In this document: positions 1-53,586 of the stretch, piece after piece | Layout: every line of letters starts with the position of its first letter | Position numbering within the stretch: the first letter of the stretch is position 1 | Assembly: GCA_019058015.1 (NCBI GenBank) | Contig: JAHLWH010000033.1 | Coordinates: 1-53,586 of the forward strand | Origin: Promethearchaeota archaeon | Lineage (GTDB): Archaea; Asgardarchaeota; Lokiarchaeia; Sigyniarchaeales; SOKP01 | DNA length: 53,586 nucleotides | Reading direction: 5' to 3' | The notes under the pieces: generated by a model | Seen by the model: the letters and a program-made list of their open reading frames with translations, nothing else | What the model was told of the DNA's origin: nothing | Databases searched by the model: none | Position numbers and translations under genes: made by a program

Positions 1-267
1 CTGCTGAATACTAATTAGATTTTGCAAACATGTCCAAAATTAACAATTTAAATAAAATGCTTACCAGAAAGTTAAAAATTAGCGGAATGAAAAAAATGAA
101 AGAATTAGGGGAGATAATGGCCCTTTTGAGTTGAGAAGCAAATTTTACCGTATAATAATATAAATAAATTTCTTTTTTTTTATTTTTATAAGAGACATTC
201 AATATCAAAACAACACCAAATTTACATCCGCTTTAGAAGATAATCTAATTCCAGAGGGGAGTTCTTG

Positions 268-381
268 ATGTATAAGATTTTACAAGAATTTCCAGGTTTT
301 GGACATGGAAGTTTATTAGTTGAAGATGCGGAAAAAATTAATGATTTAATTTGGAATTTCATAAAAGAACATCTTGAATAA
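268..381 (+). pseudogene. C-terminal remnant of an alpha/beta hydrolase paralog
   Basis: Translates MYKILQEFPGFGHGSLLVEDAEKINDLIWNFIKEHLE*, which aligns with the end of the next gene (LEVFNGLGHAFTIEDSEKVNNMMWNFIKEHLN*), including the catalytic GH. Confidence 0.75.
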
Positions 382-483
382 GAAAAAATTAATGCAAATA
401 TATTTATTCGAGTAAAACAACAATAGAGTTCATAAAAAAATCTATTATTTAATTTTTAAAATTGAAAATTATGGTGGTAAAAT

Positions 484-1308
484 ATTCCTATATTTAAATC
501 CGATGATATTGAAATTAATTATATTAAAGAAGGTATTGGTGAAACTCTTGTATTAGTTCATGGTTTTGGCACAAAACTGGGTGGATGGAACTTCCAGATA
601 CAATTTTTTAAACAAAAAATGAAGGTTATTGCTTTAGATAATCGCGGTGTCGGGAAAAGTTCTAGACCAAATTATCCTTATACGATGGATATTTTTGTTG
701 AAGATCTTAAAAATTTATTAGATTACTTGAATATTCAAGAAAAGATTCATCTATGTGGCATCAGTATGGGAGGAATGATTGTTCAGAACTTCGCTTTAAA
801 GTATCCAGATATGGTTAAAACCTTAATATTATGCGCAACTTCTGCTTATATCGAACCAAATGTAATAAATGAATTTGTAAGTCAAATCAAACTTTTAGAA
901 AGAATAGATTTAGAAAAAAGAGTTTTACAAATTGTTCCCATTTTATTTTCAAGATCTTTTAGAAAAAAATTAAAAGAAGATATCAATTTGTTTGATGCTT
1001 TAAAAAACGATACTATTTTTATCACACCAATCGTAGATCCAACTCGTAGTCAAGATTACAGTAATTATGGAACTGCTATGCTCGGTCACGATACACGTGA
1101 TTCTTTAAATATAATTAAACAACCTACATTAATTATGGTTGGAACTAAAGATCGAATAGTTCCACTAATGAATTCAGAATTCATGCACCAAATAATTCCT
1201 AACTCAAGGTTAGAAGTGTTTAATGGTCTTGGACACGCCTTTACAATTGAAGATTCAGAAAAAGTAAATAATATGATGTGGAATTTCATAAAAGAGCATC
1301 TTAATTAA
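484..1308 (+). CDS. Alpha/beta fold hydrolase (esterase/lactonase-like); probable non-canonical ATT start at 484
   Basis: Nucleophile elbow GISMGG, DNRGVGKS and C-terminal GH. The frame is open from 481 and contains the oxyanion motif LVHGFG upstream of the ATG at 619. Confidence 0.85.
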   Translation: MPIFKSDDIEINYIKEGIGETLVLVHGFGTKLGGWNFQIQFFKQKMKVIALDNRGVGKSSRPNYPYTMDIFVEDLKNLLDYLNIQEKIHLCGISMGGMIVQNFALKYPDMVKTLILCATSAYIEPNVINEFVSQIKLLERIDLEKRVLQIVPILFSRSFRKKLKEDINLFDALKNDTIFITPIVDPTRSQDYSNYGTAMLGHDTRDSLNIIKQPTLIMVGTKDRIVPLMNSEFMHQIIPNSRLEVFNGLGHAFTIEDSEKVNNMMWNFIKEHLN

Positions 1309-1376
1309 TTTTAAAATCATTTTACGTGAATTTGTTTACTTTCCCTAAAATTATAGAAGAAAATGTATATTAGAGA

Positions 1377-2030
1377 TTATTCTTCTAATTTTTTACCAAC
1401 AATAAATATTTCTGCGAGATATTGTTTTAGTTGAGGATATGTATTTGAGTTAATTGAACCGAAAGCCTTAAAAGCATTAGTATCAAATAATTTATCCATA
1501 TCACTAGTAGGTAATGGTTTCAAAAAATAGGATCCTGAATCCACAAATTTCAAAATATTTTTTGTTATATCTTCAAGTCTGGGAAGATTATACAAATATT
1601 TATGCCCTACTTTAATGTCTGCCTCTGATAACTCCAATATTTTGCCCATTCCGAGAATTTCTCCCAATACTCGATTAAGACTACGCGCATTAGGGCATGT
1701 AATAAAAGCTAAACCATCTTTCTCTAAATAATTATTAATCTTTTTGACAATTTTTAATCCATCTTCTCGTTTAAAATGTTCCAAAACAGCTGAACAAACA
1801 ATTAAATCAAATTTTTCAGCAGTATCAAATTCTAATATGTCAGCTTTTATGTATTTTATATTAGAACTTATTTTTTGAGGGTTCAAATCTAAAACTGTTA
1901 ATTCTTCGGAAATTTTAGATGTATATTTACCATTTTTCCCCCCAATATCTAGAACTTTTTTAAAATTCTCCTTTTTACCGTATTCCTGAATCTTTTTTAT
2001 CATTAGATTATTTAAAAAGTCTTCTAACAT
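1377..2030 (-). CDS. Class I SAM-dependent methyltransferase
   Basis: VLDIGGKNG motif I and FDLIVCSAVLEH motif. Confidence 0.85.
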   Translation of the reverse strand: MLEDFLNNLMIKKIQEYGKKENFKKVLDIGGKNGKYTSKISEELTVLDLNPQKISSNIKYIKADILEFDTAEKFDLIVCSAVLEHFKREDGLKIVKKINNYLEKDGLAFITCPNARSLNRVLGEILGMGKILELSEADIKVGHKYLYNLPRLEDITKNILKFVDSGSYFLKPLPTSDMDKLFDTNAFKAFGSINSNTYPQLKQYLAEIFIVGKKLEE

Positions 2031-2108
2031 GAGCTTGCGTTAATTCTTTTTTTATATATTATCTTAATCTAGGAGTTAATAAAAGTAAAGAAAAAAAAAT
2101 AAGTTTAT

Positions 2109-2393
2109 TTAATCAATATCTAAATCTCCAAAATAATATCTTTTTCTAATAGGTTTTTTTACCTTCCAGACGCATTTTAATCCTTTTTTGAATTGAACTA
2201 TATCACCCTTCTCAAAAGATATTTTTGAACCATCTTCACCAGTAACCTCCACCTCACCATCTAAAACATAACAAGTTTCTGTATCATCATAATACCAATC
2301 AAACTCTGAGACTTCTTTGGACCATGTTCCCCAAGAATCTACATTTAATTTTTTTAATTCATCTTCAGTTGCTTTCTTTTTTTTCATTGACAT
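2109..2393 (-). CDS. Small cupin (DUF861/EutQ-like)
   Basis: W..W....FDWYYDDTETCYVLDGEV..GDIV.F..G..C.W pattern. Confidence 0.85.
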   Translation of the reverse strand: MSMKKKKATEDELKKLNVDSWGTWSKEVSEFDWYYDDTETCYVLDGEVEVTGEDGSKISFEKGDIVQFKKGLKCVWKVKKPIRKRYYFGDLDID

Positions 2394-2483
2394 AACATAT
2401 CATCTTTCAATATAATTTATACAAATAAAATATATACTTTTAAATTTTTAAATAATCAAACTATAATTTAGTAAAAAAACAAA

Positions 2484-4226
2484 TTGAGAGTAGAAATGAG
2501 TGAAAAAAGTGAAAATAGTAAAACTCCTAAAACCGGTGGAGATTTATTGATTGAATGTCTTCTTCAGGAAAATGTGAAATATTTGTTTGGAATACCCGGT
2601 GGGCAACTTTTGCCTATGTATGATGCAGTATTTAGATGGGGTAAGGAGAAAGGAATTCATACAATACTTGTAAGACATGAACAAGCAGCAGCTCATGCAG
2701 CAGATGCGTATGCACGTGTTACTGGAGAATTGTGTGTATGTTTTGGGACTGTAGGACCGGGTGTAACCGATATGGTTCCTGGTGTCGGAGCTGCTTGGTC
2801 TGATAATATACCTCTTCTAGTAATTGGTGCTCAAGTAAAACGAGAATTAGACGGTAAATCTACACTTCAGGGCGATGTTGATCAAATAACCTTAATGAAA
2901 CCTATTACCAAAGCTCAATTAAGAATTCAAAATCCTTTAGAAATTCCTAAGATCATTCCTAGAGCGATAAGAATTGCGTTTTCAGGTCAAATGGGACCTG
3001 TTTATGTGGATATTCGTGAAGAAGCTTTTTATGGGCAAGTTCCTTCAGATGCAAAATATGAGATATTATCCCCCGATAAATATCGACCTCAATTAGGTGT
3101 TGCTGGTGATTCTAAAGCAATAGAGGAGGCTATAAAACTTATAAAAAATGCAAAAAAGCCTTTAATAATTTGTGGAGGAGAAGTTAATAGTTATAATGCG
3201 TCAGAAGAATTAAAAAAATTGTCAGAAAAGTATGCAATTCCTACGGCTACATCTGGTACGGGTATTGGGGGAATTTCAAGTGATTCTCCAACTCATTTAG
3301 GTGCTGGTGCAATTTCTGATGCTGTTATGAATGCTGCAAATAATGCGGATGTTGTAATTTCAGTTGGATGTAAATGGGATTATACAATGGGGTTAGGACT
3401 TCCACCATTATGGCCTAAAGATCAAAAATTAATACAGATAAATATTGATCCTTGCGAAATTGGAAAAAATAGACCCGTAGATGTTAGTATTGTAGGAAAC
3501 TGTAAGACTATACTAACTCAATTACTTGAAAAATTAGAAGGAGAAATACCAGAAAATTATTTTTCGCAGTGGAATATTGAACAACAGGAACAAAAAGAAA
3601 ATGCATTAAAAAGAAGATTAAAAAAATTTAATTCAGAAAACGTTCCTATACTTCCCGAGAGGTTTATCAAGGAAACGCTTGAATTTTTTCCATCAAATTC
3701 AATTATTATCATGGATAGTGGGAATACTTCATTTTATGCGGCAGAAAAAATGGATTTATATAAACCACGCCCTCCAAGAAGTACGTTAGCTTCAGTTGGT
3801 ATGGGACATCTTGGTGCTGGTATCGGCTTTGCGCTGGGTGCTAAGTTGGCTTATCCAGATAGGCAGACTGTAGTTATACAAGGTGATGGAAGCTTTTTAT
3901 TTAATGTTCAAGAGCTTGAAACTGCAATACGATATAATTTACCCTTTATTGTAGTTATTGCTAACGATAGCGCTTGGGGTATGATTAAGTCTGGACAATC
4001 AATGTTTTCAGGAAAACGATATTTTAATGTAGATATCCCAAATATAGATTATGCAGCAATTGCTAAGGGATTCGGTTGTTACGCTGAAACCGTTGAAAAA
4101 CCAGAAGAGATTAAACCTGCCTTACAGAGGGCTGTCAATTCGGGAAAAACTTCCGTCATAAATGTAATAATTAAATGGGACACACCAAAAGCTACGAAAA
4201 CATTGTTTAATTTAGGAATAATTTAA
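2484..4226 (+). CDS. Thiamine-diphosphate-dependent enzyme, acetolactate synthase / 2-hydroxyacyl-CoA lyase family
   Basis: FGIPGG, RHEQAAAHAADAYAR, GPG and the ThDP motif GDGSF...ND. The real start may be the ATG at 2496. Confidence 0.9.
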   Translation: MRVEMSEKSENSKTPKTGGDLLIECLLQENVKYLFGIPGGQLLPMYDAVFRWGKEKGIHTILVRHEQAAAHAADAYARVTGELCVCFGTVGPGVTDMVPGVGAAWSDNIPLLVIGAQVKRELDGKSTLQGDVDQITLMKPITKAQLRIQNPLEIPKIIPRAIRIAFSGQMGPVYVDIREEAFYGQVPSDAKYEILSPDKYRPQLGVAGDSKAIEEAIKLIKNAKKPLIICGGEVNSYNASEELKKLSEKYAIPTATSGTGIGGISSDSPTHLGAGAISDAVMNAANNADVVISVGCKWDYTMGLGLPPLWPKDQKLIQINIDPCEIGKNRPVDVSIVGNCKTILTQLLEKLEGEIPENYFSQWNIEQQEQKENALKRRLKKFNSENVPILPERFIKETLEFFPSNSIIIMDSGNTSFYAAEKMDLYKPRPPRSTLASVGMGHLGAGIGFALGAKLAYPDRQTVVIQGDGSFLFNVQELETAIRYNLPFIVVIANDSAWGMIKSGQSMFSGKRYFNVDIPNIDYAAIAKGFGCYAETVEKPEEIKPALQRAVNSGKTSVINVIIKWDTPKATKTLFNLGII

Positions 4227-4246
4227 TTCAAAGAAAAAAAAAGGGG

Positions 4247-4297
4247 TTTAAATATCAACTTCTAGAGATTGCAATAGGTTTATTTAATTTAACCTAT
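4247..4297 (+). promoter_or_regulatory. TATA box plus a downstream inverted repeat ahead of the micro-ORF
   Basis: TTTAAATA at 4247-4254 after a purine-rich BRE-like tract; ATAGGTT(4274-4280)-N10-AACCTAT(4291-4297). Confidence 0.45.
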
Positions 4298-4418
4298 GGG
4301 GTTTAGAATGAATAAGAAAAGCATTATTGCATTAGCAATTTTATTAGCGGTTGCATATGGAATCAATATGTCCATGGCAGGAGTAGCGATTCCCGGCTGT
4401 GCTGATGGGGTTCCGTAA
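4296..4418 (+). CDS. Unannotated micro-protein (40 aa, or 36 aa from ATG 4308) with a signal-peptide-like N-terminus
   Basis: (MGFR)MNKKSIIALAILLAVAYGINMSMAGVAIPGCADGVP*. GC-enriched relative to its flanks, with a TATA box upstream and a T-tract downstream. Confidence 0.7.
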   Translation: MGFRMNKKSIIALAILLAVAYGINMSMAGVAIPGCADGVP

Positions 4419-4438
4419 GTAATTAAAGCTAATAAACA

Positions 4439-4459
4439 TTTTTTTTCTTTTTTTTTTTT
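4439..4459 (+). terminator. Oligo-T archaeal terminator
   Basis: About 20 nt near-pure T tract starting 20 nt after the micro-ORF stop. Confidence 0.55.
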
Positions 4460-4539
4460 GAGAGGTTAAATGACTAATAATTTTTCAAAAAAACTTTTTA
4501 ATCTGTAATTCACAAAGAATTTTGGACATCTTTTATTGA

Positions 4540-5862
<1,323 letters not shown>

Positions 5863-5983
5863 ATTTTATTTTGTTCTAATTCATAAAATTAACTTCCCAA
5901 TAACAATATTTTATTTAAATGCGTTTTACGAATTAATATATTAAAATTAATTAAAAACAAATTCTGTCTATTATGGAAAAATA

Positions 5984-7057
5984 ATGAGATTAGGTCAAAA
6001 AGAAAAACTGTTTTTAGATTTAATGAGAAATTTTATCGAAGCAATAAATGGAATAGAGGCTATTTGGATGTATGATCGAGAAGGTCTTTTGATTAGCAAG
6101 TATGCTCGAGCAGAATTATCTAAAGATGGATTAAATGAATATGAAAGAGAAGAAATTTATGGCGCTTTTGCTAGTATATTCGATCCTTTATTAAAAAAAA
6201 TTAATTCTGAATATAAAATTGGAGAATTGGGTTCAATCACATTTGAAACTCTAGATCATCACATAATTTTTCTAGAAGCAGGTCCAAAAGCTATAGTTCT
6301 CATCATAACAGTGTATGATTTGGAAATAAGTTCAATCTTACCATATTGTTATTTATTTGTTGAAAAAGTTGTTCAGATAATAGAAGAGAGTTTTGATTTA
6401 AAATATAACACAGTGATGATACCAAAATTAATAATTGGTAATTCCTTTGATAATACTTTAAAAAGTTCCTTTGTAAAAACGGAAAATAATGAGATACTTA
6501 TAGGGAGAAAAAAAGAAGTTAACTTTTTTAAGCTTATTATTATCGGGGATGCTGCAGTTGGAAAGACGAGTATGATTTCTCGTTTTGTAAAAGGGAAGTT
6601 TTCAACAGATTATAGACCCACTTTAGGGATCTCCATAACAACTATGCGATTTAATATTCAAGGTTTTGAAGATTCTGTAGTGCGTTTTTTAATTTTTGAT
6701 TTAGCTGGGCAAGAATTTTTCAAGCGTGTTAGACATATGTATTATTCAGGAGCACAAGCAGTTTTTGTAGTATATGATATAACAAGAAGAGAAACATTTA
6801 AGGGAGCAGACTTTTGGTTTGAAGATGCTAAAAAGGAATTGGGAGATATACCTTTTGTATTAATTGGAAATAAAATCGACTTAGAAAATGAAAGACAAAT
6901 ATCAACCGAAGAAGGAATGGAAAAAGCGAAGAATTTTAGATGCACATTCGTGGAGACTTCTGTAAAGACTAATGTAAATGTTGAAGATACATTTAAAATT
7001 TTAGGAATTGGAATGTTTTTTAGAAAAATTGATGATTTAGATGTTCCTGAATCTTAA
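5984..7057 (+). CDS. Roadblock-like domain fused to a Rab-like small GTPase
   Basis: G1 GDAAVGKT, G2 PTLG, G3 DLAGQE, G4 NKID, G5 ETSVK; Rab-like YYSGA and VYDIT. N-terminal helix-IEAIWMYDREGLLI pattern typical of roadblock/LC7. Confidence 0.85.
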   Translation: MRLGQKEKLFLDLMRNFIEAINGIEAIWMYDREGLLISKYARAELSKDGLNEYEREEIYGAFASIFDPLLKKINSEYKIGELGSITFETLDHHIIFLEAGPKAIVLIITVYDLEISSILPYCYLFVEKVVQIIEESFDLKYNTVMIPKLIIGNSFDNTLKSSFVKTENNEILIGRKKEVNFFKLIIIGDAAVGKTSMISRFVKGKFSTDYRPTLGISITTMRFNIQGFEDSVVRFLIFDLAGQEFFKRVRHMYYSGAQAVFVVYDITRRETFKGADFWFEDAKKELGDIPFVLIGNKIDLENERQISTEEGMEKAKNFRCTFVETSVKTNVNVEDTFKILGIGMFFRKIDDLDVPES

Positions 7058-7107
7058 TTGTTACAATTCTTAATTATATCGGTAAAATCTATATGTGTTA
7101 ATATAAT

Positions 7108-7512
7108 TTGAATTTAGAAGAAAAAAAAATCTATCTTGTTTTATCGCCTTATATTAATTATTATCATTCTTATAGAGGTGATATGAATGGTCCATCAGGT
7201 TTCGGTCTTGATATCGCGTTTATGGAAAAGATTCTTGACCAATTAGATGCAATAGAAGATAGAGGGCTTTGTGGTGGAATTACAAGAATTACTTGGGATT
7301 ATGCTGATACTTTTTGGTCGATTCAGCTTCAACGTGAATATCAACAACATATATTGGATAGAGTTATTGAACGATGTAAAAAAGGTAAAGATGAAGTATT
7401 AATAGGCTCTTGGAGTAATATAGCTCAACCAATTCTTGATACTGAGGAATTTCAACAACAGCATAAATTATTGTTGAACCGCAAAAAAAATAACAAAATA
7501 AAAAAGAAATGA
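7108..7512 (+). pseudogene. Truncated N-terminal fragment of a probable GH38/GH57-like glycoside hydrolase
   Basis: IYLVL..YINYYHSYRGD start and ERCKKGKDEVLIGSW..QPIL...EF pattern resemble the barrel N-terminus; ends abruptly in an A-rich, Lys-rich tail. Confidence 0.45.
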
Positions 7513-7526
7513 AATTTTAATTTAAA

Positions 7527-8849
7527 TTATTCTTTAACTAAAGTCTCCTTAACTTTAAGAAAGAGTGGAATAGACCCTATAAAGAAAATTGGTGCGAAAA
7601 TAAAAACAAAAGATTCTGGGACAAATCCTGTGATTATGAAAAAAGTTGCTACTAATCCTCCAACGAAAGCCCCTATTACTTGTGATATCGTATAAACTAT
7701 ATTAAATATTCCAAAGAACTTTCCTCTTTGATCTTTAGGTAATAAATCTTGAGACCATGTATCCATTGGTGTTACAATTCCTAAAACACCTATTAGAATA
7801 AATGGAAGTAGAACTATAAATAAAATATAATTTACATCTGTTCCAATCTTTACAAATGGTACTAAGCAATAACCTATACATGTAATTATGATTGAAATTG
7901 GTATATATTTTCTACGTCCATATTTATCAGCAAGTTTTCCTAAGAATGCAGTTATTATAAACAAAATAGGAAATCCTAATGCAACTCCAAGAAGTAACTC
8001 TATTGTTGATAAGTTCAATGCAAAAATCCAAATAAACAAGAAAGGCATTACCGTTGAAATTCCTGATCTAAAGATAGTAATGGCAAGAATTATTTTAAAA
8101 AGCTCTTTATTAGATTTAAGTTGTTCTATATTCACTATTTCTTTAAGTTCAACAAAAAATTTCTTTTTTGGAGGTAATTCTGAAACAGTTTTTTCTTTTA
8201 TAAAAAGAAAGACTATCAGACCAGCAATTATAATACTAACTCCTCCTATTGAAAGAACAAATAAATGCCCTTCTTGTCCTATAACTGTTTCTCCAGCCAC
8301 TTCTTGCCCAAATATAAGATCTGCGATTAAAAAAGCTGCAATAGCAATCAATAAACCTAAATATCCAATTATGTTTATTCTCCCATTCGCTCTTCCTCTA
8401 AGTTCTAACTCTACTGTATCGGGGATTAATGATCTTTCAGAGACGTAATAAGCATTTGAAGCAATACCAATAATCACCACATCCAATATAATACAAATAG
8501 TATAAGCAACCATGACATCTCCTCCACCAAGATCTAAAGAAAAGGCAAATGTAATCATTGAAATTCCTACAATAATTCCAAATAGTAAATATGGTCTTCG
8601 CCTACCAAATTTTGAACGTGTGTTATCACTAATTATTCCCCATGTAAGGTTCATTATAAGTCCACAAATCGCTGATAAAATAACCATTACCGATATAAAA
8701 AGTGGAGCTAAATTCAAAACTTGATCTAAATATGTATTTAAATAATTCTGTTCGAAGAAACCAAATATCTGATCGCCAGCGAAAAGTATTCCGATTATAA
8801 GAACTTGCCTGCGTAAAAATTTATTAAATACTTTTTCCTTTTTTTCCAT
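7527..8849 (-). CDS. MFS transporter (glycoside/sugar, GPH-like)
   Basis: About 12 hydrophobic segments; GIISDNTRSKFGRRRPY and GKLADKYGRR motifs. Confidence 0.9.
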   Translation of the reverse strand: MEKKEKVFNKFLRRQVLIIGILFAGDQIFGFFEQNYLNTYLDQVLNLAPLFISVMVILSAICGLIMNLTWGIISDNTRSKFGRRRPYLLFGIIVGISMITFAFSLDLGGGDVMVAYTICIILDVVIIGIASNAYYVSERSLIPDTVELELRGRANGRINIIGYLGLLIAIAAFLIADLIFGQEVAGETVIGQEGHLFVLSIGGVSIIIAGLIVFLFIKEKTVSELPPKKKFFVELKEIVNIEQLKSNKELFKIILAITIFRSGISTVMPFLFIWIFALNLSTIELLLGVALGFPILFIITAFLGKLADKYGRRKYIPISIIITCIGYCLVPFVKIGTDVNYILFIVLLPFILIGVLGIVTPMDTWSQDLLPKDQRGKFFGIFNIVYTISQVIGAFVGGLVATFFIITGFVPESFVFIFAPIFFIGSIPLFLKVKETLVKE

Positions 8850-8948
8850 TTTAAATTCTCCTAAAATTAATTAAAAAACTTTTTTGATTGTAATTTTGTT
8901 TTTATTCTTTAAAAGAATATATAAATAAAAAAATTGAATTTTATTTGA

Positions 8949-9953
8949 CTATAACACAAACTTTTCAAATTTTATTTTTTCAGATAGTTCTCTCACATCT
9001 TTTTTAGAGAATAATCCTGCCCCAGACATTAAGGTATTTGCAGCTCCGCACGCCATTCCCCATTTAAAACATTGTTCAAGATCATTTCCTAAATAGTATC
9101 CGACAATAAAACCACCTAACAGAGAATCGCCTGAACCAACTGTATTTATAGGATTGTCCACATCAATTTTTCCATATAGACATATATCTTGTAAAGCAGA
9201 AACACAAATTGCACCCCAACGATTTAAAGTAGTAATAACTATTTCTGTTTCATTAGATAATAATTCTCTTGATTTTTTTGCAATGTTTTCAATATTTTCA
9301 TTAGGATTTTTTATATATTTTTGAATTTCTGGCGAATCTGGAAAAAGAGTCACTAATTCTTCTAAATTTGGTTTTAGTAGCCATGGTCTTGACTTGTATC
9401 CTTCAATTAATTCAAGTCCGCTAGTATCTAATGCACATCTTGCTCCTTTTTTCTTACATATTTTTATCATATCAAAATAAATATAATTAGGGACTCCAGG
9501 AGGGATAGAACCACAAAAAGCAACAATATCATCCCGATTAACAGTATCAGTAATTAAATCCATAAAAGCATCTAATTCAGATTTATTCATAGTAAATCCT
9601 TTTTCTCTTATATGGGTAGTCGAATGAGTTCTAGGGTCAATTATCGTCTTATTAGATCTTGTATGACCATCTATTGGATTGAATTGAAAGGAAATTTGTT
9701 TTGAATCTAAAAATGAATTGTATATTGGAATATCTTCTTTCCCTATACAAGCTAAAACTTTAATTTCAATATCTTTTTCTCGGATTAGAGCTTTACTTAA
9801 CGTATTAGCGCTTAATGCGAAAGAAATTGCTTTTCCTAGTGGGAATTTCTGACTTCTTAAAGCTTTGAATGTTCTCCCAATTCTAAAACCGCTAACTTCG
9901 ATTACCTCATCAATAGTGGGATTCAATAAAACTCCAATAATTTTTTGATCCAT
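8949..9953 (-). CDS. PfkB-family hexose kinase (1-phosphofructokinase-like)
   Basis: LNPTID, GSIPPG, LDTSG, LKPNLEEL, NTVGSGDS. Confidence 0.9.
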   Translation of the reverse strand: MDQKIIGVLLNPTIDEVIEVSGFRIGRTFKALRSQKFPLGKAISFALSANTLSKALIREKDIEIKVLACIGKEDIPIYNSFLDSKQISFQFNPIDGHTRSNKTIIDPRTHSTTHIREKGFTMNKSELDAFMDLITDTVNRDDIVAFCGSIPPGVPNYIYFDMIKICKKKGARCALDTSGLELIEGYKSRPWLLKPNLEELVTLFPDSPEIQKYIKNPNENIENIAKKSRELLSNETEIVITTLNRWGAICVSALQDICLYGKIDVDNPINTVGSGDSLLGGFIVGYYLGNDLEQCFKWGMACGAANTLMSGAGLFSKKDVRELSEKIKFEKFVL

Positions 9954-10154
9954 TTTTTTAACTCATATTCCTAATTTTTCTAATTTTATTTCGATTTCTA
10001 AGAATTTAAACGTTTTTATTACTAATCATTCACAAATTTTGAATAAGTAGAAATTATATTTTATTTTAGTGTATGAATATTTTAAAAAGATTAAATATTG
10101 TTAATTAAAAATTATTTAAAATACAATTTATGTTCAATGAATTCCGTTTAACTG

Positions 10155-12932
10155 ATGAGAAGTATTGTGAAAAGTAAGAAAGAAAAAATACATTTAAAAA
10201 TTAAGCTTGATAGACTTTTAGATGCATTTCTTTATAGAAAAGGCTGGAGGAAATCTTGGGATCGAAGATTTCGAAATTTATATTGGTATTATCGAACACC
10301 TTTAATCTTAAAATTTTTTGAAAAAATATTTCATTATGATATTAATGAATTTAATCTTTACGCTTTAGGACAATCACATCTTGATGCATGTTGGAAATGG
10401 ACTAAGCTTTCCTCAATTCGACGTGCAATTTTAACTTTTGAGAGGGCAATAAAAAATTTAAAGAAATATCCTCACTTTATTTTCAGTCAAACTTCACCAC
10501 AATATTTTGACTGGATAAAGAAATTAAGACCTAAATTATTTAAAGAATTAAAAAGGTTTGCAGAACAAGGAAAGTTTGAATTAATTGGTGGAATGTGGAT
10601 TGAACCAGATACAAATCTACCTTCTGGAGAATCGCTTGTACGGCAGAGATTCTATGGGCAATTATTTTATTTAGAAAATTTTGGAAAGTTGAGTAAAGTA
10701 GCGGCGTTGCCTGATACTTTTGGTTTTTCTGGAAATTTACCGCAAATTTTAACTAAATCGGGAGCAGAATATTTTTGGACTACAAAGATAACTTGGAATG
10801 ATTTTAATAGATTTCCTTTTACTAACTTTTTTTGGCAAGGAATTGATGGAAGCTCAATCTTTACTCATTGTTTTGTTTATAATATTTCAGTTTTATGGCA
10901 TCTTTCAAAATACAAGGAATTAGCTAAACTTCCAAAGAAATCAGGTATAATTTTCAATTCAACTATGAATTTAAATGAAATTAATACTGATTTCCAAGAG
11001 AATTGTGCAAAAACATGCGGGATTTTTTATGGATTTGGAGATGGAGCAATGGGTCCTTTTGAAGAGGAAATTACATTATATTCAGAGATTGGTAGATTGG
11101 GATTATTAAAATTTACAACAATTGAAAATTTTTTTAAGATTTTGAAAAAAGAATGCAATGAATTAATCCCAATATGGAATGATGAGTTATATCTTGAAAA
11201 TCATCGGGCATGCTATACAAGTCAATCAAATATTAAAAAATTAAATCGATTAGCAGAAATTAATTTAAGAAATTTTGAAATATTAAATACCTTTTTTACT
11301 CTACTTTCTAAAACATATGAATACCCAAGGAGAAAAAGTGAAAATTTATGGAAAATAGTTCTATTCAATCAATTTCATGATATTTTACCGGGATCAAGTA
11401 TTCAAGATGTTTATTATGAACAAGAACCAGAATTACACAATGTTATTCATGACACAAAATATTCCTCAAAAATGATAATCCAAATGATCTCTGTTGCACT
11501 TATCAATGATAAATCAATATTAGACGATAATAAATTTCTAATTTTTAATCCTTTAAGTTGGACAAGAGACGGGACAATTAAAATTGAAAATGGAAAAAAA
11601 TATATTGAATACCAAGTAAAAAGGATCCCTGCATTATCTTTTAAAATAGTAGATATATCATTCTTAAAAAATGAAATTAAGCAAAATAATGAGAGTCTAA
11701 TTGCAATAGAAACTAAAAAACAAATTATTTTGGAAAATAAGAAAATTAAGTTTGCTATAGATAAAAATTCAGGAAAGATTTCATCATTAGTTTCAAAAAT
11801 ATTTAAAAAAGAGTTCATACGCTTGGGAGATGGAATTGGTTTTCATGTTTTTCACAATAAACCTCAAAAAAAATATTGTGTTTGGAATTTCGATAAGAAG
11901 TATTCACGTCATCCAATAAAACTCGGTGGAGTCAAAGGTTTAAGAGTAATAAAGGAAAACAACAATAAAATTATGGTTAAACTTATATTTGTATTTAAAA
12001 ATTCTGAAATTATTCAATATATTATTTTGCATGCAGAAGCAGATTATATTGAATTTCGAACTGAAATGGAAATATTTGATAAAAATATGCTTTTTAAAAT
12101 AAGATTTCCATTTGACTTAAACACGAATGAATTAATTACTGAAATTCCATATGGTGCATTAAAAAGAAAAATTATTCCTAAAACAGAATTTGAAAAAGCT
12201 AAATGGGAGTTTCCTGCACAAAAATGGGTATCCATTTCAAATCAAAATTGCGGTATAGTATTAGTAAATGATAGTAAATACGGATTCAATTCTACGAAAA
12301 AAGGTTTATATATGACTTTATTAAATACACCTCATTACCCAACCGATCCATTTTTTTCTTATATTAAACGAGTTCCGAGAAAAGAAAGAAAGAAATATAT
12401 TGATCAAGGACATCATATTATAAATTATGCATTGAAAATTTTTGAAAGTAATTGGGTAAAAGCAGAAGTTTGGAAATTTGGTTATGAATTTAATTACCCT
12501 CTATTATTTGAGAAGATTAAAAAAGACTATGATAATCAAAGAGTTATTGAAAAATGTTTAGATACAGAAACTAGACGAGATATAATCAAATTTATTCAAA
12601 AAGAAAATTCTTTAATTGAAATAAGTGAGCCAAATATAATATTAGAGGTTATAAAACCTCATGAAACAATTCCAATGGGAAAATTTGGTCAAAAAATTTT
12701 TCAAAAAGATATCAAAGAAGGATTGATTTTAAGGTTATACGAGACTGTAGGCAAAATAACAAGCTGTCGTATTAAATTTAATGATTTTTTTAAATTAAAA
12801 GCAGTCTTTGAAATGGATTTACTTGAACTTGATATATTTAATAAAATTATTATTAAGATTAAAGATAATTGTGAATTTAATGTTAATTTTACTCCTTTTG
12901 AGATTAAAACACTTCATATAAAATTAAATTAA
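10155..12932 (+). CDS. Alpha-mannosidase, glycoside hydrolase family 38
   Basis: SHLD..W.W zinc site, GGMWIEPDTNLPSGESLVRQ, nucleophile LPDTFG, NQFHDILPGSSI. Confidence 0.93.
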   Translation: MRSIVKSKKEKIHLKIKLDRLLDAFLYRKGWRKSWDRRFRNLYWYYRTPLILKFFEKIFHYDINEFNLYALGQSHLDACWKWTKLSSIRRAILTFERAIKNLKKYPHFIFSQTSPQYFDWIKKLRPKLFKELKRFAEQGKFELIGGMWIEPDTNLPSGESLVRQRFYGQLFYLENFGKLSKVAALPDTFGFSGNLPQILTKSGAEYFWTTKITWNDFNRFPFTNFFWQGIDGSSIFTHCFVYNISVLWHLSKYKELAKLPKKSGIIFNSTMNLNEINTDFQENCAKTCGIFYGFGDGAMGPFEEEITLYSEIGRLGLLKFTTIENFFKILKKECNELIPIWNDELYLENHRACYTSQSNIKKLNRLAEINLRNFEILNTFFTLLSKTYEYPRRKSENLWKIVLFNQFHDILPGSSIQDVYYEQEPELHNVIHDTKYSSKMIIQMISVALINDKSILDDNKFLIFNPLSWTRDGTIKIENGKKYIEYQVKRIPALSFKIVDISFLKNEIKQNNESLIAIETKKQIILENKKIKFAIDKNSGKISSLVSKIFKKEFIRLGDGIGFHVFHNKPQKKYCVWNFDKKYSRHPIKLGGVKGLRVIKENNNKIMVKLIFVFKNSEIIQYIILHAEADYIEFRTEMEIFDKNMLFKIRFPFDLNTNELITEIPYGALKRKIIPKTEFEKAKWEFPAQKWVSISNQNCGIVLVNDSKYGFNSTKKGLYMTLLNTPHYPTDPFFSYIKRVPRKERKKYIDQGHHIINYALKIFESNWVKAEVWKFGYEFNYPLLFEKIKKDYDNQRVIEKCLDTETRRDIIKFIQKENSLIEISEPNIILEVIKPHETIPMGKFGQKIFQKDIKEGLILRLYETVGKITSCRIKFNDFFKLKAVFEMDLLELDIFNKIIIKIKDNCEFNVNFTPFEIKTLHIKLN

Positions 12933-13065
12933 GAATTTTAAATCAAATTGGTTAATTTTTTTAAATATTCAAAATTTTTACAAACTATTATTTAATAAAT
13001 AAAGCATATGAAAAACTGCTAAAAAATTCTATAAATTTATTTTTAGGATCATTAGGTATTAAAAG

Positions 13066-14349
13066 ATGAATGAATCAAAATCAGCAAAAATTTCTTCTAA
13101 GATAAAATGGGCTATTATTCTTCTAAGTCTTGCAGGTCAACTCGCGTGGGCTGTAGAAAATCAATATTTTAATCTTTTTATATATAATGAGATTGCCCCA
13201 GTGCCTTTTTATATCTCATTATTAGTTGCAATAACCGCAATTATCTCCACATTAACAGCAATTTTTATGGGTGCCTTTAGTGACGTAAAGGGAAAAAGAA
13301 GAATTTTTTTATTAGTCGGTTACTCATTATGGGCGATTACTACTGCGATGTTTCCACTTGCTGGTCTATTTCAGCCTGTCGTGCTTGCGGTTACTATTGC
13401 AATTTTATTTGATTGCATAATGACCTTTTTTGGCGCAACAGCCAATGATGCAGCGTTTAATGCATATGTAACAGATGTTACAACACTCGAAAATCGAGGT
13501 CAAATCGGGTCAATCCTAGAAATTATGTTTCTTATTGCCACTTTAATCATTTACGGATTTGCAGGTTTTATCATTGAAAGTGTAGGGTATTATATTTTCT
13601 TCTATATAATCGGTGCTGTTGTCGGCTTAATTGGAATCCCGGGGGCAATTCTAGCAGCAAAGCCTGAAAACTTAAAACCTTCAAAAGCCGGTTGGTGGAA
13701 GACAATTAGAATTACATTTAGTAAGAATGAGCTGAAAAATAATAAAAATTATTTCATTATTTTAATTGCTGTAGCTATATGGGGTATATCGTTTAATATC
13801 TTCTTTCCCTTCTTAATGATTTATTTAGAGCACTATTTAAACATCAGTATAAACATAGCATCAATATTAGTTTTTATAGCACTTTTAACTTCAATTATCG
13901 CAGCATTTCCTATTGGAAAGGCAGTTGATAAGTTAGGTAGGAAAAAGTTAGCAATCGGCTCGGTATGTCTGGAATCTATTTCTTTAATTCTATTTGCATT
14001 AGCCGAAAATATTATTTTCATAGCTATTACTGCCGTTATGTGGGTATTTGGGATGGTTATATTTGATATTGCTTCAAAAACTTGGATTAAAGATCTTTAT
14101 CCTGAAGAGAAACGGGGACAATTCTCCGGCTATTATATTTTATTTAATGTCTTGATTGGAATGACTATTGGTCCATTAATTGGTGGATTTCTTTCTGAGG
14201 AATTTGGAACTCCAATAGTAATCGATGGAATACCCGGTTTCATTCCACCGCCAATTATCTTTATTGTAGGTGGAATTATAATGCTATTTGTATTAGTTCC
14301 TTTAATTCGAGCGAAAGAATTAAAGAAGGAGAATGAAATGGAAAAATAA
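13066..14349 (+). CDS. MFS transporter (sugar-related)
   Basis: About 12 TM segments; GQLAWAVENQYFN, GAFSDVKGKRR, GKAVDKLGRK. Confidence 0.9.
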   Translation: MNESKSAKISSKIKWAIILLSLAGQLAWAVENQYFNLFIYNEIAPVPFYISLLVAITAIISTLTAIFMGAFSDVKGKRRIFLLVGYSLWAITTAMFPLAGLFQPVVLAVTIAILFDCIMTFFGATANDAAFNAYVTDVTTLENRGQIGSILEIMFLIATLIIYGFAGFIIESVGYYIFFYIIGAVVGLIGIPGAILAAKPENLKPSKAGWWKTIRITFSKNELKNNKNYFIILIAVAIWGISFNIFFPFLMIYLEHYLNISINIASILVFIALLTSIIAAFPIGKAVDKLGRKKLAIGSVCLESISLILFALAENIIFIAITAVMWVFGMVIFDIASKTWIKDLYPEEKRGQFSGYYILFNVLIGMTIGPLIGGFLSEEFGTPIVIDGIPGFIPPPIIFIVGGIIMLFVLVPLIRAKELKKENEMEK

Positions 14350-14524
14350 TATTTTCAAATGAAAAATCAATGAGTTCTCTCATGGTTGATAAAATCCATT
14401 CTGACCAAATTCTCTTTTCCCTTACTTCAACTTTTTCTTTATATATTTCAAATATGAAAGTTAAATTTAGTTGGTTGTAATTCTTAAAAAGAATTTAAAT
14501 ATTATCTTGTTTTTTTAAAGTTTA

Positions 14525-14878
14525 ATGGCAAACTTCCTAGCTAAAATTAAAAGACCAATTAAAGGATTTCAGTTTGTTTAAAAACATAAGTTAATATCTA
14601 TAATTATTGCCTATTTCATTATTGGGATAATTTATGTTGTAACAGGATTTCTACATAATATTATTATAGGAAAACAAATTGTATTCTCACTTTTAATAAG
14701 TATTCCTTAAGCAGCACCATTTTGGCCTATAATGATTTATACTGACTTTAAACACATAGGCATAATGTTTCAAGATGTTATCACATTAATCTCCGTTGTT
14801 TTATTCGTAATATTTTTTTACATTATTTTCCAATGGTCAAATGAAGAAAAGAGACAATTGAATCATAATAAGAATTGA
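14525..14878 (+). pseudogene. Small membrane-protein gene with two in-frame TAA stops
   Basis: One frame: MANFLAKIKRPIKGFQFV*KHKLISIIIAYFIIGIIYVVTGFLHN...SIP*AAPFWPIMIYTDFKHIGIMFQDVITLISVVLFVIFFYIIFQW...; TAA at 14579 and 14708. Confidence 0.6.
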
Positions 14879-15061
14879 AAGTAAGCGAGTTAATTCTTAA
14901 AGAATTTAAAGAGTATAATTATATTTCTTTCACCATATGATAAAACATTTATACTCATTGATTAATACTTCTTTTCGATAAATTAAGGGAATTGTTTTTA
15001 AATTTTCATTATTTCTCTTTAATCATAAATTTAAATAAAAATTACTTAAGGAAATAAAAAA

Positions 15062-17566
15062 ATGAGTAAAATTAATGAAAAATTAGAAGTTCAAAAACAA
15101 GAACCAAAGTTTCCCGTCGCGGAATCTCATGATTTATTACCAAGATCAAAATGGCTCAGAGAATATTATTTTAAAGGAGTTGAAAGAGAATGGAATAATG
15201 AATATACACCTTTTACAACTGATACTGACTGGGATATTATTTTTAACGAAGGAAATTTCTATATTGTGCCTGTAATGTACTATTATATAGGTATTAAAGA
15301 TAGAGGACCGTTTGCATCTTCTTTTAGATCTATGGCAATTCTGGTTAAATTGCCTGAAAATTTTTGGAATAAACCTTTACCAGTACGTAGAGCTTTATTT
15401 TTTGAGGAAGTAATGTTAAATTATATTCCACAAGAGATTATTTCGGAAAATGATTTAATCGCAGGAGGGAGATTTCACACTCAATTAAGTAAATGCTTTA
15501 ATGAAAAAGAGGCAAAAATATTTTGGAAAAAAAATATAAGAAATAGAAATGCTGTTTTTAAATTTCATAAAAATGGGTTTGGAAATGTTGGTGCCACCGG
15601 AGGTCATATTATTGCCGATTATGAAACAGTTATTAAGAAGGGATTTAAATACATTTACGAAAATATTAAAAAAAATTATGAAAAATTAAGTAAAAAAGAG
15701 AAAAAAGGCTTTAAAGGACACCAACTTAAAGCAATGATGATCTCTGCAGAAATTCCTAGAAAATTGGCTAAAAAATATGCTGAAGAGTGTAGAAGATTAA
15801 AAAATGAAGCATCAACTCCCGAACGTGCAGAAGAATTTGAACAAATGGCAAAAAATTTGGAAATAGTACCATGGGAGCCTGCTGAAACATTTTGGCAAGG
15901 AGTTCAATCACTGTGGCTTATTCATATGTTAATAATTGCTGAAGAATCCTATCCTGGGCCGGGAGTTTCTTTTGGAAGAACAGATCAACATTTATGGGAT
16001 TTATATAAAAAAGATGTGATTGATGAGAAAAATATTACAAAAGAATTCGCTAAGGAAATCCTTGGTTCATTTTGGTTTCACTGTAATACTGTATATGATG
16101 CCCAAATAAAGATTGGAGGGAATCAAGGTATTTCCTCCGGTTTCGGTCAATTAATGACGTTATCTGGAATGGGATCAAATGGAGAAGATTTAGCAAATGA
16201 GCTTACTTATACAATTTTAGAAGTTATAGATGAGTGGAGCCCAATCTTAGAACCTAAGCCAAATGTTCGTTTACATCGGAATACTCCTGATAAATTACTT
16301 GATATTATTGTTGATATGATTTTCAGAGCACAAGGAGCTCCATACATATTAAATTTTGATGAAAGAAGCATTGCTGGAATGATTGCAGAAGGTATTCCAA
16401 AAGAGGATGCATGGGATTATGCTTGTGTTGGTTGTTTAGAGAATACTATGCAGGGTAATGATCGCTCAGGCACCGTAAATTGTAATCCAAATTTAGCTAA
16501 AAGCATAGAACTCACTCTATGGAATGGTAAAAATATGCCTGACAAAAGTGACACATCAAAATCAAGAGAACAATTTGGTCCAAAAACTGGAGATCCAGAA
16601 AATTTTGAGACATGGGAAGAATTTTGGAACGCATGGGTTGAACAGATGAAATTTATTATAAGATATACAGTTGAAGTAAACAATCTGACCGAAGAACTTC
16701 GCGGAGAATTCCTTCCAACACCATATGTATCAACAATCGTCCGAGGTTGTGCTGAGAATGGATTGGATGTTAGACAAGGTGGTCCCGAGCTAAGATTTAT
16801 AACAATTGAAGGTGTTGGATATGCCACTACAGTAGATTCCTTATTATCAATTAAGAGATACGTTTATGAAGATAAGAAATATACAATTGCTCAAGTTAAA
16901 AAGGCTTTAATGGAAGATTATCAAGGTAAAGAGAATGCTATAATGCGAACCTTATTCAAAAATAAGGCTCCAAAATATGGAGTTGACGACGATGAGTTTG
17001 ATGAGTTAGGTAGGATGGTAATGAAAACATGGTCAGATGAATGCTGGAAATATAAAACTCCAACTAATTTCCAATTCCGTCCTGGAATGCTTTCCTGGAA
17101 CTATTGGGCAGGTGCTGATGCTGCTAATACAATAGCAACTCCAGATGGTAGGAATAAAGGGAGATTTTTATCAAATGCAATTTGTCCTACAAATGGAGCG
17201 GATATAAAAGGTCCAACGGCGGTAACTAATTCGGTAGGAAAAGTTTTAGGAGGCAAAACTGAGGATGGAGAATATATAAATTATTTACCAAATGGATCAA
17301 GTCATATCATATCGTTTAATCCAAGTATGTTACGAGATCCCGAACATATAAATAAATTTAAAGCTTATTTACGGGGATATATCGAAAATGGCGGTACTGC
17401 TTTGCAAATAAATATGATAGATGCTGAAATGTTAATAGATGCTCAAAAACACCCTCAGAATTACAAAAACTTGCTTGTAAGAGTCACAGGTTATAACGCC
17501 TACTTTCATGCGATTGGAAGGGAACTTCAAGATGAGATAATTGCTAGGGAGTCTCATCAAATGTAA
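15062..17566 (+). CDS. Glycyl radical enzyme (PFL2/diol-dehydratase-like superfamily), substrate unknown
   Basis: Gly loop LLVRVTGYNAYF, Cys loop YACVGCLE, PAETFWQGVQ, SFGRTDQ. Confidence 0.92.
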   Translation: MSKINEKLEVQKQEPKFPVAESHDLLPRSKWLREYYFKGVEREWNNEYTPFTTDTDWDIIFNEGNFYIVPVMYYYIGIKDRGPFASSFRSMAILVKLPENFWNKPLPVRRALFFEEVMLNYIPQEIISENDLIAGGRFHTQLSKCFNEKEAKIFWKKNIRNRNAVFKFHKNGFGNVGATGGHIIADYETVIKKGFKYIYENIKKNYEKLSKKEKKGFKGHQLKAMMISAEIPRKLAKKYAEECRRLKNEASTPERAEEFEQMAKNLEIVPWEPAETFWQGVQSLWLIHMLIIAEESYPGPGVSFGRTDQHLWDLYKKDVIDEKNITKEFAKEILGSFWFHCNTVYDAQIKIGGNQGISSGFGQLMTLSGMGSNGEDLANELTYTILEVIDEWSPILEPKPNVRLHRNTPDKLLDIIVDMIFRAQGAPYILNFDERSIAGMIAEGIPKEDAWDYACVGCLENTMQGNDRSGTVNCNPNLAKSIELTLWNGKNMPDKSDTSKSREQFGPKTGDPENFETWEEFWNAWVEQMKFIIRYTVEVNNLTEELRGEFLPTPYVSTIVRGCAENGLDVRQGGPELRFITIEGVGYATTVDSLLSIKRYVYEDKKYTIAQVKKALMEDYQGKENAIMRTLFKNKAPKYGVDDDEFDELGRMVMKTWSDECWKYKTPTNFQFRPGMLSWNYWAGADAANTIATPDGRNKGRFLSNAICPTNGADIKGPTAVTNSVGKVLGGKTEDGEYINYLPNGSSHIISFNPSMLRDPEHINKFKAYLRGYIENGGTALQINMIDAEMLIDAQKHPQNYKNLLVRVTGYNAYFHAIGRELQDEIIARESHQM

Positions 17567-17615
17567 AAACATATGGATTTCGATAAATAAAATAAAAAAA
17601 GAGTTGAAAAATAAA

Positions 17616-18500
17616 ATGATTAAAAAAAAAGGATTAACAGAATGGTATCCGGAATTTTCTAAAGAAGCAATTGTTTTTACAGAACCAGAAATTATGGTAA
17701 AATTAATTTCAACAATTGATCCCCGTGGTTGGCCTCATATAACTCTTATTTCTAGTAATCGAGCAAAAACTAAAAACCAAGTAGTGTGGGGACAATTTAC
17801 TGAAGGATTAAGCAAGAAGTATGTGGAAAAGAATCCAAAACAAGGAATATTTTGGATGACAGCAGAAATGCCATTTAAATTTCTTCAGGCAAAGGTAAAA
17901 TTTAGTCATTGGAAAATAGAAGGAGAAGATATCGAGTATTTTAATAAATTAGATCTTATGCGATATAATCCATATATGAATATTTGGAAAGTTTTTTATA
18001 ACGATGTTATAGCGGTATCTCCAATAAGAAAATTATCCTTACTAGGTGTTATAAAAGGAATTTTATTAGATATGATTGGAAGGGGCGCAACAAAAACTAA
18101 ACTTCCTGAGAAACGATTAAATGTTATTGGGTATAAGCTTTTTAAAGGTGCATTAAATCCTAAATTTATTTCTTATATTGATCCTTCTGATGGGTATCCT
18201 GTTATTATTCCGTGTATTCAATTACAAGCCTCTGATCATAATCGCTTAATCTTTCCACTTACAGTTTTAAAAGAAGATTTAAAGAAAATTCCACCTAATT
18301 CTAAAATCGCTGTTTTTGGAAATAATACAGATTTAGTTAGTCAATTAGTTAATGGAACATTTCTAGGGTTTAAAAAATTTAGGGGAATAAAGTTTGGTGT
18401 AGTTGAAATTGAAGAGATTTATAATAGTTGTCCCCCTTTAATAGGAAAAATATATCCGGAAATAGAAACACGACCTAAAGTTACAAATTTTCAATTATAA
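17616..18500 (+). CDS. Tandem pyridoxamine-5'-phosphate-oxidase-like (split-barrel, FMN-binding) protein
   Basis: Two repeats of the K.IS.ID..G.P motif (KLISTIDPRGWPHITLI; KFISYIDPSDGYPVIIP). ATG 17616 preferred over the overlapping TTG at 17541. Confidence 0.7.
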   Translation: MIKKKGLTEWYPEFSKEAIVFTEPEIMVKLISTIDPRGWPHITLISSNRAKTKNQVVWGQFTEGLSKKYVEKNPKQGIFWMTAEMPFKFLQAKVKFSHWKIEGEDIEYFNKLDLMRYNPYMNIWKVFYNDVIAVSPIRKLSLLGVIKGILLDMIGRGATKTKLPEKRLNVIGYKLFKGALNPKFISYIDPSDGYPVIIPCIQLQASDHNRLIFPLTVLKEDLKKIPPNSKIAVFGNNTDLVSQLVNGTFLGFKKFRGIKFGVVEIEEIYNSCPPLIGKIYPEIETRPKVTNFQL

Positions 18501-18769
18501 TTATCTTTTTTTTCCTTAACTTTAGTATTAATAAAAATATTAACATTTAGAATCTAATTTTTCATTTTTTTAAATAATTAATTGAAGGAAATTGATTTTC
18601 TAAGAGGAATTAAAAAATTCAATATTAAGAGTTTTTGATTTATTATTGGTAAAATTTACTGAATTCTTATAGAAACAATACCTATTTAAATATTAAGCGG
18701 TTTAAATATAAACTGTTTATTTAAGAAATATTTAAAAATTATAAAAGAAAAAATGAGGAAAAATTTAAA

Positions 18770-19132
18770 ATGTCAAGTGATCAACTCGCATTTTTAGAAA
18801 AAATGAAGAAATTAGCAGAAGAAAATGAGGAATTTAAAGAAGAATTAGAGGATCTTGATGAAATTATTGCTCAAAATATAATTACAGATGTTAATTATAA
18901 GTTCTGGATTAAATTTGGAGGAGGCAAATTTGAGTATGGCGAAGGCGAGATAGAGAATCCTTCATTTACAATGTCTTGCACCGCAGCTATTATGACCGGC
19001 ATGGGCACAGGAGAAGTTGATGGTACTTCAGCCTATATGTCAGGTGATTTAACTATAGAAGGAGATTTGCAAGGTGCAATAGCCTATGGCGAAATTACTG
19101 GAATCGCTAGGGATATTTTAGAAGAAGAATAA
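18770..19132 (+). CDS. SCP2 sterol/lipid carrier domain protein
   Basis: GEVDGTSAYMSGDLTIEGD signature; 120 aa, acidic. Confidence 0.9.
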   Translation: MSSDQLAFLEKMKKLAEENEEFKEELEDLDEIIAQNIITDVNYKFWIKFGGGKFEYGEGEIENPSFTMSCTAAIMTGMGTGEVDGTSAYMSGDLTIEGDLQGAIAYGEITGIARDILEEE

Positions 19133-19266
19133 GATAATTCTAAAAAATAAATGATTTATTATAATTTTTTTTTTATTTTTTAATATTTTTTTTTTATAAT
19201 AATTAAACAATCTTTATTTTTATAGCATTTTTCATTATTTATCCATTATAAAATAGTTTTCTTAAA

Positions 19267-20250
19267 ATGGTAAATTTGATAAATTCTAAACATGGATTAA
19301 TATTTGAAATTCAGAGAATGTCTACAGAGGATGGTCCGGGAATCAGGACAACAATATTTTTTAAAGGCTGTCCTTTAAAATGTGTGTGGTGTCATAATCC
19401 TGAATCGATCTCAAAGGAGCCCCAACTTCAATGGTTTAAAAATAAATGTATTGGCTGTAATACATGTATTGAAACTTGCCAGCAACAAGCCTTATCTTTT
19501 GATAAAGATGGATTAAAAATAGATCGAGATAAATGTATCTCGTGTGGAAATTGTACCGATGAGTGTCCTAGTACTGCATTAAATATGATTGGTAAAAAAT
19601 GGGATCTATATGACTTATTTCATGAAATAGAGAAAGATAAAGTCTATTATACCACATCTAAAGGAGGTATTACAGTTTCAGGAGGCGAGCCTACATTACA
19701 ATCGAAATTTATAGAAGATTTTCTAAAGAAATGTAAAGAAAATAACATCAATACTGCACTAGATACTTGTGGATATGCATCCAAAGAGGTTTACCAAAAA
19801 TTATTACCGTATTTAGACTTAGTCCTTTTTGATATTAAAGAGATTAACCCCAGAAAACATAAGGAATATACTGGCGTTTCTAATGAGAGAATTTTAGAAA
19901 AGGCAATTTGGATTTTAAATTATATAGAAAAGCATAATAAGAAAATGTGGATAAGAACGCCTTTAATTCCGAATTTTACTGCTACTGAAGAAAATATCAA
20001 AGGAATAGGAAATTTCATTGTAAATGATTTAAGGAATAAAATTGAACGTTGGGATCTTTTGGCCTTCAATTCACTTTGCTCGGGAAAATATTCCAGATTA
20101 GGGATATCATGGGTATTAAAGGATGAACCTTTATTAACTGATGAAAAAATGGAATACTTCTCTAAAATTGCTAAAGAAATCGGTGTTATTAATGTTCATT
20201 GGTCAGGATTAACTATAAAAATTGATTCTGAAGTTAAAGAACTGATATAA
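19267..20250 (+). CDS. Glycyl-radical activating enzyme (radical SAM with a 2x[4Fe-4S] insert)
   Basis: DGPGIRTTIFFKGCPLKCVWCHNPE, two CxxCxxCxxxC motifs, GGITVSGGEP. Confidence 0.95.
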   Translation: MVNLINSKHGLIFEIQRMSTEDGPGIRTTIFFKGCPLKCVWCHNPESISKEPQLQWFKNKCIGCNTCIETCQQQALSFDKDGLKIDRDKCISCGNCTDECPSTALNMIGKKWDLYDLFHEIEKDKVYYTTSKGGITVSGGEPTLQSKFIEDFLKKCKENNINTALDTCGYASKEVYQKLLPYLDLVLFDIKEINPRKHKEYTGVSNERILEKAIWILNYIEKHNKKMWIRTPLIPNFTATEENIKGIGNFIVNDLRNKIERWDLLAFNSLCSGKYSRLGISWVLKDEPLLTDEKMEYFSKIAKEIGVINVHWSGLTIKIDSEVKELI

Positions 20251-20359
20251 TTAACAAATTTTTTCCTTTCTGTTTCTTCTGGCTAATAAATAAATATTTT
20301 TTAACCTAGCTGGTTATTAATATTATAAGTTTAAGGTCAGAAATAAAATGTGATTTTTT

Positions 20360-21484
20360 GTGGATAAAATAATCATAATCCGATGGGATACCCAACTAGG
20401 ACCTCAGCCGATAATACAATATCCACCAGCAAAGGAAATGCCTAAGAAAGATTTGTTTGTAAAAATTTGGGCAAAATATGAATTACAAAAAGAAAAATCT
20501 ATCATCATGCTTACAATAGAAGACGTAGATAAAAAAGATAAAAATTATTTGACAGTTACTCAACAATATGAAGGAGAATTATATTTTTTTATTCTCGAGA
20601 TTGAGAGATTACAAAAAGACCAAAATTTTGAAGATTATTCTGAAATATTAGGGTCTATTAGCAAAAACCTTATTGAATTAATTCATTCTGATAAATTTAT
20701 GAGAGCTCTATCCGAAGGATATAATCAAATTAAAGGTTTTGTTAAATTAGAAAAAGAACAAAACATAATTAATATATTTAAAGATAAAATAAAAACTCAT
20801 ATTTTAAAAGTTCTTGAAAATGGAGTGATTTCAAAAGCTGAATTAATTAATAAATTAAAGGAAAATTATGGGTTTTCTGGTGAAAATATTGATTTATTAT
20901 TATCTTCATTTTTAAAGGAAGGGTTAATTCTTAAAAAAGATTTACCTGGAATTAAAGAATGTATATTTCTAGTTAAAGACTTAATATGTATAAAAATTCC
21001 ACCAAATCTTACGACTCTAAATCTAGGTAATAAGAAAATAGCCGGAAAAAAGCTTAAAGCAAGTTTTAAGAGATTCTATAAAGATTACATAAATAAATTA
21101 AAAATATTTTTCACTAATTTTGATATTATAAGTGAAATTAAAGATAATGTGTTATATGCACTTTTCTTTAATGAAAATATTTATAATCTGATAAAATCAT
21201 TAAGAGAAACAAATATTCCAGTTGAAAAAGCATTAATAATTTTAGAAGATAAACAAGAATTATTTGATGATCTTTTGGATAAAACGATTATTCTTGAAAG
21301 AAAAGGTATGATATATCTATTTTCTGATATAAGGTTTGTTAGCTTCCTTCCAATTTTTATTCTTAAAAATCTCAAGGAGCGGTATGATAATTTGGAAATC
21401 ACAATAGACCAATATGTTACTCATATTGAAATTCTTCTAAACGAATTAAATAAAGAAAAAAAAGAAATTTATACTATTATATGA
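20360..21484 (+). CDS. Hypothetical protein with an N-terminal longin/uDENN-like domain and a probable winged helix
   Basis: IIIIRWDTQLGPQPIIQYP start; ILKVLENGVISKAELINKL...LLSSFLKEGLILK wHTH-like segment. Confidence 0.55.
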   Translation: MDKIIIIRWDTQLGPQPIIQYPPAKEMPKKDLFVKIWAKYELQKEKSIIMLTIEDVDKKDKNYLTVTQQYEGELYFFILEIERLQKDQNFEDYSEILGSISKNLIELIHSDKFMRALSEGYNQIKGFVKLEKEQNIINIFKDKIKTHILKVLENGVISKAELINKLKENYGFSGENIDLLLSSFLKEGLILKKDLPGIKECIFLVKDLICIKIPPNLTTLNLGNKKIAGKKLKASFKRFYKDYINKLKIFFTNFDIISEIKDNVLYALFFNENIYNLIKSLRETNIPVEKALIILEDKQELFDDLLDKTIILERKGMIYLFSDIRFVSFLPIFILKNLKERYDNLEITIDQYVTHIEILLNELNKEKKEIYTII

Positions 21485-21502
21485 CAGAAAAATTTTAGTA
21501 AA

Positions 21503-22096
21503 TTATTGTGGTTTTGCCAATATCGCTTTTACTCGCAATGTATCAAACATACTCGTAGGAGCAGGTCTAATTAAACATACTGTATCTGCACCACGCCCTG
21601 TTCCTCCAATACAGATAATATCCTTATCTAGGGCTCTTATTAACCCAGCGTCCACCGCCATTGAGGCAATTTCTATACAAACCTTTGTACCTTGGCTAAA
21701 GTTTTCACGTAGAAAATATGCCATCATTTCGACAAAACACCATTGATTCATTTTCATTCTAATATTTCGCTCTATTCCCGCCATAGCATGAGTCCCTGAA
21801 AAAATCTTTAGGCCTTTTTTTCTTAATTCTTCCATTTTTAATTCATCGAATTCTTGGGGCACTGATTTTTCACCTCTGACTACAAAATGATAAGTGTGGG
21901 TAATTAAAACTAAATTATATTGAGTTGGATCAAAAATATCAAGAATTTTTTCCGCAGTTGTTCCAGTAGTACTTGCAAAAACTATATCTTTAATATTTAA
22001 TAAATCAGCATATTTTTTAGCAATCTGAAGCGCTTTCTCAGTATTGGCTGGTCCAGGTTTCTCAAAAATTGTAATTTCAATATTTAAATCCGGCAT
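21503..22096 (-). CDS. Pyruvate kinase C-terminal alpha/beta domain-like protein (MTH1675/COG1751 family)
   Basis: FEKPGPANT, ASTTGTTA, FSQGTKVCIEI..MAVDAG, IGGTGRGADT. Confidence 0.88.
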   Translation of the reverse strand: MPDLNIEITIFEKPGPANTEKALQIAKKYADLLNIKDIVFASTTGTTAEKILDIFDPTQYNLVLITHTYHFVVRGEKSVPQEFDELKMEELRKKGLKIFSGTHAMAGIERNIRMKMNQWCFVEMMAYFLRENFSQGTKVCIEIASMAVDAGLIRALDKDIICIGGTGRGADTVCLIRPAPTSMFDTLRVKAILAKPQ

Positions 22097-22202
22097 TCAA
22101 TAACACCTTCTATGTTTAATATTTTTTAAATTATGATATTTAAATATAATAATAAGAATAATTTTTAATGTTTATAATTAATTAAAATAATCTAAAATAA
22201 AT

Positions 22203-22421
22203 TTATTGATGTCGATTGTATAACCTTATGCCAATAATCCCTATTATAATTAAGAGGGAATAAAGAATCATCGGAAATCCATAAAATTCTTGAAGAGTAA
22301 AATAGAAATAAGCAAGAATTATTAAGCTAAAGAATATAACAAATAAACATATTCCATAAAAGATACGATCAAAAATTATTTCTTTACGTAGTCTTTTTCT
22401 CATACGTAGTCTTTTTCTCAT
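22203..22421 (-). CDS. Small two-TM membrane protein
   Basis: Basic N-terminus followed by two hydrophobic helices; GGAG RBS-like sequence upstream. Confidence 0.65.
   Translation of the reverse strand: MRKRLRMRKRLRKEIIFDRIFYGICLFVIFFSLIILAYFYFTLQEFYGFPMILYSLLIIIGIIGIRLYNRHQ
22385..22420. repeat. Perfect 18-bp tandem duplication (TACGTAGTCTTTTTCTCA x2)
   Basis: Units 22385-22402 and 22403-22420; gives MRKRLR-MRKRLR. Confidence 0.95.
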
Positions 22422-22476
22422 ATTAAATACTCCTTAAACCTAATTCTATTTCATTATTTTTCTTTTAATAATATTT

Positions 22477-25400
22477 TTAATAATGTTCGCCTATATCCTC
22501 TCCAAACTTTTTTAAATCATCTAATAACAAACCAATTCGCTTCCTATTTGATAATAATAGCCTTATTTTATCGATTTCCTTTATATCCGGCATTCCAATA
22601 CCTAATCTCATCTGTTTAAATAAAGTATTTGCCTGATTTATATAGGTTCTTGCTTGATTTAATAATTTACCTTCTAATGGCGTTATTGAAAGGCGTCTCT
22701 TTAATTTTGAAAAATTATAAACCCAAAGCAATCCCGTCATTCCGATAATCATACAGATAGCTATTATATCAAAAATATGAGAATATCTAGGATTAGGATA
22801 TTCATATTCTTCATATGGTGGCTCGGGATCTTGAGATATAATAGTAAATTTGAATGTTAGTGTTTCCGCAGCTAATTCTGGATGATCCAAAAGTAAAACA
22901 AAATAATAATCACCTGTTTTATCATACCAAGTAGTATCAAAATAGACCATGAAGTTCCCAGGCTGTGTTTCAAACATCGGGAGGATCGGTATTTCGAAAC
23001 CCATTAATGAGGCGTTTATCATTGTCCCGTCTTCATATACATATCCTGAAATAAAGAATAAATCATCATCTAAATACTCTTTTATCTCATCATAATTCAA
23101 TAAACTCGCAGTTAAATATATTTTATCCCCCGTTTTAACTGTATTATTTCTGACAGATAAATTAAAGTCGTAAAATTTGTCAAACGCCCATTTTCCAATA
23201 TTTTGGGTAAATTTACTGTTATCATAGCTCTCAAGCCCAGAAATTCCAAACATATCCTTATCTCCTATGGCTAAAACTCTTCCTTTTCCATATGTTGCTA
23301 ATGCAATATAATCGCATAATAAATCTACATTCTCGGAATTAGGATTTAAATTTTCAATATTAACCGGATCTTGTAATTTAATAGTGCCTATATCATCAAA
23401 AAGGTTATATAAATTGGTGCGATTATTACTAGATATAAACTTTTTACCTGAATTATATCCGGAAGTAGTAAGATTAAAATTTGATAAGAGATCATTAATT
23501 GTAGTAATATTATTTTCAAATTCATTTTCAATAAAGAAGATTAGCACTCCACCATTTTCAACCCATTCTATAATATCGTCAGTTTCATTTATTGAATAAG
23601 CTGATTCTGGATCATTTAAAATGAGTACATCGAAAAGTTGGAGAATATCGTGATTTATGTAATTCGTAGTGATAAAATCATTTTCTAGGTAATATGCGCC
23701 GAGAACACTTCCTAATAAATTCTCCATTCCTTCCATATCTTCAGTTATCGAACCCAGATTCAAAGCTGCCAATTCATATTCAATACCTGGCATAAGCGTC
23801 ATAATTATTGCACCCTTGGGGCTCAAATTACCCCATAACTCACGCAATCCATAAAAATTCCCATAAGGATGGTCATATCTTTCATCCCATTCAAAATTTA
23901 TATCAGTTCCATTCATATATAGTGTTATATTATTATGAACTACGTCAAAAAGTGCTCTTCCACGATAATCACTTATAGTAAAATTTATTAAAAGATCATA
24001 AAATTTCACATTTTGTGAATAAAATGAAATATTAAATGCAATTTCTCCCGGTCTCGATATTGGAGGTGCCATAACAAATAATGGGATGCAAAAATAGGGA
24101 TCAACAAGATCATAATTTAAAGTTTTATTAAAAGTCATATCAACAGTAAATGCTGGGTCGGTTTGATTATTATCTTTATTTCCGAACCCTGTTAACAGAT
24201 CTGATAATCCTGCGCTAAAATTTAGCAGAATAAAATCACAAAATTGTTTCCCGAAATCGTCTATTGTAACAAATAAATCCGGAATCTCAGTTAATGAGTA
24301 AATCGTAATATTATAAATACCAAGATCTCCGGGAAACCATATTTTAAAGGGGATTTGGTCAATTTTTCCAGGTGATATGAATAAGGAATTCAAATTCCAA
24401 TTTTGATATTGAATATAATCAATGATATAAATGTTGCGAACTAAGTAATTATTAAAAAGCATCGAATCAATATTAGATGCGAAGAGTCCCATAGCGGGTT
24501 CAATTAAACTAATAACTAGTTCTAAACCTAAAATCCAGCCACAAGTATAGACTCCTACGCTTGTTGGCGTCCAATTAGCGTTAAATTCTAGAATATCAAA
24601 TGGTTTAAGGTTTTCTATGAGAAAAATAACAGAAAAAACTTCTAAAACACCATAATCGTTCGTTTTATTAATAGCAAAGATGACTTCAGTTGAATTTACA
24701 AGTGTTGATCCAACATTCATTATTTTTACTGAGGATTCATATCTTTCATTAAGTTTCCCAATTCTAGAAAAGTCAACTTCAAGAACTATTAAGTCAGTTA
24801 CATTATTGTAAATTGTGATGTTCGAACTAATTTTTCTCATTTGATCAATCATTGCATTATAAGCAGAATTATTATCTATTCCAATGCCTGTTCCAAGTAT
24901 TGCTGTAAAATTGACTTGATCATTTGGCTCAAAATATTCCGATATATTCCAAATCATTGCAAATCCAGGATCTTCTAGATATTGCTCATATGTAGAGTCG
25001 TTCGCTAAATTATATGAAGTATCTTCTAAAGTTAAATCCATTATTAAATTAGTGCTATTTCCGATTTCCCAAGAACTCAAATTATGAGAAGTTGAATTAA
25101 ATCCGATAGCTGTAAAATTAGAAGTATAATCATAATATGTATTATTATTTTCATCATAGATATAAATTAGTTCATCATTTACATCATATTTACAAATATC
25201 ATCAAGAGATGCAGTATTAGACTCCATATAATTTGTCATATTTCCAGCAGTTTCATTTAAAAATAAATCAACTTTAAAAAATGAGACTAGTTGTAGATTG
25301 TTAATTTGGGAAAAACCTAAATTGAAAAAGTGCAAGTTAAATTGAAATGCGTTTATTCGATTGGTATAATTTTTAAAAACATAAGTATCTTCCACATATT

Positions 25401-27339
25401 CTGCTGAATAATCCCAAGATTCAACGATAGCTACTATATAGAGTTCACTATCCTCAACTTTTAAAATACTTAAATATCTTTTATACTTCTCCCAGCCAAC
25501 AGGTACTAGTGTTATTTGATGCATTTCACGGATAACAATAAATTCCGAGAACCAATTAGTTCTTGAGTTATTGTATCTTAATCCAAATTGATTTAAGAGT
25601 AAATGTATTGTCGTAAAATTATAATCAGAACCATTATTTATCATCAATATTGGAAGCATTATTTGGGAACTTAAAAGAGCTGAAATATCATATGCATGCA
25701 AATCTGAAGGCCGATTAATTGAATCTGCTAAGTTCATTGAATCTTGAGAATATATAATTCCAGGATAAATTAATGGAGCTGGTAAATTCAAGACATTATA
25801 TTGTTTTGCTGTAAAATAATCAAGTAGAAAGTTAAAAGCTGCATATATATTGATTAATCCGGCACCTACAGTATTCTTATCATTAGAAACTTGAATAGTT
25901 GTACTTACCAAAGCATATCTTAATAATTCAGGTGTTGCTAATGGAAATACTTCCAATAATAAGGCTATAGCACCACTTACTACAGCTGCTGCCGCACCTG
26001 TACCACTGGCCATTGTATAATTTTCATTAATTATAGTTCCATATTCTGGTTCTGGAAATGTCCCTTCCGGGATATAAAAATTTTCATACCCAAAATCATC
26101 AAGTGTATAACCTAGGATTGAAAAGTTTTCTAAAGAGCCAGAAAATATTTTTGATCTTGGACCAATTAGGTTTACACCAGGTGCAAGAATATCAGGACAC
26201 ATTCTAAAGTCTAAGGAGGGACCTCTACTACTAAAGTCTGCAGCGTTTTGGTTAGAGTGATTGTATGCACCAACTGTGATTGATTTTAATGCCATTCCAG
26301 GGGTATCTAAACTCAAATAACTACTCCCCTCATCTCCAGCTGGCGTAACTACAATAATACCTTTATCTACAATATTATTAATGGCTATTGATACAGGATC
26401 ATCATAAAAACCAGGAATACTAGCACAAAACAATAAAATATCCGCCCCATGTGCTAAAGACCACTCTATTCCTGAAATAATAAAAGACCAATAAGTAATA
26501 CCAATCGAATCATAAATTTTTACATTTAAATATGATGCGCCTGGAGCAATTCCCTTATATGAAGAGTTATATTTTCCTATTCCACAGGCGATTCCTGCAT
26601 GAAAAGTACCTCGCCCATTAAAATCAGAGTAATATAATGGTTCTTCTGGGACTAGGGAAACAGAACCGACCACCTTGGTCTTTAGAGTGGTATGATCTTC
26701 AGATGGGAAACCTAAGTCGCCATCATATTGACCAGTAATATCAACTCCGGTATCCAATACAGAAATTATAATATTGGATCCGTTATAACCTAAATCCCAT
26801 AAATCCGTAGCGCCAATGATCTCTGTAAAATTGCAAAATGAGTCAGAACTCCCACTATTTGCTTGTTTTATATAATTTTCAATATTTTGAGTTAATTCAA
26901 TTTTCCCGTTTTCCCAAATTGAAATTATATTTGGATAAATCGCAATTTTTTTAAGATCCGAGATATAACTTTTTAATAAAATGCCATCAATAATTGTATA
27001 TTTTTCTTTAATTTCGAACTGGATTTCATTCCATTTTAAATATAGTTCAAAATTTTTTAATTCATTTTGCTTTCCCCTTAAATAATCAAATAGAATTATT
27101 ACTTCAATTTTTTTATCATCTTCCAAGTTATTTTCAATTACATGAAAATATAATTCTTTCAATTTATCACTCAATTTTTCTATTGGATTTTTGAGAAGAA
27201 TTGAGTTGTCTTCCTCTGCAAAAGCGCTCAAATTTGTTGATTCTGAAAGCATTAAATTTGAAAGTAAAAATATCCAAAAAATAAATAACGTCAATAGATT
27301 TATTTTATTTTTTTTTTTAATTGACTTCCATCTCCCCAT
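22477..27339 (-). CDS. Large membrane-anchored S8 subtilase homolog, Site-1-protease-like architecture, probably catalytically inactive
   Basis: Signal/TM N-terminus, I9-like prodomain, VLDTGV, NGRGTFHAG, FSSRGP, PDILAPG, SGTGAA; then beta-rich region, GldG/IFT52/DUF4350-like domain, C-terminal TM and about 75-aa tail. Confidence 0.85.
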   Translation of the reverse strand: MGRWKSIKKKNKINLLTLFIFWIFLLSNLMLSESTNLSAFAEEDNSILLKNPIEKLSDKLKELYFHVIENNLEDDKKIEVIILFDYLRGKQNELKNFELYLKWNEIQFEIKEKYTIIDGILLKSYISDLKKIAIYPNIISIWENGKIELTQNIENYIKQANSGSSDSFCNFTEIIGATDLWDLGYNGSNIIISVLDTGVDITGQYDGDLGFPSEDHTTLKTKVVGSVSLVPEEPLYYSDFNGRGTFHAGIACGIGKYNSSYKGIAPGASYLNVKIYDSIGITYWSFIISGIEWSLAHGADILLFCASIPGFYDDPVSIAINNIVDKGIIVVTPAGDEGSSYLSLDTPGMALKSITVGAYNHSNQNAADFSSRGPSLDFRMCPDILAPGVNLIGPRSKIFSGSLENFSILGYTLDDFGYENFYIPEGTFPEPEYGTIINENYTMASGTGAAAAVVSGAIALLLEVFPLATPELLRYALVSTTIQVSNDKNTVGAGLINIYAAFNFLLDYFTAKQYNVLNLPAPLIYPGIIYSQDSMNLADSINRPSDLHAYDISALLSSQIMLPILMINNGSDYNFTTIHLLLNQFGLRYNNSRTNWFSEFIVIREMHQITLVPVGWEKYKRYLSILKVEDSELYIVAIVESWDYSAEYVEDTYVFKNYTNRINAFQFNLHFFNLGFSQINNLQLVSFFKVDLFLNETAGNMTNYMESNTASLDDICKYDVNDELIYIYDENNNTYYDYTSNFTAIGFNSTSHNLSSWEIGNSTNLIMDLTLEDTSYNLANDSTYEQYLEDPGFAMIWNISEYFEPNDQVNFTAILGTGIGIDNNSAYNAMIDQMRKISSNITIYNNVTDLIVLEVDFSRIGKLNERYESSVKIMNVGSTLVNSTEVIFAINKTNDYGVLEVFSVIFLIENLKPFDILEFNANWTPTSVGVYTCGWILGLELVISLIEPAMGLFASNIDSMLFNNYLVRNIYIIDYIQYQNWNLNSLFISPGKIDQIPFKIWFPGDLGIYNITIYSLTEIPDLFVTIDDFGKQFCDFILLNFSAGLSDLLTGFGNKDNNQTDPAFTVDMTFNKTLNYDLVDPYFCIPLFVMAPPISRPGEIAFNISFYSQNVKFYDLLINFTISDYRGRALFDVVHNNITLYMNGTDINFEWDERYDHPYGNFYGLRELWGNLSPKGAIIMTLMPGIEYELAALNLGSITEDMEGMENLLGSVLGAYYLENDFITTNYINHDILQLFDVLILNDPESAYSINETDDIIEWVENGGVLIFFIENEFENNITTINDLLSNFNLTTSGYNSGKKFISSNNRTNLYNLFDDIGTIKLQDPVNIENLNPNSENVDLLCDYIALATYGKGRVLAIGDKDMFGISGLESYDNSKFTQNIGKWAFDKFYDFNLSVRNNTVKTGDKIYLTASLLNYDEIKEYLDDDLFFISGYVYEDGTMINASLMGFEIPILPMFETQPGNFMVYFDTTWYDKTGDYYFVLLLDHPELAAETLTFKFTIISQDPEPPYEEYEYPNPRYSHIFDIIAICMIIGMTGLLWVYNFSKLKRRLSITPLEGKLLNQARTYINQANTLFKQMRLGIGMPDIKEIDKIRLLLSNRKRIGLLLDDLKKFGEDIGEHY

Positions 27340-29011
27340 TTTTATTTGTTTTTTTTTTTGCTTTATCTATTTCTGGCTTAACACTGCTCACGTATGTAAA
27401 ATAATCGATCATATCAATTGATACTTTAATATCTGCAGAGTCGATTGGGATGTGGTTCTCTTCAAGTGTTGCTAAGATAACATCCATTAATTTTTCTCGT
27501 TGCATATTTGAAAGCAATCTTATTCTTTCACCACGTTGTATAACAAAATCAATCTCTTTGATATCTTTTAAGATATCGAGTATATCAAGTTGTATGGTCT
27601 TGAATTCAATTTCTACTGCATAACCCTTTCCCGGTAATTTTTTTTTTAATTCTTCAGGAGTTCCAAAATCATAAAACCCGATATCCTTTAAAAATATAGC
27701 CGCTTTATCGCAGTATTCAATCTCATCCAAATAATGAGAGATAACCACTAAAGTAATATCATATTCTTTATTAATCAAATCCAAGTATTGCCAAAGTTCA
27801 TATCGAGCTTGAGGATCAAGACCAGAAGTTGGCTCATCCAAAAAAATAACATGAGGATTATGTACCATAGAAATCGCTATACTAACTCTTCTTTTTTGAC
27901 CACCAGAAAGTGAATCGACTGGTTGATTTGCAACATTAGCAATTCCCAGATCTTCTAAAATCTTTTTTCCGCGTTGAATTATTATGTCTTCGGGAATTCC
28001 GTATTGCCTACCGAAACTAACAATATTCTCTAATGCGTTAAAGTTTCCATACATTCTACTTAACTCTTGAGGAATGTATCCTATAAACGGAGAAACTGTC
28101 TTTGTATCTTTTGCATTATATCCAAATAGAGAAATTTTACCCTTATAATCATATTCTCCTAGAACTGCTTTTAATGTTGTACTTTTACCAGCTCCCGATT
28201 CTCCTATAATTCCTAAAATTTCTCCCCGATTCAATTCAAAATTTACATCATGAATTATAGTTCTACCTCCTAACTTGACGAATAAATCCTCTACTTCTAA
28301 TACTTTTTTACTGAGTGCAAGTTCTTCCCCAATTTGAAATGCTATATTTTGTGGTTGAACTTTTCCAATGTCAGATTTATTAGACACTTGAACAACCCAC
28401 TCTAAGCTAACAAATTCTTTAAATTCTTCATTTAATGGATTTTCTCGGTTAAATGCATCAAGCACTTCGATGATAAATTCTCTATTTTCCACCTTTTTAA
28501 TGGTCCCATAAACAACAACTTTTTCAGCTTTTTTTTCTGATAATAGAATTCCATCAATTAAACATGTAATTCGATATTTTGGTAGGAAACTTTCTAACCA
28601 CTCTATTGCGTTATGATATTCTTTACCTCTAAAGAAAATTAATTCTTGACGATCAACTTTAAAACTATTCCTTAAAACAAAAATACTTGGATATAATAAT
28701 AAACTTTCTTTAGTTTTTCTAAAGTTTCTTGGAATTTTTACTATATGTCTTCCAATGAGAATATTTTCAGAACCTAATTCACCTTCTTCTAACAATAGAT
28801 ACAATTCATCAGTAAAAATTTGGGATGTAAATTTTCTCAATAATGTACCTTTTGCTTTTATAAATTCTGAGTTAAACCAAGTCCCTGTAACCTCAATGTC
28901 AATTATATAATTTTGCCGATCTTTTAACCAAAGAAAAATCTCATTAAATTGGTTAGCTGAGAAGATTGCCTCCTCTATTAATTCCTCCACACCAACTTTT
29001 CTTATTGTCAT
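27317..29011 (-). CDS. ABC exporter ATP-binding protein with an about 235-aa N-terminal extension
   Basis: GESGAGKS, LSGGQ, FLDEPTSGLDP, SHYLDE. Confidence 0.92.
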   Translation of the reverse strand: MTIRKVGVEELIEEAIFSANQFNEIFLWLKDRQNYIIDIEVTGTWFNSEFIKAKGTLLRKFTSQIFTDELYLLLEEGELGSENILIGRHIVKIPRNFRKTKESLLLYPSIFVLRNSFKVDRQELIFFRGKEYHNAIEWLESFLPKYRITCLIDGILLSEKKAEKVVVYGTIKKVENREFIIEVLDAFNRENPLNEEFKEFVSLEWVVQVSNKSDIGKVQPQNIAFQIGEELALSKKVLEVEDLFVKLGGRTIIHDVNFELNRGEILGIIGESGAGKSTTLKAVLGEYDYKGKISLFGYNAKDTKTVSPFIGYIPQELSRMYGNFNALENIVSFGRQYGIPEDIIIQRGKKILEDLGIANVANQPVDSLSGGQKRRVSIAISMVHNPHVIFLDEPTSGLDPQARYELWQYLDLINKEYDITLVVISHYLDEIEYCDKAAIFLKDIGFYDFGTPEELKKKLPGKGYAVEIEFKTIQLDILDILKDIKEIDFVIQRGERIRLLSNMQREKLMDVILATLEENHIPIDSADIKVSIDMIDYFTYVSSVKPEIDKAKKKTNKNGEMEVN

Positions 29012-29053
29012 TTTTTATTCTTTTTATAATTTTTTATCCAATAAAATTTAAAT

Positions 29054-30235
29054 CTATAATAATACTTTTCTACGTTTGTAAAATAAATATGCTGCAAGAA
29101 ATAAAATGATGCATTCACCATATTGAATTAAATAATAAATTGGTTCAGATAAAGGTGATTGTCCTCTTAGTGAAATGGATACAATTAAATAATTGGCATT
29201 AGATAAGGGTAATAAACTTAAAATTAACTCATTTTGAACAAATAAAACACTAATTATTTGAAAAATAAAAACAAAAATAAAAAGCTGCAATGCTTCTAAG
29301 GGTTCTCTGGCTACAGAAGACATAAATAAACCGTATATAACTCCTAATAAAGCGCATAAGAATAAAATCCAGAAAAAATCAAAAACTGAGCCTCTTATTT
29401 GTAATCCAAGAAAATAAGATAATATTAAAAGAATTATAATTAAGAGTGTCATTGCAGTTTGCAATGAAATTAATTTTGAAAAGATTATTTCAAATTTATT
29501 GGCGGGTGTTAATGCCATTCTATCTTTAGGAATATCAGAAACAATTAATTGAGCACCCGTTAAAGATGCAATTGCAAATATAACCATTGGAAAGAATAAT
29601 GGTGCTCCAGAAAAAAGTTGTCTACCTGTTTCAGGGATATTTGCTTGAGTAATTTCATAGTTAAAGACCCCGGTAAATTTATTTTCTTCTCTAAAATCTT
29701 CAATTATTATATCAATTATACCTTGAGATGCTTGAAGCTTTGTGAGTTCTAAAATATCGATTACGACAAATAATATTGCTGGAAAATGAATTGATAAATT
29801 ATATTCAAACATCTCAGGAATGATTATATAAGCACTTATCACGCCTTTCCCTAACAAAATTTCTAATTCGGTTTGATTATTAGACTCGATAATCTCCACT
29901 TCTCCTGTTTCCTCATATTGACTACATTTATTTACAAACACTTTTGATAAATCAACATTTGGAAATCCTTCAGAATTGTCATCATCAATTAATCCAATGA
30001 TTGGAATCTCAAGTCCTCCACCCAACATTGAAGCTAAGCCTCCTCCTGCATCATCATCTCCCAGTCCACCACCTCCGAATACACCACCAAGAAAAAGAAC
30101 TAAAAAAATTGGTAAAGCAAAAATTATTAGCATTGCAAAAATATCCTTCATCAGTACTCTCAATTCTTTCAAATAAAGTCCTTGGATTCTAGAAATGCTT
30201 TTTGTTAATTTCTTTAGTTTTCCCATTGAGCTCAC
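29054..30235 (-). CDS. ABC-2-type permease with an extracytoplasmic domain
   Basis: LYLKELRVLMKD, TM1, large loop (IGLIDDDNS...AYIIIP.MF), then five TMs. Confidence 0.88.
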   Translation of the reverse strand: MSSMGKLKKLTKSISRIQGLYLKELRVLMKDIFAMLIIFALPIFLVLFLGGVFGGGGLGDDDAGGGLASMLGGGLEIPIIGLIDDDNSEGFPNVDLSKVFVNKCSQYEETGEVEIIESNNQTELEILLGKGVISAYIIIPEMFEYNLSIHFPAILFVVIDILELTKLQASQGIIDIIIEDFREENKFTGVFNYEITQANIPETGRQLFSGAPLFFPMVIFAIASLTGAQLIVSDIPKDRMALTPANKFEIIFSKLISLQTAMTLLIIILLILSYFLGLQIRGSVFDFFWILFLCALLGVIYGLFMSSVAREPLEALQLFIFVFIFQIISVLFVQNELILSLLPLSNANYLIVSISLRGQSPLSEPIYYLIQYGECIILFLAAYLFYKRRKVLL

Positions 30236-30254
30236 TTATATAAATGATTTTTTT

Positions 30255-31388
30255 TTAAACAAACTCCTTTTTAATATATTGAAAATATGAAATATTAATA
30301 ACAAAAAAGAACAGGGATACAATCGATAAATTTAATATATTTGGCCAAACTTCAAATAAAGATTTACCTCGATATGCTAAGTCGATAAATGCGGCAGTTG
30401 CTTGTTCCAGTGGTAAAAAATTAACAATTGCTGGAATCCTTACAATTTGAGTTATTAATAACATCATTATAAAAAAGAATAGAAATAACTGTGAGGATTG
30501 CAATCGGGTAGAGCTGATAGAAGAAAAGAACACTCCAATGACTATGCTATTTAATGCAAAAATTAATAATATTAAAAATAATTCAATGAAGAGACATCTA
30601 TATTGGATCCCAAATCCAAATTCCAAAAATAATAAAATTAATACAATTTGAAATAAGGCTAAAATTAAATAAGCACCGATTTTTGCAATAATCACTTCAA
30701 ATCTGAATGTTGGTGTTGTTAAAAGTCTTTTTAATGGTTTATCTCCTACAATACATTGTGTTGTGATCAAATTCAAGCATGCAAAAATCATTATAGTAGT
30801 GAGAAATGGAGCAGCTATTTGTAAGATATTTATTGTTTCTTGTGGTTTCATTATGGGAAAATAGAAAACATCACTTTCAAATTGTTGATTTATCATTTGG
30901 TAATGGACAGTTGCATCCAAAATTGAAGCTTGAGCGGTAAATGCAGCAAAAAAATCAATATAATCAATATAAATTGGTAATTCAGTTGATTTGTTGTTTT
31001 CTAGATTTTCAGAAAAATTTTCAATTAAAATTATGTATGCTACAATTTCTACTGTTGGTAATTTTTCCTTAGCATATTCCTCGAATTCAGTTGCGTTCAT
31101 ATTGAAATCTTCTTTAACTTTCACAAAAACATCCGTTGTTGTGTTAAACTTAAACATATCAATGAATTCTTGAGATTTTTCAGAATCATCATAATCGATA
31201 ATATAAAGGTCTGCCGAGCCGCCCATTAAAGAAAATTCACCTAACCCAATTAAAGTTATGATACAAATAGGAATTATAAATAAAATAAACATTGAAATTT
31301 TATCTTTAAGTAATGTATCCAATTCCTTTCTAATTAATGAAAATATTCGTTTCCTTCGCTCTTTTAAAGATCTAATATCGATACTCAT
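30255..31388 (-). CDS. ABC-2-type permease with an extracytoplasmic domain
   Basis: LIRKELDTLLKD, YIIDYDDSEKS, LKRLLTTP....EVIIAK. Confidence 0.88.
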   Translation of the reverse strand: MSIDIRSLKERRKRIFSLIRKELDTLLKDKISMFILFIIPICIITLIGLGEFSLMGGSADLYIIDYDDSEKSQEFIDMFKFNTTTDVFVKVKEDFNMNATEFEEYAKEKLPTVEIVAYIILIENFSENLENNKSTELPIYIDYIDFFAAFTAQASILDATVHYQMINQQFESDVFYFPIMKPQETINILQIAAPFLTTIMIFACLNLITTQCIVGDKPLKRLLTTPTFRFEVIIAKIGAYLILALFQIVLILLFLEFGFGIQYRCLFIELFLILLIFALNSIVIGVFFSSISSTRLQSSQLFLFFFIMMLLITQIVRIPAIVNFLPLEQATAAFIDLAYRGKSLFEVWPNILNLSIVSLFFFVINISYFQYIKKEFV

Positions 31389-31505
31389 AATCTATTTCTA
31401 TTATTCTCCTATAAACTAAAATAAGACAATAAGAATATAAATAAATATTCTAAAAATTTTAAATATAATAAGCGTTCAATATTTCTTAAAATATTTCAAG
31501 TAAAT

Positions 31506-32513
31506 ATGTCCAAGATTAAAGCTTCTGGCAAAATTGATAATTTAAAAGATGAATATTCAGACTTTAGCCTAATTTTAAATAAGATATATGCAAGTTATGA
31601 GAGTGGAAAAAATGTTCTTGAAGATATATCATTTAGGGCTAAAAAAGGAGATATTCTTGGAATTATCGGAGGCAGTGGTGCTGGTAAATCCACTATTTTA
31701 AGAGCAATGACAGGTCAATTAGATAGAAAAATCCTACATAAAGGAAATGTGATAACTGCTGGTATAGATGTTCTAAAAAATAACAAAGAATTAATAAATA
31801 AGATTGGATACGTTCCCCAACTAGAATATCTTTCATTATATTTTGAATTTAATGCTATAGATAATTGCATCTTTTTTGGAAAGAATTATCAATTAGATAA
31901 AAATACAATTAGAGAGAATGCAAAAGAAATTTTAGAAGTTTTGGGGTTTGATGAAGAATTAATGCATAAACCAGTAAAAAAGTTATCTGGTGGAGAGAAA
32001 AAGAGAGTTAGTATCGCTGTTGGATTAATTAATACCCCAGAGATCTTATTTTTGGACGAACCGACCACGGGTTTAGATCCTCATCTTCGACTTGCAGTTC
32101 TAAATTTCTTATTAAAAATAAATAGAAAATATAACACAACTATTGTAATTGTCAGTCATAATCTTGAAATCTCTGATTACTGTGACTTGATTGTTGTTTT
32201 AATCAAAGGAAAATTAAGAAGTTTTGGTAGTGCTGATGATATGATTCAATCACTTCCATCAGGGGGAAAAATAATTTTATGTAAATTCAAATATCTTGAT
32301 TTGAATCAAATTAAAGTAATTAAGAGGTTACAGAACGTGGAATTTGTATTACATTCTGGAAGAAATCAAATTAAATTATTTTTAAAAGATTTCTCACAAT
32401 TCAGGAAGACCTATAACCAATTAATTAAATTAAATCTTCCACTGTCATCCTTTTCCATAAAGCCAGCTAGCTTTATTGATTATTTTCGCATAATTGGGGA
32501 GAAAGCAATATAA
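31506..32513 (+). CDS. ABC exporter ATP-binding protein
   Basis: GGSGAGKS, LSGGE, FLDEPTTGLDP, SHNLE; C-terminal regulatory-type domain. Confidence 0.93.
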   Translation: MSKIKASGKIDNLKDEYSDFSLILNKIYASYESGKNVLEDISFRAKKGDILGIIGGSGAGKSTILRAMTGQLDRKILHKGNVITAGIDVLKNNKELINKIGYVPQLEYLSLYFEFNAIDNCIFFGKNYQLDKNTIRENAKEILEVLGFDEELMHKPVKKLSGGEKKRVSIAVGLINTPEILFLDEPTTGLDPHLRLAVLNFLLKINRKYNTTIVIVSHNLEISDYCDLIVVLIKGKLRSFGSADDMIQSLPSGGKIILCKFKYLDLNQIKVIKRLQNVEFVLHSGRNQIKLFLKDFSQFRKTYNQLIKLNLPLSSFSIKPASFIDYFRIIGEKAI

Positions 32514-32517
32514 TAAT

Positions 32518-32622
32518 GGGAAGGTAGTCTAGCTTGGTATGATTCTATTAAGCTCTCAACTTCATAGCGTTCAATCTTGGTTCGGAACCAAGGGATCGTG
32601 AGTTCAAATCTCACCCTTCCCA
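32518..32622 (+). tRNA. tRNA-Pro(CGG) with an about 31-nt intron at a non-canonical position (about 32544-32574)
   Basis: Acceptor GGGAAGG/CCTTCCC-A; D arm GTCTAGCTTGGTATGAT; anticodon arm CTTGG-TTCGGAA-CCAAG; T arm GTGAG-TTCAAAT-CTCAC. Removing the insert gives 74 nt. Confidence 0.9.
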
Positions 32623-32687
32623 TTTATTTAGATCATAATAAAAAAAATTGAAGTTAGTTCCAATAATTCTTGAATTTAATGGAGTAA

Positions 32688-32972
32688 TCAATCTTTAATT
32701 GTTTCTAGTAGGCTTATTAAGCGATAAATCATTGTGCGAGCGTGGAATGGGCAATTTGGGTCAGTGCTTAAATCACCTATCAGCGATAGCGCATTACTAG
32801 CTAATACAGCAGGGGAATCATCACCAGCTTTTAAATCATTAAGAGCTTTTTGAGCTTTTCTCTTTATATTACGTGGGACTGTGCGATCTTGAAGAAGCAT
32901 ATCGATTAATGTTGCAACGTCTGCAAAAGCTTCTCTTATCTCTTTTTTAAATTTACTCCATACATCGCTCAT
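32688..32972 (-). CDS. UPF0147 family archaeal protein
   Basis: DRTVPRNIKRKA...DPNCPFHARTMIY. ATG 32972 has an AGGTGA RBS upstream and is preferred over TTG 33017. Confidence 0.88.
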   Translation of the reverse strand: MSDVWSKFKKEIREAFADVATLIDMLLQDRTVPRNIKRKAQKALNDLKAGDDSPAVLASNALSLIGDLSTDPNCPFHARTMIYRLISLLETIKD

Positions 32973-33109
32973 ATATAATTCACCTATGTTGATATCAAAA
33001 AGAGTATCCATCGACAATATATAAAATAAATTTTAAAATATAACTTTTTTGATTTATTTATCTATTTACTACAATTTAAAGAATATAAACTATTTAAAAA
33101 ATTGATAAT

Positions 33110-36019
33110 TTATATAATTTGATTTATTTTTTTCAATATTTTGGGGATTTCTTTAGAATAATCAACTATTTTTTGTTTATAGTTATCTCTAAGTTCAGTA
33201 AAATTATCATAATTTTTATTTTTAATTTTATTCACGAAATTAACGCCTAATTCAGATAGTTCCCTAAATAAACGATTTATTTGTTTATCCTTCTCAATTA
33301 TGGTTGGATCAATCTTCTTTCTTTTCTTTTGTATATAATTTCTTAACTTACCTCGTGGAATCCGCAAATCTTCAATCATTTTATCACAATGAATAAGTAA
33401 ATTATAAGCAAGTACTTTTTCCCCTTCCTTTAATGAATCTTCAATAACTTCAGTTCTCCAAGTTAAAATTCTACCTCTAGCGTAAGTATCAGGGTTCAAA
33501 GATATACTATCTATTTTTTGTTTAATTAAAAATTTTAAAAATTCCGGATAATCACTTGGTGCTTGACCGCAGATTCCAACCTTCTTAAAGCGTTCGTGAG
33601 CCACCTTGATTAAATGTTCAATAGCTCGCTTAATTGCTTCACTATTGGCGTTATAATTATATTTTTCCGCGAGAGGTAATAATCTTTGATTATCTCTACC
33701 ACAACCATAAATAAGCTGTGTTAAATCATTTGAACCAATTGAAAATCCATCAAAATAATTACAAAAAATATCAGCTAGAAATATATTTGATGGAATTTCT
33801 GCCATTACATAAACTTTTAATCCATCTTGGTCTCTTACAAGTCCTTCTACTTGCATTAATTTAATAATTGCTTCTGCTTCATCTGGAGTTCTACAAAATG
33901 GCACCATAGGAATAATATTTGTTAAACCCCATGATCGAGCTCTTTTAATAGCACGTAATTCCAAACGAAATGCTTCCTCGAAATCTTCAGAAACATATCT
34001 TGAACCACCTCTAAATCCTAGCATTGGATTATTTTCATCATGTTCGTATAACCAGCCGCCAATAAGATTTTTATATTCATTTGTTTTAAAATCGGAAAGC
34101 CTTACCACAGCTTCAGCAATAGAACCATGGGGTAAAGTTTTCCAAACTCCAGCAGCTATTGTTGCAATACCCTCAGCTAACTTTTGAACATAGTATTCCT
34201 CTTTATTATCATATCCAGCTGTAAGTTCTGCAATTTTTTCTAAAGTATTTTTTAAATTCTCGATTTTTTGTAAGAATGGGTCTTTTTTTATTAAATCGCT
34301 CTTTTTTAATGATTCAATTTGTTCTTTTTTTTCTAATAATTCATGCATATAAATGATTAAATCATCAAAATGTAATAATGCATTAGGATGAATTTGAATC
34401 AAATCGTTGATAATAAATTCTAATCTTGCAAGACCTGTTCCATCGGGATATTTCCCGGATGATAAGGCTCCTTTTGGAATCCCAAGATTTACTAAAATTT
34501 TAGTTTTAGTTCTTGGCAAGTTATTAAACTCTATTGTATCATAATCAAACTCTACTTCTCCGCCCCAGATTCTTGCTTCTCCTTCAGAACAATCAATAGT
34601 AATCGATAAATTCCCTTTTTTTGCATATTCCTTAAGAATTTGGACAATATTATCAGCACCTACAATTGAAGCTATTTCTAATTCACGTGAAACAATGGCA
34701 GCATGACACGTTGGTCCACCTCTTTCAGTTATTACTCCATTTAGGTTTTGCATATAAGAAGTCCAATCAGGATTGGTTTCTAAGGTAACTAATATATCTC
34801 CCTCCTCTAAAAGATGAGCATAATTAATATCTTCAATTACTTTTAATCTACCAATTGCGATTTTCCGACCAATAGCAGTACCATTTGAACTTATCAATTT
34901 GTTATTTTCTTTTAAATCTTGAGGATTATCGATTAAATAATAGATTTCTTCTTTATCCCCTTTTATCGAATGAACTGTTTCTGGACGGGCTTGGACAATA
35001 TAAATCTTATCATTATTTCCTATAGCCCATTCAATATCCATCCGTTTTCCATAATGTTTTCGAATTTTCATACCATATTTGGCAAGTTCAATTGCTTGTT
35101 CTCCAGTCAAACAGAATTTATTTTGCAATTCAACAGGAACTGGAATTGTTTTTGTTCCGCCGATTTCTGTATCGAATACTAATTGATTCTTTTTAGTAAC
35201 AAGATCACTAGCAATTATTGTAAGACCTTTTGGATTATGTTTGAAAATAACATTTTCATCTCCTTCTTCCGCTCCCTGGACAATTAATTCTCCTAAACCC
35301 CATACACCTCTTATAACAATAACATTTTCATTTCCTGAATCTGGATCTTCTGTAAACATTACTCCTGATGACTTTACTCCACCTAAGCCACCTGCCATTT
35401 CTTGAACTCCAACAGCTAATTTAACATCAAAATGATCATAACCCGATCTCTCTCTATAAGCTGTAGCACGCGTAGTAAAGATTGAGGCCATATCTTTTAA
35501 AATATATCTTAAAATATTTTCTTCGCCACTAATGTTTAAGTGAGTATCTTGTTGCCCTGCAAAACTAGATTCCGGTAAATCTTCTGCAGTTGCACTGGAA
35601 CGGATTGCGAATGATGTATCTTCTCCAATTTTTTCTAGTAATTTATGATAAGCATCTAAAATTTCATCTTGCATACTATCAGGTATTTGAGATTGTTCAA
35701 TTGCAGTTCTAATGCTAGCACAAATCTGATCTACTCTCTGTATTGCCGAAATATCCTCACTTTGTAGTTCTTTTTTTATTGAACCAATTTGCCTTCGGAT
35801 ATATTCTTTTAGTGTAATTTCTTCATTTTTTATTGTATAATAATTATTTTCCAAAATGTAGTCAAATGCACTAGCACTTACTGCAAATCCTAATGGAACA
35901 GGTATACCAAAACTTAATAATTCTCCTAATGAGGCGTTCTTGCCGCCAACTAAATCGATATCAGTGGTTCTGACGTTTTCAAAGAACTTAATAAATCGAT
36001 AATTGTCTAAAGACGACAT
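33110..36019 (-). CDS. ppsA: Phosphoenolpyruvate synthase (pyruvate, water dikinase)
   Basis: VGGKNASLGE, RSSATAEDLP..SFAGQQDT, GGPTCHAAIVSRE phospho-His, ENNPMLGFRG, SIGSNDLTQ, GICGQAPSD. Confidence 0.96.
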   Translation of the reverse strand: MSSLDNYRFIKFFENVRTTDIDLVGGKNASLGELLSFGIPVPLGFAVSASAFDYILENNYYTIKNEEITLKEYIRRQIGSIKKELQSEDISAIQRVDQICASIRTAIEQSQIPDSMQDEILDAYHKLLEKIGEDTSFAIRSSATAEDLPESSFAGQQDTHLNISGEENILRYILKDMASIFTTRATAYRERSGYDHFDVKLAVGVQEMAGGLGGVKSSGVMFTEDPDSGNENVIVIRGVWGLGELIVQGAEEGDENVIFKHNPKGLTIIASDLVTKKNQLVFDTEIGGTKTIPVPVELQNKFCLTGEQAIELAKYGMKIRKHYGKRMDIEWAIGNNDKIYIVQARPETVHSIKGDKEEIYYLIDNPQDLKENNKLISSNGTAIGRKIAIGRLKVIEDINYAHLLEEGDILVTLETNPDWTSYMQNLNGVITERGGPTCHAAIVSRELEIASIVGADNIVQILKEYAKKGNLSITIDCSEGEARIWGGEVEFDYDTIEFNNLPRTKTKILVNLGIPKGALSSGKYPDGTGLARLEFIINDLIQIHPNALLHFDDLIIYMHELLEKKEQIESLKKSDLIKKDPFLQKIENLKNTLEKIAELTAGYDNKEEYYVQKLAEGIATIAAGVWKTLPHGSIAEAVVRLSDFKTNEYKNLIGGWLYEHDENNPMLGFRGGSRYVSEDFEEAFRLELRAIKRARSWGLTNIIPMVPFCRTPDEAEAIIKLMQVEGLVRDQDGLKVYVMAEIPSNIFLADIFCNYFDGFSIGSNDLTQLIYGCGRDNQRLLPLAEKYNYNANSEAIKRAIEHLIKVAHERFKKVGICGQAPSDYPEFLKFLIKQKIDSISLNPDTYARGRILTWRTEVIEDSLKEGEKVLAYNLLIHCDKMIEDLRIPRGKLRNYIQKKRKKIDPTIIEKDKQINRLFRELSELGVNFVNKIKNKNYDNFTELRDNYKQKIVDYSKEIPKILKKINQII

Positions 36020-36202
36020 AAGTATATTAAAATTTAATTATTGATTTGATAAAATTAATTTATTAGTATTTTAATAAACAATTTGATTATAAGATTGTTT
36101 TGATTTTTATATTTGATTAGTATAGTTAAAATTTAATCATTTAGTTAAAATTTTTAATATAGATAAAAAATAAAAATTACGTATAAATAAGAGATGGTAT
36201 AG

Positions 36203-37132
36203 TTAACAGAAAATTCTAAAAAAGAAATAAAATATAATGATTTAACTCTTTATATTATTATTGTACTAGGTATTTCCTTTAGTATATTTGGAGTATTTTA
36301 TGTTTTAGGACTTATTTTCCAATTTTTATCTAGTGAAATAATTAACATTTTCGTTTTAGCATATATGTTTCTGCCAACTTTAACAGCAATAATTATCCAA
36401 AAATTTATCCGAAAAGAAAAGATTTTAAATATTAAGGGGTTAAAATTTGGAAAATTCACTTATTATTTAATTGCAATTGTTTTAAGCTTTATAATTGTAT
36501 TTTTAGCATTATTTATTGCTCTCTCCTTTCCTGGAGTAGAGTATGATAAAAACTTGGAGATCTTGCAACAATATGCAGATTTACCATTATATTTATTATC
36601 GCTGCCAGACCCCGCCAAGATTTATATTTTAATAAATATTCCCAATGCAATTATTATTGGTGCTACATATAATGCATTTTTTGCATTTGGTGAAGAGCTA
36701 GGTTGGAGAGGATTTATGTTAGATTCATTGTATAAAAAAAGATTTGGATTTTGGAAGGCATCAATTTTAATTGGAATTGTGTGGGGTTTTTGGCACGCAC
36801 CTTTAATTTTATTTTTTGGGCTTAATTATCCCGAACACCAAATTGAAGGGGTTTTTATGATGGTTGGTTTTACAGTATTATTATCACCAATTCTAACGTA
36901 TTTAACATTAAAGGGTGAATCAGTTTTCATTGCCTCAGTTTTCCATGGAACACTTAATGCAATTGCTGGAATTTCTATAGTCTTAAAAGGCGGAAATGAT
37001 TTAATAAATTCGGTGGCTGGATTATCTGGATTCATTGCTTTAATCATTCTTAACATAATAATGGTAATTATTGATAGGTTTCTTATAAAGAATCCAATAA
37101 TAAAACACAAAGAGAAGTCTAAAGTAAATTAA
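36203..37132 (+). CDS. CPBP/Abi (CAAX protease II) intramembrane protease; start uncertain
   Basis: GEELGWRG, WGFWH, FHGTLN. The frame is open from 36203, with two extra TM helices before ATG 36365. Confidence 0.88.
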   Translation, partial: LTENSKKEIKYNDLTLYIIIVLGISFSIFGVFYVLGLIFQFLSSEIINIFVLAYMFLPTLTAIIIQKFIRKEKILNIKGLKFGKFTYYLIAIVLSFIIVFLALFIALSFPGVEYDKNLEILQQYADLPLYLLSLPDPAKIYILINIPNAIIIGATYNAFFAFGEELGWRGFMLDSLYKKRFGFWKASILIGIVWGFWHAPLILFFGLNYPEHQIEGVFMMVGFTVLLSPILTYLTLKGESVFIASVFHGTLNAIAGISIVLKGGNDLINSVAGLSGFIALIILNIIMVIIDRFLIKNPIIKHKEKSKVN

Positions 37133-37199
37133 TTATTCTTTTCAGAAATAATATTGCAAAAAAAAATGGATATAAAATAAGAAATATTAAATTGAACTC

Positions 37200-38834
37200 T
37201 TATTTTTGCTTTTCAATTTCTCTTAATTCTCGATGAAGGACTTTTCCTACTATTGTTTTGGGTAATTCTTCAATGAATTCCACATATCGCGGATATTTAT
37301 CAAAACCCATATTTTCTTTAGCCCAATCAATTATATCTTGCTCAGAAACTTTATCTTTAAATTCTTCCTTTAAAATAACATAAGCTTTTATGTTTTCATT
37401 ACCAACATCATCGATAATCCCAATTACACCACATTCTTCAATTACTTCGTTATGATATAATAAATCTTCGACTTCTGCGGGATAAACGGAATGCCCTTTA
37501 TATTTTATCAAATTTTTAAGTCTATCTTTTATTACAAAATATCCATCTTCATCCATTAAGGCTAAATCACCTGTCCATAACCACCCATCCTTTATCGTTT
37601 CATTTGTTTCTTTTTCTCTCTTATAGTAGCCTTTCATCATTTGTGGACCTCTTACAACCAGTTCTCCTACTTCATTAATTCCAAGAGTATTTCCTTCAGG
37701 ATCACAAATCTTTACATCAGTGTTAGGTACTGGCATTCCTATTGTATCATTTTTAAATATTCCTTCAAATGGGTTTGCTGTAACAAGAGGAGACATTTCT
37801 GTTAGCCCATATGCATTCCGGAGCTTAGCACCTGTTAATTCTTCGAATCTTTTTCCTATCTCATCTGGAAGTGGACCTGCAGAACTAACACAATATTTTA
37901 TGTAAGATAAATCATGTTTTTCTATTCCCTCATAATTATTTAAATTATTATATAACGCAGCAACACCAGGAAAGAACGTTACTCTAGCTGCCTCAATAAC
38001 TTCCAATACTTCATGAGCTTCCCGAGGATTAAACACACAAGCAAGTTTCCATCCACAATGAATGGCAATGTTCATCATAAATCCCATATAAATATGATAA
38101 AAAGGCAATGCGGCGAGTAGAACTTCTTTTCCAAGTTCCTTCTCAGGAAACCATGATTCCGCTTGAAAAGCGTTAGATACAATACTTCCATGAGTTATTA
38201 TCGCACCTTTTGGATATCCCGTAGTTCCTCCTGTGTATTGCAACATGGCAACATCATCTTGAGTTATTTTAATATCCGGAGGATTTGGCTTAGTCTCACG
38301 AAGTATTCCTTCAAATGTAGGTTCACCACTAGTCGGATATTCAGGCTTTGCCATTGGGTCTGGTGATAAATAAGGACCAAGATTACTAAAAAATTTATGT
38401 TTAACCCCTGTTTGATCAATAATTGGATTAACTATCGAGTTAAAACCCTCCCAACCAATATAGACTTTAGCTTCACTATCATTTAATTGCCTTTTAATTT
38501 CCAAACTTTTAAATAATGGAGAGATGGTTGTAACTACTGCTCCCATTTTTAAAATACCATAATAATACGCAACAAATGCTGGATTATTAGTAAAATGTAT
38601 TGCTACACAGTCACCCTTTTTAATACCAAGCTCAGTTAATTTTGTGGCGGCACGATATACTATATCCTGTAATTGAATATATGTGAGCTCAAAACCCATA
38701 AAGTAAGTTACAACATTATTAGGATAAGTTTTAACTGAATCTTCAAAAAAGTCAACAAGAGTTTTATTTGGAATATTAACTTCTTTAGGAACACTTTTAG
38801 GCCAATGTTTATAATATATTTTTTGATCTGACAT
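37200..38834 (-). CDS. Long-chain fatty acid-CoA ligase
   Basis: LQYTGGTTGYPKG, AYGLTE, GPQMMKGY, WLWTGD, LPKTIVGKV. Confidence 0.93.
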   Translation of the reverse strand: MSDQKIYYKHWPKSVPKEVNIPNKTLVDFFEDSVKTYPNNVVTYFMGFELTYIQLQDIVYRAATKLTELGIKKGDCVAIHFTNNPAFVAYYYGILKMGAVVTTISPLFKSLEIKRQLNDSEAKVYIGWEGFNSIVNPIIDQTGVKHKFFSNLGPYLSPDPMAKPEYPTSGEPTFEGILRETKPNPPDIKITQDDVAMLQYTGGTTGYPKGAIITHGSIVSNAFQAESWFPEKELGKEVLLAALPFYHIYMGFMMNIAIHCGWKLACVFNPREAHEVLEVIEAARVTFFPGVAALYNNLNNYEGIEKHDLSYIKYCVSSAGPLPDEIGKRFEELTGAKLRNAYGLTEMSPLVTANPFEGIFKNDTIGMPVPNTDVKICDPEGNTLGINEVGELVVRGPQMMKGYYKREKETNETIKDGWLWTGDLALMDEDGYFVIKDRLKNLIKYKGHSVYPAEVEDLLYHNEVIEECGVIGIIDDVGNENIKAYVILKEEFKDKVSEQDIIDWAKENMGFDKYPRYVEFIEELPKTIVGKVLHRELREIEKQK

Positions 38835-39269
38835 AAATTTAGTTTAAATATTATTATATTTAACTTTAATTTTTCACATAAAAGTATAGGCATTAAGGGG
38901 AACTACTTTTATTTATAAAATTCTCAAAGAGCTTAATTCTTAGTATTATTTACATTAATAGCCAATAATCTTCCAAATCCATCAGATTATCATCTATGCT
39001 AAATTTTCATTTAGAATGAAAAGTATTATTCTTATTTCATTATAATTTATTTTACATAATTTTCTTAAATTGCCATATATATTTATGTTATTTTTTTGAA
39101 ATTAAATTCAATTTTATTTATTTAATAAAAGATAAAAATCTTATAAAAGAAGCATTGTTTTTTTTTAAAATTCAAAATTAAGAATTATTTTCTCAAATTC
39201 TTTATATGTACCATCCTTCTCTAAACAAAAAATTTCATATTAAAATATTTGTTCCAATTTCATATTAAT

Positions 39270-39410
39270 CCTTTCTCATTTTCAAGTATTTTTTTTACCT
39301 TTATCAGTTAAGGATTAGTACAGATCTAACTTAACTCTATGTAATATTACCATCTTCTTTTTGTGTAATTTTTGGAGAACTTTTCTGATATAGCTCTTAT
39401 CCTTTAAATA
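39270..39410 (-). pseudogene. Possible degraded winged-helix regulator relic
   Basis: YLKDKSYIRKVLQKLHKKKMVILHRVKLDLY*SLTDKGKK, then a frameshift to ILENE; LT.KG is typical of the MarR/PadR wing. Confidence 0.35.
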
Positions 39411-39547
39411 ATTGGTTAATTAAAATTTAATATTTTTAGATTTGAGGGAAAATTTGCTTCCAAACCTATCCGAAAATAGGTATTATGATTTTGAATATGA
39501 AGAAATTCTATTTGATAAATTGATTTTTGGTTGAATTGAGACATCAT

Positions 39548-40078
39548 TTATTTACAAATATCTTCTAATTCTCTCTTGAAAATATCATAATCGTCTTTAG
39601 TGTATAAGCAAAATATTACTTTAAGAATTTGAGTTTCTGAATTAAGATATTGCTTTGCCGTGGAGAGCATGATTTTTGCACATTTATCAATTGGATAACC
39701 AAAAATCCCCGTAGATAGGGCAGGTAGCGCTATTGATTTCAAATTATGCTTATCCATTAGTTTAAGACTATTTAAAGTAGCATTTTTCAGCTTCTCATCT
39801 TCATTTCCTTCTCCCATTCGAGGACCTACAGCGTGAATAACAAATCGTGCTTTTAAATTCCCACCAGTAGTAATGACTGCAGTACCAACTGGAGTCCCAC
39901 CGATTTTATTACATTCTTCTTGAATTTTGGAGCCTCCTTTGCGACGTATAGCTCCAGCAACACCACCACCAAGTATTAATTGAGAATTAGCTGCATTAAC
40001 TATTGCATCAGTATTGCATTCTGTAATATCGCCTTGTTTTAATTCAATAACCGAATTTTTTATCTTTAAACTTTTCAT
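39548..40078 (-). CDS. Macro domain protein (ADP-ribose hydrolase, YmdB-like)
   Basis: GDIT, DAIVNAAN..L..GGGVAGAI, VIHAVGP, PALSTGIFGYP. Confidence 0.95.
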   Translation of the reverse strand: MKSLKIKNSVIELKQGDITECNTDAIVNAANSQLILGGGVAGAIRRKGGSKIQEECNKIGGTPVGTAVITTGGNLKARFVIHAVGPRMGEGNEDEKLKNATLNSLKLMDKHNLKSIALPALSTGIFGYPIDKCAKIMLSTAKQYLNSETQILKVIFCLYTKDDYDIFKRELEDICK

Positions 40079-40164
40079 ATCCTTATTTTCTTTAAATAAT
40101 ATTAATTTTATACTGATTATTAGTTAATCATCAATTTGGTTTTGAACATATCTTGCGAAAATGG

Positions 40165-40896
40165 TTATTTTTCAGAAACGTCTCGTGATTTGCCAAATAT
40201 TTCATTAATTTTCTTTTTATCATCTTCGCTCATACTTTCCATTGCTTCTTTATTTTGTTTGATTAATTCCATCATTACATCCTTTTGAATTATCTGATGC
40301 AATACGGGGATATTAATTCTTATCCTTGTAAGTTCAGTGAACATCAGTTTGGCAGTTTCTCTCATTTTTTCTAATTCTTCTTTAGTCATTCCCTCTTGAC
40401 CTACTCCGGGGCAATCCACATCGACAATAGAATAATTTTTTCCGTCAAATTCTAATGGATAAGTCCTACAACTGAGAGGTCTATTATCATAAATTAAGCA
40501 TTCTTTTTTCTCTATATTATACAAAGGGCATTTTTCATCCAGTAATTCTTCAATTGGAGTAGATGTAAACGGATCTAATGAAGTGGCTTTTTGATCTGCA
40601 TCATCTTTTGGGATTGGGATGGGTTTAAGTATAAGATCCAAATTTCCAGCGGGATTCTTATACAGTTCTAAATATGGCATAAAATTTATTAATACTCCAT
40701 TTCGAGCCCACATTTCTAAATCCCAAAATGTGAGAGGAACAGGACCTCTTGCAGCGCAACATTTATTACATCTTGTGCAATTAAATGTAAATTTCGCTTT
40801 CTTCTTTTCTTCCTTTTTCACTTCAGTTTCTTTACTTTCATTAGAATTTACTTCTTCATTTTCTTCTTTTTTTTCATTATTTGAACCTTCAGACAT
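40165..40896 (-). CDS. YkgJ-family cysteine cluster protein
   Basis: CTRCNKCC...CPLY...CLIYDNRPLSCRTYP...CPG. Confidence 0.9.
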   Translation of the reverse strand: MSEGSNNEKKEENEEVNSNESKETEVKKEEKKKAKFTFNCTRCNKCCAARGPVPLTFWDLEMWARNGVLINFMPYLELYKNPAGNLDLILKPIPIPKDDADQKATSLDPFTSTPIEELLDEKCPLYNIEKKECLIYDNRPLSCRTYPLEFDGKNYSIVDVDCPGVGQEGMTKEELEKMRETAKLMFTELTRIRINIPVLHQIIQKDVMMELIKQNKEAMESMSEDDKKKINEIFGKSRDVSEK

Positions 40897-41026
40897 TTTG
40901 AATAACTCCTCAATTATTATAAATTAGTTAAAATAACATCAAAAAAAAATTTTTACCTTTTGATTTATTTTTAAAAATAAATACTATGTTAATTTCTATA
41001 AATTAATATTTTTTGAGGTTTGTAAA

Positions 41027-42115
41027 ATGAATTTTGAAGAAGATTTTAAAATTATAAAAAATCTTACTGAAATCCAAGGATGTTCAGGAAATGAAGAGAA
41101 AATAAGAGAATACATAAAAAAAATAATTACACCCTATTGTTCGAAGGTAGAGATCGATTCTATTGGTAATTTATTTGGTTTCATGAATGGAGAAAAATTA
41201 GGAGAAACTAAAGCAAAATTAAATATCTTATTAGATGCACACGCGGATGAGATTGGATTTATGGTAAGGTTTATTGACAAAAAAGGTTTTATCAGATTTT
41301 CTCAAGTAGGTGGCCAAAATCCACGAATTCTACCTGGGCAAATAGTTACTGTTCATTCGAGTTCGGGACAAGATATTATTGGAATTATTGGAGAAAAACC
41401 GTTACATCTTCTTAAACAAGAAGAAAGAAAAAAAACAAGTAAAATAGAAGACCTATTTATTGATATCGGCACTAAAGATGAACAGGAATGTAAAGAATTG
41501 GTTTCTGTAGGGGATTACATTACATTCAAGCAAGAGTGTTCAAGATTGATAAAAAATCAGAGAATCTTTGCTAAATCATTCGACGACCGAGCAGGCTGCT
41601 TTGTCCTTATGAAATTAATTATGGAAATTTCTCAAATTTCCGATAAATTACCTCATAATTTAATATTTTTATTTTCAAGTCAGGAAGAAATAGGAACAAG
41701 AGGGGCAACTGTTGGATCATATAAGATTTCTCCTGATATAGGAATAGCGGTTGAGGTAAATCACGCAATTGATTTTCCCGGAATTGATAAGGAAAAATAT
41801 TTTGAATGTTCATTGGGATCTGGAACAGCAATAAGAGTAGGTCCAAATATGCATTCAAAATTAAGTAAAACGTTAATTGATCTGGCTAAAAAAGAAAATA
41901 TTCCTTTTACTTTAAGAGCAGAGCCAAGTATAACCCCTACAAATGCACGAGTAATTCAAATGACTAAATCTGGTGTTCCATGTGCGTTAGTTGGAGTCCC
42001 ACTAAGATATATGCATACAAATGTAGAAACGATTCAATATTCAGATATAATTCATACAGTGAATTTATTGAAATCTTTTCTATTAAGTGATCTAACGGGA
42101 GTATTAATCTTGTAA
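41027..42115 (+). CDS. M42 family metallo-aminopeptidase (TET-like)
   Basis: AHADEIG, FDDRAG, QEEIGTRGA, PLRYMH. Confidence 0.93.
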   Translation: MNFEEDFKIIKNLTEIQGCSGNEEKIREYIKKIITPYCSKVEIDSIGNLFGFMNGEKLGETKAKLNILLDAHADEIGFMVRFIDKKGFIRFSQVGGQNPRILPGQIVTVHSSSGQDIIGIIGEKPLHLLKQEERKKTSKIEDLFIDIGTKDEQECKELVSVGDYITFKQECSRLIKNQRIFAKSFDDRAGCFVLMKLIMEISQISDKLPHNLIFLFSSQEEIGTRGATVGSYKISPDIGIAVEVNHAIDFPGIDKEKYFECSLGSGTAIRVGPNMHSKLSKTLIDLAKKENIPFTLRAEPSITPTNARVIQMTKSGVPCALVGVPLRYMHTNVETIQYSDIIHTVNLLKSFLLSDLTGVLIL

Positions 42116-43615
42116 AATTCTTGAGATTTCTTGATTGGCCCTTTCATAGGTTTCCTTTGAAATAATTTGGTGTTCATATAAAGCATTAAATAACTCATTA
42201 TCAATAACCTCTTTTCTGCCGTCCTCAAATTCAACAACATCGACTTCTAAGTCTAAATAATGAATTTCCGTAGGACGAATTTCAATAGGTGTATTAATAT
42301 TATAATATGCACCCTTAAAGGAATCATTACGATCAAAATACTCATTCTTATAACTCCAATTTCCTCGAATAAAATGAACTAAAGCATAATCTCCTTTTTC
42401 AATAGGAATATCTAAACCATCATAATGCCCTCTCGATTTAAATTCCCTTTTTACCTTGAGTTCGAATGGAGTTTTCTCACTTTTTTCAATTATCTTCCCT
42501 GGCGATAAAGATTCAACCTTAAATAAAATTTTTTGATGATTTATTGGAATATAAGTGTGTTTTTGAAAATATTTCTCATGAATAAATTCAATAAATGAAG
42601 AATTTATTCTTTGTTCTTCTCCAGGAAATTTTTCCAATAGATATTCATTGAAATCAATAATCATTTCAAATTTTTGAGATTGAGGGTTAAAGCCTGATTT
42701 AAATGAATGATGATATTGAATAGTTTTACATGTTTTACGCCTAAGTTCATCCATTTTTTGTTTTATATTTCCAGAAAATAAGTAATGACATGAAAGTGTG
42801 TCTCGATATACAAGTCCAATATCTTGTTTTTGTTTCATTTTTAAATCTATTGATTTCTTTAATTCTAATATTTCATCAAATTCATCTCGAAGATCTTCCT
42901 CATTAGCCTGCATAGCAGCAGTCCGAAAAATGATATCAATTCCTGTTAGTTCAAATGATTTTCCTAAATTAAATAATTTTGATTTAAGATTTGATGATTG
43001 GATCTTTTTACTAAATAAGATTCTTGAATTACCGTTTATTAATAATACTATATAATTTCCACTTAATGAGTTAAAAGGCATTAAAATGGGAGGATTTCTT
43101 CCAGAATCTTCCTGAATTACTTGAAAAAAACCTTCGAAATTTTTATCGTAATAGGAATAAATAATTCCATAATCTGGTTTATAATTATTTGCTGAGAGAA
43201 GTTGATTATCTTTACCGTAATCATTTTCTGTTTTTAAATCTACAATTGAATAACCCCGATTTTTATACGTTCTTATGACTTTTCCTTTATAGATTGAATT
43301 ACGTGAATATTTCGAAACGAGAGTAACCAAATCCGGAAAATCTTTTTGATTTAAAGGTAATTGTGAGATCAATTCTAAAGGATTTTCAATGTGTTTTTTA
43401 AATAAAGAAATATAAACCATTATTCCTTGATTATCATCGCGATCTTGAATAGATACTTCCTTTATTTTATTTTCCTTGTCCGGTGCTAAATTAAATCTTC
43501 TCTGAATTAGTGGAGATGGATAGATTATATTGTATCCAGCCTTTAAAAAGAGGTCGGTTAAAGCAGTTGAATATATCCCACGTAAAAATATATTTTTCAT
43601 TTTAATATATCTCAA
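42104..43615 (-). CDS. FAU-1-like RNA-binding protein/ribonuclease (RNase E/G-like plus DUF402)
   Basis: LRGIYSTALT, IIFRTAA, GHYDGL, YYNINTPIE, YLDLEVDVV. Confidence 0.88.
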   Translation of the reverse strand: MRYIKMKNIFLRGIYSTALTDLFLKAGYNIIYPSPLIQRRFNLAPDKENKIKEVSIQDRDDNQGIMVYISLFKKHIENPLELISQLPLNQKDFPDLVTLVSKYSRNSIYKGKVIRTYKNRGYSIVDLKTENDYGKDNQLLSANNYKPDYGIIYSYYDKNFEGFFQVIQEDSGRNPPILMPFNSLSGNYIVLLINGNSRILFSKKIQSSNLKSKLFNLGKSFELTGIDIIFRTAAMQANEEDLRDEFDEILELKKSIDLKMKQKQDIGLVYRDTLSCHYLFSGNIKQKMDELRRKTCKTIQYHHSFKSGFNPQSQKFEMIIDFNEYLLEKFPGEEQRINSSFIEFIHEKYFQKHTYIPINHQKILFKVESLSPGKIIEKSEKTPFELKVKREFKSRGHYDGLDIPIEKGDYALVHFIRGNWSYKNEYFDRNDSFKGAYYNINTPIEIRPTEIHYLDLEVDVVEFEDGRKEVIDNELFNALYEHQIISKETYERANQEISRILQD

Positions 43616-43725
43616 AAAGAAAAAATACTATAATTTATTTACTAAATTGATTTAAAAAAATTTATAATTAAAAATAAATAAGTTCAAAAATTTTTAATTA
43701 GAAAAATAAATCTTAAAGATTATTT

Positions 43726-44388
43726 ATGAAGTCACCAGAAATTGAATTTGAAGGTAAAAATTACATTTTTTCTGTAAAATCTTTAATTATTTTTGCAGTA
43801 GGAATACCTATAATTTCATTACTTATATATTTCAGCCATGACTGGGTTTGGCTTCATGAAATTGTAATTAAACAAACAGTATGGGTTATGAACCTTTTGA
43901 CAGGGATGGGGGCTGAAGCCGTTTATAATCCCTATGGGCCTCCCTATTGGCATTTTGAGGTCCCCGGAAAGCCGAATATTGGCTTCGAGACATTTTGCAC
44001 GGGGATTCAAGCAATCGCTATATTTGCAGGAATTATTATCTCAATTCCACACTCAAAAGATCCAATCACAAGTAAAAATATATGGTGGAGAAAACTTAAA
44101 GCTCTAATTATCTCTTCTGTAATATTTTATATTGTAAATATTATCAGGATGGTTATACAACTCTATTTATATTATATTGGCTATGCTTGGGATGATATAC
44201 ACTACTCTATTTCTGCGGCAAGTTCATTTATTGCGGCAATTATTATTTTATTGCTTCATAAATGGATTCCCGAATTTATCATATCAATTATTTATGCGGG
44301 AATATTAATTAAAAGAAAAATTAAAGGTTCTAAAGAGGTTGAATTAAATACTACCACAAATGAACAAAATAAAATTGAAAAGAACTAA
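43726..44388 (+). CDS. Archaeosortase/exosortase-family membrane transpeptidase
   Basis: Cys-Arg-His triad in FCTGI, NIIRM and DIHY, in a multi-TM protein. Confidence 0.88.
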   Translation: MKSPEIEFEGKNYIFSVKSLIIFAVGIPIISLLIYFSHDWVWLHEIVIKQTVWVMNLLTGMGAEAVYNPYGPPYWHFEVPGKPNIGFETFCTGIQAIAIFAGIIISIPHSKDPITSKNIWWRKLKALIISSVIFYIVNIIRMVIQLYLYYIGYAWDDIHYSISAASSFIAAIIILLLHKWIPEFIISIIYAGILIKRKIKGSKEVELNTTTNEQNKIEKN

Positions 44389-44406
44389 TCACTGTGAATT
44401 GCACAT

Positions 44407-45315
44407 ATGATTGAATTTGAAAAGGAACAAAAAGTATTAACGGTTGGAAATATTAAAATTGGTGGTCAACCAGGAGAAAATCCGAATGTATGTATCGGTT
44501 CTGTTTTTTATGCGGGGCACTCCGCACTTCTTAATGAAAAAACTGGTAAAATCGACAAAAAGTTAGTAGAACAAGAGCTTAATGAATTTGTTGATGTTTG
44601 TGAAAAAAATTCAATTCCATTTATCATTGATATTGTTGGCTCTTATGAGGAACCATTATATAAAGAATGTATGTATATAGCAGATTTGGTGGATTGTCCA
44701 TTTTTAGTGGATGGATTAAATGATTCATCAAGAGTTCCAGTTATGGAGAAATTGGCTGAGAATGGACTGTTAGATCGGGCAATTTTAAACAGCATAGATG
44801 AAAGTACTAAGGATGAATCCCTTGAAAAATTAAAAGAAATTGGAGTAAAAAATGCAGTTATTTTAACATTTGGGATTCGTTATGTTTTTCCAAAGCAGAA
44901 ATTAAAATTTTTACGGGAAACTCTATTACCAAAAGCAAATAAAGCGGGAATAGAAAATTGTCTTATTGATACTGGAGTATTAGATTTACCCTCTATCTCC
45001 ATAAATGCAAATACTTCATTTATGATAAAAGATGAATTCGGATTGCCAACCGGATGCGCTCCAGCAAATGCTATTTATGCATGGAAATCAATTAAACAAT
45101 TCGGAAATGAAGCAAGGATAAGTGCAATTACATCCGCTTCGATATATTGTATAGTTTCAGGAAGTGATTTTGTTTTATTTGGACCAATTAAATTTGGAAA
45201 ATATATAGTTCCATCGATTGCCTTGATTGTATCAATGAATTCTTATTATAGAAAAAGAGTTTTACGAAAAGAGATAGCAGAAAATAATCCATTATATAAA
45301 ATCTTTAGAGATTAA
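44407..45315 (+). CDS. MtrH-family pterin-binding methyltransferase
   Basis: FEKEQKV...IKIGGQPGENP...GSVFYAGH, PFLVD, NSI, GLPTGCAPAN, DFVLFGPI. Confidence 0.9.
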   Translation: MIEFEKEQKVLTVGNIKIGGQPGENPNVCIGSVFYAGHSALLNEKTGKIDKKLVEQELNEFVDVCEKNSIPFIIDIVGSYEEPLYKECMYIADLVDCPFLVDGLNDSSRVPVMEKLAENGLLDRAILNSIDESTKDESLEKLKEIGVKNAVILTFGIRYVFPKQKLKFLRETLLPKANKAGIENCLIDTGVLDLPSISINANTSFMIKDEFGLPTGCAPANAIYAWKSIKQFGNEARISAITSASIYCIVSGSDFVLFGPIKFGKYIVPSIALIVSMNSYYRKRVLRKEIAENNPLYKIFRD

Positions 45316-45320
45316 GATAA

Positions 45321-46832
45321 TTAGGAAATATATCGAATAATTAAATCCTGAGTTTTTTCTAAAAGCAAAGGTAAGAACTCATCAATTTTTTCATTTTTTT
45401 CTTCATTATCCACGAAAAAAAGAAAGAACATTGGATTATTTTCAATTATTGTCTTTTTTATTATTATTATATCATCAGGACTTATTTTATAAATTGCTTC
45501 ATTTATATCCGTTTCTCTAAACCTTTCAAAAATTTTATATAAATTAGTTATTTGTGGTGCCAATATTTCAAAAACACTCTTAACAGAGGCCTTTAAAGGT
45601 TGTGATTCAGAGAAAATATATTTTATTTCGCCAAGTAATGAAGGACTATAAAAATCAGCAAGTACTATCCCTTGTTCATTCATTAACATTGAGATTTTTA
45701 TGCCAATATCTTCAGAGAATCTACTTAAATTAAAGTTTATTAATTTCCTATTAGGAGATAATAAGGATAATCCATGAGAATATGCTCTCAATATCGTATA
45801 TACTGAAAAAATACTTGTTAAGAAATATTCAATGTTTAATTGTTTTTCTTGATTTATCTCTTCAATTTTTTCGACAATTTGATAGACTACATCCTTTATT
45901 TCAGTTGTTTCTTTTATATCTGGATCAACTTTGGAAATTATGATTAACACAGGAATTTTTTGTTCATAAAATTTAATATTTTCCAGAATTTGGTTAAAAA
46001 AATGAAGACTTTCATTGATTCTCTTGGGATCTCTAACATCTAGGAAATAATAAATTAAATCCGCATCATATAAATAGATTGGAGCTCTATTAAGAAATTT
46101 ATCCCTTGATTTTTCTTGGCCAGATAAGTCCCACGTGAAAACATGACTGCCGAATGTTTCAAGATGTTTAATTTCTGCTCCTAATGTAGGTTTTAAACCT
46201 AATAATTTGGAATATTTTCGATCGATAGTTAACAAAAAGGATGTTTTTCCAGAATTATCTAGTCCAGCAAGAATGATTTTTAATTTTCTTGAAGAGGTTA
46301 GAGGTAAAGTAGGGTTTTCCTCAATTTCAAGCAAATTATTGGTTAATTTTAAAAAAGTAGGTTCTAATATCTTGTTATCTACATAACCACTATTAATTTT
46401 TTCGTCAATTTCGGCTACAGCTTCCAATATAAATGGTTTTAACCTCTCAATATTATTATAAATAAAACTTCTTTTATTTTCATCAATTAGTATTGATAAT
46501 GTTGAGGCAATTGGTCTCTCTAAAAAGCTGGTTTTTATAAAATGAAAAAATACTAAACTGGAAACCCGAAAATCAGGAAAGGGTATAATTCCGAAATAAT
46601 TATAATCGGAAATTTCATTATCAGTAAATAATAAAGAAAGACTTTTAATCGAAATTTGATAAATATCTCTTAAACTCTGCCTAAATACCCCACCTTCATT
46701 TTGGCTATTATCAAATTCATCTAAATTGGACAAGATTGATTCAGGAAATATATATTTAGGCTCGGGGCCACGGTCACCATAAATAGAAAATATAACTCCT
46801 TTTATACAACTTATTTCTGGTATCTCTCTCAT
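45321..46832 (-). CDS. Three-domain protein: longin/uDENN-like domain, Arf/Rag-like GTPase, roadblock-like C-terminal domain
   Basis: G1 GLDNSGKT, PTLG, DLSGQE, SKVD, LTSIF; N-terminal FSIYGDRGPEPKYIFP; C-terminal MLMNEQGIVLADFY. Confidence 0.8.
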   Translation of the reverse strand: MREIPEISCIKGVIFSIYGDRGPEPKYIFPESILSNLDEFDNSQNEGGVFRQSLRDIYQISIKSLSLLFTDNEISDYNYFGIIPFPDFRVSSLVFFHFIKTSFLERPIASTLSILIDENKRSFIYNNIERLKPFILEAVAEIDEKINSGYVDNKILEPTFLKLTNNLLEIEENPTLPLTSSRKLKIILAGLDNSGKTSFLLTIDRKYSKLLGLKPTLGAEIKHLETFGSHVFTWDLSGQEKSRDKFLNRAPIYLYDADLIYYFLDVRDPKRINESLHFFNQILENIKFYEQKIPVLIIISKVDPDIKETTEIKDVVYQIVEKIEEINQEKQLNIEYFLTSIFSVYTILRAYSHGLSLLSPNRKLINFNLSRFSEDIGIKISMLMNEQGIVLADFYSPSLLGEIKYIFSESQPLKASVKSVFEILAPQITNLYKIFERFRETDINEAIYKISPDDIIIIKKTIIENNPMFFLFFVDNEEKNEKIDEFLPLLLEKTQDLIIRYIS

Positions 46833-46917
46833 TAGTTAATATTATACAACCAATGGCTAAAAAAAATTTGTTTTCTAATAAGCATAAAAATATTGAATAA
46901 TTATATCAACCATAGGT

Positions 46918-47874
46918 ATGATTGAGAAATTAGCTGAAAATATAAGAAATAATGTTGAGATAATCCAAAAACAATCATTAAATCCGATTGTAGATTTTGT
47001 TAGGGCAAAATCATACAAAAATGAAAGGATTTACAGCGATTACGGTGAAGATAGTGCTTCTATTAAAGAAAATAAGAAATTATTGTTATTCACAACAGAT
47101 GGACTCCGTTCCGAATTTATTGAAAATTTTCCATATGGAGCGGGATTTAGTGCGATCATGGTAAGCGTTGACGATATTTATGCATGCGGAGGAACTCCTC
47201 TAGCAGCAAGTTTAGTGGTCAATTATAATAAAGAAAAAATTGGTAACGAAATATTTAGAGGAGCTTGCGAAGGTTCCCGAAAATTTAAAGTTCCAATTAT
47301 TAGGGGACATACAAATCAAAACTCAGCGATTTGTTCTCTAGCAATAAGTATGGTTGGAGAAATAAAAAAAGAAGATTATATTTCTGCCGGAAATGCTCAA
47401 ATTGATGATGACATAATATTAATTGTTGATTTTGATGGAAAACCTGGGAAAGCCAGCAAATATTATTGGGATACGGCTACGTTTAAAACTTCAGAACAAA
47501 TATTGTATTCAAGAAAAAGTATGAATGAAATCGCCGCTAAGCATTTATTAAATTCTTCTAAAGATATATCAAACGGCGGAATTTTTGGCACATTGTACCA
47601 ATTACTAACATATTCAGAAGTAGGAGCTGAGATCGATATAGATTTAATTATTCTTCCAGAGCTTCTGAAAGATTTAAATTATTCAATTTTTGATTATTCT
47701 AAAATGTATTTAACTACTTCTTTTATAACTACATGCAAGGAGATAAATACCGAAGAGGTAATTAATTTGTTTAAACGATATAATCTAAAAGCACATAAAA
47801 TTGGTAAAGTAATTAAAAAACCTATTGTAAAAATATATAATAATAAGGAAGAAACTATTTTATTTGATCTATAG
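46918..47874 (+). CDS. AIR synthase (PurM/ThiL/HypE)-superfamily protein, methanogenesis-marker-2/sll0787-like
   Basis: GEDSA, TTDG, VSVDDIYACGGTP, IRGHT, KDISNGG. Confidence 0.8.
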   Translation: MIEKLAENIRNNVEIIQKQSLNPIVDFVRAKSYKNERIYSDYGEDSASIKENKKLLLFTTDGLRSEFIENFPYGAGFSAIMVSVDDIYACGGTPLAASLVVNYNKEKIGNEIFRGACEGSRKFKVPIIRGHTNQNSAICSLAISMVGEIKKEDYISAGNAQIDDDIILIVDFDGKPGKASKYYWDTATFKTSEQILYSRKSMNEIAAKHLLNSSKDISNGGIFGTLYQLLTYSEVGAEIDIDLIILPELLKDLNYSIFDYSKMYLTTSFITTCKEINTEEVINLFKRYNLKAHKIGKVIKKPIVKIYNNKEETILFDL

Positions 47875-47876
47875 GT

Positions 47877-48653
47877 ATGAAATTATTTGTGAAAATTCGA
47901 ATGCAATTTAATATCTCAAAAAGAGATTTATCGAGATTTATTATTCTATTCTTCTCATTTAATTTAATAAATTTATTATTTCTCAATTTTAATAATGTTG
48001 ATTCATATGAAATCAATTTTGAAACTCAGAAAATACCGAAAATTTCTCAATCTGAAGCGAGTGAAAACGTAAGTGTGGAAATTAAAAGTTATAGTCAATT
48101 AATTTGGTTTAGTGGCAATATTGTAATAGAAACATCTAGTAATATATCAGGATATTTAAAAATTGATTTATCAGACGGTTTAGGAGGAGGTTATTTTCAG
48201 AATTTACAGCAAATAATTCCAATTTCCAATACTTCAGAAAATGAGGTTTCTGAAATTCCAATAATCCCTCAAATGTATCTGTTTCCCGGAGTGTACAATT
48301 TATCATTTATTATTAATTATATTCCATTAATAAATTCCACTGACGAAACTACTATATTATCTAGCCAATTGCAGATTAATGTTGGATTAGGGCTTCCAAT
48401 GCTGATAGTGCTGATTATTATATTTGGAATATCATTTATATTAATTCTTACCAAAAAAGAGACTATAAAAGAAGAGATTTTAACCTATGAGTCAGAAAAA
48501 CAAATTGAAATTGCTTTGGACGCACCTCAAGGTAAGATTAAATGTCCAGAATGCAAAAAGGTCATCGATGAAGGACTTATATTTTGTCCGGAATGCGGAA
48601 AACGGATTCCAGAATTCCTTAGATATCGTCCGGAGACCACTGGTCCTAGTTAG
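47877..48653 (+). CDS. Membrane protein with an extracellular beta domain and a cytoplasmic zinc ribbon
   Basis: N-terminal hydrophobic signal, second TM (GLPMLIVLIIIFGISFILIL), C-terminal CPEC-x10-CPEC. Confidence 0.75.
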   Translation: MKLFVKIRMQFNISKRDLSRFIILFFSFNLINLLFLNFNNVDSYEINFETQKIPKISQSEASENVSVEIKSYSQLIWFSGNIVIETSSNISGYLKIDLSDGLGGGYFQNLQQIIPISNTSENEVSEIPIIPQMYLFPGVYNLSFIINYIPLINSTDETTILSSQLQINVGLGLPMLIVLIIIFGISFILILTKKETIKEEILTYESEKQIEIALDAPQGKIKCPECKKVIDEGLIFCPECGKRIPEFLRYRPETTGPS

Positions 48654-48898
48654 TTATCTAGGCAAATTTGTTTATCGTTATTCGGATTTTTTCATATAAT
48701 TTTTAAATTTATTTAGCAATATATATAAATCTCCGAATAATTAAGGCTTTTTAAAATATCCGATGCACTTTCATTTCAATATAAGAAATTATCTATAATA
48801 CCGAAAAATAATATATATTTTAGTTAAATTAGATCTTTTCTTATTAATAATTGTATTTTTTTATAAGCATTTTTTAAAAAAGATTCAGGTGAAAATTT

Positions 48899-49390
48899 AT
48901 GGATGATATTGAAGATAATATTTGGAAATATTCACTTGTTGGCAGTATTATAATTCTTGCAACACCCTTAATCCCAGTATATTTATTGGTATATATTGTT
49001 TGGATTATTGATGGGATGTTGGGATCTTTAGTACAAATTAATCTGGGCATTATATCTCCTTATGCTGCTTATAATGAGAGAATTATCTTTACTATTATCA
49101 TCTTTTGTTGTATATTATCAATATTTTACCTCCGTGTTATATTACATTCAGAAGCTATTAAAGTAAAGAAGTGTATAAAGAAAATTGAACATATTGAGCA
49201 AAGATGGTCAAATATAGGAAATTTAATTATTATAATCTCGTTTATTTTGTTGATTTTAATAATAATGCATGGACCTTATTTGTATAATAGCTTAATATTT
49301 CAACTTTTGGGTAATTTTGGAGTAATACCAATATTTATTAGTGGAATATTAATAAATATTGGAGTATATAAATATCGGAACAAGAAGTAA
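48899..49390 (+). CDS. Hypothetical membrane protein (about 4 TM)
   Basis: 163-aa ORF with an AGGTGA RBS and hydrophobic segments. Confidence 0.6.
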   Translation: MDDIEDNIWKYSLVGSIIILATPLIPVYLLVYIVWIIDGMLGSLVQINLGIISPYAAYNERIIFTIIIFCCILSIFYLRVILHSEAIKVKKCIKKIEHIEQRWSNIGNLIIIISFILLILIIMHGPYLYNSLIFQLLGNFGVIPIFISGILINIGVYKYRNKK

Positions 49391-49523
49391 TAATGATAAT
49401 GCTTTACGTTCATGATAATATGAAATGCTTTTAAATAATTGATTTTATCAATATTCAACAATATGAATCTAAACAATTATTTTTAATTTAAAAATTTAAA
49501 AGAATTTATGATCTGAATTAAAA

Positions 49524-50039
49524 ATGGATTTTAATTACAAAGGAATTATCTCCGTAATAGGGTCAAGTGATATTGATTTTAAAATCGCAGAAAAGGCTCG
49601 AAAAATTGGAAAATTAATAGCTAAGAATAATTATATTTTAGCATGTGGTGGAATGGGAGGAGTAATGGAAGCTGCATGTAAGGGGTGTAAAGAAGAAAAT
49701 GGTTTAACTATCGGAATTTTGCCGACAGGAAATAAATATAATGCCAATCCATATGTTGATATTAAAATTCCAACAGCGCTTGGGCATGCAAGAAATACAA
49801 TAGTTGCTTTAACAGGTGATGGAATTATAGCTGTAGCTGGAAATGCTGGTACTTTAAGTGAGATCTGTTTTGCATGGGTATATAATAAACCAATTTGTGT
49901 ATTGACTAGTGTGAAGGGATGGTCATCTAAAATGGCAAATCAGAAATTAGATTATAGAAGAAAAGAAAAAATTCATGGAGCTAATACTCCAGAAGAGGCA
50001 GTAAAAAAGATTATTGAACTAATTGAAGCTCATGAATGA
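49524..50039 (+). CDS. LOG-family nucleotide-binding protein (TIGR00725-like)
   Basis: CGGMGGVMEAACKG, IGILP, GHARN, GNAGTLSE. Confidence 0.9.
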   Translation: MDFNYKGIISVIGSSDIDFKIAEKARKIGKLIAKNNYILACGGMGGVMEAACKGCKEENGLTIGILPTGNKYNANPYVDIKIPTALGHARNTIVALTGDGIIAVAGNAGTLSEICFAWVYNKPICVLTSVKGWSSKMANQKLDYRRKEKIHGANTPEEAVKKIIELIEAHE

Positions 50040-50067
50040 AATATTCCAAAAATAAATTTGTAAAGTC

Positions 50068-50841
50068 CTAGGTATGATATTCCTTCTTTTTCTTCTTTTT
50101 ACCTGACGAAGACCATCCACCAGAACCTCCAATAGCATCAGCACCTGCAATTGCTGCAACAATAATGAGAACAACAATTAGAATTATAACAACAAATATC
50201 AATAAAAAGCATAAGATTCTGAATGCAATAAATATCCAAAAATCATCTTTTATTTTTTTTGTCATTATTGTACCATACAACATAATGATTAAGGATATAC
50301 TAATTAAATATATCATAGAAACTATAATTACAATCCAATTAGTGATTGCCATGACAAAAATATAAAATAATAACACCAATATTATGCCTATTGCTATTAA
50401 AAAGAATTGAAGCCAAAAGTATCCAGCTGTAAGAAATTTATCCCTTAAGATAAGCCCTATTATTAATATAATTGCTGTTCCCCATACCGCCAAACTCACA
50501 AAAACATGAACATATATCGAAAAATCCGAAAGCCATATGAATATAGGAACACTAAGGACTCCGGCAGTAAAAGCGAACATAAAATAAATAATGAGTCCAG
50601 AAATATTCTTTCCTTTTCGGGATACAATGTAAAATAAAACGAATAAAATAGCATTTAGGATAACCACTATGACATATATGACTCCAATATCCAATAATGA
50701 CGCTATTTCTGTGAAAAATACGCCAAAAAAGATTTCACTAATTAACCAAATTAAAGATCCAATAAATATTGTTGGCATTACTTTATGTAAAAATACTGTA
50801 CGTTTAGAATCAGTAAGAATATATTTAGAGACCATTTTCAA
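50068..50841 (-). CDS. Seven-TM membrane protein, Bax inhibitor-1/YccA-like
   Basis: R.VFLHKV start, seven hydrophobic helices, poly-Lys tail. Confidence 0.55.
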   Translation of the reverse strand: MKMVSKYILTDSKRTVFLHKVMPTIFIGSLIWLISEIFFGVFFTEIASLLDIGVIYVIVVILNAILFVLFYIVSRKGKNISGLIIYFMFAFTAGVLSVPIFIWLSDFSIYVHVFVSLAVWGTAIILIIGLILRDKFLTAGYFWLQFFLIAIGIILVLLFYIFVMAITNWIVIIVSMIYLISISLIIMLYGTIMTKKIKDDFWIFIAFRILCFLLIFVVIILIVVLIIVAAIAGADAIGGSGGWSSSGKKKKKKEYHT

Positions 50842-51045
50842 CTATCCTAAAAATCTATTAAATTAATAATTAAATTATTATCATTCATGGATTTAATAAG
50901 TTATTGATCAAAAAATTTTAAATTTGTTTTTTTTATTATATTATCGTAATATAAATATAGGCGAAATTGTTTTATTAAAAATATATAGGTTAAAATTTTA
51001 AAATAAAATATTTTTATAAGAAAATGTCATATAAATATTATAATA

Positions 51046-51459
51046 ATGTCAAAATTATCAGATACAGGATTAATATTAACTATAATTGGAACCTTTTTAT
51101 TTGTATTACCTGTGATTCTATTCTATGAAATATCTCCGATCTTATTTTTTAATATTCTAATTAGTGGATTGATTCTTATTTTTATTGCATCAATAATTAT
51201 AATAATAACTAAAGACGAATATCACACACTTAAATTAAAGAATGGTTTCCCTCTAAAATTAGATCATTTAATTATATTTATTTGTGCGATGACAATAGCG
51301 GAAACTTCTTTCCTCTTTGTCGACATAAATAGCTACAAGTATACAGGTAAATTTACCTATTTAACAATTGTTTTTCCTCTTATTATAATTTCTTTTGCAA
51401 TCCTTGATGATTTAATTAAAAAATATTTTAACAATTTAAAAAACAAAATAACCAATTAA
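51046..51459 (+). CDS. Hypothetical membrane protein (about 4 TM)
   Basis: 137-aa ORF with four hydrophobic segments. Confidence 0.6.
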   Translation: MSKLSDTGLILTIIGTFLFVLPVILFYEISPILFFNILISGLILIFIASIIIIITKDEYHTLKLKNGFPLKLDHLIIFICAMTIAETSFLFVDINSYKYTGKFTYLTIVFPLIIISFAILDDLIKKYFNNLKNKITN

Positions 51460-51726
51460 AAAATCCTCGCATTATTAAAGCCGAAAAAAAGAATGTAATA
51501 TTGTAAATATCAAAGATGTTAAGATATGCCATCCCATTCCTCGTTCTTTACGACCAATGGGTAGTCTAGATTGATTAACTTCCCAAAGAAGTAAATATTT
51601 TCCCCTAAATTTTCACCCTAAAATTTTTTAAAAATTTTTTTAATAAAGAATCTCTAATTCGATTAAATTGATTCTTTAATTGATTGATTATAAAAAATAT
51701 ATATAATAGTTAGAATTATTAGTTAC

Positions 51727-52698
51727 TTGAATAACAAAAACGAGTCCGATGAAATGCAATATCTCAAAAGTGAAGAATTAGCAAAAAAGATTTTGTTTAC
51801 AGGTTTAGACTTCGCAGGAAAGAGCTCAATTATTCTTGCTCTACAGAAAGAATTTTCAAAGATATCTATACTCAAACCTACTCGAGGCGCAGAGAGGAGT
51901 GTATTCTCTTTTTTAGGATATGAATTTAGTACTTGGGACCTCGGAGGTCAGCAGGCTTACAGAATTAATTATTTGCGAAATCCGAGTAAATATTTTGATA
52001 AGACTGAAATTGCAATTTATGTAATTGACATTCAAGATTCAGCACGCTTTGATGATGCAATTAGATATTTAAAGGATGTTATTAAGCAATTTAAAGAACT
52101 TGAAATTAAGCCTCCACTCTTTATTTTTTTCCATAAAGTTGATCCAGCATTAATTAAAGAATCAAAGATAGATTTAAACAATTTAATATTAGATCTTACT
52201 GAAAAAATTAATAATGCTATAGAATATGAAAAAATTAATTTTTATGAGACATCTATTTATGATTTATTTTCTATCATGGCAGCTATTTCAGAAATTTTAC
52301 TTAATCTTTATCCAAAATCCAACCTTATTGATAAGACTCTTTCTGAATTTGGGAAAAAAATTGAAGCAGAAGGAATTATGATCTTAGATGATAATTCATT
52401 ACTTGTTGGGAGATATTACTCGAATGATGAAATTAGGCAGATTTTAAGTGCAAGTTCTCCATATTTCCTAACATTAAATGATAGGTTTAATGAGGCAGAC
52501 ATCGAAGGTTCTACAAAAAAAGAGGATGAGGGAATGGTTGTGCAAAGATTTGGAAAATATTTTCAATTTAAAGAAATTAAGTTCCGTTCTGATCCTGGGG
52601 GACGGTATTATCTGTTGATTGCGAAAGATACTTATGAATTTGATATAAATTTAATAAATGAATTTGTTGAAATTTTCCAAGATATTTTTACAATTTAA
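51727..52698 (+). CDS. Rag (Gtr1/RagA-family)-like small GTPase with a C-terminal roadblock-like domain
   Basis: GLDFAGKSS, PTRG, WDLGGQ, FHKVD, ETSIYD; C-terminal GIMILDDNSLLVG. Confidence 0.85.
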   Translation: MNNKNESDEMQYLKSEELAKKILFTGLDFAGKSSIILALQKEFSKISILKPTRGAERSVFSFLGYEFSTWDLGGQQAYRINYLRNPSKYFDKTEIAIYVIDIQDSARFDDAIRYLKDVIKQFKELEIKPPLFIFFHKVDPALIKESKIDLNNLILDLTEKINNAIEYEKINFYETSIYDLFSIMAAISEILLNLYPKSNLIDKTLSEFGKKIEAEGIMILDDNSLLVGRYYSNDEIRQILSASSPYFLTLNDRFNEADIEGSTKKEDEGMVVQRFGKYFQFKEIKFRSDPGGRYYLLIAKDTYEFDINLINEFVEIFQDIFTI

Positions 52699-52877
52699 AA
52701 CAATAAAAACTCGTTTCTTATAAAAATTCGAATATATCTACATTTTTATTAGATTATTGAAGAAAAAATATATAACTTCTAATTATTATATTTTAGTTAG
52801 AGAAATTTTGTTTCTCCTTCATTAAAGTGTTCCATAATAAAAGAACGACAAGGAAACTAAAGATTAGTGAGATTTGA

Positions 52878-53586
52878 TTGATTATATGCCCCAATTGTGG
52901 CTGTACAAATGATAACCAGTCCCAATACTGCCGAAAATGTGGTACCGCAATTTCGAATGTTTTTTCCCCACCAAAAGTAAAAATTCCGATCATTAATTCT
53001 GCAAATAAAGAAATTATTGGGGATAAACGAGAGATTAGAAATGATTTAAAACCCATTCAGAGGGTATCCCCAAAACAAAAAGAGCAAGATAATATATGGA
53101 CTCCAGATGTTTCGAGTAATGATAGACATGATTTTAATCTCAGAGAAATACCAAAGATTTCAGAAATTGATGAGCCTTCTATAAAAAAAGGAAGACCTAC
53201 TTCAATATTACAAGAAATACCCCCACAACCCTTTTCACTTCAAAGTATTCCATTAACTAATAGTAAAAAGCAATCTTCCCAAGTTCAAAATATTCAGCCT
53301 CCAAAAAGAGAAGAGATATCTTCGGCAATGACGAGTGCAATGCAAGCTCTTACAAAAAATCTTACGACTAAAAAGAAACCGATGAGAACTTCACAAGAAT
53401 CTCTTGAAACTCAACTGGATATAAAATATGAAGAAATCAGCTCTAATAATTTGGATGAAATATTAAGAAATATATCAAGATTAGACAAAAATATAGAAGC
53501 TTCGGCAATTATTAACCCTGATGGAGTGATATTATCTTCCGCACTTTCAGGAAGAGTAAATGACTCGTTGTTTGCCTCAATTGGAA
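52878..53586 (+). CDS. Zinc ribbon, low-complexity linker and roadblock/LC7 domain protein (runs off the window end; missing from the ORF track)
   Basis: TTG start; (M)IICPNCGCTNDNQSQYCRKCG...P/S/Q-rich linker...LDEILRNISRLDKNIEASAIINPDGVILSSALSG; no stop before 53586. Confidence 0.85.
   Translation, partial: MIICPNCGCTNDNQSQYCRKCGTAISNVFSPPKVKIPIINSANKEIIGDKREIRNDLKPIQRVSPKQKEQDNIWTPDVSSNDRHDFNLREIPKISEIDEPSIKKGRPTSILQEIPPQPFSLQSIPLTNSKKQSSQVQNIQPPKREEISSAMTSAMQALTKNLTTKKKPMRTSQESLETQLDIKYEEISSNNLDEILRNISRLDKNIEASAIINPDGVILSSALSGRVNDSLFASIG

What the first reader, a model, noticed from the sequence alone, without database searches (positions are those of the whole stretch)
4247..4459. Unannotated stand-alone micro-gene: signal peptide plus a 12-residue Cys-containing peptide
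Seen: TATA box (4247), a 7-bp inverted repeat ATAGGTT-N10-AACCTAT over the expected start site, the ORF MNKKSIIALAILLAVAYGINMSMA-GVAIPGCADGVP*, and a long T terminator. Known: a basic n-region, a hydrophobic h-region and an S-x-A site fit a Sec/SPase I signal. Inference: the product may be a tiny secreted peptide (signalling molecule or RiPP-like precursor) under operator control, or a single-pass micro-protein. I know of no described peptide signal like this in Asgard archaea.
Basis: partly seen in the sequence, partly recalled or inferred. Interest (0 to 1): 0.7.

Follow-up and report, generated by a model that had tools for sequence, protein, structure and literature searches.

The report
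Conserved Asgard exported cysteine micro-peptide gene
A 36-codon gene sitting alone between two housekeeping genes of an Asgard archaeon is real and strongly conserved; it encodes an export signal (or membrane anchor) followed by a short cysteine-bearing tail, and nothing like it has been described in archaea.

Summary

**It is a real gene.**
- The same genome holds a second, unlinked copy. It encodes the identical 36 residues, yet 11 codons differ synonymously and none non-synonymously.
- Full-length relatives of 36-40 aa occur in 35 of 161 genomes of the class, at 1-4 copies each.
- dN/dS is 0-0.25.
- Most copies have their own TATA box, SD-like motif and T-run.

**What is conserved.** The pattern is a KK n-region, a hydrophobic helix, YG[LI][ST]xA, then GVSxPGC and a 4-5-residue tail. 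The stop codon position is also conserved.

**Distribution.** Named records are all Asgard (Promethearchaeota) MAGs. There is no Pfam or NCBIfam match. Only 25 clusters matched among 1.84 billion representatives, and none is a long protein.

**Most likely function.** It is a Sec-targeted micro-protein whose cysteine motif faces outward. It is probably cut by signal peptidase I to a 12-14-mer, but an uncleaved membrane anchor remains a strong rival.

**Readings not supported.** Lipobox, RiPP, RRNPP cassette, type I toxin and truncated gene were all tested and not supported. Expression could not be tested.

The parts
4247..4254 (+). TATA box (TTTAAATA), 61 nt upstream of the start codon
   Evidence: Read directly. 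A strict TATA octamer lies 41-100 nt upstream of the start on the sense strand in 32 of 41 family copies.
4274..4297 (+). 7-bp inverted repeat ATAGGTT-N10-AACCTAT at the expected 5' end of the transcript; probable mRNA 5' stem-loop
   Evidence: Unique in the window, with 0 of 100 shuffles matching. As RNA, 4262-4312 folds at -9.4 kcal/mol with z -1.83; 16 of 200 shuffles fold as well. Other copies carry different palindromes at the same place.
4298..4302 (+). GGGGT, a Shine-Dalgarno-like motif 6-10 nt before the start; pairs into the extended stem in the predicted fold
   Evidence: Read directly and seen in the fold. SD-like 4-5-mers (mostly GTGAT/GGTGA) occur in the last 20 nt before the start in 31 of 41 copies (no shuffle control was run).
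4308..4418 (+). Coding sequence of the 36-aa micro-protein, including the TAA stop
   Evidence: Purifying selection is shown. Family alignment is A1.
4308..4379 (+). Residues 1-24: n-region (MNKK), hydrophobic h-region, and c-region ending S-M-A. This is a Sec signal peptide or signal-anchor.
   Evidence: Read from the sequence. The AF2 model has a helix over residues 3-25, with pLDDT 87 over residues 1-20. Small residues are conserved at alternating positions of the c-region.
4380..4415 (+). Residues 25-36, GVAIPGCADGVP: the conserved GVSxPGC core plus tail; the predicted extracytoplasmic part or released 12-mer
   Evidence: G25, V26, P29, G30 and C31 are invariant in 21 of 21 aligned members. 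Cys is present in 32 of 35 unique sequences and the final Pro in 35 of 35. Modelled as coil.
4439..4459 (+). T-run (T8-C-T12), an archaeal oligo-T terminator 21 nt after the stop
   Evidence: Read directly. A run of at least 5 T lies within 90 nt after the stop in 40 of 41 copies. Its terminator function is inferred from general knowledge of archaeal termination.

Best explanation
The ORF is a real, monocistronic gene of a lineage-specific Asgard family of 36-40-residue micro-proteins.

Proposed mechanism:
1. The gene is transcribed from its own TATA promoter as a short mRNA of roughly 170-190 nt. The mRNA begins with a stem-loop and ends at an oligo-T terminator.
2. The basic N-terminus (KK) stays in the cytoplasm.
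3. The hydrophobic segment of about 14 residues engages the Sec translocon.
4. The conserved C-terminal part is placed outside the cell. In this genome it reads GVAIPGCADGVP; the family pattern is GVSxPGC-x-E-x-x-P.
5. Most likely, signal peptidase I cuts after the conserved small-x-small site. Here that is S-M-A|G. In most relatives it is [ST]-x-A, two residues earlier. This releases a 12-14-residue peptide with one free cysteine, which acts outside the cell as a signal, a surface ligand or a thiol-reactive or metal-binding peptide.

Shown: the gene is real, conserved and multi-copy, has its own expression signals, and has this residue pattern. Inferred: export, topology, cleavage, and any extracellular role.
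For: **Coding and selection**
- The second copy in the same genome (G000:C187) encodes the identical protein, with 11 synonymous and 0 non-synonymous codon differences and unrelated flanks.
- Five comparisons within the genus gave 5-12 synonymous and 0 non-synonymous differences. Other pairs gave omega 0.02-0.25.
- Three paralogues in G009 differ at 14-20 of 37 codons, all synonymously.

**Family**
- 35 of 161 genomes of the class matched the profile, at 1-4 copies each.
- 40 of 44 metagenome matches end exactly at the final Pro followed by a stop.

**Own expression signals**
- TATA box in 32 of 41 copies.
- T-run in 40 of 41 copies.
- SD-like motif in 31 of 41 copies.

**Signal-peptide geometry**
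- KK n-region, an h-region of 11-14 residues, a Gly at about -5, and small residues alternating at alignment columns 21/23/25/27. The residues between them are large or variable.
- This fits the -3/-1 rule of signal peptidase I (established knowledge, recalled).

**Where conservation is strongest**
- The most conserved block is the part predicted to lie outside. Within-genome paralogues show 1.1 differences per residue in GVSxPGC against 4.2 in the n+h region (21 pairs).
- In G019, G013, G069 and two of the three copies of G027, paralogues differ only upstream of the core.

**Structure model**
- AF2 gives a helix over residues 3-25 and then coil.

**Gene neighbourhood**
- In three genera one copy sits about 400 nt downstream of a signal peptidase I gene (TIGR02228, 106 bits) and an Alba gene, on the same strand. 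All three genera belong to one family, so this is weak evidence.
Against: - No transcript, protein or cleavage data exist. No RNA run holds the locus.
- No signal-peptide predictor was available, so cleavage rests on rule-of-thumb reading.
- The uncharged stretch is 26 residues long and could be a plain transmembrane helix.
- In g1 and g6 the paralogues also keep the 'signal' part identical despite 10-20 synonymous codon differences. Disposable signal peptides do not usually behave this way; it fits a protein that works as a whole in the membrane.
- Members of family f4 have Trp or Phe where -3 would be. The residue just before GVS varies (A, V, M, S, D, T, Q, N). No single cleavage position therefore fits every member.
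- No receptor, transporter or processing gene travels with the family.
- The tail after the Cys is not kept more strictly than the signal part among paralogues: 5.4 differences per residue.
Confidence: 0.45

Rival explanations
1. Uncleaved single-pass micro-protein. The N-terminus is inside and the hydrophobic segment is a permanent membrane anchor. The Pro-Gly-Cys sits at the outer membrane face. The protein acts in the membrane as a small subunit or regulator of a membrane complex, or as an abundant surface thiol.
For: - The uncharged stretch of 26 residues is long enough to span a membrane.
- AF2 models a 23-residue helix that ends just before the Pro-Gly break.
- Whole-length identity is kept among old paralogues in g1 and g6, with 10-20 synonymous and 0-1 non-synonymous codon differences.
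- L9, L13 and G18 inside the hydrophobic part are invariant or nearly so.
- Distant members (g17, g8) keep SYGLS-LA but lose the Cys.
Against: - No partner gene is consistently adjacent. Contexts differ between copies.
- The confident helix covers only residues 1-20; pLDDT falls to 60 over residues 21-30.
- Small residues alternate at every second position in columns 21-27. That looks like an extended peptidase-binding strand rather than one helix face.
- Several unlinked identical copies are unusual for a stoichiometric subunit.
Confidence: 0.35
2. [quoted passage not shown] It would be kept silent by mRNA structure or an antisense RNA.
For: - It is small and hydrophobic, with several unlinked copies in intergenic DNA.
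- In some copies the 5' leader folds so that the SD-like motif is paired. L049 folds at -15.1 kcal/mol with z -4.1. 13 of 41 leaders have z below -1.5.
Against: - No consistently placed antisense TATA box was found. Antisense hits are scattered in 12 of 41 copies, against sense TATA boxes in 32 of 41.
- Copies hold syntenic positions across genera, unlike mobile toxin loci.
- The best-conserved part is a polar Gly/Pro/Cys motif, not the helix.
- 28 of 41 leaders show no unusual folding.
Confidence: 0.07
3. Lipobox-like processing. The Cys is lipid-modified and the peptide is cut in front of it. This would leave a lipid-anchored hexapeptide, or a lipidated anchor.
For: - An invariant Gly-Cys ends a hydrophobic segment, and the -3 residue is often I or V.
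- The conserved motif could be an enzyme recognition site, while the tail varies.
Against: - The lipobox as given in the abstract of PMC12462473 is [L/V/I]-3 [A/S/T/V/I]-2 [G/A/S]-1 C+1.
- Here -2 is Pro in 35 of 35 unique sequences.
- Here -3 is I, V or M in 22 of 35, and Y, T, F, S, Q or D in the other 13.
- Passages of the same paper say relatively few lipoproteins are predicted in Asgard.
- Only 4-5 residues follow the Cys.
Confidence: 0.05
4. Not a functional protein gene: a chance ORF, a conserved RNA, a purA leader peptide, or the remnant 5' end of a longer secreted protein.
For: - It is very short.
- No expression data exist.
- No database family matches.
Against: - Substitutions are overwhelmingly synonymous, which excludes chance and RNA-only conservation.
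- The stop position is conserved.
- Among the 25 matching clusters in 1.84 billion representatives, the motif is at or within 8 residues of the C-terminus in 22. The longest extension past it is 22 residues.
- Copies lie next to unrelated genes, so it is not a purA leader.
Confidence: 0.02

Closest known systems
Sec-exported pro-peptides of Gram-positive RRNPP quorum-sensing systems (Phr, PapR, NprX; described from recall)
   Same: - The precursor is about 40 residues.
- It has a basic n-region plus a hydrophobic signal.
- The functional part is expected at the extreme C-terminus.
- It is a small separate gene.
- The only database hint is a sub-threshold match of one relative's N-terminus to NCBIfam Phr_nterm (16 bits, cut-off 25).
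   Different: - It is archaeal.
- No TPR receptor gene is tied to it. The TPR/SNAP-like gene upstream of copy B is a near-universal single-copy gene: it is present in genera that lack the peptide and was not found in family f4, which has the peptide.
- The core motif with Cys is conserved across genera rather than diversified.
- No homology was detected.
Bacterial single-pass regulatory micro-proteins such as MgrB, AcrZ, KdpF and CydX (recalled)
   Same: - 30-50 residues, with predicted N-in/C-out topology.
- One helix and a very short outside tail.
- MgrB also relies on outside cysteines (recalled).
   Different: - No sequence relationship.
- Those genes usually sit in or near the operon of their partner. 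This family has 1-4 unlinked copies with changing neighbours.
Lipobox lipoproteins (bacterial Lgt/Lsp substrates; archaeal AliA/AliB substrates, PMC12462473)
   Same: A Gly-Cys at the outer end of an N-terminal hydrophobic segment.
   Different: - Pro at -2 and a variable -3 break the lipobox.
- The 'mature' part would be only 5-6 residues.
- Few lipoproteins are predicted in Asgard.
Type I toxin peptides (Hok, TisB, Ibs, Fst; reviews listed, seen as listing and abstracts only)
   Same: - Small hydrophobic peptide.
- Multi-copy and intergenic.
- Structured leader in some copies.
   Different: - No antisense promoter was found.
- Positions are syntenic.
- The polar outside motif is conserved.

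Membership tests
Sec/signal peptidase I signal peptide (class, not a homology family) | Positively charged n-region | tested here: met
   KK at residues 3-4. Alignment columns 6-7 are K in 27 and 31 of 35 unique sequences.
Sec/signal peptidase I signal peptide (class, not a homology family) | Hydrophobic h-region of about 7-15 residues, followed by a c-region with small uncharged residues at -1 and -3 (rule recalled) | tested here: met
   IIALAILLAVAYGI, then N-M-S-M-A|G. Relatives have [ST]-x-A at columns 23-25 (S in 31 of 35; A in 26 of 35). f4 members have W or F at column 25, so their site would have to shift.
Sec/signal peptidase I signal peptide (class, not a homology family) | Called by a trained predictor (SignalP), and cleavage shown experimentally | not testable with these tools
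   No signal-peptide predictor is available here, and there are no proteomic data.
Lipobox lipoprotein | [L/V/I]-3 [A/S/T/V/I]-2 [G/A/S]-1 C+1 (abstract of PMC12462473) | tested here: not met
   -1 is Gly in 34 of 35. -3 is I, V or M in 22 of 35 and Y, T, F, S, Q or D in 13 of 35.
RRNPP-type signalling cassette (Rap-Phr and similar) | The peptide gene is paired with a cytoplasmic TPR receptor gene that co-occurs with it | tested here: not met
   Only copy B in genus g1 directly follows a TPR/SNAP-like gene. That gene matches in 143 of 161 genomes, including g2 (40/42) and g11 (51/54). Those genera have the peptide in 0/42 and 2/54 (weak). It matches in 0/4 genomes of f4, which has the peptide.
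RRNPP-type signalling cassette (Rap-Phr and similar) | Match to the Phr family model | tested here: not met
   TIGR04429 Phr_nterm scores 16 bits against a cut-off of 25 for one relative, and gives no hit for the window's peptide.
RiPP precursor | A dedicated maturase (radical SAM, YcaO, cyclase and so on) encoded next to the precursor | tested here: not met
   A B12-type radical SAM gene lies directly upstream only in g9 and g17. Its orthologue matched 25 of 161 genomes, none in genus g1 (0 of 5 including the window's own genome), but 8 of 54 in g11.
Type I toxin-antitoxin | An antisense or overlapping RNA gene with its own promoter | tested here: inconclusive
   No positionally conserved antisense TATA octamer was found in 41 copies. 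A consensus scan cannot exclude a weak or distant promoter, and there are no RNA data.
Type I toxin-antitoxin | Toxicity on expression | not testable with these tools
   Needs an experiment.
CaaX-type lipidated peptide (definition recalled) | Cys exactly four residues from the C-terminus, on the cytoplasmic side | tested here: not met
   The Cys is sixth from the end in family f1 and fifth in f4. The charge distribution places the tail outside the cell (inference).
Type IV pilin-like (class III) signal peptide (motif recalled) | Cleavage site with Gly or Ala immediately before the hydrophobic stretch | tested here: not met
   The n-region runs MNKK directly into S-I-I-A. No G or A precedes the h-region.

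The most novel reading that the evidence does not exclude
The family encodes a diffusible or surface-displayed cysteine peptide signal of Lokiarchaeia-type Asgard archaea. It would be made from several identical gene copies, exported by Sec and trimmed by signal peptidase I. That would be the first peptide-based cell-cell signal known in Archaea, found in the lineage closest to eukaryotes, whose cultured members live in obligate syntrophic partnerships. The lineage-specific tails after the Cys would then carry specificity. Examples are ADGVP in this genus and SEGQP or GEAAP in others.
Probability: 0.2. Interest if true: 0.85.

Novelty: new variant of a known kind. Interest (0 to 1): 0.6.

Why it matters
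Small proteins are largely missing from archaeal annotation. No peptide signal or exported micro-peptide has been described for Asgard archaea; my searches found none.

This family is unusually well supported for its size. Old paralogues are kept identical at the protein level. The family is confined to one Asgard order. It has an invariant outside-facing Pro-Gly-Cys.

- If the peptide is released, it opens the question of peptide communication or thiol chemistry at the surface of the closest prokaryotic relatives of eukaryotes.
- If it stays in the membrane, it is a new, abundant-looking membrane micro-protein to look for in cryo-EM and proteomic data from Lokiarchaeia.

Either way it gives a concrete, synthesizable 12-14-mer to test in enrichment cultures.

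Tried and rejected
**Database and collection searches that found nothing useful**
- Rfam on 3900-4900 at E up to 10: nothing near any gathering score. The best was SAM-II on the opposite strand, 20.5 bits against 44.
- Pfam and NCBIfam on three family members: no hit above cut-off.
- ESM Atlas: holds the sequence letter for letter, but gave no usable look-alike.
The natural 40-aa ORF from the upstream ATG gave only 2 clusters, both unnamed.
- Viral contigs: 0 relatives.
- Earlier-findings look-ups by place and by sequence: nothing.

**Expression**
- No RNA holder was listed for the locus. Four contig-only runs from one study hold about a quarter of the words.

**Binding**
- Complex prediction of the neighbouring signal peptidase I (alignment A3) with the micro-protein (A4) returned 'no answer' (score 0.02, mark 0.32). 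This is not evidence either way.

**Candidate partners**
- TPR/SNAP-like neighbour as receptor: rejected on phyletic grounds.
- Radical SAM neighbour as maturase: rejected on phyletic grounds.

**Other checks**
- Antisense promoter scan: no consistent site.
- Crude screen of the own genome for other signal-peptide-like micro-ORFs with a TATA box and a T-run: 11 candidates. Only the two copies of this family look genuine.
- Shared DNA operator: rejected as the main reading, because the palindromes differ between copies.

**Rows to disregard**
- In one search the window's own leader was taken 12 nt out of register. It was refolded correctly.
- In one search one pair (G158) was compared out of register (3 synonymous, 31 non-synonymous) and should be dropped.
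- In one search six pairs of unequal length were not counted.

**Not seen**
- Supplementary tables of the cited papers could not be read. A small-protein atlas (bioRxiv 10.64898/2025.12.15.694180, passages only) might list this family in its supplements.

Full report
**1.

The window shows the following features on the + strand:
- a TTTAAATA box at 4247-4254;
- the inverted repeat ATAGGTT-N10-AACCTAT at 4274-4297, found once in the window and in 0 of 100 shuffles;
- a GGGGT stretch at 4298-4302;
- an ATG at 4308 opening a 36-codon frame that ends with TAA at 4416-4418;
- a T8-C-T12 run at 4439-4459.

The frame translates to MNKKSIIALAILLAVAYGINMSMAGVAIPGCADGVP. It lies in the 322-bp spacer between a TPP-dependent enzyme gene (2484-4226; Pfam TPP_enzyme_N/M/C) and purA (4549-5862; Adenylsucc_synt, E 2e-163).

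An in-frame ATG at 4296 is not conserved in orthologues, so 4308 is the start. Rfam gave nothing near a gathering score in 3900-4900.

**2. It is a real protein-coding gene**

The window's own genome has a second copy on another contig (G000:C187:23344-23451). That copy has a TTG start and sits between a TPR/SNAP-like gene and a beta-eliminating lyase gene. The two copies encode the same 36 residues but differ at 11 codons, all synonymously.

Within the genus, five pairwise comparisons gave 5-12 synonymous and 0 non-synonymous differences. More distant pairs gave omega 0.02-0.25; two further pairs were saturated at synonymous sites.

Within-genome paralogues elsewhere behave the same way:
- three copies in G009 differ at 14-20 of 37 codons with no amino-acid change;
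- three copies in G066 differ at 16-18 codons with 0-1 changes.

Over the 13 properly registered equal-length pairs, the totals are 188 synonymous and 46 non-synonymous codon differences. One mis-registered pair was dropped and six unequal-length pairs were not counted. This pattern excludes a chance ORF and RNA-only conservation.

**3. The family**

Searches with the peptide and its profile gave these results:
- The single peptide found full-length matches in 24 of 61 related genomes.
- A profile of 21 members (A1) found matches in 35 of 161 genomes of the class at E <= 0.01.
  - By family, not counting the window's own genome G000 (which also matches): f1 29/134, f4 3/4, f2 2/14, and none in f3, f5, f6 or f7.
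  - By genus: 4/4 in the own genus, 0/42 in g2, and 2/54 in g11. Both g11 matches are weak and partial.
  - Genomes carry 1-4 copies.
- An exhaustive HMMER search of 1.84 billion cluster representatives found 25 proteins at E <= 0.001, of which 13 were at <= 1e-10.
  - In 22 of them the match ends within 8 residues of the C-terminus.
  - The longest extension past the motif is 22 residues.
  - Longer entries only carry N-terminal extensions, of the kind produced by upstream start calls.
  - The peptide is therefore not the 5' end of a larger secreted protein.
- A pattern scan of one genome per species ([AS]xAGVSIPGC) gave 19 loci.
  - 18 are MAGs titled Promethearchaeota or Promethearchaeia archaeon, or 'uncultured archaeon'.
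  - One is a spurious 15-residue match in a Burkholderiales MAG.
- Metagenome contigs gave 42 further loci with 44 matches. Of these, 40 end at the same Pro followed by a stop.
- Viral contigs gave none.
- Pfam and NCBIfam have no model for the family.

**4. Anatomy of the peptide**

The consensus from A1 is MxxxKKxIxxLAxLLxVAYGLSMAxAGVSxPGCxExxP. K4, L9, G25, V26, P29, G30 and C31 are invariant in 21 of 21 members.

Over 35 unique sequences the low-entropy columns are two Leu in the helix, G21, S23, G28, V29, S30, P34, G35, C36 (32 of 35), E38 and the last Pro (35 of 35).

AlphaFold2 with this alignment gives a helix over residues 3-25 and coil for 26-36. Mean pLDDT per block of ten residues is 87, 87, 60 and 52.

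Charge distribution places the N-terminus inside and the tail outside (KK at the N-terminus; Asp/Glu and the carboxylate at the C-terminus). This follows the positive-inside rule and is an inference.

**5. Cleaved or anchored?**

For cleavage:
- The region reads like a textbook Sec/SPase I signal. It has a basic n-region, an 11-14-residue hydrophobic core, a Gly about five residues before the site, and small residues at every second position (columns 21, 23, 25, 27). The positions between them are large or variable.
- In this genome the site is S-M-A|G, giving GVAIPGCADGVP.
- In most relatives [ST]-x-A lies two residues earlier, giving a 14-mer.
- The strongest constraint lies on the part that would be released. 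Within-genome paralogues show 1.1 differences per residue in GVSxPGC against 4.2 in the n+h part (21 pairs).

Against cleavage:
- The uncharged stretch is 26 residues long.
- g1 and g6 paralogues keep even the 'signal' part identical.
- f4 members have Trp or Phe at the would-be -3 position.
- Distant members keep SYGLS-LA but lack the Cys.
- The tail after the Cys is not especially conserved among paralogues, at 5.4 differences per residue.

I put release at about 0.45 and a permanent anchor at about 0.35.

**6. Expression signals**

- A strict TATA octamer lies 41-100 nt upstream on the sense strand in 32 of 41 copies.
- A run of at least 5 T follows within 90 nt in 40 of 41 copies.
- SD-like 4-5-mers precede the start in 31 of 41 copies (no control was run).

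Between the TATA box and the start, many copies carry a palindrome whose sequence differs from copy to copy:
- ATAGGTT/AACCTAT in this window;
- TGCAAA/TTTGCA in copy B;
- other sequences elsewhere.

As RNA the window's leader folds at -9.4 kcal/mol with z -1.83. The orthologue in G004 folds at -15.1 kcal/mol with z -4.1, uses a G-U pair, and pairs its GGUGAU motif.

Over 41 leaders the mean z is -0.96, and 13 have z below -1.5. Pairing kept while sequence changes fits an mRNA 5' stem-loop better than a common operator. The stem-loop could serve stability or translation control. The signal is uneven across copies, and this remains an inference.

**7. Neighbours and candidate partners**

No gene accompanies all copies. 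Three syntenic positions recur:
- **(a)** signal peptidase I (TIGR02228, 106 bits), then Alba, then the micro-gene, all on one strand, in g3, g4 and g6 (5 loci);
- **(b)** a TPR/SNAP-like gene and a CdhD-like gene near copy B in g1, g3 and g4;
- **(c)** a YGR210-like GTPase, with or without a B12-type radical SAM gene, upstream in g7, g9 and g17.

The TPR gene matches in 143 of 161 genomes. That includes genera without the peptide, and none of 4 genomes in f4, which has the peptide. It is therefore not a dedicated receptor.

The radical SAM orthologue matched 25 of 161 genomes. None were in the own genus, and 8 of 54 were in g11. It is therefore not a dedicated maturase.

The signal-peptidase neighbourhood is suggestive, but it comes from three genera of one family. 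A complex prediction gave no answer (see Tried and rejected).

**8. Comparison with known systems**

- **RRNPP pro-peptides.** In build the peptide is closest to the Sec-exported pro-peptides of RRNPP systems in Gram-positive bacteria. It fails their defining receptor pairing and the Phr model cut-off.
- **Lipobox.** It fails the lipobox because of Pro at -2 and a variable -3 (motif from the abstract of PMC12462473). That paper also reports few predicted lipoproteins in Asgard (passages).
- **Type I toxin.** This reading lacks an antisense promoter, though that test is weak.
- **CaaX and class III signals.** Neither fits the sequence.

**9. Novelty and earlier notes**

Full-text searches found nothing on such a family. 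A cold-seep quorum-sensing survey covers six systems (AI-2, DSF, c-di-GMP, AHLs, PQS, AHKs); none of these is a gene-encoded secreted peptide, and 'RRNPP' does not occur in its text (PMC12781772, passages).

It is an unchecked AI note, not independent evidence. My data agree with it on gene reality, copy number and taxon. They qualify its claim that the tail is kept identical among copies within a genome. That holds in g1, g4, g6 and g10, but not in G049, G158, G039 or G066.

**10. Verdict**

This is a real, undescribed, lineage-restricted micro-protein family whose cysteine motif is predicted to face outward. Its function is unknown. The most likely product is an exported 12-14-mer. Interest is 0.6.

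Noticed in passing
window 5984-7057 (+): A 357-aa protein with a C-terminal Ras/Roc/Arf-type small GTPase domain (Pfam Ras, E 1.6e-47, residues 183-339). Its roughly 180-residue N-terminal part has no Pfam hit at 1e-5. Similar GTPase-fusion genes lie within about 2 kb of the micro-gene in g4 and g16 as well. Such GTPases are numerous in Asgard genomes (recalled), so this may be chance.
   Followed up: partly
G000:C187:21553-23235 (L002 1-1395): A protein of about 546-561 aa, all TPR-like, with a weak Pfam SNAP (soluble NSF attachment protein) match (E 7.5e-6, 26 bits against a cut-off of 25). It is single-copy and was found in 143 of 161 genomes of the class: all of f2 and f3, most of f1, and none of f4-f7. 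It may be a conserved eukaryote-like trafficking-type protein and is worth its own look.
   Followed up: partly
L032, L039, L043, L048, L051 (genera g3, g4, g6): A conserved same-strand array of signal peptidase I, then Alba, then the micro-gene. The micro-gene lies about 400 nt downstream of Alba.
   Followed up: partly
window 4419-4438 and L002 1612-1631: The roughly 20 nt between the stop codon and the T-run are nearly identical between the two paralogues of the genus (GTAATT[A/C]AAGCT[A/G]ATAA...). The coding third positions, by contrast, have diverged. This may be a constrained 3' UTR element.
   Followed up: no
L020 / G012:C64:3708-3821 (-): One family copy carries an in-frame TAA after 13 codons but is otherwise alignable along its full length. 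It is a likely pseudogene or a sequencing error.
   Followed up: no
L047 3402-5009 and L070 6309-7910: A B12-binding-type radical SAM gene of about 535 aa, below all NCBIfam cut-offs. It lies directly upstream of the micro-gene in g9 and g17, with a YGR210-like Obg GTPase further upstream. Its phyletic pattern does not follow the peptide's.
   Followed up: yes
L024/L070 (g17) and L025 (g8): Divergent micro-ORFs that keep the KK, hydrophobic and SYGLS-LA parts and a Gly/Pro-ending tail, but lack the Cys. They hint at a wider superfamily of such micro-proteins in this order.
   Followed up: no
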